A stretch of DNA of 64,000 bases from Thermoanaerobaculia bacterium (GTDB lineage: Bacteria; Acidobacteriota; Thermoanaerobaculia; Multivoradales; Multivoraceae). The notes under the pieces are model-generated. The model saw only the letters and a program-made list of their open reading frames with translations, ran no database searches and was not told the origin of the DNA. The stretch lies in assembly GCA_963664405.1 (NCBI GenBank), contig OY761158.1, forward strand, positions 5,376,001-5,440,000, given 5' to 3'. Of this stretch, positions 1-64,000 are shown one piece after another (within the stretch, counting starts at the first letter, position 1; every line of letters starts with the position of its first letter). Both the position numbers and the translations under genes were made by a program.

Positions 1-2
1 CC

Positions 3-494
3 GCCGGCCCGCTGGTTCGACTCGAACAGGTGAGCCGGCTCCGGCTGGTGACCCATGTCTCGGAGACCTACACGGGCGGTGACCTCGTGGGTGCCAAGGT
101 GAGTTTTTCCGTCTCCGCCCATCCCGCGGTGACATTCGAGGCCGAGGTGTCGCGCCCGGCTCTATCGATCGACCGGGCGACCCGAACCATGGCGGTGGAA
201 GCCGATGTCGATAACGCCGACGGCCGTCTTGCTCCCGGGATGTACGCCCAGGTCTCCTGGCCGCTGCGACGAGCTCAGAAGAGCCTCTTTGTGCCACGCT
301 CGGCGGTCGTGGAAAATACAGAGAGGGTCTTCGTCATCCGGGCGGCGACCGGCGGGGCGGAATGGGTGGATGTCCGGCGCGGCGTCTTCCAAGAGGATCG
401 AGTGGAGGTCTTCGGCGAGCTGGCGGCGGGTGACCGCATCGTCGCCCACGGAACCGACGAGATCCGCCCCGGGGCGCAGCTCACCTCGCGCTGA
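3..494 (+). CDS. RND efflux periplasmic adaptor (MFP) subunit, C-terminal part (5' truncated by window)
   Basis: MFP C-terminal motifs IDRATRTMAVEADVDNADGRLAPGMYA, VPRSAVV, GDRIVAHG. Confidence 0.85.
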   Translation, partial: AGPLVRLEQVSRLRLVTHVSETYTGGDLVGAKVSFSVSAHPAVTFEAEVSRPALSIDRATRTMAVEADVDNADGRLAPGMYAQVSWPLRRAQKSLFVPRSAVVENTERVFVIRAATGGAEWVDVRRGVFQEDRVEVFGELAAGDRIVAHGTDEIRPGAQLTSR

Positions 495-596
495 GGTACG
501 CGGGTCTCGAGCCCCGCAAGGCGCGGGCGTCGCTCTTCCAATCCCTCGGAGCCGATGCTCCACCATCCGCCAAACCCCAGTAGCTCCACTTGGCTC

Positions 597-658
597 TACT
601 GAATACTGAATACTGACTTACTTCTTCCTTCTTCCTTCTTACTTCTTACTTCTTACTC
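597..658. repeat. Short tandem heptamer repeats (TACTGAA, then TT(A/C)CTTC)
   Basis: tactgaa tactgaa tactgac ttacttc ttccttc ttccttc ttacttc ttacttc ttact, between convergent genes and running into the nadC stop. Confidence 0.75.
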
Positions 659-1506
659 TCTCCCGGAAAATCCAGCGCCACATCCAACGCCGTCACACTG
701 TGAGTCAGACCCCCGATGGAAAGCACGTTCACTCCGGTGGCGGCAATTTCGGCGATGTTGGCGAGAGCGATACCCCCCGACGCCTCCAGCGTCGCCCTGC
801 CGTCGTTGATACGAACGGCCTGGCGTAGCTCGTCGAGGGACATGTTGTCGAGGAGGACTAAGTCCACACCGAGCTCGAGGGCTTCTTCGAGCTGAGCGAG
901 CGAGTCGACCTCGGCTTCGATCTTGACCATATGGCCGACCCCGGCTTGCGCTCGCTCGATCGCTTGGCGCAGGCCGCCGGCGAAAGCGACGTGGTTGTCT
1001 TTGATCAGCACCGCGTCGTCGAGGCCGAAGCGGTGGTCTGTGGCACCCCCGACGCGGAGGGCGTATCGCTCCAGCAGACGCAGACCTGGAGTGGTCTTGC
1101 GTGTGCCGGCGATGACGGCGCCGTGTTTGGCAGCCTCAGCCGCCGCGTCTCTTGCCGCCGTAGCGATGCCGCTGAGACGACCGAGAAGGTTGAGCGCGAC
1201 CCGCTCGCCGCTGAGAATGGCGCGCGCCTGACCGCTGAGGCGCGCCACGGTCGTACCCGACTCGACGTCGCTGCCATCGTCGACGCGGGCTTCGGTGTCG
1301 AGTTGGGGGTCGAGCAGGCGAAGGGTGTCGAGCGCGATGCGGATACCCGCGATGCGACCGCTGCCGCGACTCACCAGCTCGGCGGTGGCCTCCTCTCCCT
1401 CGGGCACGATGGCGTCGGTGGTCAGGTCTCCCGACCCGCCGAGATCTTCTCGGAGGGCGGAGCGGAGGAGGTCGAGGTAGAGCAGCGGATGAGGGTGACG
1501 AGTCAT
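646..1506 (-). CDS. nadC: Quinolinate phosphoribosyltransferase (decarboxylating)
   Basis: EDLG..GDLTT, GERVALN, TRKTTPGLR, HRFGLDDAVLIKDNH, LLDNM, EASGG motifs. Confidence 0.97.
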   Translation of the reverse strand: MTRHPHPLLYLDLLRSALREDLGGSGDLTTDAIVPEGEEATAELVSRGSGRIAGIRIALDTLRLLDPQLDTEARVDDGSDVESGTTVARLSGQARAILSGERVALNLLGRLSGIATAARDAAAEAAKHGAVIAGTRKTTPGLRLLERYALRVGGATDHRFGLDDAVLIKDNHVAFAGGLRQAIERAQAGVGHMVKIEAEVDSLAQLEEALELGVDLVLLDNMSLDELRQAVRINDGRATLEASGGIALANIAEIAATGVNVLSIGGLTHSVTALDVALDFPGESKK

Positions 1507-3113
1507 CCGCGACTCGCTACCGCGCTCACTTCGAGCCTTTCGCTCTCTACTTTGTCGTGAAGAGGGATGTAGCGCGGGCTAGAGCCGTCAACATCAGTTC
1601 CGATCGAGTCCGATCGGACGTGGCTGCCGCAGGTCTCGCGGCGCGCAGCGGCGGCGACGAGGAGGTGTCGGGCGACCGTCGTCAGGTTGCCGAGCGTGCC
1701 GTTCGAGCTGCCGTACTCCGCCTCGATCTCCTCGATTGCGGCCAAGGCTTCAGCGAGCCCCTCGGCGTTGCGCACCAATCCCGCGTGTGCCCACATCAGC
1801 CGTCGCAGACGTCGTCTCGCTGCCTCCGGGGAGGTGTCGACCCATTTGCCGACGATACGGGTCGGTTGGATCTCGGAGCCCTCGCCGTTGAGCCCCCATC
1901 CGCTGCTGGGAGTGACCAAGCACGCCTTGATGTCCTTCGCCGTCTGCGAGCCGAAGACAATGGCCTCGAGCAGAGAGTTGCTCGCCAGGCGGTTGGCTCC
2001 GTGAGCTCCGGTAGCGGAGACTTCGCCGCAAGCCCAAAGCCCGGGCAGGGTGCTTCGCCCCCGGGGGTCGACGGCGATGCCACCCATCAGGTAGTGGGCT
2101 GCCGGGGTGATGGGAATGAGCTCTCTGGCGGGGTCGATGCCGGCGGCGATGCAGTTCTCGTAGACGGTGGGGAAGCGCTCGGCGATGCTCTCTCCGAGGC
2201 ACTCTCTGACATCGAGGAAAACCCGGTGCCCCTCCTGCTGATGAGCGAAGAGGGCGCGCGCGACGAAGTCACGCGGTGCGAGCTCGGCGTCGGGATGGAG
2301 GGCGGCGAGAAAGCGCTGGCCGGACTCGTCGACAATGGATGCGCCCTCGCCACGAAGGGCCTCGGTCAGGAGCGGAAGCGGGTCGGCCTCGGTGGCCAGC
2401 GCGGTGGGATGAAACTGGACGAATTCGAGGTCGACCAAGTCGGCGCCGGCGCGAGCCGCCATCGCGATGCCGTCGCCGGTGAGCTCTTCCGGGTTGGTGG
2501 TGTGCAAGAAAAGCTGCCCAGCCCCTCCGGTGGCGAGTACGACCGCCTGGGCCCGGATCCGGAGCGGCGGTTGGCCGTCGCCGAGATCGACGACGACGCC
2601 GACTACGCGACCCTCTTCCACGATCAGCTCGGTGGCGAAGGCCTGCTCGACGATCTGCACTCCGTGCTGAGCGAGTACTGCCTCACTCAGGGACCGAACC
2701 ATTTCCAGACCGGTTGCGTCGCCACCTGCGTGAACAATTCGCCGTCGATGGTGCCCGCCTTCCATGCCGAGTGCGAGCCTGCCCGTGGGCGTGCGATCGA
2801 AGCGGGTTCCCATGGCTTCGAGCTGCCGGATCGCGGCGGGCGCCCTGCGGGTCATCAGCCGCACGATGTCCGGGTTGTTGAGGCCTCCACCGGCCGCGAT
2901 GGTGTCCTCGGCGTGGAGCTCCGGGCTATCTTCTCGGTCGACCGCGGCGGCAATACCGCCTTGCGCGAAGGGGCTGGAGCCGCCGACGCCGAAGGGTGTC
3001 TTGGTGACCAGGGTGACCCGCAGCGGCGCGAGCTCGAGTGTGGTTCTCAGCCCGCCGACCCCGGCACCGACAACGACGACGTCAGTGTGCTGTGTGTTCT
3101 CTTCAGCTCTCAT
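1503..3113 (-). CDS. nadB: L-aspartate oxidase
   Basis: GAGVGG FAD motif, [43 protein letters not shown]; start set at ATG 3113 overlapping the nadA stop (ATGA). Confidence 0.96.
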
Positions 3114-4153
3114 GACACGGTCTTCTCTGAGGGTCCCTTCGGTGCCCGAAAGTCCATCATTCGCTCGACCGCTCGCCGGGCGCGCCGGGCGATATCCTCG
3201 TCGATCTCGATAGCGTGGGTCATCGTGCGCAGCGAATGGAGGATTTTCGGCAGCGTGATCCGCTTCATGTGGGGGCAGAGGTTGCAGGGCCGCACGAAGT
3301 CGACCTCGGGGTAGGCGACGGCGACGTTGTCGCTCATCGAGCACTCGGTGACCATGACCACCCGCTTGGGCCGCCGGTCTCCCACGTAGGAGATCATCTT
3401 CGAGGTCGAGCCCACAAAATCAGCCTCCGCCAGCACATCGGGAGGGCACTCCGGATGGGCGAGGACGATGATGCCCGGGTCGTGTTCACGGTAGCCGCGA
3501 ATTTCCTCAGCCGTGAAGCGCTCGTGAACCTCACAGTGGCCTTGCCAAAGAATGATCTCCTTCTCGGTCTGGCCGGCGACCCAGCGGCCCAGGTACTCAT
3601 CGGGGAGAAAGATGACTCGATCCTCCGAGAGGGACTCGACGATCTCGACCGCGTTTGCCGACGTGCAGCAGATGTCGCTCTCAGCCTTGACGTCGGCGGA
3701 GGTGTTCACATAGGTGACGACCGGCGCTCCCGGATAGCGCTGGCGTAGAAGCCTGACGTCTTCGCCGGTAATGGCCTCTGCCAGCGAACAGCCTGCGTCG
3801 AGGTCGGGGATGAGGACGGTCTTGGTGGGGCTCAAGAGCTTCGCGGTCTCGGCCATGAAGTGCACCCCGCAGAGCACGATCACGTCGGCGTCGGCGTCGG
3901 CCGCCAGGCGGGCAAGTGCCAGCGAGTCTCCACAGAGGTCGGCTACGCCGTTGAAGATCTCAGGGGTCTGATAGTTGTGGGCGAGGATGATGGCGTTGCG
4001 CTCCTCTTTGAGCTCGTTGATGGCGGCAATGAGGGGTGCGTGAACCGGCCATTCGATCTCCGGAATGACATGGCGAACTCGCTCGTAGATGGCCTGGGTC
4101 GCGTGCTGGACGGCCGGGGTGAACTCGAGTGTCGGCGTGACTTCGGTGGTCAT
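3110..4153 (-). CDS. nadA: Quinolinate synthase
   Basis: [47 protein letters not shown]. Confidence 0.97.
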
Positions 4154-4164
4154 AGGCACCCTTC

Positions 4165-4185
4165 TTATGCTCAATACGAGAATAA
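4165..4185. promoter_or_regulatory. NadQ box 1 (21-bp imperfect palindrome)
   Basis: TTATGCTCAATACGAGAATAA fits the NadQ consensus ttATRCTCannntGAGYATaa; lies just upstream of nadA. Confidence 0.8.
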
Positions 4186-4225
4186 ATAGGCGTAAGAAAA
4201 AAGAGGAGCGCTCTCCTCGCTACAG

Positions 4226-4257
4226 TTATGCTACATGTGAGTATATTCACTTGTCAA
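4226..4257 (-). promoter_or_regulatory. NadQ box 2 overlapping a sigma70-type nadABC promoter
   Basis: TTATGCTACATGTGAGTATAT (4226-4246); minus strand TTGACA (4257-4252) -18 bp- TAGCAT (4233-4228). Confidence 0.75.
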
Positions 4258-5195
4258 GAGCGAGGCGGGAGTCCCGGAAGACCCACTCCCGGGGTCGGCC
4301 GCTCGTGGAGAACTTCGCGGCGGAAGGCGAAAAGCTCCGCGGGTCGTCCGCCGGTTTGCATCTCGAGCTTTCCGGTGCCTTCCACCAGGCCCCCATTTTC
4401 TACCAAGCGCCGAAAGTTTTGCTTGTGGAGAGGGATCCCGGCCAACGCCTCGACCACCCTCTGCAGCTGAAGCAGAGTGAAGGAGGGCGGGACTAGCTCG
4501 AAGACGAGCGGCCGGTACTTCAGTTTTCCGCGCAGTCGACCCAGAGCGGTAGCCAGGATCCGGCGGTGGTCCAAGGCCATCGGCAGGCCCGGTTGGGTGC
4601 GGCCGGAGCGGCTCGCTTTTTTCACCCGCTCAGTTCTCGCTTCGGCGATCAGGCCGCCTTCGTAGAGGAGCTCGTAACGATCGAGAACCCGTTCCTCATC
4701 CCACTTTGCGCCGCCGCTGCCGAAGGCGATCTCGACTCTTTCGGTGCGAAGGCCCGAGGGGCCTTCTTCTTCGCGTGCCCAGGACGCCAGGCGAGGAATC
4801 AGAACGCGATCGATCAGGCCCGGCCGGCCGCTGCGCCAGTCCTCCCAAGGCAAGAACGAGTACGCGTCACGCCATTCAGCGCCCCTGGCCGGACTCTTGT
4901 CTTCCCGTAGTAGGGCGAGGTAGGCAACGGACAGAGCTCTTCCGCCGCCGTCGGTGTCGGCCTGACGGTCGCGATCGCCGAAGGTGTAGAGCTGTTCCAC
5001 ATACCCCAACTCGAGCTCTGCCTGCTCTCGCACCCATCCACGGAGGCCGAGCTCCAGAGTGTGATCGCCACGCGGGTCCAGCGGGCCAAAAGGGAGAGCA
5101 GGCCGTCCCCCTTCTTCGAGGGTGAGGATTCTCGGCTCTTCGCCGGTGACGGCGAAGATAGCGGCGTTGAGGCCGATCGTGATCTCTGCACTCAT
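4254..5195 (-). CDS. nadQ: NAD biosynthesis regulator NadQ (Nudix-like + winged helix)
   Basis: LPFGP..HTLELGLRGWV..LGYVEQLYTFGDRDR, DHRRILATALGRLRGKLKYRP, HKQNFRRLVE, GGRPAELF; adjacent to nadABC with matching boxes. Confidence 0.88.
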   Translation of the reverse strand: MSAEITIGLNAAIFAVTGEEPRILTLEEGGRPALPFGPLDPRGDHTLELGLRGWVREQAELELGYVEQLYTFGDRDRQADTDGGGRALSVAYLALLREDKSPARGAEWRDAYSFLPWEDWRSGRPGLIDRVLIPRLASWAREEEGPSGLRTERVEIAFGSGGAKWDEERVLDRYELLYEGGLIAEARTERVKKASRSGRTQPGLPMALDHRRILATALGRLRGKLKYRPLVFELVPPSFTLLQLQRVVEALAGIPLHKQNFRRLVENGGLVEGTGKLEMQTGGRPAELFAFRREVLHERPTPGVGLPGLPPRS

Positions 5196-5950
5196 GCGAA
5201 GGGGCTGATTGAACGGGTGTTTGATGCCGCTGAAGCTCTCTCGGCGAGGTCCCCCTCGAGAGCAAGGGGGAGCGGCGTCCGTCCGAACACTGTACAGAAG
5301 TGATGGATGAGGGGGGTGGAGAGATCTGCGAGGCTCAGCGAGCTGCGGCAGCTCGGCGCTGCTCGAGACCGAGACCGCTCGGCGACTGAGGAAACAAGTG
5401 TCCCCGGCATGCCGCAGGCGACGATACTTTTGAAGTAGTCGAGATCAGTCGAGACATTGAGTGCGAAGCCATGAGTGGTCACCCAGCGTCGAATGTGAAC
5501 GCCTATCGAAGCGATCTTCTCTCCCTCGACCCAGACTCCGACCGGTGCTCCGTCGAGCCCCGGGTCGGCGTCGATGCCGAGATCCGCGAGGGTACGAATA
5601 AGAACTTCCTGCAGGTCACGGATGTATCGACGCACGTCCCTCCGATCAGGCTTGAGGTCGAGGATCGGGTAGCCCACGAGCTGGCCGGGGCCGTGATAGG
5701 TCACTTGCCCACCGCGGTCGGCGTCGCGGACCAGAACTCCCTGCTCTTCCAACCACTTCCTGTCTGCTAGGACGTCATCGGCAGCGGCGTTGCGCCCGAG
5801 AGTGACGACGTGAGGATGTTCGAGAAGAAGGAGATGCTCCTCGCTACGACCTTCGAGCACGTCGTCTCGGATCTTGTGCTGCAGGTTGGTGGCGATGTCG
5901 TAGTCGACAGTGCCGAGAAAGCCTGCTCGGAGCGGTGGCACATGGCTCAC
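5192..5950 (-). CDS. lipB: Lipoyl(octanoyl) transferase
   Basis: LLEHPHVVTLG, DRGGQVTYHGPGQLVGYPI, KIASIG, HGFALN, ACG; start approximate. Confidence 0.93.
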   Translation of the reverse strand: MSHVPPLRAGFLGTVDYDIATNLQHKIRDDVLEGRSEEHLLLLEHPHVVTLGRNAAADDVLADRKWLEEQGVLVRDADRGGQVTYHGPGQLVGYPILDLKPDRRDVRRYIRDLQEVLIRTLADLGIDADPGLDGAPVGVWVEGEKIASIGVHIRRWVTTHGFALNVSTDLDYFKSIVACGMPGTLVSSVAERSRSRAAPSCRSSLSLADLSTPLIHHFCTVFGRTPLPLALEGDLAERASAASNTRSISPFA

Positions 5951-6011
5951 TATGGAGGAGATTCTAGCTTGGAGCCGTCGGCTCGTTCTCGCTCCGGTAG
6001 GATCCCCACCC

Positions 6012-7163
6012 GTGACTGACGACGTTGGCACTCCGTCCCGACCCCTCGCTCTGCTTCTGACCGGCGGCGGCGCCAGAGCGGCCTACCAGGTGGGAGTGCT
6101 GCGCTATCTCGCGAAGCTCGACCCCCAGCTCCAGATCCCGATCGTGACTGGAGTCTCCGCCGGCGGCATCAACGCCGCATGCTTGGCTGCCAGTGTCGAT
6201 CGTTTCGACGAGTGTGTCGAGAACCTCTGCGACCTGTGGCTGAGCCTGGATCCCGGTAGCGTCTTCCGAGTCGATTCGTTGAGCCTCGGGCGCGGCGTCT
6301 TGAGTTGGCTACTGCGCCTCTCCTCCGGCGGATCGGAGCTCGCGCCCCAAACTCGAGGCTTGGTGGACACGTCGCCTCTTCGAGACTTCCTTGAAAAGGC
6401 GCTCAACAGCGAACAGGGGGTTCTTGGCGGCATTTCCCGCAACCTGGAGTCGGGGAGACTGAAGGCGGTAGGCCTCACTACGGTCGAGTATGCGACCGGC
6501 CGCACGGTGCTATGGACCCAGGGTGCCGAGGTCCAGGGCTGGCAGAGGCCACAGCGGAGGAGTGTCGAGACCCGCTTCACCGTGGACCACGTGATGGCTT
6601 CAGCCGCTCTGCCGCTCCTCTTCCCGGCGATACGGCTGGAGCACTGCTGGCACGGCGACGGGGGAGTGCGACTTACCAGTCCGCTGTCGCCGGCCATCCA
6701 CATGGGGGCGCGACGCATCCTGGCGATCTCGACCCGCTATAGGCGCACCGCTGAGGAGGCCGCCGATCCTGCCTTGGAGGGATACCCCCCACCGGCGCAG
6801 ATCGCGGGCGTGCTGATGAACGCAATCTTCCTGGATCTGCTCGACCAGGACGCAGTCCATCTCGAGCGAACCAACAGACTGCTCCGCCACGCCAACGACG
6901 CCGGGCGGGAGGATCTCGCGCATGTCGATCTGCTGGTTCTGCGTCCGTCGGTCGATCTCGGCAGGCTGGCCAGCGACTTCGAGGCCCGACTTCCACGCGG
7001 ATTCAGGTTCCTGACCCGAGGCCTCGGCACTCGGGAGACCAAAAGCTCCGACCTCTTGAGCATGCTCATGTTTCAGAGGGACTACGTCGAACGCCTGATC
7101 GAGATCGGCGAGGCCGATGCCGAGGCGCAGCGCGAGGAGATCTCTAGTCTGCTCGCCGTCTAG
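6012..7163 (+). CDS. Patatin-like phospholipase
   Basis: GGGARAAYQVG, GVSAG nucleophile elbow, DGG; start set at GTG 6012. Confidence 0.92.
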   Translation: MTDDVGTPSRPLALLLTGGGARAAYQVGVLRYLAKLDPQLQIPIVTGVSAGGINAACLAASVDRFDECVENLCDLWLSLDPGSVFRVDSLSLGRGVLSWLLRLSSGGSELAPQTRGLVDTSPLRDFLEKALNSEQGVLGGISRNLESGRLKAVGLTTVEYATGRTVLWTQGAEVQGWQRPQRRSVETRFTVDHVMASAALPLLFPAIRLEHCWHGDGGVRLTSPLSPAIHMGARRILAISTRYRRTAEEAADPALEGYPPPAQIAGVLMNAIFLDLLDQDAVHLERTNRLLRHANDAGREDLAHVDLLVLRPSVDLGRLASDFEARLPRGFRFLTRGLGTRETKSSDLLSMLMFQRDYVERLIEIGEADAEAQREEISSLLAV

Positions 7164-7325
7164 ACCAGCGTTTCCAGAGTTCGTGCTGCATAGCTCGAGG
7201 TCATTCTGTTCGCTGGCTAGGCGCGCTGACGCAGGCATATTGGGCAATATGTCGAGGAGGCGAAACGACGCCAGCGGGCAGAAGGGCCCGAGATATGTGC
7301 ACGAACTTTGGAAACGCTGGTCTAG
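7160..7325 (+). repeat. CTAG-bounded palindromic element, copy 1 (166 bp)
   Basis: CTAGACCAGCGTTTCCAGAGTTCGTGC ... GCACGAACTTTGGAAACGCTGGTCTAG with core GCATATTGGGCAATATGTCGAGGAG. Confidence 0.9.
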
Positions 7326-7341
7326 GAACCGAGAGGAGGGC

Positions 7342-8391
7342 TCAGGAGGTGGGCTGCGGGCTCCCTTCAGCTTCCAGCTCGCTCGTGTAGGTACCATAGC
7401 GAGCAGCTCCGTTGACCCGTGCGCGGTGGTAGAAGGCTCGCTGTGCGGCCTCGACTTTCTGGTCCGCGCCGCCCCAAGCCTGGAGCGCCGACGCCTGCAA
7501 GGCCCTGCCGTAGGAGAAGCTGAGCTCCCAGGGCGCGCCACCGATCTTGTTCATGGCATCGAGGTGCTGGGTGGCCTCGATCTCGCTCTGCCCTCCTGAG
7601 AGGAACACGATCCCCGGAAGATCGGCTGGAACAGTGCGGAGAAAGCAGTCGATCGTTGCTTGCGCTACTTGTTCGACGCTCGCTTGTTGCTGGCAATCTT
7701 TGCCGGCGATCACCATATTCGGCTTCAGCAAGATGCTACGCAGAGGCACCCGCTGGGCGTAGAGCTCGGCGAAGGTTCGCTGCAGAGTGCGCTCGGTCGC
7801 CCTGAAGCAGTCTTCGAGGCTGTGGGCGCCGTCCATGAGTACTTCTGGCTCGACGATCGGCACCAAGCCCTGCTCGACGCAGATCGCGGCGTAGCGGGCC
7901 AGGGCATGGGCGTTGGCGTCCAGGCAGTAGTCGCTCGGTAGCCCCTCGGTCTGGTCGATAGCGATCACGGCGCGCCACTTGGCGAAACGAGCGCCGAGCT
8001 CCCGATACTCCGCGGCTCGCTCGCGGAGACCGTCGAGGCCTTCCGTCACTTTCTCGCCGGGAGCGCCCGCCAGTGGCTTTGCTCCTTGGTCGACCTTGAT
8101 ACCGGGGTGAATGCCTCTAGATTGCAGAAGCTGCGCGAACGGCGTCCCATTCGAGTCCCGCTGACGTAGAGTCTCGTCGAAGAGGATGACGCCGCTGACC
8201 AGCTCGTCGATGCCGGCGGTGGTGAATAGAAGATCCCGGTAGGCGCGACGCTTCTCTTCGGTGGACTCGACCCGGATCGAGTCGAATCGCTTCTTGATCG
8301 TCGGAGTGCTTTCGTCCGCCGCCAGAATCCCCTTTCCCGGTGCAACCAGGTCCCGAGCGACGGCTTCGAGGTTCGAACTACTTGTGCTCAC
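7342..8391 (-). CDS. Class I fructose-bisphosphate aldolase (eukaryote-type family)
   Basis: GKGILAADES, GIKVDQG, FAKWR, VPIVEPEV, LLKPNMV, FLSGGQS, SFSYGRALQ. Confidence 0.96.
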   Translation of the reverse strand: MSTSSSNLEAVARDLVAPGKGILAADESTPTIKKRFDSIRVESTEEKRRAYRDLLFTTAGIDELVSGVILFDETLRQRDSNGTPFAQLLQSRGIHPGIKVDQGAKPLAGAPGEKVTEGLDGLRERAAEYRELGARFAKWRAVIAIDQTEGLPSDYCLDANAHALARYAAICVEQGLVPIVEPEVLMDGAHSLEDCFRATERTLQRTFAELYAQRVPLRSILLKPNMVIAGKDCQQQASVEQVAQATIDCFLRTVPADLPGIVFLSGGQSEIEATQHLDAMNKIGGAPWELSFSYGRALQASALQAWGGADQKVEAAQRAFYHRARVNGAARYGTYTSELEAEGSPQPTS

Positions 8392-8448
8392 GGGTGCGTC
8401 CTCTCTGTCGGTCCGGGTTCATGATACTCGACCTCGAGGGGACTCTCC

Positions 8449-8997
8449 TCAGCCTTGAAAGAGGCGGTCGAGGAGGTCTTCGACGATGTCGACTTCGGGT
8501 CCGGCCAGCTTCGCGGGGCCGACGTGGGCGATGCGAAACCAGGCCTCGTGATCTCCAACGGCCACCTGGCGCTCCTCGATGAGCTGGGGTGACCGTGCCG
8601 CAACTACGGGGAGACGAACGAGGTCGGCGGTGGCTGGCGAGTCCGTCGCCGGGGCCGGAACCGCCCCTACGCAGGGCGTCAGAATCTCCCCTTGGATCGT
8701 CTCGACATCATCCAGCTGACCGAGTTTCAACACCGTGGATGTGTCCGTGCCGACCTCGGCTGCCGCCTCTTCCGCGCTCTGCCAGGGATCGTCTCCGGTG
8801 AGCGGAGCCTGGGCAAAGACGGCTCCGCCGCGCGCGGCTTCGTTCAGGCTCGATCGCTGCAACAATATCCACAACTGGCCGTTCTCGACGAAGAGAGGCA
8901 CCAGCGCGGCATGGCGCTCCCCCTCTGTCGCTATCGGGCGGATCGGGATCTCGGCGAGGAGTTTTCGAACCTCCAGAATCCAGCTTTCGGTCACCAT
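8449..8997 (-). CDS. Nudix-fold protein (CoA pyrophosphatase-like) with degenerate Nudix box
   Basis: AALVPLF..WILLQRS resembles the NudL N-terminus; box reads FAQAPLTGDDPWQSAEEAAAEVG. Confidence 0.6.
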   Translation of the reverse strand: MVTESWILEVRKLLAEIPIRPIATEGERHAALVPLFVENGQLWILLQRSSLNEAARGGAVFAQAPLTGDDPWQSAEEAAAEVGTDTSTVLKLGQLDDVETIQGEILTPCVGAVPAPATDSPATADLVRLPVVAARSPQLIEERQVAVGDHEAWFRIAHVGPAKLAGPEVDIVEDLLDRLFQG

Positions 8998-9016
8998 GGT
9001 TGACGGACAATACCTT

Positions 9017-9182
9017 CGAGTGTTGTGTCTCCGAGATGGCTTGCCAAGAGCTCGAGGTCATTTTGTTCGCTGTCAAGGAGCGACGAGGCAGGCATATTGG
9101 GAATATGTCGACGAGTCGCGACGACGGCAGCGGGCAAAAGGGGCCGAGATATTGGTAAGCCATGTCGGAGACACGGCACTAG
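9017..9182 (+). repeat. Palindromic element, copy 2 (166 bp)
   Basis: CGAGTGTTGTGTCTCCGAGATGGCTTGCCAA ... TTGGTAAGCCATGTCGGAGACACGGCACTAG; same core as copy 1, different outer stem. Confidence 0.88.
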
Positions 9183-10777
9183 ATATCTCGCTCGAGAACC
9201 GGACCGCCGAGGGTCGAGAAGCCAGCCACACCGAGGACGTGAGGCTCTATTCGCAGCCGGCTCGGTCCGAGCGGCCGCCGTATCTTGAGCGAGAGTGTTG
9301 CCTCTCCGCCCGGCTCCAGGTCCCTCGGCAGTGGCGGCCACTCCGCCTCGGCGAGCCAGTCTCTTCCTTGGTTGGTGAGCCGAACTTCAAAAGCGATTCC
9401 GCCGTCACCGCGCCGGCCGGCCAGCCATCGCGCGGCGCCGGTATTACGCACGTGAAGATCGAGCACTCGCACAGAGCTCTCTTCCCAAGGGGGGTCGAGT
9501 CCTTCGATCTCGAGGCTCCCTTCGAGGCGGCCCCAGCTCAAGCTCGTGGGCGGTGGCGGCTGAGGCTCGGTTGCCACCCCCGGCGGGAGGGCGGCGAGCT
9601 CTCGGCATGCTTCCGCGACTCGGTCTGCAACTCTGTCGGGGTCGTGCTCGCGGCGCACCCGCTCACGCGCTCGCTCGCCCATGGCCCGAAGCTCCTCGGG
9701 ACGATCGAGGAGATCGCGAATCCTCGCCACAAGGCTGTCGAGCTCCTCCTCGCCTAGCGGAATTCTGGTGATCTCCTCGCCTAGCTCGGCGAACTGAGCG
9801 TAGTCCGAGACCAGAGTCGGCCGGCCCATTGCGAGGAGGCGAAGGTACGACGCTGAAGTCTCGCCGGCGGTGGGGTAGCGCAGGTTGACGCAGAGATCGG
9901 CAGTAGCCATGGCTACGCGGAGTCGATCACGGTCGAGAAAACCGCACAGGTGGACACGCTCGAGGACGCCGGCCTCTCGGGCCTTCGCAGCGAGATCGAA
10001 CTCCGGCGCGACCTCGCCTACGATCAGGAGATGCACTTCGGCGAGCTCCTCTTTGGCCAGGGCTTCGATGACGACGTCGGTCCTCTTGATCGGCGTTTGG
10101 AAGCCGAAGGACCCCACCACCGGCGCTTTCCGAGGTATGCCCAGAGACTCTCGCAGAGCTAGGGTCGACGCCGGTGAAGCCATGGGCTCGAGTGGCATCG
10201 GCATCGGGATCACTCGCACGGTCACATCCTCGACGCCCTCTTGCAGTCGTTCCGCTGCCCAGGAGCTGTGGACGAGGACTCCGCGTTGGGTCTGGACCAG
10301 GGTGCGATGGCAGGGCAGAGCGAAAAGAGGTGCGGTGGGATAGGCGCCCCAGCGCGGCGCCCGGCCGATGGTCGCTCCTACCCAGCCGTGCTCCTCCTGG
10401 AGGCGTTGGCGGTAGAGCGGGAGCTCGACTCGAGCGAGGGTCTGCTCGACGAGGAGATGGTGAAGGAAGAGATCGTGCAGGGTGAGAATGCCGGGATGAG
10501 ATCGGGCGAGATCGAGCACCTTCTGGTGATGGAGATTGTTTCCCATCTGATAGAAGGGGACTCGTCCGTCTTCCCCCAGATGAGTGGTGTCCACTGGCTG
10601 CCAGCGGCCCTCGATCTCGGGCGACACCTCTTCTTCGAGTCGGACTACTCTGAGGTCACAGCGCTCGGCGAGGGCCGGGAGCAGGTCCGCGCTGTAGTCG
10701 GCGATGCCGGAGCGGGTGGGGGGAAGAGGGGAGACGAAATCCAGCCGCAGCCGCGAGCCGGCTTCTCCAGCACTCAT
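9179..10777 (-). CDS. Family 4 (GT-B) glycosyltransferase with C-terminal Ig-like extension
   Basis: VSPLPPTRSGIADYS, YQMGN, LHD, VHS, VNLRYPTAGETSA, VRNTG. Confidence 0.88.
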   Translation of the reverse strand: MSAGEAGSRLRLDFVSPLPPTRSGIADYSADLLPALAERCDLRVVRLEEEVSPEIEGRWQPVDTTHLGEDGRVPFYQMGNNLHHQKVLDLARSHPGILTLHDLFLHHLLVEQTLARVELPLYRQRLQEEHGWVGATIGRAPRWGAYPTAPLFALPCHRTLVQTQRGVLVHSSWAAERLQEGVEDVTVRVIPMPMPLEPMASPASTLALRESLGIPRKAPVVGSFGFQTPIKRTDVVIEALAKEELAEVHLLIVGEVAPEFDLAAKAREAGVLERVHLCGFLDRDRLRVAMATADLCVNLRYPTAGETSASYLRLLAMGRPTLVSDYAQFAELGEEITRIPLGEEELDSLVARIRDLLDRPEELRAMGERARERVRREHDPDRVADRVAEACRELAALPPGVATEPQPPPPTSLSWGRLEGSLEIEGLDPPWEESSVRVLDLHVRNTGAARWLAGRRGDGGIAFEVRLTNQGRDWLAEAEWPPLPRDLEPGGEATLSLKIRRPLGPSRLRIEPHVLGVAGFSTLGGPVLERDI

Positions 10778-11866
10778 TTAGAGCCCATCTGCGACTTCAG
10801 CCAGGCTTCTATGAAGGGGTCGAGGTCACCGTCGAGCACTCGGTCCGCGTCTCCCATCTCGGCGCTCGTGCGATGGTCTTTTACCATCCGATAGGGATGA
10901 AGCACATAACTGCGGATCTGGCTGCCCCAGGCGATGTCCTGTTTTTCGCCCTCTCGCTCCGCTTGCTCCTCCTTACGTTTCTTCATCTCGGCGTCGTAGA
11001 GGCGGGCACGCAGTATCTTCATCGCCGTGGCCCGGTTCTTGATCTGGCTGCGCTCGTTCTGGCAGGTGGCGACGATATTGGTCGGGAGATGGGTGATTCG
11101 CACCGCCGAGTCGGTGACGTTGACGTGCTGGCCGCCGGCGCCGGACGAACGGTAGGTATCGATGCGCAGGTCTTTGTCGAGGATCTCGATATCGACGTCG
11201 TCGTCGACCTCCGGGTAAACGTAGACCGAGGCGAAGGAGGTATGGCGTCGGCTGGCGGCGTCGAAGGGGCTGATGCGCACCAGGCGATGGACCCCGTTCT
11301 CGCCTTGGAGATAGCCGTAGGCATTGGGCCCACGGATTGCCAGAGTCACGCTCTTGATGCCCGCTTCTTCGCCGTCGAGGCGATCCAAGAGAGCGGCTTC
11401 GAAGTGGTGGCGCTCCGCCCAGCGTAGGTACATGCGGAGCAACATCTCCGCCCAGTCTTGGGATTCGGTGCCGCCCGCCCCTGGGTGCAGTGCCATGAGG
11501 GCGTTGCGCTCATCGTCCGGCCCCGACATCTTGAGCCGGAGATCGAGCTCCGTGAGCTCCTTTGTGAGGCGCTCGAGAAAGGTCTCTGCGTCTGCGTCTG
11601 CCGCACTCGGGTCCTCGGCAATGAGCTCGCGCCAGGTGGCAAGCTCATCGCTGTCCTCCCGCATCTGCAGGAGCAACTTCACTTTCTTTTCGGTGGCGGC
11701 CCGCTTGCGGAGGATGGATTTGTTCTCGTCGGGCCGGTCCCAGAAGCTGGGATCCTCCATCACCCGGTCGAGATCGGCGAGCTCCTTCTCTACCTGGGAT
11801 TCCTCAAAGGAACCCCCTTAGATCGTCGAGGCGCTTGGCGAGGCGGTCGAATTCCTGTGTCTCCAT
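10774..11866 (-). CDS. prfB: Peptide chain release factor 2, expressed via programmed +1 frameshift at codon 20
   Basis: SPF and GAGGQ motifs; METQEFDRLAKRLDDLRGFL then CTT TGA; the +1 frame continues EESQVEKELADLDRVMEDPSFW. Confidence 0.96.
11803..11818 (-). promoter_or_regulatory. prfB +1 frameshift signal
   Basis: Minus strand AGGGGG TTC CTT TGA G: internal SD, slippery Leu codon, UGA. Confidence 0.92.
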
Positions 11867-11879
11867 GATGTGGGGTCGC

Positions 11880-13397
11880 TCAGCGCCCTCGGCGGGACGA
11901 CAATATAGCAAAGGACGCGACGGCCAGACAGAGGATTGGCGCGAGCCATGGCAGGCGGGTGTAGGGGCTCAGATCCGCCCCGCCGCGAACGCTCGCCCGC
12001 ACGACTCCCTCTTCGTCGACACCGATCATCTCCACCGCCTGGCCGTTGGCTTCGATCAGGGCCGAGACACCGGTGAGGGCGGCTCGCAGAACCGGTCTGC
12101 GATTCTCGGCGGCGCGGAAGCGGGCGGCGCGTAGGTGCTGCCAAGGCGCCCAGCTATCGCCGTACCAGGCGTCGTTGGTGAGAGTCGTGATCAGGGTCGC
12201 TCCGCTCGCCACCAACTCTGCGACTTCGTGCGGGAAGGTGATCTCGAAGCAGATCGCCACCCCGATCTGCTCTTCCCGCCAGGTCAGAAGGGTCACGCTG
12301 TCGCTGGCCGAGAAGTTACCGGCATTGCGCGCCAGCTTGTCGACGAAGGGAAGGAGCTCGGCAAGAGGAACGTATTCGCCGAAGGGAACGAGGTGGCGCT
12401 TGTCGTAGGCCTGGAGCTGTTGACCCGGCTGGGCCAGGAAGGCGGTGTTGAAGACCTCCTCACCCTGCCATCGAGGCGAGTTGAAAAGGATGGAACAGCC
12501 TTTGTCGACGAGGCGGAGAACGTCTTCTCGCATTTGTCGGTCGCGGGAGAAGGCGTAAGGCCAGGCGGCGCTCTCGGGCCACAGAAGCAGTGCCGGCCGA
12601 TCACAGGCCTCTTCGCTCATTCGAAGTAGCTTTCGGTAGTGCCGCTGTTGCTGCTCGGTCTCGTCCAGCTTCAAGATCCCTAGATTCGGCTGGACGATTC
12701 GTACCTCTCGAGCTTCTCGCGTCGCCAGTTCCGGCTGTGCAAAACGCGATGCGAGAGAGAGCAGAAGGAGAGGCGTAAGGAAGCCGATCGCAATCGGCTC
12801 CCAGCGGCGCCGCGAGAGCCCTTGGGCCAGGCCGACGCTGGGGAGAAGAACCACGAACGACACCCCATAGGCTCCGATCCAGGAGCTGAGGAGGAGGGCT
12901 CCGGGCACCGCAATCCACGCATAGGAGGCGAGGTTCCACGGGAAGCCGCTCAGCAGGTACTGGCGCGAAACCTCGAAGACCGTCCACAGAGCCGGTAGGC
13001 CGAGCATGCCTGTGACCCAGGAGCGCGCCTTCCAGGGGCCGAGGGCGAGCCAGGCGAAGAGCGAGTGATGAAGGGCGAGGTAAGAGCAGAGCAAGACGAG
13101 CAAGAGGTTGCCCAGCCAGCCCGGAAGCTCGCCGAAAGTCGAGATCGTCGGTGCAATCCAGGGGATCGCGACCAGCCAGGTGGCGAGGCCGTGGAGGAAC
13201 CCCCACAACGGCGCTCGCCGCCGATCGAGGAGCAGCATCAAGGGGCAGAGAGCGACCCAGGGTAGAAACAGGAACCCGTTGCGGCCGAAGCAAGCCGCCC
13301 AGATCATGCCGCCTCCCACTGCCACGCCGGCGGCGACCCAGGGCGATTTGAGCCAGCCGACTGTGGAAGCGCCTATGTCTTCGGGCTCAGGGGGCAC
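11880..13397 (-). CDS. lnt: Apolipoprotein N-acyltransferase
   Basis: SGFPW, VQPN, WPES, YDKRHLVPFGEY, ICFE, TNDAW, RAAENRR; start uncertain. Confidence 0.94.
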   Translation of the reverse strand: MPPEPEDIGASTVGWLKSPWVAAGVAVGGGMIWAACFGRNGFLFLPWVALCPLMLLLDRRRAPLWGFLHGLATWLVAIPWIAPTISTFGELPGWLGNLLLVLLCSYLALHHSLFAWLALGPWKARSWVTGMLGLPALWTVFEVSRQYLLSGFPWNLASYAWIAVPGALLLSSWIGAYGVSFVVLLPSVGLAQGLSRRRWEPIAIGFLTPLLLLSLASRFAQPELATREAREVRIVQPNLGILKLDETEQQQRHYRKLLRMSEEACDRPALLLWPESAAWPYAFSRDRQMREDVLRLVDKGCSILFNSPRWQGEEVFNTAFLAQPGQQLQAYDKRHLVPFGEYVPLAELLPFVDKLARNAGNFSASDSVTLLTWREEQIGVAICFEITFPHEVAELVASGATLITTLTNDAWYGDSWAPWQHLRAARFRAAENRRPVLRAALTGVSALIEANGQAVEMIGVDEEGVVRASVRGGADLSPYTRLPWLAPILCLAVASFAILSSRRGR

Positions 13398-14106
13398 CAG
13401 GAGGGATCCACGGGTCCAGCTCCCAGCGCCGCTGGATCTCGTCGGCGCGACGCTGGGCAAGCTCGCGGTCGCGGAAGGGGCCTACTCGCACGCGAAATAC
13501 CTCTCGATCTCCCTCCGAGACCGGAACGAGCTGGGCCTCGAAGTCCTGATCCAGCAGCCGGTCGACCCAGGTCTGAGCCTTGTCGCGGTCGGCGCTGGCG
13601 ATCACCTGCACAAAGAAGCCGTCTTCGGTGGGCGCTAGCGCCGCTGCTACTTCCGGCGCCTGCGGAGCTTCCTCCACGTCGGGGCGGCTGGCCGGCTCGA
13701 TTCGAGGCGCGGGGCGCTCCATTGGCTCCGGCGGCGGCATGCTGCGGGCCACCCGAGGTGACTTCTGCTTCGCCGCAATCGGGGATGGCGCGGCCACCGG
13801 GGTCGGCGCGGCTTTGCGCGCCGCTGCAGGCTTGTCCTCTATCTTCTTGGGTGCCGGCTCCATGGGTGGGGGAGCCATCCGCTGAGGCACATCGGTCTTG
13901 GTGAAGAAATCGAGCCGCTCGACCTCGCTCGCGGCGGCGACGGTCGCGAAGTCCGGGCTTACGGTCTCCTCGACGGAGGCTCTGCCGAGCCAGACCCCGG
14001 CAAAGAAAGCCACGAAGTAGCAGGCGAGGAGCGTGCCGAGAGCGGCGAGCACCTGTCGGTTGGTGAGGGCGATTTGGTAATGGGTGGCGTCACTCGGCTC
14101 GTTCAC
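13387..14106 (-). CDS. SPOR domain membrane protein
   Basis: N-terminal TM helix, Pro/Ala-rich linker, C-terminal [13 protein letters not shown]. Confidence 0.85.
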
Positions 14107-14891
14107 GAACTGTCGCCTCCGTCAGGAGTCTTGGATTTGAGTTTGTCTGCGAGCTCGAGAAAGGGCTTGACGATGTCCATGGGGAGGGGAAAGATAATCG
14201 TCGAGTTCCGCTCGGCGGCGATGTCGGTAAGGGTCTGGAGATAGCGTAGTTGGAGAGTGATCGAGTTGTTGCTCATCGTATCCGCCGCATTGGCAAGACT
14301 GACGGCGGCCTGGCGCTCACCCTCGGCATGGATGACCTTGGCCCGCTTCTCGCGCTCGGCCTCGGCTTGCCGGGCCATCGCTCTCTGCATTTCTTGGGGA
14401 AGGTCGACGTGTTTCACCTCCACCGCTGACACCTTGATACCCCAGGGGTCGGTTTGCAGGTCGATGATCGATTGGAGCTGCTCGTTGAGCTTGTCGCGCT
14501 CGGAGAGGAGGCTGTCGAGGTCGGCCTGACCGAGGATCGAGCGCAGGGTCGTCTGCGCTAATTGGCTGGTGGCGTAGTTGAAGTTTTCCACCTCTACGAC
14601 TGCCTTGTTGGGCTGGAGGACTCGGTAATAGACCACCGCGTTGACCTTCACCGACACGTTGTCTCGGGTGATGATGTCTTGCGGTGGCACGTCCAGAACC
14701 ACGGTACGCAGTGAGATGCGGACGATACGGTCGATCGGCCAGAGGATGAGCACGAGCCCCGGTCCCTTCGGCTCCGGCAGGATGCGGCCGAGGCGAAAGA
14801 CTACGGCTCGCTCGTACTCATTGAGAATGTTGATCCAGCGGAAGAAGAGGATGACTATGAGGATGACGAAGACTGCTAGGGCCTGGGGCAT
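14103..14891 (-). CDS. Slipin/stomatin (SPFH) family protein
   Basis: [46 protein letters not shown]. Confidence 0.95.
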
Positions 14892-14920
14892 GAGGAGATT
14901 CTCCTTGGGGGCACGACCTA

Positions 14921-16291
14921 TTATTGGGAGGGTTGGACCTTGAGCGTCATTCCGTCGACGGCCACGATCTCGATCGCATCACCGGCGGCCACCGGAGCTT
15001 CCGCGACCGCATCCCAGATCTCGCCGTGTACCGCTACCTTCCCTCGAGGAGCGAGCTCGGTGCGGGCAATGCCGGTCTCGTGGATGAGTCCCTCGCGACC
15101 TGTAGAGACCTGACGCTTGTGGACCTTCACGACCAGCGTCATCAATAGGGCCGAGACCAGCCCCGCGGCTGCTGCCATGGCGGCAATGAGCGGAAAACTG
15201 ACTCGGATCGCGGGATCCGGACTGTCGAAAAGAAGCACCGACCCCAGGACCAGCGACAGAACCCCGCCCAGAGTGAGTAAACCGAAGCTCGGCGCTTTGA
15301 TCTCGAGCAGGAAGAAGAGGACGGCGAGGAGGAGAAGGGCGACTCCGGCGTAGTTCAACGGCAGTAGCGATAACGCGTAGAAGGCGAGTACCACGCAGAT
15401 CGCTCCAAGCACCCCCGGCAGGATCGAGCCCGGGTTCGAGAACTCGAAATAGAGTCCGAGGCCGCCGGCGCTGAGGAGGAGATAGGCGACGTTGGGGTGG
15501 GCGATGATTGCGCGCAACCGTTGGAAGAGGGCGATCTCTATGCGCTGGATTTGAGCGTCAGCGGTGCGGAGTGTGCGCTCTTCCCCGTTCTTCTCGAGCA
15601 CGCGTCCATCGATGGCCTCGAGAAGATCGTCGATGTCGTCGGCGATCAGGTCGATGAGCCCCTCGTCGAGGGCTTCTTTCGCGGTGAACGATCGGCTCTC
15701 GACAACCGCCTCCTGTGCGAGCTCCTGGTTACGGCCCTTCTGTTCCGCCAGGGAGCGGATGGTCGCCGCGGCGTCTTGCTCGACCTTCTCCGCCATCACG
15801 CCCTCGATATCCTCACCCTGTCCTCCGACCGGGTGCGCGGCGCCGGTATTGGTTCCAGGCGCCATGGCGGCGACGTCAGCGGCCATGAGCAGAAAGAACC
15901 CCGCCGAGGCAGCCTGAGATCCCTGAGGTGATACGTAGATGACCACCGGGGTCTTGGCCTCGAGCATGGCGCTGAACATCTCGCGAGTCGAAGTGAGAAG
16001 GCCACCGGGGGTGGCGAGCTCGACCACGAGCACTTCGGCGTGCTGACGATCCGCTTCAGCCAGAGCGTCGAGGAGGATCTCCGCGGCGACCGGATGAATG
16101 ATCGAATTCAGCTCCAGCTGAAGTACCGGGCCGGGATCGCCCGTGCTTCCGCTCAACTCGTCTGCCGCCATCGCATCCGCCACCGGCAACAGGAGTAAGG
16201 CAGTCACAACGGCCAACCGACGAATGGGCCGGGCGTAGGTTGTGGACCGAGTGGCGTACTCGGCTCCAGGAGATGCGCCTTTTTTTCGCAT
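14921..16291 (-). CDS. nfeD: NfeD membrane-bound serine protease (long form)
   Basis: [23 protein letters not shown] bundle, C-terminal OB domain (GEIWDA); next to slipin; start uncertain. Confidence 0.92.
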
Positions 16292-16450
16292 CCGATCTCG
16301 CGGGGCTGGGCTCACTGGCCTGCTTGTGACCTCCAGATCCACCGAGGGAGAGCTCGCGGTGCGCGGGCTCGAGAACTGGGTGAAGTCTAGCACGGAGGTC
16401 GGTGTGGAAACGGGGCGCGAGGGGGACGGAGTGAGGGAGTGGGGAAGAGA

Positions 16451-16490
16451 GTGAAGAAGTAAGGAGTGAAGAAGTGAAGAAGTGAAGAAG
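16451..16490. repeat. Tandem octamer repeats GTGAAGAA
   Basis: gtgaagaa gtaagga gtgaagaa gtgaagaa gtgaagaa. Confidence 0.7.
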
Positions 16491-16687
16491 GAGCAAGTGG
16501 GGGGAAGTCATGAAGTTCGAGGGTGGGAAGGAGTCGCGGTGACTCGAATGGCTGGACAGTGTTTATGTAGTAAATGGATAATAAGTTACTATTATGCCGT
16601 GATCAGGAGTGGAAGGGTGCGTCTTCGCTTCTTTGGGGCGAAGGATATTTGGTGTGTAAAGATAATATATATATAATAAATGGATAT

Positions 16688-17671
16688 ATGAAAGAACCAT
16701 CTCCCTCTGGCGGTCTGTCTCCTATGCGGGTGGTGTGTCGGCGTACTGGACTCAGGCCGGAGCTGATCCGCTCGTGGGAACGTAACTACGAGGCCATAGC
16801 ACCGGTGCGCTCGGCTGGGGGGCATCGCCTCTACGCAGAGAAGGACATCGAGCGCTTGCAGCTGCTGCGCCATGCGACCGAGGCCGGTCACCCGATCGGG
16901 CGAATCGCCGGCGTCGACGATGACTCTTTGCGAAAGCTGATCGCGGCGGATGCCAGGGATCGACCGCTGCCGGCGAGTACGTTCGCCACGGGCGGAGACA
17001 TCCACGTCGCAGCGTGCCTCGAGGCGGCTAGCCAGCTCGATCGCTCAGGTCTCGAACAAGCCGTTGAGCGCGCGGAGCTCGAGCTCGGCCGGGTGGCGAT
17101 GGTCGAGGAGGTGCTCGCTCCCCTGGTCGAGGCCATGGGCGAGGCGACTCGGACTGGAGCCTTGCGACCGATGCACGAGCATCTGCTTTCTTCGGTACTC
17201 GTCGCTTCCTCGCAAGGCTTTCGAAGCGCCTTCGCTCAGGCTGGGTCGGCTCCGCGACTGATCGTGACGACACCGGCTCGTCAGCACCACGAGCTCGGAG
17301 CGATTCTCGCGGCCAACGTAGCCGCCGGCGAAGGTTGGCAAGTGACGTATCTCGGCGCCAACCTTCCGGCGGAAGAGATCGCCGCGGCGGTACTCCTGAA
17401 AAAGGCGGCCGCACTTGCGTTGAGCGTCGCCTATCCGCCGGACGATCCGCTGCTGGCGGGTGAGCTTCTTCGCCTTCGCCGACACCTCGGCCCGGCCATC
17501 GCGATCTTGGTTGGCGGGCGCGCTGCAGCCTCGTACCAGTCTGCCTTGAAAGAGACGAATTGCTTCCTCGCCTCAGACTTCAACGCCTTTCGTAGTCTTC
17601 TCGCCAAGCTTCGCTTCGAAGGGGCGGCTGCGACTACTCGGGCCGGGAAGGGTCCAGCAGCGGGCTTCTGA
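16688..17671 (+). CDS. MerR-family regulator with cobalamin-binding domain (CarH/LitR-like)
   Basis: IRSWERNY..PVRSAGGHRLY HTH; HEH; QHHELG; YLGANLP; VGG. Confidence 0.9.
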   Translation: MKEPSPSGGLSPMRVVCRRTGLRPELIRSWERNYEAIAPVRSAGGHRLYAEKDIERLQLLRHATEAGHPIGRIAGVDDDSLRKLIAADARDRPLPASTFATGGDIHVAACLEAASQLDRSGLEQAVERAELELGRVAMVEEVLAPLVEAMGEATRTGALRPMHEHLLSSVLVASSQGFRSAFAQAGSAPRLIVTTPARQHHELGAILAANVAAGEGWQVTYLGANLPAEEIAAAVLLKKAAALALSVAYPPDDPLLAGELLRLRRHLGPAIAILVGGRAAASYQSALKETNCFLASDFNAFRSLLAKLRFEGAAATTRAGKGPAAGF

Positions 17672-18171
17672 GCACGCGGACTCCGTTGAGCGAGCTGGCG
17701 AGAATGGCGGCCAGCAGCAAAGCCGCGCCGATTCGGATCAGGCTTGCTCTCTCCAGGGTCAGGGCGACAGCCAGAATGGGCACCCCTATGGACCAGGTTC
17801 CGAGCTCCACCGCCGCGATCGTCGCACTGGCGAGGCGATAGGGGGAGTGGGGAGGCGGTCCGCTTCGTGCCATGGCTTGCATCCACACCAGCACCCGGAA
17901 GAGGCGAGTCGCTGCGACGGATCCCAAGGCGGGTGCGTAGAGCCATCGGGGCAATCATGTAGAGCGCGCCGAGGATCGATGAGGTGATCCAGCCGAGAGT
18001 CACCAGGTGAACGACCGCGAGCATGCGCGGGTGGTAGAAGAAACCTGCGAAGCTCTGTGGCCAGGCAACCAGGATGCCGAGCGCACAAGCCAGGCAGAGA
18101 TGGGCAAGGGCGAAGTAGTAGACGGGTAAGCGGCTGGGCGGATCAGGACCGGTCATTTGGTTCGTCGCCAC
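17634..18171 (-). pseudogene. Frameshifted, probably internally deleted polytopic membrane protein
   Basis: Hydrophobic N-terminus (FYHPRMLAVVHLVTLGWITSSILGALY) and a hydrophobic C-terminus in another frame (SIGVPILAVAL..IGAALLLAAIL), joined near 17920. Confidence 0.6.
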
Positions 18172-18244
18172 TCCCGGAGTCTAGCCTCCTGGGCCTCCCG
18201 CTCCATCGGTTGACAGCCCACTTGCGCGTGCTAGCGTCCGGTCC

Positions 18245-19285
18245 ATGAACGAGGAGATGTGGTCGGGAGTTTGGGCGGGAGTCAAGAGCATGGAGCCGGC
18301 GAGGCGCCCTCTGGTTGCGCCCGGCCCAGGGGAGGCGCGGCTGCGCATCGAGGCCTGTGGCATCTGCGGCTCCGACCTCCACATCTACCGCGCCCCCGAC
18401 CTCGTCCCCGAGGGGACGACTCTGGGTCACGAGATGGTCGGCGTGGTGGAGAGTGTGGGGGATGAGGTCTCGGAATGGAGAGCCGGAGACCGGGTAACCG
18501 TCGAGCCGCTCATCTCGTGTGGTCGCTGTGAGATGTGCCTCCAGGGCTACGACAATCGCTGCCCGGAGTACGGCATCATCGGGATGCACCAGCCCGGGGG
18601 CTTCTCGGAGCAGATCATCGTTCCCGCTCGCCGTCTCTATAAGGTCTCGGAAGCCTTAGCCGCTCCGGTGGCGGCCCTCAGTGAGCCTGTCGCGGTCGTC
18701 GTCCACGGCCTTCAGCTTGGCGGCTTCACTCCCGGTCAGCAGGTCCTCGTGCTCGGCGGCGGCACGATCGGCCTCTTGACTGTTGCGGTAGCTCGACTCT
18801 GGGGCGCAGGAGACATCGTTCTCACCGCCCGGCATCCCCACCAGGTAGAGCTCGGGCGGAGGCTTGGCGCCAGTGAAGTCTTCGCGCCAGAGGAGGTGAG
18901 CCCGACCGAGCTGCCGCAATTGTTGGAGAGCAGACCCCCGGACCTCGTGGTGGAGACCGTCGGCGGCGAGGCCGACACCTTGGCCGCGGCCGGAGCTGCG
19001 GTCGCCCCCGGCGGCACGGTGGTGGTCCTCGGTGTCTTCACGGCTGAGATCCGGCTCGCCCCCATGCCGCTGCTCAAGAAGGAGGTGTGCTTGCGCTGGT
19101 CGCTCTGCTACACCCGCTCTGAAGCAGGCGCTGACTTCAGTGAGGCGATCGGACTCATCACGGCTCACCCCGAGCTATTCGGCTCCCTCCTCACTCACGA
19201 GCTGCCTCTGGCCGAGATCGGGCGCGGCTTCGCAATCGCCGACGACAAGAGCAGTGGTGCGATCAAGGTAACGGTGGTGCCCTGA
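18245..19285 (+). CDS. Zn-dependent medium-chain alcohol dehydrogenase
   Basis: CGICGSD, GHE, CGRCEMC..C, GGGTIG. Confidence 0.93.
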   Translation: MNEEMWSGVWAGVKSMEPARRPLVAPGPGEARLRIEACGICGSDLHIYRAPDLVPEGTTLGHEMVGVVESVGDEVSEWRAGDRVTVEPLISCGRCEMCLQGYDNRCPEYGIIGMHQPGGFSEQIIVPARRLYKVSEALAAPVAALSEPVAVVVHGLQLGGFTPGQQVLVLGGGTIGLLTVAVARLWGAGDIVLTARHPHQVELGRRLGASEVFAPEEVSPTELPQLLESRPPDLVVETVGGEADTLAAAGAAVAPGGTVVVLGVFTAEIRLAPMPLLKKEVCLRWSLCYTRSEAGADFSEAIGLITAHPELFGSLLTHELPLAEIGRGFAIADDKSSGAIKVTVVP

Positions 19286-20393
19286 GGTAGTCGACAGTGC
19301 ACACATCCCAGTAGCTCTCGAGGGCGCCGGCGTCGTAGAGCTCCAGGAATCTCGGGATGCTTTGAAGCAAGACTGTGCCTCGGTGGCCGCGTTGCCGCTC
19401 TGGGTGGGGGAGGCCATAGTGGAAATAGGATCGTATGAAGAGGCTGTTATCGCCCAGCGGAAGCGAGCGCAGGTTCTCGACGTAAGAGTCGAAGCGGCCT
19501 TCGCGCAGGAGATAGAACTCGACGTTGGAGGCGTAGAAGGTAGTGACGGTCTCCCCTCGCGACTTTGCCCATGCCCCCAGCTTTCGTAGAGCGTGGGGCC
19601 CGGCCAGGTCGCCCACGACCGGCACGAGTCGACCCGAGCCCGCGAGATTCTTGACGAAGGCGAAGTCTGAGTCTGAAGCGAGAAAGTGGCTTGCCTTCTC
19701 TGTCGGGGTTCTCGCCAAGAGTAGCGAGCGATAGCTCGGGTAGTGTCGCCCCCGCGGTCGGCCGTGGCTGCGGAAGCGGAGCTCCAATTGCTCTCTGAAG
19801 TAGGCCTCGTACATCGAACGAAGACGTCCTCGATCCTCGACGGAGAGGGTGAAGAGAAGCTGCGACTCGATGTGGGTGGTGAAGGCGGCGACATTCTGCT
19901 CGAAGACATCCTGGCTCGATGGCGACGCTTCGACCGCAGCGATGACACCGTTGATGTCGGTCGCTGCCGCCGCCAGAGCTTCCTCATTCGGTGATCTCGC
20001 GAATAGCCGGCACAGGTAGTGATAGGGCGTGGACGACTGGGCGAGGACGGCATTGAGGAGGAGATGGTGGAGCAAGTTGTCGCGGCGGATGTCGACGATG
20101 AAAGCCCAGCTGGGACGAGCTCGAGCGATGTAGTTGAAGTTCTGTTCCGGCCCGACACCGATGTAGACGCCGCCGACTGCATGCACTTGGTCGATGATCT
20201 GTGCGTAGGAGCCTTCGTTCGAGACCAGATTGTCGGTGTCGAAGTAGCCGGCCGGCTCGGAGAGGGCGGCGACGAGATCGACGAGGCGCGACGGTTCCGG
20301 TTCCCGGGCCCGGCTGCCGTGTGGTGGCGCGGCGGTGAGCAGAACGGCGGCCACGAGGCCGGCGCCGAACCTCGAGGCCCTCTTGCCGTGCAC
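19263..20393 (-). CDS. Exported hypothetical protein
   Basis: Signal peptide; blocks EPAGYFDTDNLVSNE, YIGVGPEQNFNYIA, DIRRDN, FYASNVEFYL. Confidence 0.75.
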   Translation of the reverse strand: MHGKRASRFGAGLVAAVLLTAAPPHGSRAREPEPSRLVDLVAALSEPAGYFDTDNLVSNEGSYAQIIDQVHAVGGVYIGVGPEQNFNYIARARPSWAFIVDIRRDNLLHHLLLNAVLAQSSTPYHYLCRLFARSPNEEALAAAATDINGVIAAVEASPSSQDVFEQNVAAFTTHIESQLLFTLSVEDRGRLRSMYEAYFREQLELRFRSHGRPRGRHYPSYRSLLLARTPTEKASHFLASDSDFAFVKNLAGSGRLVPVVGDLAGPHALRKLGAWAKSRGETVTTFYASNVEFYLLREGRFDSYVENLRSLPLGDNSLFIRSYFHYGLPHPERQRGHRGTVLLQSIPRFLELYDAGALESYWDVCTVDYLRAPPLP

Positions 20394-20559
20394 TAGACCA
20401 GCGTTTCCAAAGTAGCGCTACATATCTCGGCCCGTTCTGCCCCGCTGGCGGCGTTGCGCCTCCTCGACATATTCCCCAATATGCCTGCGTCGGCGCGCCT
20501 TGCCAGCGAACAGAATGACCGCGAGCTATTGTAGCGCGACTTTGGAAACGCTGGTCTAG
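20393..20559 (-). repeat. Palindromic element, copy 3 (167 bp, inverted)
   Basis: CTAGACCAGCGTTTCCAAAGT ... ACTTTGGAAACGCTGGTCTAG; core in reverse orientation. Confidence 0.9.
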
Positions 20560-20579
20560 CCGTCTCCGGAGGCAACCGC

Positions 20580-21590
20580 TCAGGGGTGGCCCCCGCTACG
20601 GATCGAAGCGGAGCTTCCGGGTTGGCCAACGAAGTCGAGAATCTTTGCCGAGATGGCTTTGTCCGCACGACTCATGGCCAGGACCATGCGGCGATGGCTG
20701 TCGGTTGTAACAGCGAATAGCTCGCTGTCGGCCCCCTCTCGCGCCAAGGCCTGGTGGAGCAGGCGATTCTGGCGCGCCACAACAGGCCACTCTTTGGTGG
20801 TGTGAATGAGCAGAACGGGTGGAGCGTCGCCTTCTATCTTTGGGATCACGGATGCGAACTCACGCCAGTCGACGCCCGGAGTCTCGAGGTCAAAGCGCTT
20901 TGCCCACCAGCTTTGCGATCGGCCGCTGTCCCAACGCTCCTGATCGACGAGGTCGTAAGCGGAGCCGCTGATCAAGATAACGCCGGTGACCTCTTCGGGC
21001 TCGAGCCCGGCGCTGCGCATTTCGTCGCGATCCAGCGCCAGGCGAGCGGCCAGCCAGGCGCCGGCCGAGTGCCCGGACAGGAACACTCTTCCGTCGCCGC
21101 CGTACTCGTGCACGTGACGATGGGCCCAGCGCAGCGCAGCCGCGACGTCGTCGACCTGGTCGGGCCAACGCGCCTCCGGCTGGAGCCGATAGTTGACAAT
21201 CGCGACTCCGATGCCGCGAGCCGCATAGAAACGGCCGAGGTTGCCGTAAATGTTGTAGCCACCCACTCGCAGGTCTTTGTCGCCGTCGGTCAGAGAGCCA
21301 CCGTGAAGGAAGATGAGCAGTGGCCAACCGTCGGTGCCAGGGCGAAAGAGGTTGAGCCTGTGCTTCTCCTCGTCGGCCTCTTCGTCTGTACGGTAGGGGA
21401 GCCCGGCGACAACCTCGCCTCCGCCACTCAGCTCGGCGGGCTCGTAGAAGGGCTTGACGGCTACGCGCACTACGGCCGAGCAGCCCGAGAGAATCACCAG
21501 AGCCGCGAGCAGTTTCGCGGGCAGGAGGCTACGAGACAGCCGTCGCCTCCACCTCGACCATGGGCTCCGGAAATGCGAGCCTATTGACAC
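20580..21590 (-). CDS. Alpha/beta hydrolase (HSL-type esterase), probable lipoprotein
   Basis: HGG, NYRL, GHSAG; LSGC lipobox. Confidence 0.88.
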   Translation of the reverse strand: MSIGSHFRSPWSRWRRRLSRSLLPAKLLAALVILSGCSAVVRVAVKPFYEPAELSGGGEVVAGLPYRTDEEADEEKHRLNLFRPGTDGWPLLIFLHGGSLTDGDKDLRVGGYNIYGNLGRFYAARGIGVAIVNYRLQPEARWPDQVDDVAAALRWAHRHVHEYGGDGRVFLSGHSAGAWLAARLALDRDEMRSAGLEPEEVTGVILISGSAYDLVDQERWDSGRSQSWWAKRFDLETPGVDWREFASVIPKIEGDAPPVLLIHTTKEWPVVARQNRLLHQALAREGADSELFAVTTDSHRRMVLAMSRADKAISAKILDFVGQPGSSASIRSGGHP

Positions 21591-21706
21591 CGAGCAGAGT
21601 CTGGGGAGGATTCAAGGGTTCACCGGGGTGCGCTGCATAGGCTCTCTCCTCAGGTCAGGTGACGATCTTCTCGTTTTCCGACCAAGAAGTTTATCCCACT
21701 GAGGTT

Positions 21707-22633
21707 TCAGCTCTCGCTCGCTCCTCGCCGGTTTCGGCTTCTCCGGAGCGCGAGTATCGCGACGATCGCGGCCAGACAGACCAGGGTCGCTATCCGCGGT
21801 CGAATCTGCGCGACCTGCTCGGCGGGGCGGACGAGACCGAGGAGCTCCTGGGCTCTGCCGATCGCGAGACTGATGCGCCCCATGACAGTGTAGCCGAAGG
21901 ACGCTCCGAAGGAGAGCATGAGAATCAGAATCCCGAAGCGGCTCACCCACGGCTTATAGCGGGAAAAGGCAAGAAAGGGGGTGGCCGCCACCAGGCCGGC
22001 GCCGGCGGCTACAAAGGCAAGGGGCAGGCCGGGCAGGTCACCTGGGCGGACGAGGTAGACGGTAACGGTCGCGAGCACGAAGGCGGCGCCGGCGGCCTTG
22101 CTTCCGTGCGCGATTGCCGAAGGCGGCAGCTCGCTGAAGTAAAAGTGCGATAGGCAGGCAACGAGACCCGTGACCAGAAGCACGTCGGAGAAGAGGCCGG
22201 CGCCGTCGGCTTGCCACGACCAGAAACCATGGGTGGCGAAGCTGGTCGCCAGGTCGGGCATGCTCTGGGCGACCTGAGTCATTAGATTGGCGTTTGCCTC
22301 GCCGGTGAGCTTGACGCCAGCGTAGGCCGCGACCAGAAAAGCGATCGGCACTCGAGCGACCCAGGAACGTTTGCGACTGAGCTTGAAGAAGAGGAGAACC
22401 AGCAGAACCAGCGGAACGAAAGAGAGAAGGGTCCCTTGCGCCAGCTTGTCGATCAGATTCGGTTTGAAGACGCCGTAGTACTGCTCGACAATCCCCACCC
22501 CGACCGTGACCCCTAGGAAAGCGTGCTCCGCCAGTTTGTAGATGGGGTTGTCGTTATAGAGAAAGGAGAAGATCGCGAGGGTCAGAAAGATACTGAGCCA
22601 GGCGCCGAGGAGATCGAGAGTGGAGAGCTCCAC
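21707..22633 (-). CDS. Uncharacterised polytopic membrane protein (GlmL-like operon)
   Basis: Many TM helices; TLAIFSFLYNDNPIYKLAEH, SFGASFGYTVMGRISL. Confidence 0.85.
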   Translation of the reverse strand: MELSTLDLLGAWLSIFLTLAIFSFLYNDNPIYKLAEHAFLGVTVGVGIVEQYYGVFKPNLIDKLAQGTLLSFVPLVLLVLLFFKLSRKRSWVARVPIAFLVAAYAGVKLTGEANANLMTQVAQSMPDLATSFATHGFWSWQADGAGLFSDVLLVTGLVACLSHFYFSELPPSAIAHGSKAAGAAFVLATVTVYLVRPGDLPGLPLAFVAAGAGLVAATPFLAFSRYKPWVSRFGILILMLSFGASFGYTVMGRISLAIGRAQELLGLVRPAEQVAQIRPRIATLVCLAAIVAILALRRSRNRRGASES

Positions 22634-22634
22634 T

Positions 22635-23486
22635 TCATGCCTCCTTGTGATGGCGGGTGAGAAAGTAGGCGACGTTGCCGACGATGAGAAGAACGATGAT
22701 GAAAACGTGGCCGAGATTGAGTACGTTCACTGCCAGCGTGGCGAGCTTGCGCACTCCCTCGGGTGCCTCCTCGGGCCACACCAGCTTCTCGTATTGGGCC
22801 GACCCAGGCATGCCGGCAGCCAGCCCCACCAGCTGGCCGGCCTTGTAGAAGGGAATGTAGTCCGGTCCCGATACTGCGGTCGTAGAGGAGACCATGCGCA
22901 GATCGTGCTGGCCCTGGATCTGGAGGACGTACTCGCGAGTGCCCGGCGAGCCCGCCGAGACCAGCACCAGAAGGTCGAAGTCGCGGGCCTGCTTGAGGCC
23001 CTGCATGATCGGCAGCTCGCTCAGCGGTGCTCCTCGATAGTCCGACGGAAAGGCCTTGGTTATGTTTTCGCCGATGGCTTTGATCGCTAGCTCCTGCCCG
23101 GGTTTGTAGCCGAGGAAGGCATAGTCGGTGCCGTACTCGTAGTCGTAGCTGGGACTGACTTCGTCGAGGTAGCTGACGACAAGCGGCGGAGCGAACTCCC
23201 ACAGGCACAGCACCACGATCTTGATGTCCTGTCGCATCAGATGATGAAGGTTGGCGCGAAAAAACGGACCGATCTCCGGCAGCCCCGCGGGATCGAAGTC
23301 GGCCGAGATCAGGACTCGCGAGCCTGGCTCCAACTCTTCTATTGCGTCGTAGACCGCCCTGACTCGCTCATCGACCCTGAACGGTAGGTCGACCGGATAG
23401 AGCATTGGAATCAGGATGGCGAAACCCATGCCGAGGAAGATCCACCGGCGGTCCATTTGCAAGAAACGGAGCAGCAGTCTTCGCAT
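22635..23486 (-). CDS. Uncharacterised membrane protein with central soluble domain (GlmL-like operon)
   Basis: MDRRWIF N-terminal TM, YGTDYAFLGYKPG, GQLVGLAAGMPGSAQYE, C-terminal TM; start coupled to upstream stop (TGATG). Confidence 0.85.
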   Translation of the reverse strand: MRRLLLRFLQMDRRWIFLGMGFAILIPMLYPVDLPFRVDERVRAVYDAIEELEPGSRVLISADFDPAGLPEIGPFFRANLHHLMRQDIKIVVLCLWEFAPPLVVSYLDEVSPSYDYEYGTDYAFLGYKPGQELAIKAIGENITKAFPSDYRGAPLSELPIMQGLKQARDFDLLVLVSAGSPGTREYVLQIQGQHDLRMVSSTTAVSGPDYIPFYKAGQLVGLAAGMPGSAQYEKLVWPEEAPEGVRKLATLAVNVLNLGHVFIIVLLIVGNVAYFLTRHHKEA

Positions 23487-24124
23487 CAGTCTGCTCCCAG
23501 GTGGCTGCGCTCGAGGCCGAGAATGATGCGCAACCCGGTGGCGACGGCACCTAGAGCGGCGCCGATGAAGATGGCTCGCCTTGCCGCAATGTTCGGCACG
23601 TCCATCATCCAGTTCATGAACTGCGGCAGGCGCTCTCCGATGAAGGGCAGGTCCTCGCCGATCGGAACGCGGGCGAGCATGACGACGCACGCAGCGACCA
23701 GCAGCACTGTAGCCTCGAGATTGCGCGCGCGGAAAGCCCGAAAAGCCGCGGTGGCAATGTAGAAGGCGAGTAGAGCGAACATGGTCGCGTTGAGCGGAGT
23801 GAGAACGAAGTCGAAGAACCAACGGTAAATCTGTCCCGGCTGGCTGCGATCGGTCCCGCCCGCGAAGCCGATGACCATGGTGGCGACCAGACATACCAGC
23901 ATGACGGTCTTGTAAGCCCAATCCTTCTCACGATGCACGATCTTGGGAAGGTTGACCTGAATCATGTTGATCAGTCCGAGAACAAAGGCTCCCGCGGCCA
24001 GAATCAGCCCCCACTCGAGGATGTCCTCGGTGACGAGGTGATAGCCGTAGTGGGGGATAAAGAACTCCCCGATCATGAAAATGCCGACGACGAAAGTGAC
24101 GACGAGGGGCAGAGTTGAGCGCAT
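23486..24124 (-). CDS. Uncharacterised membrane protein (GlmL-like operon)
   Basis: About 6 TM helices; PLNATMFALLAFYIATAAFRAFRAR, AARRAIFIG, LRIILGLER. Confidence 0.85.
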   Translation of the reverse strand: MRSTLPLVVTFVVGIFMIGEFFIPHYGYHLVTEDILEWGLILAAGAFVLGLINMIQVNLPKIVHREKDWAYKTVMLVCLVATMVIGFAGGTDRSQPGQIYRWFFDFVLTPLNATMFALLAFYIATAAFRAFRARNLEATVLLVAACVVMLARVPIGEDLPFIGERLPQFMNWMMDVPNIAARRAIFIGAALGAVATGLRIILGLERSHLGAD

Positions 24125-24129
24125 AGGGG

Positions 24130-24296
24130 CTAGTGTCCTGTATCAGTGGTTCGTTGCATAAATCGCGCAGTCATTTTGGGTGCTGCCAAGGCGCTACGAC
24201 GAAGGCATATTGGGCAATATTGCTAGGAGGAGCAACGACGGCGGCGCGCAAAAGGGCCAGCGAGTTGTGGGACGAACTACTGGTACAGGACACTAG
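24130..24296 (+). repeat. Palindromic element, copy 4 (167 bp), inside an operon
   Basis: CTAGTGTCCTGTATCAGTGGTTCG ... CGAACTACTGGTACAGGACACTAG with core GGCATATTGGGCAATATTGC. Confidence 0.88.
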
Positions 24297-25546
24297 GTAC
24301 CGATGGTGAAAAGAGTTTGAAGGAAGGGGAAGCCGCAGGTGGTGAGAACCGTGCCCGCCGCGAGAGCCCAGAGGCAGATCACCTTGATCCAATCGGAGGC
24401 TTTGAGAGAGCTCACGAGACGGGGGTCGCGGCTGAGATAGGCTGAAACCGCGAACAACTCCTCACCGATGAGGGTGTAGTCACAGGCGGCGATGAAAAAG
24501 GGCAGCTGGGTGGGCTCGGCGGTTCCGGCGATCTGAATGGAGCCATTGAGAAAACCGGTCTCCGCGAGGATCAGAGATTCGGCGAAGAAGCGTCCCAGGT
24601 AGAGGTTGGTCGCGGGCTGTTCGCGAAGGATGATGCCGTTGGTCCCGGCGCAGAACGCGAACTGCTCTGAGCTGATGAAGCGGATGTCGCTACTCCTGAA
24701 GGCATCAGGATGTCCGGCCTGAAAGAAGCCGGCTCGCACCACTTCGTCGGCGACTTCGCGAACGATCGGGATCCGGCAGCAGACGATGATGTCGCTCTGA
24801 TACTCGGCGACGGTGCGGCTCACCTGGCCGAGGATGAGCATCGAGGCGATGGTTTGGATGTCTTGGAGCTCGTCGACTCCCGGCACATAGAGCACTGGTT
24901 TTCCCATTTCAGTCGCACGCCCGATGCCTTCTTCGATGGCGTCGATTCCCGGTATGCGCCGGATGCTGATCTCTCGGCCGCGGCGGGCTAGATCTGCGAA
25001 GCGTCGCATCAAGACTCCGGTCAGAAGAATCAGGCCAAGCAGCAGGAGGGAGCCTGGGCGGGTTCTGAGCCAGACGGCCCTGGGAGCCCCCGCCACAGCT
25101 GCCGAGGCGACACCTGCGGCCAGAATCTCCTGGACGCGATTGGCTCGATCCCGATCCTCGGCGGCTGTTAGATCTACATCGCTAGCACCTGCGGGAAGCT
25201 CAGTGACCACCGCCGATGGCAGGATGGAGGAGAGTGCTACGAGCCGATAAAAGTAGCTCTTCCGGGGTGGGTCGGAGCGCGGGTCTGTCGTCAGTCGGTC
25301 GGCCAGCTCGGTAGCACCTGCGGGTAGCGAATCCGTGACCACGTCCCAGGGCCCGGTCGCGCTGGGCGCGCGAAGAACCGCCCAAGCGGTCACGCCTTCT
25401 CTTGGTTGCCAGGAGAGCTCGAGCCCGAGGCCGTCAGAGTCGGCGGGCGTTCTGACCACCAGCTCGGGCGATGCTGGCTGTGACATCGCCGCCGGGGGGG
25501 CAGCCGCCGAGAGCAACAGAAGAAGGCTCCCCAGTCGTCGCCTCAT
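24293..25546 (-). CDS. FnIII-like exported domain + DUF6754-like membrane domain protein
   Basis: Signal peptide; LSW..YFYRLVA; TM; IRRIPGIDAIEEGIGRATEMGKPVLYVPG, FAESLILAE, QIAGT, QLPFF, DYTLIGEELFA. Confidence 0.82.
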   Translation of the reverse strand: MRRRLGSLLLLLSAAAPPAAMSQPASPELVVRTPADSDGLGLELSWQPREGVTAWAVLRAPSATGPWDVVTDSLPAGATELADRLTTDPRSDPPRKSYFYRLVALSSILPSAVVTELPAGASDVDLTAAEDRDRANRVQEILAAGVASAAVAGAPRAVWLRTRPGSLLLLGLILLTGVLMRRFADLARRGREISIRRIPGIDAIEEGIGRATEMGKPVLYVPGVDELQDIQTIASMLILGQVSRTVAEYQSDIIVCCRIPIVREVADEVVRAGFFQAGHPDAFRSSDIRFISSEQFAFCAGTNGIILREQPATNLYLGRFFAESLILAETGFLNGSIQIAGTAEPTQLPFFIAACDYTLIGEELFAVSAYLSRDPRLVSSLKASDWIKVICLWALAAGTVLTTCGFPFLQTLFTIGT

Positions 25547-26670
25547 CCCTCGATGCTCTCCACATTGGTGCGGGGGATCATTGCGCTTTCACCGTTGGCG
25601 AAAGCGACTTCGAGAACCCTGGCCTTGGTCTCCGACCCCAGCTCCGCCAGCTCGACCGGTAGAGACTGGACGGTGCCGATGCGCCCGAACCAGGGAGCAC
25701 GAATGCCTCGCACGGTGTCGCCAATGGAGATCCCGACCGGCTCGGGCCGGACCACCTTGGTGTCGGGGACATCCTCTCGATCGTGAGTAATGACGATCTC
25801 GGGGCGGATCACGCCGGCTCGAATCTGAGTCGCTCCGTTGAGCGAGGCACGCCGACCGTCTTTGGCTGCGAGGAGTGCGAAGGTGGCCGGAGCCATGTCG
25901 ATGCGGCCGAAGCCTTCGGTGACCATCAAGGTGAGGCCGAGATCTTCGCCGCCGGTGACCGCTACCCCGACTTCGTAGCCCAGGATCTCCTTGATCTCGT
26001 CGTAGTCGAAACCCCCGACCACGAGGCCCGCGATGCCGAGCTCGCGGCCACGCTCGACCGCCTCCAGAGTTACGTAAGAGCCGCCTACGACGATCTTGCC
26101 GGCGTGCGCCGGGCTCAAGTGGTCGGGATCGAGAACCTCCTCCGGTCCGCTTACCGCGATGGCCAACTCCCCTTTGACTTCGCCGCCGAGCCCGAAGATC
26201 CCCTGGACCAGTGTTGCCGACGCCTGGACGACGCAACCCTCGCCGGGGATGACCTCCACCACCTTGCCGTTGATGTAGGCATCGATCTCGACCGGGACCG
26301 GGCGGGCTTGGAGGATCACGGTTCCGGTAACGGAAGAGATACTCTGGATGGTGCCGGTGACCACGGCTCTGCTCTCGGAGGAGAAGAAGCCGAAGAGGCC
26401 GGAGGTGCGGCCAAGAATCTCTCCCTGCTCGACGCTGTCGTCGACCCCCTTGAGCATGTAGCTCCGAAGGCGGGTGGCGTCGACTCCGAGCTCGTTGCCG
26501 ACGTTGACGGGGAAAATTTTTCCAGGCAGCTCGGTGCGAGCCACCAGCTCGTCGGCCGTGACTCTCTGACCGACCTCGACCAGAACTTCGCCCTCGAGGG
26601 GCAGGCGCCGGTCCCGCAGCACGATACCGTGCTCGCTGACCGTAAGCCCCGGAGTGAAGATGGTGCCCAT
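25543..26670 (-). CDS. Uncharacterised soluble protein (GlmL-like operon)
   Basis: FTPGL, RRLPLEGEVLVEVGQRV, QGIFGLGGE, TEGFG, NGATQIRAGVIRPE, KOW-like C-terminus. Confidence 0.85.
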   Translation of the reverse strand: MGTIFTPGLTVSEHGIVLRDRRLPLEGEVLVEVGQRVTADELVARTELPGKIFPVNVGNELGVDATRLRSYMLKGVDDSVEQGEILGRTSGLFGFFSSESRAVVTGTIQSISSVTGTVILQARPVPVEIDAYINGKVVEVIPGEGCVVQASATLVQGIFGLGGEVKGELAIAVSGPEEVLDPDHLSPAHAGKIVVGGSYVTLEAVERGRELGIAGLVVGGFDYDEIKEILGYEVGVAVTGGEDLGLTLMVTEGFGRIDMAPATFALLAAKDGRRASLNGATQIRAGVIRPEIVITHDREDVPDTKVVRPEPVGISIGDTVRGIRAPWFGRIGTVQSLPVELAELGSETKARVLEVAFANGESAMIPRTNVESIEG

Positions 26671-28502
26671 TAGGGGCTACTCCCGTTGTCTGGGTATTCG
26701 GCCATCTCTTTCGCCCAGCGAGCGAGAAGAGGAACCCGCTCGGCTTTCTCTGCCGCAAAGCGCAGGGGGCGCCCTCGAGTGTCGACAACGATTCCGACCA
26801 CGCCGCCGCGGAGCTCGCGGCTGAGCGCCTTCCCTGGACCCGCTCCCACATCCAGACCCCGTTGCAGTGGCGTCAGGGTGGCCTGGGATCTGGTGTCGGC
26901 GGCGGCCTCGAAGCGGCGCAGCTCACCGGCGCCGAGATCTTCCTGCACCCTCTCTCCGCCGGGGAGCACGAGCTCGACCCGAAGGACGGGCGAGCCCTGT
27001 CTCACTACCCCTGAAGGCGCAACGCAGGTCCCGAGATGGACCAGACAATCGCGCTCGAAGATCTCGGTGGCGGCAGCCTCGTCGACGGTGGAGAAGACGC
27101 CGAGGTGAGGGGTCATGAAGATCGAGTCGACCGCAAGCTCGGTTACACCCTCGGGCAGGAAGGCGTCCATCATCATCCGCATCGCCTGTGACCGGCGAGG
27201 CGCGTGCGAAAGCACGCCACCGCTGCCTACGATGAGATCGAGCTCACGCATCTTGATCAGCGACTCCCCCGACTCCGACTGACTGAAGGCATCGGCGATG
27301 GTGCGCTCTTGCTGGACCCCACGCAGCGAGACCGCGAACTCTTTGTGCTGGACGAAGGCGAGACGCAGGGCCTCACGGGCGATCGCCTGCTCGATCTTCA
27401 GCGCTTCGAGAGTCTCGGGGATGGTGGTGGGTCGGATCATTTTGTTGCCGATGCTGTTTCGCAGCTCTTTCTCGTCGATCGGAAAAGGGACCCAGCGAAG
27501 GATCTCCTCGAGACCGGCCTCGGCGAGCACGTTGGAGATCGAGTAGCTCATGCCGAGATTGGCGGAGACCGTGCGATTGAAGGCTCCGTCGAAGACCGAA
27601 AAGACATCGGTGGTGGCGCCGCCGATGTCGACGCCGGCAACGTTGATCTCGCGCCGTTGGGCGATGGTCTGGATGATCAGACCCACTGCGGCTGGGGTGG
27701 GCATGATGGCGACGTCGGTCCAGGACATGAGCCGCTCATAACCTGGGGCTTGAGCCATCACATGCTCGAGAAAGAGATCGTGGATCTTCTCGCGCGCCGG
27801 GCCGAGATTCTCGGTCTCGAGCACCGGTCGCACGTTCTCGGTCAGCTGGAGATCCGAGATCCCGGCCAACAGACGCCGGATGTCGTCGCTAACCGCCCGG
27901 TTGCCGGCAAAGATGATCGGCAGATCGAAGGACCCGCCGAGTCGGGTGCGCGGCCGCGCGGCCGCGATCATCTCGGCCAGTGCGACCACGTGCTTGCGTG
28001 TGCCTCCGTCGATGCCACCGGCGAGAAGAATCATGTCGGGTCGCAGTTGGCGGATGCGCTCGATCTGCTGGTGCGGCTTGCGGACGTCGTTGATAGCGAA
28101 GGCGTCCATGACGATGGCACCAGCTCCGAGAGCAGCCCGCATCGCCGACTCGGCAGTCATCGATCGGACCACGCCCGCGACCACCAGTTGCAGCCCGCCG
28201 CCGGCTGAGGAGGTGGAGATATAGAGATCGACGCCGTCTCCGCCGGTGCTGGACTTCAGGATCCCGTCCTCGCCCACCAGGGTGCGGCCGGAGAGCTCTT
28301 CCACTTCCATCGCGGCGTTGAGCACACCGCGCGTGACGTCTTCGAACGGAGCCTCGACCGTAGTCGGCGCTTCACCGCGGTGGGTCTGATGCCACTCGCC
28401 GTCGATCTTCTCGAACAGGATCGCCTTGGTGGTTGTGCTGCCGCAGTCGGTCGCGAGCACGGTTTCGAGCTTGGGCGAGGCCGCCGTGGGCGACGGGCTC
28501 AT
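26670..28502 (-). CDS. GlmL/MutL (glutamate mutase L)-family actin-fold (ASKHA) ATPase
   Basis: DCGSTTTK (phosphate 1), TSSAGGGL, LAGGIDGG, MPTP, DIGGATTDVFS (phosphate 2), RTVSANLGMSYS, GSGGVLSHAP. Confidence 0.88.
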   Translation of the reverse strand: MSPSPTAASPKLETVLATDCGSTTTKAILFEKIDGEWHQTHRGEAPTTVEAPFEDVTRGVLNAAMEVEELSGRTLVGEDGILKSSTGGDGVDLYISTSSAGGGLQLVVAGVVRSMTAESAMRAALGAGAIVMDAFAINDVRKPHQQIERIRQLRPDMILLAGGIDGGTRKHVVALAEMIAAARPRTRLGGSFDLPIIFAGNRAVSDDIRRLLAGISDLQLTENVRPVLETENLGPAREKIHDLFLEHVMAQAPGYERLMSWTDVAIMPTPAAVGLIIQTIAQRREINVAGVDIGGATTDVFSVFDGAFNRTVSANLGMSYSISNVLAEAGLEEILRWVPFPIDEKELRNSIGNKMIRPTTIPETLEALKIEQAIAREALRLAFVQHKEFAVSLRGVQQERTIADAFSQSESGESLIKMRELDLIVGSGGVLSHAPRRSQAMRMMMDAFLPEGVTELAVDSIFMTPHLGVFSTVDEAAATEIFERDCLVHLGTCVAPSGVVRQGSPVLRVELVLPGGERVQEDLGAGELRRFEAAADTRSQATLTPLQRGLDVGAGPGKALSRELRGGVVGIVVDTRGRPLRFAAEKAERVPLLARWAKEMAEYPDNGSSP

Positions 28503-28801
28503 GCGGCCCTCCTGGCGCGATCCAGGCTCTCCAGGCGACCGAGGAAGTAGTCGAGCCCGCGTCGGTCCTCGAGCAGATGCGCGAGCTCTTCCCAATCCGA
28601 GACCGAGAGGAAGACCCCGATCGACGGTGTGAGCAGATGCATGAATTGGCTACCGACAAAAGACAGAGGGCGCAGGCCCTCGAGAGTGAGGATCGCGGGC
28701 ACGGTCAAACCGAAGCGCACCAAGAAACGAGCGACTTTGTCGACCGCCTCCGATTGAGCCCGGGTGACTTCGATCTCAGAAGGTGGCGAATCTGGTGGCA
28801 A
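28499..28801 (-). CDS. Small hypothetical protein (GlmL-like operon)
   Basis: DKVARFLVRFGLTVPAILTLEGLRPLSFVGSQ; ATGA overlap with the ATPase gene. Confidence 0.75.
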   Translation of the reverse strand: MPPDSPPSEIEVTRAQSEAVDKVARFLVRFGLTVPAILTLEGLRPLSFVGSQFMHLLTPSIGVFLSVSDWEELAHLLEDRRGLDYFLGRLESLDRARRAA

Positions 28802-28812
28802 AAGGGCCTCGG

Positions 28813-30072
28813 TCAGGGGCTCGATACGAGCTCAGGGCTCGGAACGAGCGCGATCGGCGCGGCCATGATGTTCCAGGTGAAGCGTCCGAGACCGTCGGTG
28901 TGTTTCAGCAGCACCTGGCGCTGCCACCCGCTTTCGTGCCAAGTGTAGCTCCTGACCTCTCCCTGATCGTCGCTGGCGACATAGAGCTCGTCGCGCCCGT
29001 CGCCGTCGAGATCGAGAAGGATCGAAGCGTGCTCGAAGCTCGAAGAGTTGGCGTCGATGAGCTCGGTCGACCAGTGTTCATCCCCGGGCCGGAGCAGCCA
29101 CAGGCCTCTCTTATGGGTCGCTGCCACGATCTCTTTGACGCCGTCGCCGTCGACGTCCCCTGCGGTCAGAAAGCGGCACAGCTTGTCGTCGATCTCGGCA
29201 ACAATGTTGGCGGCTTCTGGGTCAGTGTCTGCGTCGTAGCGGCGGATCTCGACCCTTCCACCGGAAATCGCTTCGACCGCGACGTAGAGCTCGTCGCGAC
29301 CGTCGCCATCGACGTCCTCGACCAAGATCTCCTTGGCGTGGCGCGAGCCGAGATCGGCCACCACGGTGCGGCCTTCCCCCAGTGCCGGCACATAGCGAAC
29401 CACTTTGCCGGGCTGCGGGGTGCCGTCCACTTTGTTCGGCGCTGTTGGTGTCGCATAGATCTCGAGCACGCCGTCTCCGTCGAGGTCGCCGAGCTCGATC
29501 TCGTGGACTACGGTATTCGGCTCGCGGTCGAGCTCTTCTACCGAAAAGCCTGTGGCGGAATCAGGGCGCAACACTGCCACCACGCCCTGGTCGTGAGTAG
29601 CGACAGCGATGGTGGCGGAGCCGTCGCCATAGATATCCCCCACCTCCGCGTCACGCATGCGGCTGAAACGACCGCCAAAGTCTTCTTGCCAGAGTGTCGT
29701 TTGCTCGCCCCCGGGCTCCCAGAGCTTGACGGCGGCGGCCGTGCCACCCAGGGTGAGAACTCCTTTCGGCCCGGATCCGGATTCGTAAGCCAGCACCTTG
29801 TGAAAGACGTTGCTCTCGGTGTCTTCGAGGGTGCGGTAGCTCCACTCGCCACCCTCCCGATGGAGGATGCCCAGCCGGGCCGGAAGGGGTTTCGGCGAGC
29901 CGTCTTCGTTCTTTCCGAGCACGGCCATGGCCAGGAGAAGAGCCTGCTGGTGGGAGTCTCGAAGGCCTTGTTGTCGCGCCGGCGCGGGGTCCTTGGCAGT
30001 GTCGCCGCAAGCCCACGAGAGGACGAGGGCCGCGACCAGGATGAGGTCCTCGAGTCGTGGCGAAGATCTCAC
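28813..30072 (-). CDS. FG-GAP/VCBS-repeat probable lipoprotein
   Basis: SWAC lipobox-like; five DxDGDG-type loops (GDIYGDG, GDLDGDG, DVDGDG, GDVDGDG, DLDGDG). Confidence 0.85.
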   Translation of the reverse strand: MRSSPRLEDLILVAALVLSWACGDTAKDPAPARQQGLRDSHQQALLLAMAVLGKNEDGSPKPLPARLGILHREGGEWSYRTLEDTESNVFHKVLAYESGSGPKGVLTLGGTAAAVKLWEPGGEQTTLWQEDFGGRFSRMRDAEVGDIYGDGSATIAVATHDQGVVAVLRPDSATGFSVEELDREPNTVVHEIELGDLDGDGVLEIYATPTAPNKVDGTPQPGKVVRYVPALGEGRTVVADLGSRHAKEILVEDVDGDGRDELYVAVEAISGGRVEIRRYDADTDPEAANIVAEIDDKLCRFLTAGDVDGDGVKEIVAATHKRGLWLLRPGDEHWSTELIDANSSSFEHASILLDLDGDGRDELYVASDDQGEVRSYTWHESGWQRQVLLKHTDGLGRFTWNIMAAPIALVPSPELVSSP

Positions 30073-30156
30073 GGAGTGAAGGGTACTACGACAGAGGTGC
30101 TGGGTGGGGTGGCCGGACGAGGGGGTGCTACGATCGAGAGCGAGGCGAGGCGCGGC

Positions 30157-31455
30157 TTGTTTGTCTGGAATAGCAAGACGATCTCTGGCGGTCTGCTCTG
30201 GATGGCTGTCGTCGCTGGCGCGCTGGTCGGCTGTGACCGCTCCGAGGAGATCAAGAAGGCACTGTGCTCCGACTTGGGAGGAGGTGCCCAGGACTGCCTC
30301 GCTGTGTCCCCGTCGTCGGCTGCGACCAGAGATCTCCAGCGGGCGTTACTCGAGGTCCCGAGTGGCGGAATCGTTGTCCTCGCTGAAGGGCTTTACGAAG
30401 TCTCGGAAACACTGAGCCTGGCGGTAGACGGTGTCACCGTTCGAGGCGCCGGGATCGGCAAAACGGTCCTCGACTTCAGCGGGCAAAAATCAGGCGGTGG
30501 AGGAGCCGGAGTGGTCGCAAAGGCAGTCCGCGGCTTCACTATGGAGGATGTGACGATCCTCAATACACTCGGTGATGGCGTGCGGGCTGAAAAGAGCTCG
30601 AACATCGTGTTGCGAAGGATCGAGGTCGATTGGCCGGGTGAGTTGAAGACCGACAATGGCCTCTATGGTGTGTATCCCATCGACTCCCAGCACATTCTGG
30701 TCGAGGAGTGCCGCCTGCGCGGCGCGACCGATGCGGGCGTCTACGTCGGCGAGTCCAATTTTGCCGTCATTCGTAACAACCACGTCTACCAGAACGTGGT
30801 CGGCATTCAGGTGGAGAACACCTACGACGCCGACGTCTACGGCAACAAGGTCGATCGGAATTCGTCTGGGATCGCCGTTTTCAACGTGCCGGGCAAGCTG
30901 AGGAACAAAGGCGGGACGCGAGTTCGCGTTTTCGATAATGAGATCTCCGACAACAACACCGAGAACTTCGGCGCGAACTACTATCCCGCCGGAGGCGGAA
31001 TCTGGATCATCGCGGCCCAGGACGTCGAGGTGTTCGACAACACGATCGAGGAGCATCGCACCCTCGACCTCGGCATCTTCAGCTACGACTCGCTGAACAT
31101 CCGACATGGCGACCCCGACTATCTTCCGCACAGCCTTTCGGTACACATCCACGGAAACCGCTTCAACCCTCCGAGTCCCGATCCTGATCTGACTCGAGTC
31201 CTCGGACGACTCCTGTTCTCCGAGTTTCGCAGCTCGATCCCCAACGTCGTCTTCGACGGAGTGGGCGAGCTCCCTGCCCCGGATGCGCCGACCCACAATC
31301 CGTACCGGATCTGTATCCAGGAGTCGGAGCAGACATCGATCGCAACCCTCTCCGACCCACCGGGGCTAGACGGCGAGCTTTCCTACGATTGTGAAGAGCC
31401 GAGGCTTCCTTCGGTCGAGCTCTCGCCTGAACTTTCCGCCCAGCTGTCGGGATGA
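30157..31455 (+). CDS. Parallel beta-helix repeat lipoprotein
   Basis: LVGC lipobox; NGLYGVYP, GATDAGVYVGES, NVVGIQVEN; start approximate. Confidence 0.88.
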   Translation: MFVWNSKTISGGLLWMAVVAGALVGCDRSEEIKKALCSDLGGGAQDCLAVSPSSAATRDLQRALLEVPSGGIVVLAEGLYEVSETLSLAVDGVTVRGAGIGKTVLDFSGQKSGGGGAGVVAKAVRGFTMEDVTILNTLGDGVRAEKSSNIVLRRIEVDWPGELKTDNGLYGVYPIDSQHILVEECRLRGATDAGVYVGESNFAVIRNNHVYQNVVGIQVENTYDADVYGNKVDRNSSGIAVFNVPGKLRNKGGTRVRVFDNEISDNNTENFGANYYPAGGGIWIIAAQDVEVFDNTIEEHRTLDLGIFSYDSLNIRHGDPDYLPHSLSVHIHGNRFNPPSPDPDLTRVLGRLLFSEFRSSIPNVVFDGVGELPAPDAPTHNPYRICIQESEQTSIATLSDPPGLDGELSYDCEEPRLPSVELSPELSAQLSG

Positions 31456-32624
31456 TGGCTGGCACGCTCTTCCCGCCCCTTCGTTGCGCGTCGGCACTCG
31501 TGTTGATCCTGAGCGTCGCTTGCACCGGGAGTGGTGATCCGGGCTGTCGAGGGCTGGTGCCGGGAACCTTTGTCGCGGCCGAGGGCGAAGCCTGCAAGAG
31601 CCTCAGTAGCTACGGCCTGTTCCAGGTCGCCGACGGTCGGATCGTGCCAAGCCCCGGGGTGGTGGAGTACCAAGTTCACAACGCCCTTTTCAGTGACTAC
31701 ACTGTCAAGAATCGGCTGATCGCTCTCCCCGAGGGGGGCCAGATCCGCTACGGCGAGGACGGTGTCTTCGAGTTTCCACCGAGCTCGGTGATCGCCAAGA
31801 CTTTCTCGATGCCGGCGAATTTGAAGTCGCCGAGTGCGGATCTGCACATGCTCGAAACTCGGCTGCTGATCCGCCGAGAGGAAGGCTGGGAGACCCAGTC
31901 TTACACCTGGAAAGCGGATCAGAGCGACGCGATCCACGAGCCCCTCGGTGGACGGAAGGATCTGGAATGGATTGACCTAGAAAACCGGACCCGGCGTACG
32001 AGCTATCTGATCCCGAATGTCAATCAATGCGCCGAGTGCCACGGCAGGGTCGAGCCGATGACCTCTAAGAGCGTCCTCGAGCCCATAGGCGCGCAGGCCA
32101 AGCATCTCCACGCCGAGCCGGATCCCGAAGATGGTTTTGAAAGTGAGGTCGCACGCCTAGCGAGCCTCGGCCTTCTGGTCGGCGTGCCGGACGATCTCGC
32201 GACGGTTCCTGCCCTTCCATCCTGGCAGGATCCGACGGCGGGTCTGAACGAGCGTGCTCGGGCCTATCTCGACATCAACTGCGCTCACTGCCATCTAGCC
32301 GACGGGTCGGCCAGCTCGTCTGGCCTGCTGCTTGCCTTCGAGGAGCAGCAGCCTTGGCGCTACGGAGTCTGCAAACCGCCGATCCGCGGTGCCGAAGCCA
32401 GCCCGGTGACGATTCTTCCGGGGGAGCCGGAGAGCTCGGATCTCTTCGTCCGGGTGAGGACGACGAGCGACAAAGACCTGATGCCGAGAATCGCACGGAC
32501 TGTGGTCCACGAAAAAGGGGCCGAGCTCCTCTCAGAATGGATTCAGTGGCTTGGCACCGACGAGGCGGTGACCGAGCTCGGGATTGGCGATCCAAGTTGT
32601 GGCATCGCCGGGCTGGGTGGTTAG
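31452..32624 (+). CDS. SO2930-like diheme c-type cytochrome lipoprotein
   Basis: LFSDY, IAKTF, LETRLL, CAECH, ARAYLDINCAHCH, MP axial Met; SVAC lipobox. Confidence 0.85.
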   Translation: MMAGTLFPPLRCASALVLILSVACTGSGDPGCRGLVPGTFVAAEGEACKSLSSYGLFQVADGRIVPSPGVVEYQVHNALFSDYTVKNRLIALPEGGQIRYGEDGVFEFPPSSVIAKTFSMPANLKSPSADLHMLETRLLIRREEGWETQSYTWKADQSDAIHEPLGGRKDLEWIDLENRTRRTSYLIPNVNQCAECHGRVEPMTSKSVLEPIGAQAKHLHAEPDPEDGFESEVARLASLGLLVGVPDDLATVPALPSWQDPTAGLNERARAYLDINCAHCHLADGSASSSGLLLAFEEQQPWRYGVCKPPIRGAEASPVTILPGEPESSDLFVRVRTTSDKDLMPRIARTVVHEKGAELLSEWIQWLGTDEAVTELGIGDPSCGIAGLGG

Positions 32625-32636
32625 GAGGAGTGCTCA

Positions 32637-33530
32637 ATGAATTCGAGCCCTTGGAGCGGCCCTGAAGCCGTCAGACAACTACTCGAGCTCCTCGAAATGG
32701 AGCGCATCGAGGTCAACCTCTTCCGCGCGCAAAACGGCCCTGGACGGCACGTTTTCGGTGGGCAGGTGCTTGGACAGGCCATCGTTGCGGCCTCGCGTAC
32801 GGTGAAGGACCGGGCGCTCCATTCCATTCACGGTTACTTTCTTCGTCCCGGCGACAGTGAGATTCCGATTCTCTTCGATGTCGATCGCATTCGCGATGGG
32901 CGAAGCTTCACCACTCGACGCGTGGTGGGGATCCAGCACGGAGAGGCGATCTTCAACATGTCGTCGTCGTTTCAGAAGATCGAGGAAGGGCTCGAGCACA
33001 CAACCGACATGCCCGACGTCCCCGGGCCCGACGGGCTGAGGCCGGACGCCGAGTATTACCGGGAGTGGGTGAAGAAAGAGCCCAAGGCCCGGAGGTTTTC
33101 ATGGCGCTATGAGGCGATCGACAGCCGCCAGATCGAGGGTGTTCAGAAGAGGCCCCGCCAGGCGGAAGAGGCGAAGGAGCCGCGAAGGCACACCTGGATG
33201 AAAACCACGGCCGCGCTGCCCGACGATCCGGTGGTGCATCGAGCCTTCCTCGCTTACATGTCTGATATGGATTTCCTCTCGACCTCGATGATGCCGCATG
33301 GTCCGGCCCTTTCCTCGATGCGCCTGCAGGCCGCCAGTCTCGATCACGCGATCTGGTTCCATCGCGAGTTTCGAGTCGACGACTGGCTGCTCTTCGCGAA
33401 GGAGAGCCCGAGGGCTGCAGGCGCGAGGGGTTTTGTGCGCGGCTGCTTCTTCACCCCCGAAGGGGAGCTTGTCGCATCGGCTGCCCAGGAGTGTCTGATG
33501 CGGCCGCGAGAGCTTAGCGAGATCTCGTAG
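32637..33530 (+). CDS. tesB: Acyl-CoA thioesterase II
   Basis: VFGGQVLGQ, HSIHGYFLRPG, RDGRSFTTRRV, SLDHAIWFHR. Confidence 0.94.
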   Translation: MNSSPWSGPEAVRQLLELLEMERIEVNLFRAQNGPGRHVFGGQVLGQAIVAASRTVKDRALHSIHGYFLRPGDSEIPILFDVDRIRDGRSFTTRRVVGIQHGEAIFNMSSSFQKIEEGLEHTTDMPDVPGPDGLRPDAEYYREWVKKEPKARRFSWRYEAIDSRQIEGVQKRPRQAEEAKEPRRHTWMKTTAALPDDPVVHRAFLAYMSDMDFLSTSMMPHGPALSSMRLQAASLDHAIWFHREFRVDDWLLFAKESPRAAGARGFVRGCFFTPEGELVASAAQECLMRPRELSEIS

Positions 33531-33587
33531 CCCCGCCGGCAGGTTCGCTCCGAGAAAGCTCGACCTCATGAATGCTATCGGAGATAC

Positions 33588-35036
33588 CTAGAGATAAGGG
33601 GCGAAGAGTCGGGCGACGCCGTCGCGGAGTCGAAACACCAAGGGGCGCCCGGCTAGCTCGTCGGTCGAAAGTCTTCGGCTTGCCGCGATCTCGCGGTCGA
33701 CATGTCGATCCAGAGACTCCGCCAGATCGCGGTCGTAGCACTCGATATTGAGCTCGAAGTTGAGGCGTAGAGATCGCGGATCCCAGTTCGCGCTGCCGAC
33801 GAAAGACCACTCGCTGTCGACGATCATCAGCTTGCTATGGTCGAAAGGGGGAGGCGAGAGCCAGACCCTGCATCCGCCCGCGAGTACCTGCCAGAGCTGT
33901 GCCGTCGATGCCCACTGGACGAAGCGAAGGTTTCCCTTCTCGGGGACAACGATGTCGATCTCGACACCACGGAGTGCGGCGACGCGCAGAGCCGCGATCA
34001 GGACTTGATTGGGAAGAAAGTAGGGAGTAACGATGCGAGCTCTCTTACGGGCGACGGCGAGAGCCCCGAGGAGGGTGGTCGAAAAAGCCTCGAAGTCCTC
34101 GTCGGGTCCGTCGGAGACTACCCGCGCTTCGACCTCGCCGATCTTCTCGGCCCCCAACGCCCATGCCGGGCCCGAGAGCTCTTCGCCGGTCGTGAAGCTC
34201 CAATCGAGAGCCGCGGCGGCGAAGAGTTGGTGAACCACTGGGCCGTCGAAACGAAAGTGGATGTCGCGGACGGGGTGTCGAGGCGCGAGATCGAGACAGC
34301 ACCCTTCGCGAATGTTGAGCCCACCGGTGAATCCGGTGCGACCGTCGACGACGAGGATTTTGCGGTGGTTGCGTAGGTTGAAGTACGGACCGGGAATAGG
34401 GGAGCGTGGGCGCAGAAACTCGGCGGCTCGGAGGCCTCGCTTCCGCAACAGCCCGGTCATTCGAGGCCGGCTGTAACGCGCTCCGACACCATCGATCAGA
34501 ATCCGGACTTCGACGCCGCGCTCGGCCGCCTCGCCCAGGGCTTGCAGAAAGAGCTCGCCTGCTTTGTCGGCATCGAAGATGTAGGTGCACAGAATCACCG
34601 AGCGTCGAGCCTCGCCGATGGCAGCGAGCATCGCTGGATAAGCCTCGTCGCCATTGACCAGAGGAGTGACTCTGTTGCCACTCTCCAGAGGGGTGTTGGT
34701 GGCCCGCGAGACAAGCTCCGCGAGCGGTGTGAGGTTTCGCTCGTCGATGTCCGTGCCTTGTTCGTAGACCCGTGCCGCCTGGGCAGCCTCTACGGCGGGG
34801 CGCACCAGTCGCTCCGCGCGCCTACGGATACGGTTGATGCCGAAAATCCAATAGAGAATCGAGCCAAGCAGGGGAGTCAGCCAGATCAGACCCACCCAGC
34901 CGATGGCGGCACGAACGTCGCGCTTGTAGAGCACGACGTGACTCGAGGCGACAACGGCTGCCACGATGCCCAGGGCAGTGGCGGTGGCTAGCAGGTAGGG
35001 CCAGAACAGGCGCAGAGTGTCGACGAGCGTCTGCAA
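33588..35036 (-). CDS. cls: Cardiolipin synthase (PLD family)
   Basis: N-terminal TM/PLDc_N and two HKD motifs (NHRKILVVDG, HSKLMIVD); start approximate. Confidence 0.9.
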   Translation of the reverse strand: MQTLVDTLRLFWPYLLATATALGIVAAVVASSHVVLYKRDVRAAIGWVGLIWLTPLLGSILYWIFGINRIRRRAERLVRPAVEAAQAARVYEQGTDIDERNLTPLAELVSRATNTPLESGNRVTPLVNGDEAYPAMLAAIGEARRSVILCTYIFDADKAGELFLQALGEAAERGVEVRILIDGVGARYSRPRMTGLLRKRGLRAAEFLRPRSPIPGPYFNLRNHRKILVVDGRTGFTGGLNIREGCCLDLAPRHPVRDIHFRFDGPVVHQLFAAAALDWSFTTGEELSGPAWALGAEKIGEVEARVVSDGPDEDFEAFSTTLLGALAVARKRARIVTPYFLPNQVLIAALRVAALRGVEIDIVVPEKGNLRFVQWASTAQLWQVLAGGCRVWLSPPPFDHSKLMIVDSEWSFVGSANWDPRSLRLNFELNIECYDRDLAESLDRHVDREIAASRRLSTDELAGRPLVFRLRDGVARLFAPYL

Positions 35037-35047
35037 GAGAGCGCTGC

Positions 35048-35416
35048 TCAGATCTCGATCTCGATCCAGGCGCGCTTGCGAATGCGGCCGGCCAGGGTCG
35101 AAAGCACATCCGCAGTCCACATCAGGATGTGGTACTTGCGCCGAATCGCGCGATGCGCCTCCTTGATCGCCTCGGTGTCGGAAAGGATCTTCGCGGTCGC
35201 ATCGATCCATACCCCGTGTACAACACCGCGTCCGTTACAGGCGGCGACTCTCGCCTTGGAGGAGTTGCGCAGGCGCTTCATCTTGCCGGAGTCGGCAAGG
35301 GTGAAGACGTAGTACTTGTCACCCTTCTCGACGAACCAGACCGGTGTGGCCACAACCTTGCCGGTCTTGCGAAAGGTGGCCAGGCTCAGATACTTCTCGC
35401 CCCGGAGCGGGTCCAT
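35048..35416 (-). CDS. PPOX-class (F420-dependent-type) oxidoreductase
   Basis: KYLSLATFRKTG..ATPVW, SGKMKRLRN, CNGRG. Confidence 0.85.
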   Translation of the reverse strand: MDPLRGEKYLSLATFRKTGKVVATPVWFVEKGDKYYVFTLADSGKMKRLRNSSKARVAACNGRGVVHGVWIDATAKILSDTEAIKEAHRAIRRKYHILMWTADVLSTLAGRIRKRAWIEIEI

Positions 35417-35484
35417 GGCTCAATTCTAACTCTGTCGCCCGCCTCCCCTTCCGGTACCATCTCGGCGGAGGTCGGCGATCGAGT

Positions 35485-36384
35485 ATGGAGGAGTTTCAAC
35501 GGGTCGTGGGTCTGGATGTCGGCGGCACCAACATCAAGGCGATTGTGGTGGACAGTTCCGGCGCCGAGCTCGACCGTTCGACAGTCGCGACACCTCGACA
35601 GAGAAGCGCCCTGCTGAATAGTGTGCGAGAGCTTCTCAGTGAGCTTGCCGGGGCCCCTTCAACGCCCCTTGTAGGTCTTTCGTGCCCGGGCCTGGCGGCG
35701 CCTGACAGCCGTTCGATTGCGTGGATGCAGGGCCGCATGGAGATCCTGCAGGGGCTCGACTGGACTGAGGCCTTGGGCCGGGAGCGGGCTGTCTGGGTGC
35801 TCAACGACGCTCACGCTGCGACCTTGGGAGAGGCGTGGCTGGGGGCGGCAAAGAATCGTCAGAACGTCGTTCTTCTCACTCTGGGCACCGGCATCGGTGG
35901 CGGAGTGATCGTAGACGGACGACTGCTGCAAGGACAGATCGGCCGCGCCGGACATCTGGGTCATCTCTGCCTCGACGTCGACGGCCTACCCGATATCTGC
36001 CGCACTCCCGGTAGCTTGGAGGACGCGGTCGGGGAGTGCACCCTCGAGGCTCGAGCCCGGGGTCGATTCCGGGACACTCAGGCGCTGGTGGAAGCGGTGC
36101 GCGAGGGAGACGAAGAGGCCAACGAGGTTTGGCGCCGGGTCGTTCGCGCCCTCGCGTGCGGCCTGGCCTCTCTGATCAACGTGGTCGACCCCGAGGTCGT
36201 CGTTCTTGGTGGCGGCATAGCCCAGGCTGGGGGCACTCTCTTCGAGCCGCTGGGGCAGCAGATGGACGAGGTGGAGTGGAGGCCGCTGGGCGCAGGGGTG
36301 CCGATCGTGCCCGCCGCTCTCGGTGACTTCGCCGGCGCTTTCGGGGCGGCGCGGTATGCCATGGACCGCGAAGTCCCCATCTGA
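35485..36384 (+). CDS. ROK family sugar kinase
   Basis: DVGGT, NDAHAATLGE, TLGTGIGGG, GHLGH, VLGGG. Confidence 0.92.
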   Translation: MEEFQRVVGLDVGGTNIKAIVVDSSGAELDRSTVATPRQRSALLNSVRELLSELAGAPSTPLVGLSCPGLAAPDSRSIAWMQGRMEILQGLDWTEALGRERAVWVLNDAHAATLGEAWLGAAKNRQNVVLLTLGTGIGGGVIVDGRLLQGQIGRAGHLGHLCLDVDGLPDICRTPGSLEDAVGECTLEARARGRFRDTQALVEAVREGDEEANEVWRRVVRALACGLASLINVVDPEVVVLGGGIAQAGGTLFEPLGQQMDEVEWRPLGAGVPIVPAALGDFAGAFGAARYAMDREVPI

Positions 36385-36419
36385 ACTGGAGGAGACGGCG
36401 GCGATCGTGGTTGGCCGAG

Positions 36420-36950
36420 CTACCCTGTCCGGTCCAAGGGCTGAAGCTCGATATCCACCATCAAGTCTGCGCCGATGGCTTCGAGGCCGGACTGGACTTC
36501 GGCAGGGGAGCCTCCATTGGGTAGGCGCAGCAGCGCGCGGGCGCGGAAGAGGATCTCTCCGGTCATCGGCGCGCTCTCACGCCCGCTCTCGAGCTCTTCG
36601 ACGTTGACTCCATGGCCGGCGAGGGCCTTCGAGATCTCACGCACGATACCCGGCCTGTCCTGGCCGACGAGCTCCAGGGTGAAGAGCTCTCCCTCGGTGG
36701 AGTCTTTCGGAGCGGCCTCTTTGACGACCAGGTCGAGGCCCTGTTCTCCAAGAGAAGCGAGGGCGGACTCGAGGTCGCCGGCACGTGACTCATCGACTTC
36801 GACATGCAGCAGACCGGCAAACTCACCGGCCAGGCTGGCCATGCGGCTCTCCAGCCAGTTGCCTTCGTGCTCGGCCACAACGGCTGCGATGGCTTCGACG
36901 AGGCCGGGGCGATCGGGACCCAATAGGGTGAGGACCAGGGATTTGCGCAT
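36420..36950 (-). CDS. GcvR-like double ACT domain protein
   Basis: GPDRPGLV, GNWLESRM, GQDRPGIV. Confidence 0.88.
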   Translation of the reverse strand: MRKSLVLTLLGPDRPGLVEAIAAVVAEHEGNWLESRMASLAGEFAGLLHVEVDESRAGDLESALASLGEQGLDLVVKEAAPKDSTEGELFTLELVGQDRPGIVREISKALAGHGVNVEELESGRESAPMTGEILFRARALLRLPNGGSPAEVQSGLEAIGADLMVDIELQPLDRTG

Positions 36951-37039
36951 CGGAGAGAGGCATTCTAACCGCCAGCGCCCTGACGGGTTGTTTGCATATA
37001 CAATCCTCGGCCTAACTTCGTTAAAGGAGAAGGCGCCTC

Positions 37040-37531
37040 ATGGCAGCAGACCGATTCCCTGTAGAAGCGAGCCACATCATGATGTTTGCGCGTGCCGTCA
37101 ACGACGCGAACCCGATTTACCACGACGAGGAATACGCGCAGACGACCGAGGTCGGGAAGGTCATTGCACCTCCGACCTTCGCCCAGTCCTCGGCCCAGTT
37201 CGACCCCGAGTACTTCTTGCGGCCCAAGGTCGACGAGCCCTGGTTCGGCTCAGGTAGAGAGGCCACGGGGCGAGCGCCTGGAGAAGGGGGCGGCGGAGGG
37301 CCGGCCGGCCTTCACGCCGAGCAAGAGTTCACCTACCACCGCCACTTGAGCCCCGGCGATGTGCTCACGGCCGAAATGAAGCCGGGCAAAGAGTGGGAAA
37401 AACAGGGCCGCCGAGGCGGTTCGTTGAAGTTTCGTGAAGGCATCACTGAGTACCGGGATCAGAACGGCGAGCTCGTCATCACCGCCCGCTCCGTGGGTGT
37501 GCAGCCGTCGAAAGTTGTCGAGCAGGATTGA
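37040..37531 (+). CDS. MaoC/FAS1-like dehydratase N-terminal hotdog protein
   Basis: VEASHIMMFARAV, APPTF, LHAEQEF. Confidence 0.87.
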   Translation: MAADRFPVEASHIMMFARAVNDANPIYHDEEYAQTTEVGKVIAPPTFAQSSAQFDPEYFLRPKVDEPWFGSGREATGRAPGEGGGGGPAGLHAEQEFTYHRHLSPGDVLTAEMKPGKEWEKQGRRGGSLKFREGITEYRDQNGELVITARSVGVQPSKVVEQD

Positions 37532-37545
37532 GGAGGGACAGGAAT

Positions 37546-37968
37546 ATGGCACTCAAAGCAAGTGACCTGAGCGTTGGTGACGAGCATCAAGAAGTCGTTG
37601 TCGACAACCTCAGCCGGACCCAGATCGTGATGTACGCAGGCGCTTCCGGCGACTACAACCCGCTGCACACTGACGAAGTCTTCACCACCGAGGTCGCGAA
37701 GTATCCCTCGGTGTTCGCTCACGGAATGTTGTCGATGGGCCTGACTGGCCGCATGCTCACCAATTGGGTGGGAGATGGGCGCCTGGCCAAGTACGGCGTC
37801 CGTTTCGTGGCGCAGGTATGGCCCGGAGATACTCTCACCGCCAAGGCGACCGTAGAGGCGCTGCGGGAGGAGAATGGGGAGCAGTTCGTTGATCTCACCC
37901 TTTCGACGGTCAATCAGGAAGGTCGCGAAGTGGTGAAAGGCCAGGCCATCGCCAGAGTCGACCCCTGA
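37546..37968 (+). CDS. MaoC family dehydratase
   Basis: Hydratase 2 motif YAGASGDYNPLH, AHGM, VWPGD. Confidence 0.92.
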   Translation: MALKASDLSVGDEHQEVVVDNLSRTQIVMYAGASGDYNPLHTDEVFTTEVAKYPSVFAHGMLSMGLTGRMLTNWVGDGRLAKYGVRFVAQVWPGDTLTAKATVEALREENGEQFVDLTLSTVNQEGREVVKGQAIARVDP

Positions 37969-37984
37969 TTGGCGATCTCAGCAG

Positions 37985-38476
37985 ATGGCAGGGTTCGACC
38001 CAAAGAAGGCAACGCCGCTACGAAAGGGCAACGCGTTCGAAGACTTCCGGGAGGGAGGAGTCTTCGAGCACCACTGGGGCCGCACCTTCAGTGAAGGCGA
38101 TAACTCTCTCTTCACCACCACTACGCTGTCTTTCAACCCGCTCTATACCAACGCCGAGTATGCACGCTCACTCGGCCACGACAATGTTGTGGTCAACCCG
38201 ATGCTGGTGCTTTCGACCGTGGTGGGGCTCAGCGTCGAGGATCTGAGCGAAGGGGGCGGCCCCTTCCTTGGCGTCGACGAGCTCACTTTTCACGCCCCGG
38301 TCTATCCCGGGGATACGGTGACGGCGCGGAGCACCGTCGTCGGCATGCGCGAGTCGAAGAGCCGTCCCAGCTTCGGCATCGTCACCTGGCACACCGAGGG
38401 TTGCAATCAGCGGGGCGAGCTGGTGATTGACTACAAGAGAACGAACCTGGTGGCCAGACGAAGAGCGCGAGCCTGA
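37985..38476 (+). CDS. MaoC family dehydratase
   Basis: GNAFEDF, HHWGRT, NPLY, PVYPGDT. Confidence 0.88.
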   Translation: MAGFDPKKATPLRKGNAFEDFREGGVFEHHWGRTFSEGDNSLFTTTTLSFNPLYTNAEYARSLGHDNVVVNPMLVLSTVVGLSVEDLSEGGGPFLGVDELTFHAPVYPGDTVTARSTVVGMRESKSRPSFGIVTWHTEGCNQRGELVIDYKRTNLVARRRARA

Positions 38477-38482
38477 GATGGG

Positions 38483-38986
38483 GTGCCGATGGAGAGCGCG
38501 ATGACCGTGGATTTCGACTCCCTGACCGGGTGCGGAAACTACTTCGAAGACTTTGAAGTAGGCGCCTCTTTCAGGCACGTGCGGGGCAAGACGGTGGGAG
38601 AGTTCGAGAACCAGGTGCTCACTCATCTGGTGATGAACACCGCCCACGCTCACTTCAACGAGGATGCGATGAAGGACTCGCCCTGGGGACAGCGACTGGT
38701 CTTCGGCTTGGTGACCGGATCGATCATCATCGGTTTGGCGACGCAGGATGTGGCCGAGAACGCGCTCGCGGAGCTGGGAATGGACGAGCTCCGCTTCACA
38801 GCCCCTGTCTTTCACGGCGACACGCTCTACGCCTATACCGAGGTTCTCGAGAAATACGACAGCGACCGGGACGACGCCGGCATCGTGGTTTTCCGCCATC
38901 ATGGCTACAAGCAGGATGAGACCAAGGTCTTCGAAGGCAAGCGTCGGGTGCTGCTGAAGAGGAAGAGCTCTCGGCCAAGCACGTGA
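38483..38986 (+). CDS. MaoC family dehydratase
   Basis: NYFEDF, HVRGKTV, MNTAHAHFN, PVFHGDT. Confidence 0.88.
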   Translation: MPMESAMTVDFDSLTGCGNYFEDFEVGASFRHVRGKTVGEFENQVLTHLVMNTAHAHFNEDAMKDSPWGQRLVFGLVTGSIIIGLATQDVAENALAELGMDELRFTAPVFHGDTLYAYTEVLEKYDSDRDDAGIVVFRHHGYKQDETKVFEGKRRVLLKRKSSRPST

Positions 38987-40188
38987 GCGGCGCCATCTCC
39001 GGCCCCCTCGAGGGCCTGCGAATCATCGACCTCACCCAGATGCTGGCGGGCCCCTATTGCACGATGCTGCTCGCCGATCTCGGGGCAGACGTGGTCAAAG
39101 TAGAACCGCCGGGTGGAGACATGACCCGCTTCTCCGGCCCCTTCCTCGACGACGACGAGGAGCATGCCTACGGCGGCTATTTCGGCAGCATCAACCGCAA
39201 TAAGCGCTCCATTGTTGTCGACCTCAAGAGCGACCAGGGGAAGGACACGCTGCGCCAGCTGGTTGCCTGCTCGCCAGTGCTCGTCGAGAATTATCGATCG
39301 GGAGTCATGGACAGGCTCGGTCTGTCATGGGAGTCGCTGCACCAGGCGAATCCGAGCCTCGTTTACGCCGCCGTACGCGGCTTCGGAGATCCGCGCACCG
39401 GCGAGAGCCCTTATGTAGACTGGCCTGCCTTCGATGTCGTGGCGCAGGCGATGGGGGGCCTCATGGGCATCACCGGTACCGAGGACGGTACGCCGCTGAA
39501 GGCCGGTCCCGGTGTCGGCGACATCTATCCGGCAGCGCTCGCCGCGCTCGGAATCGTATCCGCCGTACGCCATGCCGAGCGTACTGGTGAGGGCCAGTTC
39601 GTCGATGTCGGGATGGTCGACGCCGTGCTGTCGCTGTGCGAAAGAATCGTCTACGAATACTCCTACCAGGGTAGGGTGGGACGCCCGGAAGGGAATGCTC
39701 ATCCCTTTCTTTGTCCTTTCGAGAACTTCCCCACTTCCGACGACGGTTGGGTGACGATCGCAGCGCCCCGGGACACTCACTGGAAGATCCTCACCGAGAT
39801 CATGGAATGTCCCGAGCTCGGTGACGATGAGCGCTTCAGCACCAATCGGCGCCGAGTGAAGAATGCGGTCGAGACCCGGCGCCTGGTTTGTGACTGGACC
39901 TCGCAGCACACCACTCGCGAGATCGTCGCGGCGCTTGGCGGCAAAGTTCCGGCCGGCCCGGTCCAGACCGTTCGCGATATCTTCGAAGACGGTCACGCGC
40001 ACAGCCGCGAGATGTTGGTGGAGGTCGAGCAGGCGGGGAGCACCCGCAGCGTGACCTACGCCGGAGTGCCGATCAAATTCACCGCCACTCCCGGAGGCAT
40101 CCGTCGACGTGCGCCTCGACTGGGAGAGCACAGCGAAGAGATTCTCGAAGAGATGAACATTCAGATCCCACAAGGAGGTGACTCTTGA
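38983..40188 (+). CDS. Family III CoA-transferase (CaiB/BaiF)
   Basis: PLEGLRIIDL..AGP, LADLGADVVKVE, NRNKRS, VENYR, FDVVAQAMGG, LGEHS. Confidence 0.95.
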   Translation: MSGAISGPLEGLRIIDLTQMLAGPYCTMLLADLGADVVKVEPPGGDMTRFSGPFLDDDEEHAYGGYFGSINRNKRSIVVDLKSDQGKDTLRQLVACSPVLVENYRSGVMDRLGLSWESLHQANPSLVYAAVRGFGDPRTGESPYVDWPAFDVVAQAMGGLMGITGTEDGTPLKAGPGVGDIYPAALAALGIVSAVRHAERTGEGQFVDVGMVDAVLSLCERIVYEYSYQGRVGRPEGNAHPFLCPFENFPTSDDGWVTIAAPRDTHWKILTEIMECPELGDDERFSTNRRRVKNAVETRRLVCDWTSQHTTREIVAALGGKVPAGPVQTVRDIFEDGHAHSREMLVEVEQAGSTRSVTYAGVPIKFTATPGGIRRRAPRLGEHSEEILEEMNIQIPQGGDS

Positions 40189-41090
40189 CAATACGCCTGC
40201 GACGTTCCGAGCTGTCGACCCCCGGCACTAGCGAGAAGATGATGACCAAGGCCGCGGGGAGCGACGCAGACCTGGTGTTCCTAGACCTAGAAGACTCGGT
40301 CGCGCCGCAGGAGAAAGAGCGAGCGCGAAAGTTGGTGGTCGAGGCCCTCAACGGGCTCGATTGGGGCAAGAAAACGGTCGCGGTGCGGGTGAACGACGCT
40401 GAGACGCCTTGGGCTTTCGAGGATGTCATCGAGGTCGTCGAGGGTGCGGGTGAGCGAATTCAGTTGCTGATCCTGCCCAAGGTCAAAGGACCTCGAGACA
40501 TATGGTTCTTCGAGACTCTGCTGGATCAGCTCGAGAAGAAGCTGCGCCTCCCTCACCGCATCGGCCTCGAGGCGTTGGTGGAAGAGGTCGAGGCTCTGTC
40601 CTGCGTCGAGGAGCTCGCTCGCTCGTCGCCCCGCCTCGAGGCGCTCATTTTGGGCGTTGGCGATCTGTCGGCCAGCCAGGGTATGAAACTAGGCGGGATC
40701 GGTCTGAGCGACGAGAGATATCCGGGAGACATCTGGCATTTCGCTCGTGCGCGCATGGTAGTGGCGGCTCGGGCGGCTGGGATCGATGCGATCGATGGCC
40801 CTTATGCCAATTTCCAGAACCCTAAGGGCTTCCTTCGCGAAGCGGGTCGTGCGGCCTCGCTGGGCTTTGTCGGCAAGTGGGCGATTCACCCGAGTCAGAT
40901 AGATCTTGCCAACCAGGCCTTCGCTCCAACTGAGGAGGAGATCGCCCGAGCCCGGGAGATGATCGCCGAAGTGCGCAGAGCCGAAGAAGAGGGCCAGGGG
41001 GCGGCTGGCTCGGGCGGCGTGATGATCGACGCTGCTACCGCACGGATCTACCAGGTCATCGTCGATCGCGCCGACTTGATGGAGAAGTAG
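40185..41090 (+). CDS. CitE-like acyl-CoA lyase (malyl-/citramalyl-CoA lyase family)
   Basis: RRSEL, DLEDSV, VRVN, LPKV, GVGDLSAS, IDGP, GKWAIHPSQ. Confidence 0.93.
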   Translation: MTIRLRRSELSTPGTSEKMMTKAAGSDADLVFLDLEDSVAPQEKERARKLVVEALNGLDWGKKTVAVRVNDAETPWAFEDVIEVVEGAGERIQLLILPKVKGPRDIWFFETLLDQLEKKLRLPHRIGLEALVEEVEALSCVEELARSSPRLEALILGVGDLSASQGMKLGGIGLSDERYPGDIWHFARARMVVAARAAGIDAIDGPYANFQNPKGFLREAGRAASLGFVGKWAIHPSQIDLANQAFAPTEEEIARAREMIAEVRRAEEEGQGAAGSGGVMIDAATARIYQVIVDRADLMEK

Positions 41091-41137
41091 CTGGAAGCGA
41101 CGTCTGTGGAAAGAGGGTGGCGACCTTCTCGGTCGCT

Positions 41138-41473
41138 CTAGTTCAAGGTAGGGCTGTAGACCAGGAAGTTGACCAGCGCGAGGGTGTCGTCGGTGTTCCA
41201 GTCGGCAAATTCGACGGCTCCTGAACCCGTGGCGGCGTCATAGCGGACGAGACGAGCGGGCACCCGCTTGAAAGAGGTGTCGTCGTGGGTGCTGAAGCTC
41301 AGCATGAGCGGACTTCCCGGTCCCAGGTCGCTTGGCAGCATCAGCGCCATCCCGTCACAATTGATGTCGATTGCCGAGCCCGCCCAGCCAACTTGAATCG
41401 GCTCTTCGGCGAGCTCGATCTCGACTCTTACGAATGGTATCGGTAGCCGCTTAGATCGTCTTCTTCCTAACAT
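41138..41473 (-). CDS. PilZ domain protein
   Basis: RRSKR (RxxxR) and DINCDG. Confidence 0.75.
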   Translation of the reverse strand: MLGRRRSKRLPIPFVRVEIELAEEPIQVGWAGSAIDINCDGMALMLPSDLGPGSPLMLSFSTHDDTSFKRVPARLVRYDAATGSGAVEFADWNTDDTLALVNFLVYSPTLN

Positions 41474-41536
41474 AAGTAGCGATTATATATGACTTTTTTG
41501 GACGTCGGGCGAAGTCGCGGCTGACCTCCTGGCTGC

Positions 41537-41878
41537 CTACTTTTGATAGGCGAGGAAGCGGAGCAGGGAGATCCGATCGTCGTTTCCCCACTCACCGAAG
41601 AGGATAGACGCGGTGCCCGCCGCTTGGTCGTAGCGAAGCAGGGTGCCGGATACGCGATGAAAGCTGCAGCTCTCGTCTAGGCTGAAGCTGAGGACGAAAG
41701 AGCTGCCGATCGCCACCTCCCGGGGCAGCACAAGAGAAATGCCGTCGCCGTTGATGTCGATGGCCGATCCCATCCATAGATCTCCGCGGTCGGCGGCTTC
41801 GAGCTCGATCGTCACCTCGACCTTCGGAATCGGGATGCGGCGGGATCGCCGCTCTATCTCGTAGTTGCCCTCCGCCAC
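41537..41878 (-). CDS. PilZ domain protein (paralog of neighbour)
   Basis: ERRSRR and DINGDG. Confidence 0.72.
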   Translation of the reverse strand: MAEGNYEIERRSRRIPIPKVEVTIELEAADRGDLWMGSAIDINGDGISLVLPREVAIGSSFVLSFSLDESCSFHRVSGTLLRYDQAAGTASILFGEWGNDDRISLLRFLAYQK

Positions 41879-42005
41879 TGTCCTCTAGTCGCTCTCTCGA
41901 GGGACGCTCCCGTCGCTCGTCAGACCCGTAGGGGCCAAGATCAAACGTTACCACGTGCGGGTGATAGCTTCGGAAGTGAAGGTCTAGTGCACTAGGATAA
42001 GAAGA

Positions 42006-42530
42006 ATGACCCTCTGGTTGGCCGTTATCGGCGCCCTCACGGTAGCCTTCCTCACTTTTGCGTTCGGCTGGTACGCAAGGGGTCGTAAGACGGAGCCGTC
42101 TGGAAACAAGGGGAAGACTCTTCCAGCCGGTGTCGGAGATTCCACGATCCGTGCCTACTTCATTCCCAAAAAATGGTCACCAGGCGGCGGCGGGGCCTCG
42201 AAGAAGATGGAGGCACTGGAGGGGAAGCAGTATCGCAGTGCGCAGGTCGAGATGGAGGAGGGACCTCAGGTCGGCAATCACTGGCCGCTGCTTGCGGGCC
42301 GAACTCGTCTCGGTCGCGAGGCGGACAATCACGTCGTCCTCGACGACGAGCGGATCTCGCTCTATCACGCACAGATTAGTGTGCGCGACGGCGTTTTTTG
42401 GCTGGAGGACCTGGGTAGCACCAACGGTACTTTCATAGGTGAGGACAAGAGGGTGATGAAGCCCTATCCACTCGAGGACGGAGACCAGATTCGCATTGGC
42501 GGAGTCTTGATGGTCTTCCGCGGGGTCTAG
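42006..42530 (+). CDS. Membrane-anchored FHA domain protein
   Basis: N-terminal TM; GR, SLYH, DLGSTNGT, GDQIRIG. Confidence 0.9.
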   Translation: MTLWLAVIGALTVAFLTFAFGWYARGRKTEPSGNKGKTLPAGVGDSTIRAYFIPKKWSPGGGGASKKMEALEGKQYRSAQVEMEEGPQVGNHWPLLAGRTRLGREADNHVVLDDERISLYHAQISVRDGVFWLEDLGSTNGTFIGEDKRVMKPYPLEDGDQIRIGGVLMVFRGV

Positions 42531-42587
42531 CCTTGGTCGTCCCCATGCTCCGCGGCAAGACCCGCTCTCGGTAAAAGCGACCAGAGG

Positions 42588-43004
42588 CTATTTGAAGAGC
42601 GCGTCGAAGGCCGCCCGGGGATCTTCTGGACCGCTAGTCTGACCGCCGTCACTCTCGACGGTGATCTTGGCGGCGAAGAGCTCGCATTCGTTGGCCTTTG
42701 TCTTACTCGAGACGCGCTCCTTCAGCGGCTTGCGGCACTCGTTCGGGGCGCCGGTGTCGAAGTACGCGCAGTTAACGCAAGAGTGGAGCGGGGCCCCACA
42801 TTGGGCACAGGCGGCATCGAAGGCCACTCCCTGGAAGATGGGCCAGGCCGTGCCGCAGTCACGGCAGCGGAAGACCTCATTCTTCGGCGCGCCGAGGCCG
42901 CGACCCCGGGGCCCATCGCGAGTGGGTCGTTGCCCTTGGGGCTGCTTGCGCTCAGAGCTGTCGCTTTCGAGGTAGCCACGCTGGCCGTACTTGCGCTCGC
43001 TCAT
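42588..43004 (-). CDS. Cys-rich (Zn-ribbon-like) hypothetical protein
   Basis: CRDC, CAQC, HSCVNCAYFD, EC, ANECELF, AAFDALFK. Confidence 0.78.
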   Translation of the reverse strand: MSERKYGQRGYLESDSSERKQPQGQRPTRDGPRGRGLGAPKNEVFRCRDCGTAWPIFQGVAFDAACAQCGAPLHSCVNCAYFDTGAPNECRKPLKERVSSKTKANECELFAAKITVESDGGQTSGPEDPRAAFDALFK

Positions 43005-43020
43005 GGTGGGGCCGAGGCCT

Positions 43021-43404
43021 CTAGCCTCGTTCTCGTTCCTTGCGCTGGATCGCTGCGAAGTAACTGTCCGCCTCGGCCTCGCTGGCGAAGATCGACTCTC
43101 GCGGCAAGGCGGCGGTGATCGAGAACACCTTTTGGACCGGCCCCTGCATATTGGACATGATGAGCTCGCCGCCGTCGGATCGGAGCCGCTTGTAGGTACC
43201 GATCACAACGCTGATGCCCCGGCTGGCGATGAAAGAGAGCTCTTTCATGTCCAGGGCGATTCTCTTGGCACCGCTTTCCAGGAGCCTTTCGAGCACGTCT
43301 TCGAGGCGTTCCGCCGCTACTGAATCGAGGCGTCCGTCGAGAGCCAGCTCGAAGTGACCCGGTCGCGACTCTCTTGATTGGATTTTGAGTGAGGAAGACT
43401 GCAT
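43021..43404 (-). CDS. STAS domain anti-sigma factor antagonist
   Basis: GRLD, LDMKELSFIASRG (phospho-acceptor Ser region). Confidence 0.88.
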   Translation of the reverse strand: MQSSSLKIQSRESRPGHFELALDGRLDSVAAERLEDVLERLLESGAKRIALDMKELSFIASRGISVVIGTYKRLRSDGGELIMSNMQGPVQKVFSITAALPRESIFASEAEADSYFAAIQRKERERG

Positions 43405-43487
43405 GTCTGGGGCCCCCCGCCGCCGTAGGGCGGCTGCCTCGACCGAGGATCTGTTTAGAACACGGTAGGTTCAGCGGCATCCTGACA

Positions 43488-44795
43488 TCAGCTCAGATCG
43501 GGTGTCAATGGCGTTGCAAGAGGGAGGTCGCGGTAGTCTTTCGGGTGCTCTGCGCGTCCCCTCTTGACCGCGAAGTGGAGCTCCCTCCATTCCCGAGGCA
43601 GAGGGAGGGAGCCACACTGGAGTGAGAGCTCGTCGCTGTATTCGAGCTGGTAGTCGCCGTACCTGAAGTAGTGCCGACTCGAGACCCCTCGAAGCTCGAG
43701 GCGGCGCTCTTTCTCCGCCACCCAGGCTTCTCTCTCTGAGCTCGCCGGCAGGGTAACGCGTCCTGCGAGGAGGCGTGCGAACCAGCGGGCCTGGAGCTCG
43801 AAGAGCGGGAAGGGCACGATCATGAAAGGCAGGCCAACGAAAGCGAGGGAAGGAAGATCGGCGACCACGAGGTCGAGATATAGAGGATGTACGCGGCCAT
43901 CTTCGACAGTGACGAGCTGTGGACTCTTCGGAAGGAAGGGAAAGTCGTGTCGATACCCGGTGCATAAGAGAAGGACGTCGGTGCTCGGCATTCGACTTGC
44001 GTCCGCAAAGTGGAGCGCGCCGTCGCTCTCAACCTCGAGAAGAGGGGCGTGGACCTGGGCGCCGGGGAAGAACGCGCGGCCGTCAGGCCCGTCGCGGCAG
44101 GAGACATGAACGGTAGCACCGGCCGAGACGAGCTCCAAAGAGAGGTCGGCTGCGGAGGCGCCGCCGCCCAGAATGAGGACCGTTGCGCTCGTATAGCCCT
44201 CCGGGCCTCGGTAGTTACGGCTGTGGAGCAGGCGGCCTGGAAAGTGCTCGAGGCCCGCTAGGGGTGGCAGCCGAGGTACCGAATAGTGACCGTTGCACAC
44301 GGCTACCGCGTCAAAGATCTCTGGCGCTGTTGGGGTGCCATTGCGCTCGAAGTGAAGCCGCCATCGCACGCCGGTGTACTCGCCAGCCTCTCTGCCTCGT
44401 TGCCAGTCTTGACCGCTGGCCAGCACCGGGCGGAGCGCACTCAGGCGATGGCCGAGGCGCAGATAGCGCTCGATCTGGTGGTGCTCGGCGAAGTCGCGGA
44501 GGTAGCCGAGGACCTCCGCATGCCCGGGGAACCGCGGCTGTCCCGGAAAGGGGTAGTCCCCGAAGCACATCAAGTCGCGCGGCAGATTGGTCCGCAGTGA
44601 GCGGTACAGAGAGCTCGTCGCGCGGGTGAGCTTCGGGTCTCGTGAAAGCGGATCCTGGTCAACGGCCTCGTCGTACTTCCAGAGCCCGCCGATGGACTCC
44701 GACTGTTCGAACAGGCTCACCTCATGAGCCGCGCGAGCAAGCTCGCGGGCAGTTACGAGTCCCGCGGCGCCGGCACCGATGACAGCGACCTTCAT
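43488..44795 (-). CDS. Flavin-containing monooxygenase (FMO)
   Basis: GAGAAG, GGLW, LRTNLP, CNGHY, FMO motif FPGRLLHSRNY, GGGAS, CTGY. Confidence 0.93.
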   Translation of the reverse strand: MKVAVIGAGAAGLVTARELARAAHEVSLFEQSESIGGLWKYDEAVDQDPLSRDPKLTRATSSLYRSLRTNLPRDLMCFGDYPFPGQPRFPGHAEVLGYLRDFAEHHQIERYLRLGHRLSALRPVLASGQDWQRGREAGEYTGVRWRLHFERNGTPTAPEIFDAVAVCNGHYSVPRLPPLAGLEHFPGRLLHSRNYRGPEGYTSATVLILGGGASAADLSLELVSAGATVHVSCRDGPDGRAFFPGAQVHAPLLEVESDGALHFADASRMPSTDVLLLCTGYRHDFPFLPKSPQLVTVEDGRVHPLYLDLVVADLPSLAFVGLPFMIVPFPLFELQARWFARLLAGRVTLPASSEREAWVAEKERRLELRGVSSRHYFRYGDYQLEYSDELSLQCGSLPLPREWRELHFAVKRGRAEHPKDYRDLPLATPLTPDLS

Positions 44796-46063
44796 ACTCT
44801 GTCGGCCGCCTCGCTGCGCTCTATGGGGAGGACTACCAAGCTCCACAGGACTCCGGCTGCAAGGAGCGTAAGGCCGAAGACGAGGAAGGCCCCTCGGAGA
44901 TCGAGGATGCCGCGGTCTATGAGCATGCTGGCGACGAAGATCGAGGTCGCGTCGGCAAGAGTGAGCATCAGCCACTCGGTGGCGAAGACGCGCCCTCGGA
45001 AGCGATCCACCGTCCTGCGTTGGAGAAGGATGGTTGAAAGCACCCATTGAGTGCCTCCAGCGGTGTGGGCGATCCCAACCAGTGCGGCGACTGCCCAGGT
45101 CCATGGCAGGAAGCTCAGCGCGGCGTAGCACAGCCCGGCGAAGGCGAGGCAAGCGCCGATCACCGTCGGCCAGTACCTGGAGTCGCGGAACAGAATTCGC
45201 GCAGAGAAGGGGCCGACGCCGGTGCCGATACCTCGCACAGCAAGAAGAAAGCCAATGGCTGCCGACGGTGAAGTCGGCGACATCTCACGACCGAGAAGTG
45301 CGAGCAAGTAGATGAGCGCGCCGCCGCCGAGTGACCAAGTGGCCTTGACCAGCGCGATTCGGGCAACTGCCGGGCTCTCGATGAGATGCCGCCAGCCTTC
45401 GACGATGCCGGCGGCCGCGAGACGCAGAATCGGGCCTTCTTCGACTGGGTCGGTACGCTGTGGTATCGCCGTCCGGTAGATGAAGAAGGCGGAGACGAGA
45501 TAGCTCAGACTATCGATGACGAAGACGGCGTCCGTGCCGAGCCATTCAGTGACCAGTCCTCCTGCAGCGGCTCCTGCCGCGAGCATGAACGACCAGGTCA
45601 CTGAAGTGAGTGCATTGGCGGTGACCAGCTCTCGTGGCGAAACGACTGACGGAATGGCGGCGCTGCGAGCAGGCTCGAAGACCGCTCCGACGATGACTTG
45701 GAGGGCGGTCAGGCCGAATATGAGCTCGACGTATCCGACCGTCTCGACGGTCAGAAAGCCCAGTACTACCAGGGCCCTCAACAGGTCCGAGGCGATCATC
45801 ACTCGCCTGCGGTTGAGACGGTCGACCAGGATCCCGGCAATCGGCGAGGCGAGAGCCCACGGCAGCATCTTGGCGATGAAAACCGTGCCCAGAGCCATCG
45901 GCGAGCCGGTGAGCTTCGCGACCAGAGCGTAGATGGCGAGAGTATTGAACCAATCGCCAAGCAGAGAAACGACGCTACCGATCCACAACCGTCGAAAGTC
46001 GACGTTGTTGCGGATCAGTTCGCCGTAGCCGGCCGGGTCCTCCTCTGCACTGCGCGCCGTCAC
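44792..46063 (-). CDS. MFS transporter
   Basis: FRRLW..SLLGDW, GILVDRLNRR motif A, about 12 TM, RGRVFA. Confidence 0.93.
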   Translation of the reverse strand: MTARSAEEDPAGYGELIRNNVDFRRLWIGSVVSLLGDWFNTLAIYALVAKLTGSPMALGTVFIAKMLPWALASPIAGILVDRLNRRRVMIASDLLRALVVLGFLTVETVGYVELIFGLTALQVIVGAVFEPARSAAIPSVVSPRELVTANALTSVTWSFMLAAGAAAGGLVTEWLGTDAVFVIDSLSYLVSAFFIYRTAIPQRTDPVEEGPILRLAAAGIVEGWRHLIESPAVARIALVKATWSLGGGALIYLLALLGREMSPTSPSAAIGFLLAVRGIGTGVGPFSARILFRDSRYWPTVIGACLAFAGLCYAALSFLPWTWAVAALVGIAHTAGGTQWVLSTILLQRRTVDRFRGRVFATEWLMLTLADATSIFVASMLIDRGILDLRGAFLVFGLTLLAAGVLWSLVVLPIERSEAADRV

Positions 46064-46108
46064 CGGCGGCAGTGTAGAGGACCGTCAGGCGCAGTCAAAG
46101 TCGCGCCG

Positions 46109-47263
46109 CTAGTTGGTGAGGTTGAAGTCCTTGTCGCTCTCGAGAATCTCGATGGCCGTGTCCAGGTTCCCTTGGTTGAGCGGATCGGGAGCCTGGGAGC
46201 GCGCCATTCGGGCGTAGTGGAGCGCCTTCTTGTAATCCCCCTCGGCGGAGTAGACCCGGGCCATGCCCACGGTTACCGGCCACGTCTCGTCACCGAAGCG
46301 CTTGGCGTTCAGTTTGAACATCTCCAGTGCGTCGTCCAGGCTCCCCTGCATCTGAAGCTGGCGTGCGGCACCGTGGATCTGCTGTGCTGTGGTGCCTGGG
46401 TTGTTGACCGCAACCGTCATGGTCTCCTTGGCTTCGGTGTCACGGCCGAGGGCCGATAAAACCTGCGCCTTGGTCGAGAGGGTGGTGAAATTCGCCTGCC
46501 CGACGAAGGGGGTGGTGATGGAGACCTCGGCCCACTCGAGTGCTTCGTCGAGGTTGGTGTTGTTCTGCAGGCAGTAGACGACGGCGGCGTTCCACGATTG
46601 CCAGGTGAAGCCGGCGGCGGAGCGGAGCTCGTCGCGCATGGTGTCGACATAGAGGTCGACGATGTTCGGCACGCTGATCGTGAAGGGGACGCGCAGGTTC
46701 TCCCAGTGCAGTGCGACCGTGGCCTGGTCGGCCTGGCGATCGACGAAGTCGTAGTTGAGCCACTCTCGGTAGGGTGCTTCCTCAGATTTGGTGTCGACTC
46801 GCAGCGCGTCCTCGGCCGGATCGTAGAAGAAGCTGCCCCACGAAGAGTGGTTGGTGGAGAAGACGATCGTCCACTCCTCCTCGCCCGCGATCATGTGGAG
46901 GCCGTAAGTCCCGGCTGCGAGCGGCTGGCCCTGGACCAGCACGTCATGGGACACGGAGAAGACCGTGTTTGCGTTCGCCCCTGCCCGCCAGGGCCCTGGG
47001 TTGCCATTGCCGAAGCCAAGGTCGGTCAGGCCGTAGGGCACCAGCTGTCCCCAGATCTCGCCGCTGCGATCTTGCCCAGCGGGACCGGTGACGTCAGGAC
47101 TGGAGTAGTCGATACGCACTTCGACCAGGCCGATATTCTGGATCACCGCCGCCTTCTGGTTAGCGCCACTCGGTGGCTGGGTAACGGTCTGAGCCGCGAT
47201 AGGAACCGAGATCGTGGCGAAGATTGTCAACACGCAGAGCCGACGCATCATGGCTTTTCTCAT
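46109..47263 (-). CDS. DUF2911 domain protein with TPR-like C-terminus
   Basis: Signal peptide; YSSP, IWGQLVPYG, WRAGAN, WGSFFYDPAEDALR; start approximate. Confidence 0.87.
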   Translation of the reverse strand: MRKAMMRRLCVLTIFATISVPIAAQTVTQPPSGANQKAAVIQNIGLVEVRIDYSSPDVTGPAGQDRSGEIWGQLVPYGLTDLGFGNGNPGPWRAGANANTVFSVSHDVLVQGQPLAAGTYGLHMIAGEEEWTIVFSTNHSSWGSFFYDPAEDALRVDTKSEEAPYREWLNYDFVDRQADQATVALHWENLRVPFTISVPNIVDLYVDTMRDELRSAAGFTWQSWNAAVVYCLQNNTNLDEALEWAEVSITTPFVGQANFTTLSTKAQVLSALGRDTEAKETMTVAVNNPGTTAQQIHGAARQLQMQGSLDDALEMFKLNAKRFGDETWPVTVGMARVYSAEGDYKKALHYARMARSQAPDPLNQGNLDTAIEILESDKDFNLTN

Positions 47264-47424
47264 CATTACCTCATCCACGGTTGTTTGGGGCGGCGCAGAA
47301 CGCCCTCCAGAGAAATACGCGCGAAGCTCAAGAAGGTTCCAGGGACTCGGAGAGAGTGAGATCGTCTGCCTCCCGCTCCGCGCGCCGAGGTTCTGCGCAG
47401 GGTGTCGTATATTAGTCTTTACAC

Positions 47425-48201
47425 ATGCACCGTGAGAGCCTTCGTCGAGGATTGGGCTGGGTCCTGCTGGTGCTCCTCTCCCCCCTCCTGCCTGGAGTGT
47501 TGGAAGCGGGTCCAGCTGAACCTGTCTATCCTACCTACGAGGGCTACGCCCCTAACGAGGACGGTACTGTCACTCTGGTCTTCGGCTATTACAACCCGAG
47601 TCCGGCGACGGTCAACATCCCCGCAGGAGAGGCGAACGGATTTTCACCGGGACCTCCAGACAGAGGCCAACCCACCACCTTCCTTCCCGGACGCCAGCGC
47701 CATGTCTGCCGCATGGTGCTCCCGGCCGACTACGAAGGCAATCTCCTCTGGACGCTGAGCTCGGCCGGCCAGACCATTCCTACTACCGAGCGTGGCGGGG
47801 TGGACCAGCTCTATCTTCTCGAGGAGAGCGGTACTGCCGCGAGAGCGGCTCGAGAGATCGACACGGCCAAAGCGGTGCACGGCACCTGCATCAACCGCTC
47901 TCCGGTGGTCTCGGCGGGCTCGGACAGGGACACTGTGCTCGCTGCGGGTGTCGGTCTGCGAGCCTTGGTGCGGGACGACGGCCTGCCTCGGGGTAGCGTA
48001 CTCGAATTGCAGTGGTCGCTGACGGCGGGTCCGAGACCGGTCTCCTTCTCGAATCCCGCGAGTGCTCTTACGGAGGTTTCCTTCACAGCTGCGGGAACGT
48101 ACACTCTCGAGTTGAGAGTAAGTGACGGAGAGAAGCAGTCGAGTGATGTCGTGATCGTGAAGGTTGCCGAAGAGGCAGCTCGCTCGTTGGCCGCGCGCTA
48201 G
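47425..48201 (+). CDS. Exported protein with C-terminal PKD/Ig-like domain
   Basis: Signal peptide; YEGY..NEDGT..FGYYN, GQPTTFLPGR, DDGLP, GTYTLELRVSDG. Confidence 0.78.
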   Translation: MHRESLRRGLGWVLLVLLSPLLPGVLEAGPAEPVYPTYEGYAPNEDGTVTLVFGYYNPSPATVNIPAGEANGFSPGPPDRGQPTTFLPGRQRHVCRMVLPADYEGNLLWTLSSAGQTIPTTERGGVDQLYLLEESGTAARAAREIDTAKAVHGTCINRSPVVSAGSDRDTVLAAGVGLRALVRDDGLPRGSVLELQWSLTAGPRPVSFSNPASALTEVSFTAAGTYTLELRVSDGEKQSSDVVIVKVAEEAARSLAAR

Positions 48202-48626
48202 CGGAGTGGATCGTCCCAGCGCAGGCCCTCGAAGCGGCCGAAGTCACCATCAGTGCTGCAGAGTACGAGGCCGTGCTCGATCGCAAGCGCCGCGAGATGG
48301 GCGTCCATGACCAGCCCGCCGGTCACCGAGCTCTCTCGAAGCAGGCTGGCCAACACCTCGTGATGGCGGGTTGTCGGAGCCGGGATCCAGACTTGAGGCA
48401 GGCTGAGCCAAGAATCGACCTGATCCCAGGCCTCCGCGATCGGCAAGGGGCTGGGGAAGAGGCGGGGGTTTGTCAGGATGCGGAGAAAGGCCAGCAGCGA
48501 AGGCCAGGGAAGACCGACGCGGGCTCGATCGTTGAGCTTTTCATCGAGCCAGTTGCGGGCGACCAGGTGCTGAGGATAGTCCGAGACCTTGGCGTAGAGT
48601 AGAAGGTTCGCGTCGATGAGGATCAC
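48198..48626 (-). CDS. vapC: VapC PIN-domain toxin
   Basis: DANLLLYA, FLRILTNPR, DAHLAALAIEHG, STDGDF. Confidence 0.93.
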   Translation of the reverse strand: MILIDANLLLYAKVSDYPQHLVARNWLDEKLNDRARVGLPWPSLLAFLRILTNPRLFPSPLPIAEAWDQVDSWLSLPQVWIPAPTTRHHEVLASLLRESSVTGGLVMDAHLAALAIEHGLVLCSTDGDFGRFEGLRWDDPLR

Positions 48627-48877
48627 CGGCGTAGATCCCCCTCGGCGACCGACAAGACTTCTGAGATGTTGTCAATGTTGGGAAGGCGTGGCTCGCCGAG
48701 AGACACCGGCTTTGTCCGGTAGGGCTTCTCGCTGCGTGGCCCCGGCTCCTGGCTCAATGCCAGCAGACCCGCGCGCAGCGCCTCGTTGAGAACGGAGCGA
48801 AACTTCTCGTTGCGCTCTCGGCACAGCTCCTTGAGCTCGTTGTATGTGTCGTCGTCGAGGGTGAGCGTTGTCCTCAT
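48623..48877 (-). CDS. vapB: VapB ribbon-helix-helix antitoxin
   Basis: MRTTLTLDDD..NEALRAGL; overlaps vapC start. Confidence 0.88.
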   Translation of the reverse strand: MRTTLTLDDDTYNELKELCRERNEKFRSVLNEALRAGLLALSQEPGPRSEKPYRTKPVSLGEPRLPNIDNISEVLSVAEGDLRR

Positions 48878-48878
48878 G

Positions 48879-48913
48879 CATCAAAGCATAAGAATCTGAT
48901 GCTTTGATGTCAA
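48879..48913 (-). promoter_or_regulatory. vapBC promoter overlapped by a perfect 11-bp inverted-repeat operator
   Basis: CATCAAAGCAT-N9-ATGCTTTGATG; minus strand TTGACA-17-TATGCT ending 7 nt before the ATG. Confidence 0.8.
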
Positions 48914-48954
48914 TGAAGGATCGATCGCTTGTGAGACCGTCGACGGCCCTAACG

Positions 48955-50310
48955 CTATCCTCCCGTGCGCGGACGCCTGCTCACATGATCCTCGTACTCG
49001 TCTTCTGTGAGGTAGACGAAATTGGTCCAGCCGATCGCCATGTCGTCGATGGTGCGAGCGCCCCAGCCAACCCAGGCGGTGGGGTCGGGATTGTGGCGGT
49101 TGGCCTCCGAGTTGTCGTGCCAAGAGGTGACGTGCAGGACGGTGCCTGCCGGGAACACCGGCGGATCTTTGTAGGGGTAGGCGACCTGCCAGTTGAAGTC
49201 GTAGTTGTCGATCACGGTCAAGGGCTCGCGGCGGCCGTCGAGATGGATCGCCTCCAGCGCCATCGCCTTGCCTCGATAGTGCATATGGGCCTGGAAGCTG
49301 ATGATCTTCGTCGGCCGCGGAAGCACGCGGTATCCGTCGTGGCGCACATTGGGAGCGCCCGGAGGAATGCTGAGCTCGTTGAGGCGGCCCTCGGCATTGG
49401 GGAGCCCGGCGAAGATGCGAGTGGAGATCACTCGGCGCGTGGGTACGACTCCCTCGGGGTAGAACCCGAAGCCAACCCGGAGACGGTCGTGGATCTCGTC
49501 GCCGACCGGGTGGTAGTGGGGCCTGAAGCGGACCTTGGCGCCAGCCATGAGGAGCTTGCCGGTGCCCTCGGAGTAGATGTCGCCGGTATTGCCGACCGCA
49601 TACTCGATCAGCAGCGAACCACGGAGAGCGCCGTCCGCCCCGACGCGGGTGGGATCGTCATCGGCTTCGATCCGGTCGTCGCCGATGTATTCGGCGTCGT
49701 CCTGCATTGCGTAGACGATGACGTGATGCACCGACCGGCGGCCCTCGATACTCGGCTTGACCTCGATCCACTTGATGTAGCGATCCTGCTCGAGTCCGGT
49801 GTCGGCGACAAAGCTGGTGAAGAGATCCGGGCCCTCGGCGGGGACCACCATCTCTTCGTCCATCTCGACCACTAGATCGGGCTCGCCGAATTCCCAGTCT
49901 TCCTCTGCCGGCCATTGGATTGGCGGAGGTAGCTCGGCGGGATCGCCTTCCGGCGCGCCGGCGTCGACCCAGCGGGCAATGGTCGTGATCTCTTCGTCAC
50001 GGAGCGAGGGATCTGGGTCGTACTCGCCGATCGAGCGATCGATATGCCACGGCGGCATCTCGCGGCTCACCACGCGCTTCTTGATCGATCTCGCCCAGGG
50101 CCGGGACGAGGTGTAGGTCCCGAGCGACATTGGCGCCGGACTGTCTTGGCGATGACAGCGCTCACAAGAGCGCTGGAAAATAGGCGCTATGTCTCTACTG
50201 AAGGTCGGCGCCTCGATCGCATCACGCGCGCTCTCGGCTGCCGACGCCGGAAGCGACCCTGCGATCGCGGCAGCGACACCGATCAAGAGTATGGAGCGAG
50301 ATCCCTTCAT
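48955..50310 (-). CDS. Exported cytochrome c + copper type II monooxygenase-like fusion protein
   Basis: Signal peptide; CERCH..MPPW heme c domain; VHHV, PHYH, AHMH, YDFNWQ, DDM. Confidence 0.8.
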   Translation of the reverse strand: MKGSRSILLIGVAAAIAGSLPASAAESARDAIEAPTFSRDIAPIFQRSCERCHRQDSPAPMSLGTYTSSRPWARSIKKRVVSREMPPWHIDRSIGEYDPDPSLRDEEITTIARWVDAGAPEGDPAELPPPIQWPAEEDWEFGEPDLVVEMDEEMVVPAEGPDLFTSFVADTGLEQDRYIKWIEVKPSIEGRRSVHHVIVYAMQDDAEYIGDDRIEADDDPTRVGADGALRGSLLIEYAVGNTGDIYSEGTGKLLMAGAKVRFRPHYHPVGDEIHDRLRVGFGFYPEGVVPTRRVISTRIFAGLPNAEGRLNELSIPPGAPNVRHDGYRVLPRPTKIISFQAHMHYRGKAMALEAIHLDGRREPLTVIDNYDFNWQVAYPYKDPPVFPAGTVLHVTSWHDNSEANRHNPDPTAWVGWGARTIDDMAIGWTNFVYLTEDEYEDHVSRRPRTGG

Positions 50311-50374
50311 GGCTGTCTCCTCGAAGCAGATGTTGCGTCGTCGAGGTTAGCACCTCGGTGACGCAGAGGGCAGC

Positions 50375-51019
50375 TCAGCGCTTGCGGATCTGGTAGACAC
50401 AGCGAGTGTCGCCACTCATCAGATGGGCAGTTCTCGAGATCTCGGCCTCTTCCCCGAGAGCGTGCTGGAAGACTTCGAGCTCGGCGCGACAGAGCCCGGT
50501 GCAGCTGCGCGCCGCTTCACAGATGGGGCAGTGATGCTCGACCAATAGATAGCTGCCGGGCCGTTCGGTGCGCACCTCCGCCATGTAGCCTTCGTCGCTG
50601 CGCAGGCTCGCCAGCGCTTCGACTCGGCTCTTGAGCGACGCCCGCGCCCCCGGCATGCGCTCTCGGTAATCGCTCATCTGTTGGCGGGCTCGGGTATCGA
50701 TGACCCGCTCAACCCCCTCTTCACCGAAAGCCTCGCGCAAGGCCCCGATCAGCCCGACCGTGAGCTCGCCGTGCCGGTCAGGGAAGAGGCCCTCTGCACC
50801 CTCGCTCAAACGCCACTCGGACGAGGGACGACCACGGCCCACGGCCGCTCGCTTCTGCTGGGTCACCAATCCCTGCGCCTCGAGAGAGCTCAGATGCTGG
50901 CGCACCGCAGTACCGGTGAGATCCAGCATCGCGGCTATGTCGGCGGCCGTCGCCGAGCCCGCCCGCTTGAGGATCTCGAGCAGGCGGCGCTTTGCCGGGG
51001 TCAGACCATCGTCACTCAT
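50375..51019 (-). CDS. SufR-like winged-helix regulator with Cys-containing sensor domain
   Basis: AVRQHL, GRGRP, EGYMAE, EHHCPI..C..LC..EL, C-terminal C. Confidence 0.85.
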   Translation of the reverse strand: MSDDGLTPAKRRLLEILKRAGSATAADIAAMLDLTGTAVRQHLSSLEAQGLVTQQKRAAVGRGRPSSEWRLSEGAEGLFPDRHGELTVGLIGALREAFGEEGVERVIDTRARQQMSDYRERMPGARASLKSRVEALASLRSDEGYMAEVRTERPGSYLLVEHHCPICEAARSCTGLCRAELEVFQHALGEEAEISRTAHLMSGDTRCVYQIRKR

Positions 51020-51050
51020 CGAAGAGAGCATACTTGAAATATTCTAAATA

Positions 51051-51106
51051 TGAAAGTAAACACTTGACTAAATAATGCGTAGAATATATAAAAGTCAACA
51101 CTTTCA
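51051..51106. promoter_or_regulatory. Divergent promoter region with duplicated operator
   Basis: AAAGT(A/C)AACACTT at 51053-51065 and 51091-51103; plus strand TTGACT-17-TATAAA. Confidence 0.65.
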
Positions 51107-51121
51107 AAAAAGGAGACACTC

Positions 51122-51511
51122 ATGTACCTCGAGCACGTCAATCTCACCGTCGCCGATATCGACAGATCCACCGACTTCTACCATCGCCTACTCGACTTCA
51201 GAGTGCGCTGGGAGGGTTACTCTTCGAGTGGTCGCCGAGCCAGCCATATTGGTATCGAGGGCCCCGACGGGACCTACCTGGCACTCTTCGAGGGAGATGC
51301 TCGCGCTCTCGAGATGGATTACCACAAGGTCGGATTCAACCACTTTGGTGTCGTGGTCGACGATCTCGATGCAACCAGAGAGCGGCTCGAAGGTCTGGGA
51401 GCCCAGGTTCACCTCGAAGGCGACTACGAGCCGGGACGCCGCCTCTACTTTCTCGACCCCGATGGCTACGAGGTAGAGTTGGTGGAGTACCCGCAGGAGG
51501 CCGCGAGCTGA
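51122..51511 (+). CDS. VOC (glyoxalase) family protein
   Basis: LEHVNLTV, NHFGVVVDD, YFLDPDGYEVE. Confidence 0.92.
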   Translation: MYLEHVNLTVADIDRSTDFYHRLLDFRVRWEGYSSSGRRASHIGIEGPDGTYLALFEGDARALEMDYHKVGFNHFGVVVDDLDATRERLEGLGAQVHLEGDYEPGRRLYFLDPDGYEVELVEYPQEAAS

Positions 51512-51522
51512 GCTCCAAACAC

Positions 51523-52041
51523 TTGATCTTCTCTTGCAGTCTGCGCCCGGAGAGCCACAGCGGCGTGCTGGCTCGGGAGCTCGTCGGAGAGCTCGAGAGA
51601 GTCGGAAAAGAGGTCGATCTTGTCGACTTGCGTGAGGTGGAGCTGCCTTTCTGTGACGCCGACGAGTGTTATCGCGACTCCAACGTGGTGCGCGTACGCG
51701 CGATGATCGAGGAAGCGGCGAGCGTGACCTTCGCCACTCCGATCTACAACTACGAAGTCGGTGGCGCGACGCGGAACCTGGTGGCGGTGTGCGGCAACAC
51801 CTGGAAAGAGAAGATCGTCGGTTTCTTATGCGCGGCCGGCGGCCGCAACTCGTATATGTCGGTGATGGGTCTCGCCGACTCGATGATGCTCGACTTCCGA
51901 TGCCTGGTCGTGCCTCGCTTCGTCTACGCGACGCGGCAGGCCTTTCGCGATGGCTGCTTGGTCGATGACGTCGTCCAGGAGCGAGTCGAGGAGCTCGCCG
52001 GAGAGCTGGACCGACTGACGACGGCGCTTAACGGAGTCTGA
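51523..52041 (+). CDS. NADPH-dependent FMN reductase
   Basis: SLRPESHS, TPIYN, AAGG..SYMS. Confidence 0.85.
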   Translation: MIFSCSLRPESHSGVLARELVGELERVGKEVDLVDLREVELPFCDADECYRDSNVVRVRAMIEEAASVTFATPIYNYEVGGATRNLVAVCGNTWKEKIVGFLCAAGGRNSYMSVMGLADSMMLDFRCLVVPRFVYATRQAFRDGCLVDDVVQERVEELAGELDRLTTALNGV

Positions 52042-52053
52042 ATGGCCCAGATC

Positions 52054-53406
52054 CTAGTCGGCCTTCTCCAGCGAAGCGGACAAGATCTCGACGTCGTTGC
52101 GAATGAAGACATGGCGGTTGGCGTAGGCGGGGTGTCCCCAGTTGATTTTCGCGTCGAACCTCTTACGCGGGCCGAAGCCGGCGCTTGTCGTCGGCTCGAT
52201 CAGCTTGGTGCGGTCGATCTCTTCGTACCCATTTCGTGTGAAGCGGCAGAGAATCAGCTCGCCGAGATCGTTGAACACCACCCAGCGGTCGCCCTGCTCG
52301 ACCACGTAGGCCGATCCCCAGCGCCCCTGGCGCGCCATCGTCTTGTCCTCCCACAAGCGCTTGCCGGTGGGTGCGTCGAGGGCTCGCAGCTCGCCGTAGC
52401 TGTCGATGCCGTAGATCGTCTCGCCCTTCAAGATCGGGGTGGTGATGAGAGAATGCAGGGCCTCGGTATCGCCGGGCATCTCACTGCGCCCCTTCATTCT
52501 CCACAGCTCCTTGACTCCGGGACCATCGTCGAGCTCGAGCATCAGCGAGCCACCGTAGAACGTGGACAGGAACAGAAGGTTGTTCTCGACCACGGGGGTG
52601 GCGACAGTCAGGGCTCCGCGCGTCTCGAAGGGAAAGTGCCACAACACGTCTCCCGAGTCGGGGTCGAGCGAGCTCATCGCCATCGGATGCCAGATCAGGA
52701 GCTGGCGATGCCCCGCCACTTCGACGATGGTGGGCTGCGAGTAACCGGGCTCGGAGCTGGCTTCGAGAGCCCGCCAGACTTCGGCTCCGGTCTTCTTGTC
52801 GAAAGCAACGACCAGAGCATCGGGCTCACCGCCAACGATGGCGATGAGCAGATCACCATTGACGATCGGTGAGCTCGAGAAACCCCAAACGGGGATGCCG
52901 ACGTCGTAGTCGGTGGGGTAGTGCTTCTGCCAGATCACCTTGCCGGTGTTCGTATTCAGGCACAGAAGATGACCCGCCGCGCCTATGACGTAGACGCGGT
53001 CGCCGTCGACGGTCGGCACCGCCCGCGGTCCCTCCGCGTAAGAGGCCATGAGTGAGGAGTAGTCGACCTCCCAACTATGAGTCCACAGCACCTTGCCGGT
53101 CGCCTCGTCGAGGGCGAGCATGCGCTCGGTACCGTCGATGCGAGGTGTCCCCTTGTGGCGCTCGAAGTCCGCGACGAAAACCTTGCCGCCGGCGACGACG
53201 GGACCCGCATAACCTTCCTTGATCGGCGTGCGCCAGCGCACGGTGAGCCCTTCGCTGGGGAAACGCTCGACAATGCCGTCTTCGCTCCAGATCGCCCGGC
53301 CTCCTGGGCCGCGCCATTCCGGCCAGTCTTCAGCCAGGGAGGCGCCTGCTGTAACGAGGGAACCGAGCAAGAGTGTCGCAAGGATCGAGCGGAATGTGCG
53401 GTTCAT
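52054..53406 (-). CDS. Exported PQQ-binding-like beta-propeller protein
   Basis: DWPEWRGP and repeated ..D..TG..(L/I)W blades. Confidence 0.88.
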   Translation of the reverse strand: MNRTFRSILATLLLGSLVTAGASLAEDWPEWRGPGGRAIWSEDGIVERFPSEGLTVRWRTPIKEGYAGPVVAGGKVFVADFERHKGTPRIDGTERMLALDEATGKVLWTHSWEVDYSSLMASYAEGPRAVPTVDGDRVYVIGAAGHLLCLNTNTGKVIWQKHYPTDYDVGIPVWGFSSSPIVNGDLLIAIVGGEPDALVVAFDKKTGAEVWRALEASSEPGYSQPTIVEVAGHRQLLIWHPMAMSSLDPDSGDVLWHFPFETRGALTVATPVVENNLLFLSTFYGGSLMLELDDGPGVKELWRMKGRSEMPGDTEALHSLITTPILKGETIYGIDSYGELRALDAPTGKRLWEDKTMARQGRWGSAYVVEQGDRWVVFNDLGELILCRFTRNGYEEIDRTKLIEPTTSAGFGPRKRFDAKINWGHPAYANRHVFIRNDVEILSASLEKAD

Positions 53407-53486
53407 ATACGGGTCACCTCTCTGTTGCGTTGAACGGCGGGAGTGTAGCAAGGCGCGGCCGCGGTGTTGCAGGTAGGCTAGGAGAG

Positions 53487-55046
53487 ATGAACCGCGATCG
53501 CATGCTTCGACACCTCCACGCCGATAAGGAGGAGTGGGACTTCATTGTGATCGGCGGTGGCGCCACGGGCCTTGGGGTCGTCGTCGATGCCGCGTCGAGG
53601 GGCTATCGATCTCTGCTCCTCGAGCAGGGCGACTTCGCCAAGGGCACGTCGAGCCGATCGACCAAGCTGATCCACGGCGGTGTGCGCTATCTCCAGCAGG
53701 GGAATGTGAGTCTGGTGCTCGAGGCGCTGCACGAGCGCGGCCTCTTACGCCAGAATGCGCCTCATCTGGTTCACGACATCCCCTTCGTGGTGCCCAACTA
53801 CGACTGGTGGGAGGCGCCGTTCTACGGCATCGGTCTCCGCCTCTACGATGTGCTCGCCGGCCGCCACGGCTTCGGAGCCTCTCGCCATCTCTCACGCGAG
53901 GAGACGCTGGCCCATCTGCCTACTCTCGAGACCGACGGCTTGCGTGGTGGCACTCTCTACTACGACGGCCAGTTCGACGACGCGCGATTGGCGATCTCGT
54001 TGGCGGCGACGGCGGCCGATCTGGGCGCGACCCTGGTCAACTACATGGCTGTCCGTTCGTTGACCAAAAGCGACGGGATGGTGCGAGGGGTGATCGCGGT
54101 CGACGGGGAGAGCGGGGAGGAGAGAGAGCTCCGTGGCAAGGTGGTGATCAATGCGACCGGCCCTTGGAGCGACTCTGTGCGGAGCATGGACGACCCTCAG
54201 GCCTCGCCGATGATGCGGCCGAGCCAGGGAGTTCATGTTGTTCTGGAGCGCCGCTTCTTACCCGGCGACAGCGCGATCATGGTGCCTCACACCGACGACG
54301 GGCGGGTGCTCTTCGCCATTCCCTGGCACGACCGGGTGATCGTCGGCACCACTGACACTCCGATCGAGGAAGCGACGCTCGAGCCTCGTCCGCTCCCCGA
54401 GGAGATCGACTTCCTACTCACGCACGCCGCCCGCTATCTCGACGAGGATCCCGTGCGGGCCGACGTCCTCTCGGCCTTCGCCGGCATCCGCCCGCTCGTC
54501 GGCGACCCCGACAATCAGGACTCGGCGTCGATCTCGCGCGATCACACGCTGCAAATCTCGTCGTCCTGCCTGGTGACCATTGCCGGCGGGAAGTGGACGA
54601 CTTACCGCAAGATGGCGGAAGATACGGTCAATCAGGCGGCGGTCCTGGCTCAGCTCCCCGAGCGCTCCTGCGTTACCGGCGAGCTCAACCTGCATGGCTA
54701 CCATCGCGACGCTGCCTCATTCGGCGACCTCGCCGCCTACGGCGCCGATGCAGTGCCCTTGCGGGACTTCCTCGCCACCCAGCCGAGCTATGGGGAGCGC
54801 CTTCATCCGTCTCTGCGCCCTTTCGTCGGAGAGGTCGTTTGGGCGGTGCGAGAGGAGATGGCCAGAAACGTCGAGGACTTTCTAGCTCGGCGAACGCGTT
54901 CTCTGCTGCTCGACGCCAGGTCGAGCATCGAGGCCGCTCCTCGCGTGGCCGAGCTGATGGCTGCCGAGCTGGGGCGTGACGCGAGCTGGCGCGACGAACA
55001 AGTCGAGCAGTACCGGACCCTAGCCGCCGGCTATTTGGCGGAGTGA
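53487..55046 (+). CDS. glpD: FAD-dependent glycerol-3-phosphate dehydrogenase
   Basis: GGGATG, GTSSRSTKLIHGGVRYL, DGQFDDAR, NATGPW, GGKWTTYR. Confidence 0.95.
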   Translation: MNRDRMLRHLHADKEEWDFIVIGGGATGLGVVVDAASRGYRSLLLEQGDFAKGTSSRSTKLIHGGVRYLQQGNVSLVLEALHERGLLRQNAPHLVHDIPFVVPNYDWWEAPFYGIGLRLYDVLAGRHGFGASRHLSREETLAHLPTLETDGLRGGTLYYDGQFDDARLAISLAATAADLGATLVNYMAVRSLTKSDGMVRGVIAVDGESGEERELRGKVVINATGPWSDSVRSMDDPQASPMMRPSQGVHVVLERRFLPGDSAIMVPHTDDGRVLFAIPWHDRVIVGTTDTPIEEATLEPRPLPEEIDFLLTHAARYLDEDPVRADVLSAFAGIRPLVGDPDNQDSASISRDHTLQISSSCLVTIAGGKWTTYRKMAEDTVNQAAVLAQLPERSCVTGELNLHGYHRDAASFGDLAAYGADAVPLRDFLATQPSYGERLHPSLRPFVGEVVWAVREEMARNVEDFLARRTRSLLLDARSSIEAAPRVAELMAAELGRDASWRDEQVEQYRTLAAGYLAE

Positions 55047-55076
55047 CGAGATCACCGGAACATCCCAAGCCCGCCC

Positions 55077-56939
55077 CTACTCTCGATCCTTCCCGAAGAG
55101 GCTGCGTAGTCCGTCTCTCAAGGTGTCCTCCAGCGTTGACTTCAACTTGTCGACCTCTTTCCCCAGCACGGCCTTGGCGATCTCTTTCAGTGCATCCTGG
55201 AGGGCGTCACGATCGAGCCCGATCTCAGGCTCCTCGACGGTGCCGCGGATGATGAGCGGCACCCAGATACGCCCGTCGTCCGTCGTCAAGGCTCGCACAA
55301 CGTCCGCCGCGAGCTCGTCGGTCGGCTCGTAGGTCGAGGGCAATCCGACGTTCGCGGAGAAGGTGAGGGATCCGTCTGCGGCAACGGAGCCTTTGCCTCG
55401 CAGCAGGAAGATCTCACTCTCGAGAGTAAAAGGAAGAACTTCGAGTTTGCCCTGCTCGAGCGTGAACTCGACATCCGTACCCAGGTAGGCGGCGCCATCC
55501 GAAGAGGTGTCGAGAAGATTGTCGAGAGCGATCAGTAGGGGCATCGAAGGGAAGCGTCCGGGGTCGAGCCTGATCGTGCCTTCGGCCTGCAACTTCTCGG
55601 GCGCCGACGTGGGGCCGAAGGCGCGGGCCGAAATGCGAGCCGCGCCCATCGCGTCCTGGTCGCGGGCACCGAGGGCGCTGTCGAGGTCGAGTGAGCCTCC
55701 CTCGAGAACGAGCTCGTAGTCCGGTGGGTGGCTCTCGAGGTTGGCATCGAGGAGAAGTCCCTCCGAGGGGATCTCCACCTGCGCCTGGACGGTCGCCCGC
55801 CCGTCGAGCTCGCCGTGACCTTCGGCGCGCAGCTTCACGATGTCGCCGGTGAGCTCGAAGGGGAGGATCTGGATCGCGCCCTCGCGAAGCTCGAGCGTGA
55901 CGGTGGTGGGCTGGTAGGCCGAGCCCACCAGGCCGATGTCGAGGATGGTATCGATGTCGGTCATCGGCGAGAGGGGTGGAATGCGGCCTGCGGCGAGCGA
56001 GATCGTGCCGGTGGCCCGTACGCCATCCGGGTCGATGCCTGCGCCCGAGACGTCGAGCTCGACAGCTCCGGGGCCCAGATAGGGATCGCCTTCGAGGCCG
56101 AGGAGGGCGTCGAGGTCGACGGACTCCGCCAGGACGGTGATCCGATACTCGAAGGGGGCTTCTGCCAGGTCGACCTGGCCCTCGGGAATGCGCAGCCGGC
56201 CCCATGGACTCGAGGCCGTGAGGTCGCTCAGGCGATAGACGCCTCGCTCCGCGGAAAGGTTCCCGCTAGCGCTGTCAAGAGAAGTGTCGCCGACCCGGAT
56301 AGCGGCAATCTGGATCTCGCCGCGGGCGGAAAGGCCGAGCAGGGCCGACGGTGCTTGTGGGTCGATCTCGAGATCCTGAAGGTCGAGGTCGAGGCCCTCG
56401 AGTACCAGCGTGTCTCCTTCGACGTCCTCCGAGCGCACCTCGAGGTGGCCGTCCCGAAGACGGATCTCTTGAATCTTGACGTCCAGGCTCCCAGTACTCG
56501 GCACACCTTCTGGCATGGGCAGAGCGGTGTCTCCCCGAGGTCCGGGCGAACGCCTGCCGCTGTCGCCTGTCGAGGGGCGTCCGTTTTCGTCGGTGGCAGT
56601 GACAATCTCGACCAGGGCTCCCTCCAGGAAGATCTCGTCGACCGCGACCTGGCCGCGCAGAAGCGGCCAGAGCCGGTGCTTGAAGACGACCGCGTCGAGG
56701 GTGCCTCGCACGCTGCCCGAAGGGATCTCGCCCTCGATCTGAACATCCTCGAGACGAAAGCCCTCGATCAGCTTGAGGCGGAAGTCCCCGACTTGGAGCC
56801 GAAACCCGGTCGTAGCTTCGGCCTCGGCGAGGAGCCGGTTACCGATCTCGCTGACGTCGATCTGGACGAAGAGAAGTAGCGCGACACAGACGACGGCGAA
56901 CACAAACAGGGAGACCAATAGGAGAGCCCATCGCCGCAT
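55077..56939 (-). CDS. AsmA-family protein
   Basis: N-terminal TM, LWPLLRGQV, beta-rich body, C-terminal VPLIIRGTVEEP. Confidence 0.8.
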   Translation of the reverse strand: MRRWALLLVSLFVFAVVCVALLLFVQIDVSEIGNRLLAEAEATTGFRLQVGDFRLKLIEGFRLEDVQIEGEIPSGSVRGTLDAVVFKHRLWPLLRGQVAVDEIFLEGALVEIVTATDENGRPSTGDSGRRSPGPRGDTALPMPEGVPSTGSLDVKIQEIRLRDGHLEVRSEDVEGDTLVLEGLDLDLQDLEIDPQAPSALLGLSARGEIQIAAIRVGDTSLDSASGNLSAERGVYRLSDLTASSPWGRLRIPEGQVDLAEAPFEYRITVLAESVDLDALLGLEGDPYLGPGAVELDVSGAGIDPDGVRATGTISLAAGRIPPLSPMTDIDTILDIGLVGSAYQPTTVTLELREGAIQILPFELTGDIVKLRAEGHGELDGRATVQAQVEIPSEGLLLDANLESHPPDYELVLEGGSLDLDSALGARDQDAMGAARISARAFGPTSAPEKLQAEGTIRLDPGRFPSMPLLIALDNLLDTSSDGAAYLGTDVEFTLEQGKLEVLPFTLESEIFLLRGKGSVAADGSLTFSANVGLPSTYEPTDELAADVVRALTTDDGRIWVPLIIRGTVEEPEIGLDRDALQDALKEIAKAVLGKEVDKLKSTLEDTLRDGLRSLFGKDRE

Positions 56940-57030
56940 TGGGTAAGAATACGCTTGGCGGTGTGAGTGTGCCAGGCCCCGTTGGTTCTGCTACCTCTGC
57001 TCGCCCACCTATGTTAGGTATGTCTGCCGG

Positions 57031-58617
57031 ATGACCGATCACGATCTCTACCTGTCTTCCAAAGCCTGGCCCTTCGTCGAGGCGCGCAAGGTCGTCGATC
57101 GCCATCGCGGCGGGGCTCCCGAGAAGGGCTACGCACTCTTCGAGACCGGCTACGGCCCTTCCGGGCTGCCGCATATCGGCACCTTCGCCGAGGTGGCGCG
57201 CACCTTGATGGTCCTGCACGCGTACCGTCGCATCTCCGATCTACCGGCGCGGCTGATCTGCTTCTCCGACGACATGGACGGCCTGCGGCGGGTGCCTGGC
57301 AACGTTCCCAACCAGGAGCTTCTCGAGGCCAATCTCGGCAAGCCGCTGTCGCAGGTGCCCGACCCCTTTGGGACGCACGAGAGCTTCGCTGCGCACAACA
57401 ATGCGCGGCTTCGGGCCTTTCTCGACCAGTACGGCTTCGAGTACGAGTTCCTCTCTTCGACCGAGTGCTACAAGAGTGGCCGTTTCGATGAGGCTCTGCT
57501 TCTCGTTTTGCGCCACTACGACCAGATCCGGTCGGTGATGCTCGAGACCTTGGGAGAGGAGCGGCGCAAGACCTACTCTCCTTTCCTACCGGTGTGTCCG
57601 AAGACGGGAGTGGTGCTGCAGGTACCGACTGTCGCCAGAGACGTCGACGCCGGCACCATCAGCTTCGTTGACGGTGATGGAGAGACGCAGACCGTTCCGG
57701 TGACCGGTGGCCACGTGAAGTGCCAGTGGAAGGTCGACTGGGCGATGCGCTGGCATGCTCTCGAGGTCGACTACGAGATGTCCGGTAAAGACCTCATCGA
57801 GTCGGTGAAGGTGTCCTCGGCGATCCAGCGAGTCTTGGGTAGCAAGCCACCGGCGGTCCTCAACTACGAGCTCTTCCTCGACGACAAAGGACAGAGAATC
57901 TCAAAGTCCAAAGGCAATGGGCTCACCATGGACGAGTGGCTTGCGTACGCCAGCCCCGAGAGTCTCTCCTGGTACATGTATCAGAGCCCGAAGCGTGCGA
58001 AGCGTCTCTACTTCGACGTCATTCCTCGCGCTGTCGACGACTACTACGAGGCGCTGGACCGCTATGCCGGCGAAGACGCAGAGAAGCAGATCCAGAGTGG
58101 TATTTTTCACATCCACGACGGCTCGCCGCCCGAGTTCGACCTGCCGATCACCTTCTCGCTCTTGCTCAACCTGGTGAGCGCCGCGCATGTGACCGACAAA
58201 GAGCGGCTGTGGGATTTCGTGCGTCGTTATCGCCCCGGTGCCGACGCCGACAACCATCCCGAGCTCGACCGTCTGCTCGACTACGCGTTGCGCTACTACC
58301 AAGACTTCGTAGCACCGAACCAGGACTATCGAGCGCCCGACGATCGGGAGCGGGCTGCGATGATCGATCTCGTCTCTCGCTTGCGGGGTCTGGGTGGCGA
58401 TGCGCAAGCCGAGACCCTGCAACACGAGGTCTACGAGGCCGGGAAGAGTCAGGACTTCGATTCTCTGCGCGACTGGTTTCGCGCTCTGTACGAGTGTCTG
58501 CTCGGACACTCGCAGGGCCCGCGCATGGGTAGCTTCATCGCTCTTTACGGGGTCGCATCGACGATTGAGCTCCTCGAAGAGGCAATTGGGCGCGGTGCGG
58601 AGGAAGGGGCCTCCTAA
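57031..58617 (+). CDS. lysS: Class I lysyl-tRNA synthetase
   Basis: ETGYGPSGLPHIGTFAE (HIGH-like), SDDMD, KCQWKVDW, GKD, ISKSKGN (KMSKS-like), GPRMG. Confidence 0.95.
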   Translation: MTDHDLYLSSKAWPFVEARKVVDRHRGGAPEKGYALFETGYGPSGLPHIGTFAEVARTLMVLHAYRRISDLPARLICFSDDMDGLRRVPGNVPNQELLEANLGKPLSQVPDPFGTHESFAAHNNARLRAFLDQYGFEYEFLSSTECYKSGRFDEALLLVLRHYDQIRSVMLETLGEERRKTYSPFLPVCPKTGVVLQVPTVARDVDAGTISFVDGDGETQTVPVTGGHVKCQWKVDWAMRWHALEVDYEMSGKDLIESVKVSSAIQRVLGSKPPAVLNYELFLDDKGQRISKSKGNGLTMDEWLAYASPESLSWYMYQSPKRAKRLYFDVIPRAVDDYYEALDRYAGEDAEKQIQSGIFHIHDGSPPEFDLPITFSLLLNLVSAAHVTDKERLWDFVRRYRPGADADNHPELDRLLDYALRYYQDFVAPNQDYRAPDDRERAAMIDLVSRLRGLGGDAQAETLQHEVYEAGKSQDFDSLRDWFRALYECLLGHSQGPRMGSFIALYGVASTIELLEEAIGRGAEEGAS

Positions 58618-58694
58618 GCACTCGCCTCCCTTGTGCCAGGCCGGAGGGCCGTCTTTCGTCTTCTCTCGTTAGAACCCTAACGAGGGAGGCGAAG

Positions 58695-58874
58695 ATGTCT
58701 CGATCGACACCAACCGTATCCGCGTCGCCGTCAGCCTCAGAAGAGCACTCGCAACGTCCTCTGCTCGAGACCGTGCGTCGGCAGCTCCGAGTGCGCCGAA
58801 GAGGGAGGCGAACGGAGAAGGCTTACGTGGGCTGGATCCGGCGCTACATCTTGTTCCATGGAAAGCGACAGCCT
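58695..58874 (+). pseudogene. intI: Integron integrase N-terminal fragment (truncated intI)
   Basis: LLETVRRQLRVR..RTEKAYVGWIRRYILFHGKRQP matches the IntI N-terminal SAM-like domain; catalytic domain absent. Confidence 0.85.
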
Positions 58875-59009
58875 ATGGCCGCTCTCGGTCACCATCCGAA
58901 CCGCTTCCTCTTTGAACTCCCGACTGAAACTCCTCCGGGTTGCTGAGATCGACACCTCCCAGCCCATTATCGGGCTTGATCAGGTATCCACGAAACCCGG
59001 GGAACTCCA
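58868..59009 (-). mobile_element. IS3-family left-end remnant
   Basis: IRL-like TGGAGTTCCCCGGGTTTCGTGGATAC followed by OrfA-like RRSFSREFKEEAVRMVTESG. Confidence 0.78.
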
Positions 59010-59036
59010 CTCGTGCTCCTTGGTAGACTCAGCCTG

Positions 59037-59321
59037 ATGAAGCACGCGGTGGAAGTCGAAGCGCGTTCGGGTTTTCGTATCTGGGTTCGATTCGACGACG
59101 GCGTTGACGGCGAGATCGATCTCTCAGACCTGGCAGGCCGGGGCGTTTTTCGAGCATGGGAGGATCGCGCTGTGTTCGAGGCGGTGTCCGTTGGCCCTGG
59201 CGGCTGTGTTGCGTGGCCGGGCGATCTGGAGATTTGCCCCGACAGCACCTATCTTCGCCTAACCGGGAAGGACCCAGAGGACATTTTTCCGAGACTCCGC
59301 CCGAGCTCGGCGCATGCCTGA
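59037..59321 (+). CDS. DUF2442 family protein (putative antitoxin), cassette 1
   Basis: IWVRFDDGVDGEIDLS..GVF..W..F..VAWPGDLEICPD. Confidence 0.85.
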   Translation: MKHAVEVEARSGFRIWVRFDDGVDGEIDLSDLAGRGVFRAWEDRAVFEAVSVGPGGCVAWPGDLEICPDSTYLRLTGKDPEDIFPRLRPSSAHA

Positions 59322-59574
59322 GCTATCTCGGTTCTACGGCATCATCATCCGAATGTACTTCGGAGATCATCCGCCGCCACACTTCCACGCGTTCTACGGA
59401 GAGTACGAGGCTCTCGTGAGGATCGAGAACCTCTCGGTGTTGGCGGGCTCGATGCCCGCGCGGGCTCTCGGTCTCGTCGTGGAATGGGCGTCGTTGCATC
59501 AAGAAGAGCTCCGTGCGGCGTGGCGGCGCGCCAGCGAGAATCAGGTACCGGGGAAGATCCAGCCCCTACCATGA
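59314..59574 (+). CDS. DUF4160 family protein (putative toxin), cassette 1
   Basis: MPELSRFYGIIIRMY..DHPPPHFHA, EWASLHQEEL..W, IQPL. Confidence 0.9.
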   Translation: MPELSRFYGIIIRMYFGDHPPPHFHAFYGEYEALVRIENLSVLAGSMPARALGLVVEWASLHQEELRAAWRRASENQVPGKIQPLP

Positions 59575-59584
59575 TCTGCCAGTT

Positions 59585-59646
59585 GCCTAACCTTGCGCTG
59601 GAGCGGACGCCCATTGCGAGCGCCGCTCAGCTTAGGACTGTTAGAT
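59585..59646 (+). other. Integron attC site 1
   Basis: R'' GCCTAAC, L'' GCTGGAG (extra G) / L' CTCAGC, R' GTTAGAT; 62 bp. Confidence 0.88.
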
Positions 59647-59863
59647 GGCCACTGAATTGAGAGGAATCAAATGATCGAGACTGCGGGGGTCGCGCTTGCG
59701 ACTCTTGTGGCCACAATCGGCCCGCTCGACGTCGCCGCCATTTTTGCCGCGCTAACAGCGGGCGCGACTCCGCAGCAGAGGCGTTCGATGGCGATTCGCG
59801 GATCAGTGATGGCTGCCGTGATTCTGGTTTCGTTCGCACTGGTCGGCGAGCTTCTCCTAGCTA

Positions 59864-61589
59864 GATCGCGTCCGGAAACGGACGAAATAGAGTGGTGTCC
59901 GGGTCTCATCGAGCTTTTTTTCGAAGCCTGTTGCGTGCGATTCCAGGTTTTCTGTACCTGGTTCGCTGGATCAGGAAGGCTCGGCTGCTTTGACGGCGTA
60001 TTGCGGGGTTGGTGCTCCGTTTCTCCAGCAGTGCTGGGGGTGAATCGAACGGTGTGCGATGCCCTATTTCAGTTGATGAGGTGCCTTGCGGTGACGAGGA
60101 GGTTGCTGGTGATCACACTCGCCCAAGCGTAGCTCTGGAAGGAAGGCCAGGATCTCCAAGTGCATCGCTTGAGTCCAAAGGCGCGTTTGAGAAAGGAGAT
60201 GATGCCTTCGATACCGGCGCGAAAGTCGCGCAGCCGCTTGTAGACCCAGGAGCTCTGGGCCATGTCACTGACCTGAAGGCCCCGGCCCTTGCTGAAGACG
60301 ACATCGTGCACGAAATAGAGTGGTGTCCCATCTGCTTGATCTCTTCGAGATTGGCTTTGGAGGCGAACCCGCCGTCGAAGGCGATCTGGCGCGGGGGTTG
60401 GCTATGGTTGGCGATGTGGCGCTGGACCATGGTCGTGGCGAGGCTGGAGTCGGGCGGGTTTCCCTGGAGGATCACGAGATCCAGGACAAGGGACGAGGAG
60501 CCGGCGGTGAGGCAGACCTTGTGGCCGTAGAGCGTTTCTCTGGCGTCTTTGCGAATGATCGCGGTGTGCTCCTCGAAGATCGAGACGATCTTCTCGCTCG
60601 CGGGGACCGTTTCGCCGTCGAGAATTCTACGGCGTGTCGGGTCGATGACCGTGGCGGTGCGCTCGAGGAAACAGTCGAGCTCCTCGAGGAGTCGACGGGC
60701 GCCGGATTCCTGGGAAGGCCCCTGCTTGGCGAGCACATTCCGGGCCGCCTTGGCTGAATCTTGGACTTTCTCGGTGATCTGGATCAGGTCGCGGTAGGGC
60801 TGGAGCCGCATATCCTTGGTGCGCGAGTCGTTGATCTTCTTGCGCCGCCTCTTGGCTTGCCGCGATCGGTCGCGGAACGAGAAGTGCTCGCTGCCCAGCA
60901 GGCCTCGCGCCCTTGCGAGCAATCGGGTAAGCACCCGAACGCAATCCCAGAGCAGCTCGGAGTCGGTCGGATGATGGATGTTGGACTCCACCACGGTGGC
61001 GTCCACCCGGACTCTGTTGCCTCGCTCCACTCCCGTGTCGAGTGCCAGGGCCACGATTCGCTTGTGAATCGCCTCCAGGGTGGCGCACGTCAGTGCCTTG
61101 ATGTTCTGGGCCAGCGTCGACTTCTTCGGCGTCCACCCGACGAGGCCGAGGCGGCAGAAGGTCCGGTAGCTACGGGAATCCTCAAGGTGGAAGGCGAGCT
61201 CCGAATAACTGAAACCGCCCATCTGCTTCACGATCAGGGCCCGGACCACCTGCTCGCCCGACATGCCTCGCGCCCCGGTGCTCTGGCCTTTGCCTCCAGC
61301 CTGTAGCTGCAGGTCTTGCCACGCAAGCTCGTAGATTCTAGGATCCCTGTCGAGGAGGCGAGAGATCGCTTCGAGTTCTTTGGCATGGTCCAGATCGAGC
61401 CACTTTTCGGTGAGATCAGGCTGAATACTGACGGCTTGTCGCATCTCGGGCTGGCTCCTTCTCGGCGTAAGCTATTTAGAATCAACGGTTTCGTCACCTA
61501 GACTCTATCAAGCTCCGCGGAGAATTACCAGCCCTGCCTCCCTCGCAAGCCACTGACGCAAAACAACTTACACGATTCCGGACGAGAAC
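59864..61589 (-). mobile_element. ISNCY-family (ISDol1-like) insertion sequence
   Basis: Imperfect IRs GATCGCGTCCGGAAACG / GTTCTCGTCCGGAATCG; 6-bp target duplication TAGCTA (59858-63, 61590-95). Confidence 0.85.
60069..61444 (-). pseudogene. ISNCY DDE transposase, frameshifted by a 14-bp insertion
   Basis: RVDATVVESNIHHPTDS, KIVSIFEEH, YGHK, FDGGFAS; C-terminus FRAGIEGIIS in another frame; removing 60313-60326 gives 454 codons. Confidence 0.87.
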
Positions 61590-61595
61590 TAGCTA

Positions 61596-61830
61596 GCGTA
61601 GGTACGTCGGGACGACTTGGAGACGGGAAGTAACGGTGCGCAGTCAGGATACTCTGTTGGCACCGCACGGGGAGAAGAAGGCCGGAAGAGCATTGGTGCT
61701 TCGTGCCCGTTAGCTAGCGTGGTCCTGGGAGCGTTGCGTAGAAGACAGTGGCGACACGAGAGATCGTGATCCCGTTTAGGAGAGTGCCAGAGTGTGCGGC
61801 TCCCACTCCTGTGCGGTTTGCGCACAAGAG
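61596..61830 (+). ncRNA. Putative IS110 bridge RNA
   Basis: Structured non-coding end with four segments matching target and donor flanks at the CT core (see findings); strand assumed. Confidence 0.6.
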
Positions 61831-61838
61831 GAGGATGT

Positions 61839-63245
61839 ATGTCTCGGAAGAAAGAGCGTCGTCGGTCGGCGGGTGATTCGAAGCGCCGTCGATCCCAGCT
61901 GCCGGCAAGCCTTGAGCAGGTCAACCTGAATGCTGCCGGGATCGATATCGGAGCGACGGAGCATTGGGTGGCGGTGCCCGAAGACCGGGATTCGCAGCCG
62001 GTTCGGAAGTTCGGAGCGTTCACGGCGGATCTGTACTCGCTGGCCGAGCATCTTCTGGCGTGTGGGATCGACACGGTGGTGATGGAGTCGACGGGTGTGT
62101 ACTGGATTCCATTGATGGAGGTGCTCGAGGAGCGGGGTTTCGAGGTGAAGTTGGTCGACCCTCATCGTCTTCGCCAGGTTCCTGGTCGCAAGAGCGACGT
62201 GCTGGATTGCCAATGGCTTCAGCAGCTGCACACCTTTGGGCTGTTGGGGGGAGCGTTTCGGCCGGACGATCAAATCTGTGTTCTGCGCAGCTACCTGCGA
62301 CAGCGCGCGATGCTGGTCTCGTACGCAGGCCAGCATATTCAACACATGCAAAAGGCGATGACCCAGATGAACATCAAACTCCAGCATGTGGTCAGCGACA
62401 TCACGGGGGCGACCGGGATGCGGATCATCCGAGCGATTCTCGAGGGTGAGCAGGATCCAAAACGATTGGCCCAGATGCGAGATGGTCGATGCAAGAACAG
62501 CGAGGCGACGATCGCCAAGGCGCTGGAAGGTCATTGGCGTGAAGAACATCTCTTCGAGCTCCGGCAGGCGGTGGAGCTTTTCGATATCTACCACCAGAAA
62601 GTCGGCGAGTGCGACCAGAAGATCGAGACCTACCTCGAAGGTTTCGAAGACCAATCGGGCGGACAAACCCCACCGAAGAAGGCCAAGGAGAAGCAGACCC
62701 GGACCGGGTTGGGCTTCGATGCGCGCTCTCATCTGTTCCGCATGACAGGGGTCGACCTCACAGCGATCGAGGGAATTCAGGCGCACACGGCACTGAAAGT
62801 CATCGGTGAGATCGGACTCGACATGACTCGATGGCCCAACTCGAAGCATTTCGCGTCGTGGCTCGGGCTCTGTCCCGGGAGCAAGATCACCGGCGGCAAG
62901 CAGCTGAGTAGTCGCTCGAAAGCCTCGGCGAATCGGGCTGCCTCCGCCCTGCGATTCGCCGCGAATGGCCTGCATAACTCGCACAGCTCTCTCGGCGCCT
63001 TTCTCCGTCGCAAGAAGGGTCAGATCGGAAGACCGGAGGCCATCACCGCAACCGCTCACAAGCTCGCACGCATCATCTACTCGATGCTCCGATACGGAAC
63101 CGAGTACGCTGCGAAGTCACAGGACTACTACGAGACCGAGTATCGAAAACGTGTCCTCAAGAACCTCAAACGCAACGCTAAACGTCTCGGCTTCTCCCTT
63201 CTGCCGCTCGATCGCGGCTCGCTACAGACAGAGGAAGTTACTTAG
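61839..63245 (+). CDS. IS110 DEDD recombinase/transposase
   Basis: GIDIG, VMESTG, KSDVLDC, FASWLGLCP, AITATAHKLA; GAGGAGG RBS; stop TAG supplied by target DNA. Confidence 0.95.
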   Translation: MSRKKERRRSAGDSKRRRSQLPASLEQVNLNAAGIDIGATEHWVAVPEDRDSQPVRKFGAFTADLYSLAEHLLACGIDTVVMESTGVYWIPLMEVLEERGFEVKLVDPHRLRQVPGRKSDVLDCQWLQQLHTFGLLGGAFRPDDQICVLRSYLRQRAMLVSYAGQHIQHMQKAMTQMNIKLQHVVSDITGATGMRIIRAILEGEQDPKRLAQMRDGRCKNSEATIAKALEGHWREEHLFELRQAVELFDIYHQKVGECDQKIETYLEGFEDQSGGQTPPKKAKEKQTRTGLGFDARSHLFRMTGVDLTAIEGIQAHTALKVIGEIGLDMTRWPNSKHFASWLGLCPGSKITGGKQLSSRSKASANRAASALRFAANGLHNSHSSLGAFLRRKKGQIGRPEAITATAHKLARIIYSMLRYGTEYAAKSQDYYETEYRKRVLKNLKRNAKRLGFSLLPLDRGSLQTEEVT

Positions 63246-63705
63246 GAGTCTCGGAATATCCCTCGCTGCATTGAGGACAGCTGGAGGAATATTGCTCTTG
63301 CTAATAGGTATAGACATGGTATTCGCGCGTTCGTCCGGCGGAACTTCTACCACGGACGATGAGGAGCGGGAGGCCGCATCGAAGCAGGACATATCCGTGT
63401 TTCCTCTAGCAACACCGTTGATAGCCGGCCCTGGCGCCATGGGTGCCGCCATACTTCTCATGGCGAATGCCGAAGGAGAGCTAGCGCGGCAGATGATCGT
63501 AATTGCTTCCATTCTCGCGATCGTTCTCCTCACATTCGCTGCGTTAATGGTCGCAAGCAGGCTTCAACGGCGTCTCGGGATCACCGGGATGCATGTGGTG
63601 ACGCGGGTCTTTGGCGTCCTGCTGTCTGCGCTGGCCGTTCAGTTTATGTTTGACGGCATTGAGCAAAGCGGACTGCTTGGAAAATGAGTGCCTTGCCGAA
63701 CCACG

Positions 63706-63762
63706 ATCTAACCCGGCGCTGGTGGCGACGCGCCAAGCGCGCGCCTCAGCTCAGCGTTATAC
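63706..63762 (+). other. Integron attC site 2
   Basis: R'' ATCTAAC (exact complement of the upstream R' GTTAGAT), GCTGGTG/CTCAGC, R' GTTATAC; 57 bp. Confidence 0.85.
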
Positions 63763-63819
63763 GGTAATGGCGAGGCTAGGATTCCCGGCGTCGTGGCGTC
63801 GCTTCTGAGCGTAATAGCC

Positions 63820-64000
63820 ATGAATCAGATCTTTCGGTTCTCCAGCTCGGTCAAGCGGGATCCAGCCATCGATGCCTGGATGAAGGAGCATTCGGGTGAG
63901 TTGGGGTCTATCGCGCGGGACTGGTTTGACGTCATCCGCGAGCGTGGAGACGATGTTCGAGAACTCTTGCATGACGGCCATCCGACCGCGTGCGTAGCGG
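63820..64000 (+). CDS. DUF1801-like protein (cassette 3; 3' truncated by window)
   Basis: Read manually: MNQIFRFSSSVKRDPAIDAWMKEHSGELGSIARDWFDVIRERGDDVRELLHDGHPTACV. Confidence 0.75.
   Translation, partial: MNQIFRFSSSVKRDPAIDAWMKEHSGELGSIARDWFDVIRERGDDVRELLHDGHPTACVA

What the first reader, a model, noticed from the sequence alone, without database searches (positions are those of the whole stretch)
61596..61830. IS110 bridge-RNA candidate with four core-anchored guides in an interleaved, non-IS621 order
Seen: target = CTTCTC-CT-TAGGAG; donor (circle junction) = GAAGTTA-CT-AGCTAGCGT. The non-coding end contains AGTAAC (61629-34, complement of left donor+core), gGGAGAAG (61670-77, complement of left target), tTAGCTAGCGT (61710-20, identical to right donor) and tTTAGGAG (61775-82, identical to right target). 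Both right-hand matches follow CCCG, both left-hand matches follow or overlap ACGGG, and the core deviations are wobble-compatible. Established: IS621 bridge RNA has separate target and donor loops (LTG-RTG, then LDG-RDG). Inference: the order here is LD, LT, RD, RT with opposite polarity, so nested folding would pair guides as the two integrated junctions and ACGGG/CCCGT swaps could give alternative conformers. This may be a distinct bridge-RNA architecture. The shorter matches could individually be chance.
Basis: partly seen in the sequence, partly recalled or inferred. Interest (0 to 1): 0.75.

Follow-up and report, generated by a model that had tools for sequence, protein, structure and literature searches.

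The report
IS110 guide RNA, right-arm guides only
The left end of this IS110-type jumping gene encodes a conserved folded RNA whose two matching segments read the element's own left tip and the DNA to the right of the insertion site, in the opposite sense to the textbook IS621 bridge RNA, while the proposed fourth guide is not supported.

Summary
The target (CTTCTC-CT-TAGGAG, inside a MarC gene) and the donor junction are reconstructed correctly.

Two matches are real guides, shown by covariation in about 90 related elements:
- RD guide, 61710-20: 39 exact and 26 one-mismatch matches in 75 loci.
- RT guide, 61775-83: 59 exact matches in 64 loci.
Each follows one of two homologous stem-loops in a covariation-supported RNA fold, about 61662-61817 on the + strand. 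Both are identical to the top strand, so they would pair with the bottom strand. That is the reverse of IS621's right-hand guides.

AGTAAC (61629-34) also covaries with the right terminus (37 of 64 loci). It lies upstream of the likely RNA start, so it is either a guide on a longer precursor or a DNA-level subterminal inverted repeat.

The proposed LT guide (61670-77) fails. It overlaps a conserved closing helix and a conserved linker. It does not covary in 28 homologs. It matches only one of this genome's three insertion sites. Left flanks are essentially unconstrained across the subfamily. The ACGGG/CCCGT conformer idea is not supported.

The parts
61589..61590 (+). Left junction dinucleotide (CT core copy).
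   Evidence: It is CT in the window copy and L002, and GT in L003. Across homologs the left dinucleotide is CT in only 24 of 65 loci.
61591..61599 (+). Left terminus of the IS110 element (RD, AGCTAGCGT).
   Evidence: Identity among the 3 genome copies starts here. It is repeated at 61712-20 as the RD guide.
61629..61634 (+). LD complement (AGTAAC). It is the reverse complement of the right terminus plus core (GTTA-CT). It is either a guide on a longer transcript or a subterminal inverted repeat.
   Evidence: The reverse complement of the last 7 nt of the right end occurs in this zone in 37 of 64 loci. Shuffled pairings give 1.7 (max 6), and the sense form occurs in 3 of 64. The core covaries: AT with AT, CC with GG.
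61648..61655 (+). -10-like box (GATACT / TACTCT) about 8 nt before the closing helix. Possible internal promoter.
   Evidence: TAnnnT starts 9-17 nt before the helix in 16 of 29 loci, against a 6% background. Against it, the consensus promoter scan found no full promoter in 61500-61900.
61662..61672 (+). Closing helix P-long, 5' strand. It pairs with 61807-61817.
   Evidence: Same-locus helix score is 9.31 against 6.21 (sd 0.22) for cross-locus pairs in 35 loci. Metatranscriptome contigs span 61666-61824.
61670..61677 (+). Probably not a guide.
   Evidence: It overlaps P-long and the conserved purine linker. There is no covariation in 28 homologs. It matches 1 of the 3 insertion sites in this genome.
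61680..61684 (+). P_RD 5' strand (GGCCG). It pairs with UGGUC at 61720-24.
   Evidence: Helix 1 is 98.0% paired in A4 and 99.3% in A5, with compensatory changes and G-U pairs.
61694..61709 (+). SL_RD: UGG(U)GC, a loop, then GCCCG. The stem-loop sits immediately 5' of the RD guide.
   Evidence: Helix 2 is 98.7% paired in A4 and 99.5% in A5. The U-G closing pair is present in 29 of 30 and 85 of 89 sequences.
61710..61720 (+). RD guide (UU + AGCUAGCGU), identical to core plus left terminus, so it would pair with the bottom strand.
   Evidence: The guide 8-mer occurs 95-175 nt upstream exactly in 39 loci and with one mismatch in 26, out of 75. Shuffled pairings give 0.6 exact (max 3) and 4.9 with at most one mismatch (max 11). 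There are 64 distinct 8-mers.
61726..61732 (+). P_B 5' strand (UGGGAGC). It pairs with GCUCCCA at 61799-61805 and encloses the RT module.
   Evidence: Found per locus with many different sequences. Same-locus score is 6.56 against 5.23 (sd 0.17) cross-locus.
61749..61774 (+). SL_RT: UGG(C)GA, a hairpin, then AUCCCG. It is homologous to SL_RD and sits immediately 5' of the RT guide.
   Evidence: Helix 3 is 94.8% paired in A4 and 96.2% in A5. In A4, 6 of its 9 pairs show compensatory changes (7 of 9 in A5).
61775..61783 (+). RT guide (U + UUAGGAG + A), identical to the second core base plus the right target flank, so it would pair with the bottom strand.
   Evidence: The exact 7-mer occurs in the zone past the transposase gene in 59 of 64 loci, and 57 of those hits are preceded by GT[TC]NN (the right end). 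Shuffled pairings give 1.8 (max 7). There are 26 distinct 7-mers.
61799..61817 (+). 3' strands of P_B (61799-805) and P-long (61807-17). Probable 3' end of the RNA domain.
61839..63245 (+). IS110-family DEDD transposase gene (468 aa). Its stop codon TAG is supplied by the target flank.
   Evidence: Pfam PF01548 (E 1e-16) and PF02371 (E 1e-11). The only PDB relative is the IS621 transposase, E 5e-5.
63234..63242 (+). Right terminus (LD, GAAGTTA) plus core CT.
   Evidence: The right junction dinucleotide is CT in 67 of 76 loci.
63243..63248 (+). Right target flank (RT, TAGGAG). This is host MarC DNA.
   Evidence: It is the same at all 3 insertions in the genome. The MarC alignment requires it to be host sequence.
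59865..61588 (-). IS5-like element (DUF772 + DDE_Tnp_1) inserted into the IS110 left junction. It is not part of the RNA system.

Best explanation
Window 61591-63240, with a CT core on each side, is an IS110-family insertion sequence inserted in a MarC gene. Its 248-nt left end encodes a structured guide RNA on the + strand, of the bridge RNA/seekRNA kind. The conserved domain is about 61662-61817.

Shown:
- The domain is closed by a long helix (P-long) and contains two homologous modules in tandem.
- Each module is a stem-loop of the form UGG(U)G[C/A] ... [G/U]CCCG, followed directly by a variable segment.
- The first segment (61710-20) copies the element's own left tip (RD).
- The second segment (61775-83) copies the DNA to the right of the insertion point (RT, here TAGGAG).
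- Both are in the same sense as the top strand, starting at the core.

Inferred:
- The RNA pairs with the bottom strands of the two right arms, one from the donor and one from the target.
- In doing so it brings them together for the DEDD recombinase and leaves the top strands free for exchange.

The right terminus of the element is mirrored by a covarying inverse copy at 61629-34. That copy acts either as a left-donor guide on a 5'-extended transcript or as a DNA-level subterminal inverted repeat. No segment specifies the left target flank. Target choice therefore rests on a T plus 6-9 nt to the right, often resembling a Shine-Dalgarno sequence. Transcription and RNA-DNA pairing have not been demonstrated.
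For: Element and target:
- 3 identical copies share ends.
- The MarC halves abut in 8 of 8 homologs.
- Pfam finds DEDD_Tnp_IS110 and Transposase_20.

RNA fold:
- 19 pairs are 96.7% paired in 30 MAFFT-aligned sequences. Column shuffles give 86.0 (sd 0.9), and slid registers give 34-46%.
- In 89 sequences aligned by the covariance model, 97.9% are paired and 13 of 19 pairs show compensatory changes.
- P_B and P-long are supported by same-locus against cross-locus scores: 6.56 vs 5.23 and 9.31 vs 6.21.

Strand: three near-invariant wobble pairs (G-U at one position, U-G at two; 29/30, 29/30, 30/30) exist only on the + strand.

Distribution: model R1 hits 86 of 91 subfamily sources, upstream of the transposase on the same strand apart from 3 extra hits. 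It hits 0 of 6 other IS110-family loci of this genome.

Guides:
- RT: 59 of 64 loci, against 1.8 when shuffled. The earlier regex set gave 43 of 49 against 1.2.
- RD: 39 exact plus 26 one-mismatch of 75, against 0.6 exact and 4.9 at most one mismatch when shuffled. The earlier set gave 23 plus 12 of 41.
- Non-palindromic homologs show identity to the top strand, not complementarity.
- LD complement: 37 of 64 against 1.7, and 3 of 64 in the sense orientation.

Left flank unconstrained:
- The 3 sites in this genome share RT only.
- A coupling scan in 65 loci gives a best LT diagonal of 7.0, against 29.2 for the RD positive control.

RNA ends:
- A -10-like box precedes P-long in 16 of 29 loci against a 6% background.
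- Runs from two RNA-labelled studies each hold a 161-nt contig covering 61666-61824 with no loose ends, while a DNA run continues across. The tool itself calls this a weak hint.
Against: - No RNA-seq of this organism was available. The contigs come from a relative, about 94-96% alike, in libraries whose RNA label is partly a guess.
- One fragment in run X3 spans 61640-61771, which is upstream of the proposed start.
- The consensus scan found no full sigma-70 promoter in 61500-61900.
- The single-sequence fold is not unusually stable: z = -1.14.
- Rfam has no matching family.
- Weak residual LT signals exist. In the 31-nt zone ending just inside the 5' strand of P-long, antisense runs average 4.31 against 3.75 (sd 0.15), 0 of 500 shuffles. 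This is driven by L085 (10 nt) and by L019, where LT resembles LD. L033 has an 11-nt sense match 3' of the RT guide. Short or discontinuous left guides of 3-4 nt would escape my tests.
- RD and LD matches are also DNA repeats. Covariation alone cannot separate RNA-DNA pairing from protein-read repeats.
- The proposed strand-exchange geometry is inference only.
Confidence: 0.7

Rival explanations
1. One RNA carries four core-anchored guides in the order LD, LT, RD, RT. The LT guide is at 61670-77. Alternative ACGGG/CCCGU pairings give conformers that present the two integrated junctions.
For: All four matches exist. The LT match is 7 of 8 Watson-Crick, or 8 of 8 with one wobble, to the MarC site and is core-anchored like the LD complement. 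A 7-mer match in about 100 nt has a chance of roughly 1-3% (my estimate). L085 has a core-anchored 10-nt antisense LT match elsewhere in the left end.
Against: At the homologous position, 28 homologs score 2.14 of 8 against 1.99 when shuffled, with a maximum of 5. Bases 61670-72 are in the covarying P-long helix, and the remaining bases fall in the conserved linker before GGCCG. The other two insertion sites in this genome have unrelated left flanks. Each CCCG pairs with UGG(U)G, with compensatory changes, not with ACGGG. L085's match is not at the same position.
Confidence: 0.08
2. A three-guide RNA. The functional transcript starts near the left tip, for example from a promoter rebuilt at the circle junction as in IS621. 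It would then contain the LD complement (61629-34) as a true left-donor guide that pairs with the top strand, 5' of the two right-arm guides.
For: - The LD complement covaries, including both core bases.
- IS621's RNA is driven by a promoter reconstituted across RE-LE (Durrant 2024, passages).
- The X3 fragment begins at 61640.
Against: - The distance from the LD complement to the RD guide varies widely, 67-147 nt.
- A -10-like box and the closing helix suggest a shorter RNA.
- The 161-nt contigs start at 61666.
- Support for the hairpin between the tip and the LD complement is weak: 4.86 against 4.14.
Confidence: 0.35
3. A canonical IS621-like bridge RNA, with left guides on the 5' sides of the two loops that I failed to detect because they are short, discontinuous or tolerant of mismatch.
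For: Both loops have unpaired 5' sides of about 8 and 15 nt. IS621's RDG pairs discontiguously (Durrant 2024). There is a slight k-mer excess between left flanks and left ends.
Against: The 5' sides show no signal for LD or LT in either sense in 29-35 loci. The right guides have the wrong sense for the IS621 scheme. The coupling scan is flat for LT. The k-mer excess may simply reflect shared genome composition.
Confidence: 0.12
4. There is no guide RNA. The repeats are DNA signals read by the transposase: terminal direct and inverted repeats, plus a preferred target word.
For: The RD guide is a direct repeat and the LD complement an inverted repeat of the termini. Transcription has not been shown for this organism.
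Against: A protein-read target word would not covary with an internal segment of the element across 26 different words. The segments sit in a fold with compensatory changes and strand-specific G-U pairs. Related families are shown experimentally to use such RNAs (PMC11208160, PMC11187229).
Confidence: 0.04

Closest known systems
IS621 bridge RNA (IS110 group; Durrant et al. 2024, PMC11208160; Hiraizumi et al. 2024, PMC11208158, search listing only)
   Same: A non-coding RNA in the long left end, on the transposase strand, next to a DEDD + Transposase_20 recombinase. It has two guide-bearing loops, one reading the donor (the element's own ends) and one reading the target. Guides reach into a CT core. 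There is no target duplication beyond the core.
   Different: - In IS621 each loop has a 5' guide that pairs with the bottom strand on the left and a 3' guide that pairs with the top strand on the right.
- Here each loop has only a detectable 3' guide, and it is identical to the top strand, so it would pair with the bottom strand with the guide's 5' end at the core.
- No left-target guide was found, and left flanks are unconstrained.
- The donor module precedes the target module, whereas IS621 has the target loop first.
- The proteins are barely alignable: E 5e-5, and 468 aa against 328 aa for the solved chain.
- No Rfam family matches this left end.
seekRNAs of the IS1111 family and of ISEc21 (Siddiquee et al. 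2024, PMC11187229; sections 6, 9, 12, 13 and 14 read)
   Same: - An RNA derived from the non-coding region, with short matches to the target.
- In IS1111 types the top-strand match lies 5' of the bottom-strand match. That agrees with the order here of LD complement (top) then RD/RT guides (bottom).
- IS1111 elements have subterminal inverted repeats, which the LD complement resembles.
- The paper notes that target logos conserved on only one side are common.
   Different: - The non-coding region here is upstream of the transposase, as in the IS110 type, not downstream.
- The transposase is 468 aa, just above the paper's range for the IS110-proper subgroup (395-455 aa) and well above 330-350 aa for IS1111.
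- The paper describes two overlapping target matches. Here only one target match was found.
- The paper attributes one-sided logos to wrongly recorded ends. Here the ends were checked against an uninterrupted-gene alignment.
- I could not see the figures, so I do not know which target half each IS1111 match covers.
[quoted passage not shown]
   Same: Both state that many IS110-family RNAs deviate in structure from IS621 yet covary with target and donor. This subfamily may be among their models.
   Different: The texts I could read describe all of them as target-binding and donor-binding loops with LTG/RTG and LDG/RDG. Neither mentions a right-arm-only arrangement or reversed guide sense. Figures and supplements were not visible, so I cannot rule out that they already depict this architecture.

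Membership tests
IS110-family insertion sequence | DEDD (RuvC-like) N-terminal domain plus a Transposase_20 C-terminal domain. | tested here: met
   PF01548 E 1.1e-16 (residues 33-178) and PF02371 E 1.2e-11 (residues 307-375), both above the curated cut-offs.
IS110-family insertion sequence | No terminal inverted repeats, no target duplication beyond a short core, and defined ends shared by the copies. | tested here: met
   3 identical copies. CT is on both sides in the window copy, and the MarC reading frame and spacing are restored by removing the element plus one CT. Caveat: the left dinucleotide is CT in only 24 of 65 homolog loci.
IS110 group (as opposed to IS1111 group) | Long non-coding region upstream of the transposase, and a short right end. 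| tested here: met
   The left end is 248 nt (61591-61838). The transposase ORF runs to the right junction. No tree with named references was built.
Bridge RNA, IS621 type | A conserved structured RNA in the left end on the transposase strand. | tested here: met
   Covariation-supported helices and + strand-specific G-U pairs. Found in 86 of 91 subfamily sources. Transcription has only a weak hint.
Bridge RNA, IS621 type | Guide segments covary with the donor ends and the target flanks. | tested here: met
   Met for RD and RT. The LD complement covaries but may lie outside the RNA. LT is not met.
Bridge RNA, IS621 type | Each loop has a 5' left guide that pairs with the bottom strand and a 3' right guide that pairs with the top strand. 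The target loop comes before the donor loop. | tested here: not met
   The right guides are identical to the top strand. The 5' sides of the loops give no signal. The donor module is 5' of the target module.
Bridge RNA, IS621 type | The RNA binds the recombinase and is required for, and reprograms, recombination. | not testable with these tools
   Needs RIP or MST and a transposition assay.
IS1111-type seekRNA element | Non-coding region downstream of the transposase. | tested here: not met
   The RNA model hits lie upstream of the transposase, apart from 3 extra hits from neighbouring copies.
IS1111-type seekRNA element | Subterminal inverted repeats of 7-17 bp. | tested here: inconclusive
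   A 6-11 nt inverse copy of the right terminus lies 38 nt inside the left end here (61629-34). In homologs it lies 67-147 nt upstream of the RD guide. Its left copy is much further from the end than I recall for IS1111 elements; that comparison is from memory, not from a call.
IS1111-type seekRNA element | The top-strand target match lies 5' of the bottom-strand target match, and the two overlap at the insertion point. | tested here: inconclusive
   Only a bottom-strand target match (RT) was found. The order top then bottom holds for the donor elements only.

The most novel reading that the evidence does not exclude
This widespread IS110 subfamily uses a 'right-arm-only' bridge RNA. Two duplicated stem-loop modules each present one guide that pairs with the bottom strand to the right of the crossover, one on the donor and one on the target. 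The RNA has no left-arm guides at all. If so, synapsis and strand transfer work differently from the IS621 four-guide scheme, for instance by transfer of the displaced top strand only. Target choice would then need just 7-10 nt on one side, typically a Shine-Dalgarno-like word.
Probability: 0.35. Interest if true: 0.75.

Novelty: new variant of a known kind. Interest (0 to 1): 0.6.

Why it matters
Bridge and seek RNAs are being developed as programmable recombination tools. Their mechanism is currently argued from a handful of elements: IS621, IS622, ISCro4, ISEc21, ISEc11 and CazIS110-1.

This subfamily is common. If its RNA really reads only the two right arms, in the opposite sense, it would show three things:
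- The guide-to-strand geometry is not fixed in the family.
- One-sided target logos, noted in ISfinder-wide surveys, can be real rather than errors in the recorded ends.
- Recent proposals of single-strand transfer and half-match recombination have a natural system in which half-site recognition may be the rule.

In practical terms, the two guide positions and the fold give a concrete construct to test.

Tried and rejected
- Rfam scan of 59500-64000 at E up to 1: no family.
- Single-sequence fold of the left end: not distinctive, z = -1.14.
- RNAalifold on the full-length MAFFT alignment A2 recovered only the three local helices. The long-range helices had to be found per locus.
- I searched for a left-target guide in several ways:
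  - Longest complementary or identical runs over the 5' left end.
  - The same over the 3' left end.
  - The zone between the RT guide and P_B (3.69 against 3.46, 38 of 500; no excess once L033 and L029 are removed).
  - k-mer sharing with 40-nt flanks (modest excess in both senses, possibly composition).
  - The zone 5' of P-long.
  - The 5' sides of both loops.
  - A column-by-position coupling scan.
  None gave a positionally consistent signal.
- Opposite-strand RNA: the helix scores are nearly equal on both strands, but the invariant G-U pairs reject it.
- Alternative element boundaries (TAGGAG inside the element, or AGCTAGCGT as host DNA): rejected by the MarC spacing.
- Relatives' genomes were too distant to give DNA-level empty sites. 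MarC is about 37% identical at best.
- Hairpin between the left tip and the LD complement: weak, 4.86 against 4.14, so not claimed.
- Sequencing runs. No run on record as RNA held the stretch for organisms A or B; the runs that hold it (X4-X9) have no recorded kind. Runs X10-X15 held next to none of the words. Parts of the stretch without cover in X1-X3 say nothing.
- No tree against named IS110, IS1111 or IS621 references was built, because I had no tool-given reference sequences.
- IS900-type preference for ribosome-binding sites is only recalled. My search found no usable text.
- Supplements and figures of the papers were not visible. Extended Data Fig. 10c and the Supplementary Data of PMC11208160, the Supplementary Figures of PMC11187229, and Fig. 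S12 of 10.64898/2026.10.21.760802 may already show this architecture.
- Literature searches used for the novelty statement.
Full report
**What is at the site**

The window holds an IS110-family element.
- An ORF at 61839-63245 (+) has the DEDD_Tnp_IS110 and Transposase_20 domains.
- The genome has three 100% identical copies: the window copy, L002 and L003.
- All three start at (C/G)T-AGCTAGCGT and end at GTTA-CT-TAGGAG. Beyond those points the flanks differ.
- In the window an IS5-like element (59865-61588, DUF772 + DDE_Tnp_1) sits exactly in the IS110 left junction. Taking it out, with its CTAG duplication, restores CTTCTC-CT-AGCTAGCGT.
- The interrupted host gene is a MarC-family gene. In an alignment with 8 distant homologs, the N-terminal and C-terminal halves abut with no gap in 8 of 8. 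This works only if TAGGAG is host DNA and AGCTAGCGT is not.

All four internal matches are at the stated coordinates.

**Related elements**

- A scan of the genome collection gave 10 loci at 39-62% protein identity.
- A metagenome scan with a 7-protein alignment gave 583 relatives, of which the best 80 were kept.
- 419 plasmid records also hold a relative.
- The only solved relative is the IS621 transposase, at E 5e-5. This is a distant branch of the family.
- At 468 aa, and with the non-coding region upstream, it fits the 'IS110 proper' size class described by Siddiquee et al. (395-455 aa; PMC11187229, section 6). I built no tree.

**The two right-hand guides are real**

In the upstream regions of the homologs, two motifs recur: GCCCG-N11-GGTC and ATCCCG-U-N8.

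RT guide:
- The 7-mer after ATCCCG is found exactly, directly after the conserved right end (..GTTNC), in 43 of 49 loci. One of those 43 (L027) is a hit to a second RNA copy rather than a junction. Shuffled locus pairings give 1.2 on average, max 5 of 200.
- With an alignment made by a covariance model, the counts are 59 of 64, of which 57 are preceded by GT[TC]NN. Shuffled pairings give 1.8 (max 7). There are 26 different 7-mers.

RD guide:
- The 8-mer inside GCCCG-N11-GGTC recurs 95-175 nt upstream, at the left tip of the element.
- It is exact in 39 loci and has one mismatch in 26, out of 75. Shuffled pairings give 0.6 exact (max 3) and 4.9 with at most one mismatch (max 11). There are 64 different 8-mers.
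- The earlier regex set gave 23 plus 12 of 41.

Sense of the guides:
- In the window the RD word contains a palindrome, so its sense is ambiguous there.
- In homologs with non-palindromic words, the guide is identical to the top strand.
- Both guides would therefore pair with the bottom strand, with the guide's 5' end at the core.
- Durrant et al. state that in IS621 the 3' guide of each loop pairs with the top strand on the right, and the 5' guide pairs with the bottom strand on the left (PMC11208160).

**The fold**

On a MAFFT alignment of 30 sequences (A4), three helices are supported:
- GRCCG with UGGUC.
- UGG(U)GC with GCCCG.
- UGG(U)GA-hairpin with UCCCG.

Together they are 96.7% paired. 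Column shuffles give 86.0 (sd 0.9), and slid registers give 34-46%. On 89 model-aligned sequences (A5) the figure is 97.9%, with compensatory changes at 13 of 19 pairs. That alignment is fitted to the model and so leans toward it.

Each CCCG that precedes a guide is therefore the 3' strand of a stem-loop. The two stem-loops are clearly homologous. For example, GGUGA/UCCC changes to GGUGG/CCCC, and GGUGC/GCCC changes to GAUGC/GCUC.

Two longer helices were found locus by locus, with many different sequences:
- P_B encloses the RT module. In the window it is 61726-32 with 61799-805.
- P-long closes the whole domain. In the window it is 61662-72 with 61807-17.
- Same-locus scores exceed cross-locus scores: 6.56 vs 5.23 (sd 0.17) for P_B, and 9.31 vs 6.21 (sd 0.22) for P-long.

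Three near-invariant wobble pairs (G-U at one position, U-G at two) exist only on the + strand. The covariance model R1 hits 86 of 91 subfamily sources, and the missing five are truncated or partial loci. It hits none of 6 other IS110-family loci of the same genome. Only the three copies carry the motif in this genome.

**Probable RNA ends**

- A TAnnnT box starts 9-17 nt before P-long in 16 of 29 loci, against a 6% background. In the window it is GATACT/TACTCT at 61648-55.
- Runs from two RNA-labelled marine-sediment studies each hold a 161-nt contig that covers 61666-61824, with 6 differences and no loose ends. A DNA run reads through. By the tool's own wording this is a weak hint.
- It agrees with an RNA of about 156 nt bounded by P-long.
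- Against it, the consensus promoter scan finds nothing in 61500-61900. A fragment in run X3 also begins at 61640.

**The LD complement**

- The reverse complement of the last 7 nt of the right end (5 nt plus both core bases) occurs in the 5' part of the left end in 37 of 64 loci. Shuffled pairings give 1.7 (max 6), and the sense form occurs in 3 of 64.
- The mean run length is 6.86 against 5.04 (sd 0.19).
- The core covaries: AT with AT in L032 and L034, CC with GG in L031.

It lies 28 nt upstream of P-long and before the -10-like box, at a distance from the RD guide that varies between 67 and 147 nt. I cannot tell whether it is a left-donor guide on a 5'-extended transcript or a DNA-level subterminal inverted repeat of the kind known in IS1111 elements. 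IS621's RNA comes from a junction promoter, and Siddiquee et al. describe long and short RNA forms.

**The LT guide is not supported**

- Bases 61670-72 are part of P-long, and the remaining bases fall in the conserved linker before GGCCG.
- At the homologous position, 28 homologs match their own left flank at 2.14 of 8 positions. Shuffled pairings give 1.99 (sd 0.21), and the maximum is 5.
- The three insertions in this genome have left flanks CTTCTC, ATGAGC and TGTTCA, but the same right flank TAGGAG.
- Sister elements with the same guides (L055/L059/L060, and L031/L033) also sit next to unrelated left flanks.
- A coupling scan over 65 loci gives a best LT diagonal of 7.0. The RD positive control gives 29.2.
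- The 5' sides of both loops carry no LD or LT signal.
- Even the core is loosely kept on the left. The left dinucleotide is CT in 24 of 65 loci, with T at the second position in 41 of 65. The right dinucleotide is CT in 67 of 76.

Some oddities remain unexplained:
- L085 has a 10-nt core-anchored antisense match at the -10-like box.
- L033 has an 11-nt sense match just 3' of the RT guide.
- There is a small excess of antisense runs 5' of P-long: 4.31 against 3.75, 0 of 500.

**How it most likely works**

Shown:
- A conserved, strand-specific fold with two homologous modules.
- Each module presents one segment. One segment covaries with the element's left tip, and the other covaries with the right target flank.

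Inferred:
- The RNA pairs with the bottom strands of the two right arms and bridges donor and target for the recombinase.
- The left donor arm is recognised through the LD complement, as RNA or as DNA.
- The left target arm is barely read.
- Displaced top strands on both right arms would suit the top-strand transfer and half-site ideas now discussed for IS621 and CazIS110-1. I read only the abstracts of those two preprints: 10.64898/2026.08.31.748434 and 10.1101/2025.10.25.684509.

**Comparison with what is known, and novelty**

It works like a bridge RNA or seekRNA. It fails the defining IS621 loop scheme on guide sense, on the absence of left guides, and on module order. It is not an IS1111-type element by the position of its non-coding region.

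Published text acknowledges structurally deviant bridge RNAs. In what I could read, none describes reversed right-guide sense or right-arm-only recognition. I therefore file it as a new variant of a known kind, with moderate-to-high interest.

It is wrong on the LT guide and on the conformer mechanism.

Noticed in passing
window 59865-61588 (- strand transposase): An IS5-like element (DUF772 + DDE_Tnp_1) has inserted into the CTAGCTAG at the IS110 left junction. The genome has 4 copies. The window copy is 14 bp longer than the other three (1724 vs 1710 bp), and its transposase frame is broken into two ORFs (60113-61444 and 60069-60311).
   Followed up: partly
window 59882-59900 and 60310-60328: The same 19-nt word from the left end of the IS5-like element occurs a second time inside its transposase gene. 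This is probably the extra DNA that breaks the frame in the window copy.
   Followed up: no
G000:C1:406516-409885 (loci L002/L006): A second IS110 copy lies directly against another IS5-like copy: its right junction is CT-TAGGAG, followed at once by the IS5-like left end. That IS5-like copy lacks the CTAG duplication seen at the other copies. The two elements are adjacent in both places, but in opposite order.
   Followed up: partly
window 63243-63245; L003 right flank; RT words: The transposase stop codon TAG is supplied by the target flank. The right-flank words recognised across the subfamily (TAGGAG, TGGGAG, CAGGAG, TGGAAG, TAGGAA and others) look like Shine-Dalgarno sequences. Copy L003 sits about 10 nt upstream of the start codon of a gene whose product begins like a Ser/Thr kinase; that protein call is by eye only.
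   Followed up: partly
window 59671-59858 and 63244-63687: A MarC-family membrane protein gene is split by the nested IS5-like/IS110 insertion.
   Followed up: yes
L019, L102, L071 left flanks: The left flank resembles the element's own right end plus core, so it looks like a junction or a tandem arrangement. In L104 the left flank repeats the RD word. These could be insertions next to remnants of earlier copies.
   Followed up: no
L027:2361-2487, L053:1713-1838, L052:299-410 (-): These three loci hold a second copy of the RNA motif, which implies neighbouring or tandem elements of the same subfamily.
   Followed up: no
L047, L049, L050, L055, L058, L059, L060, L071 (about 20 nt before P-long): This clade lacks the TAnnnT box and instead has a conserved GTGGCA word before the closing helix. 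It may use a different promoter type.
   Followed up: no
own genome: The genome has 15 matches to the IS110 DEDD domain. They include several other IS110-family elements (for example at C1:2264036, 5488691, 6027034 and 3366397). The six of these loci that were searched do not carry this RNA model.
   Followed up: partly
A4/A5 stem-loops; L017, L019, L090, L099: The 5' strand of the guide-presenting stem-loops (UUGGUGA, or UGAUGC/GUGAUGA in some loci) resembles a C-box word. This is worth a look in the light of the proposed IS110-Nop5 kinship (10.1101/2024.06.21.599552, passages read). The resemblance itself is recalled, not tested.
   Followed up: no
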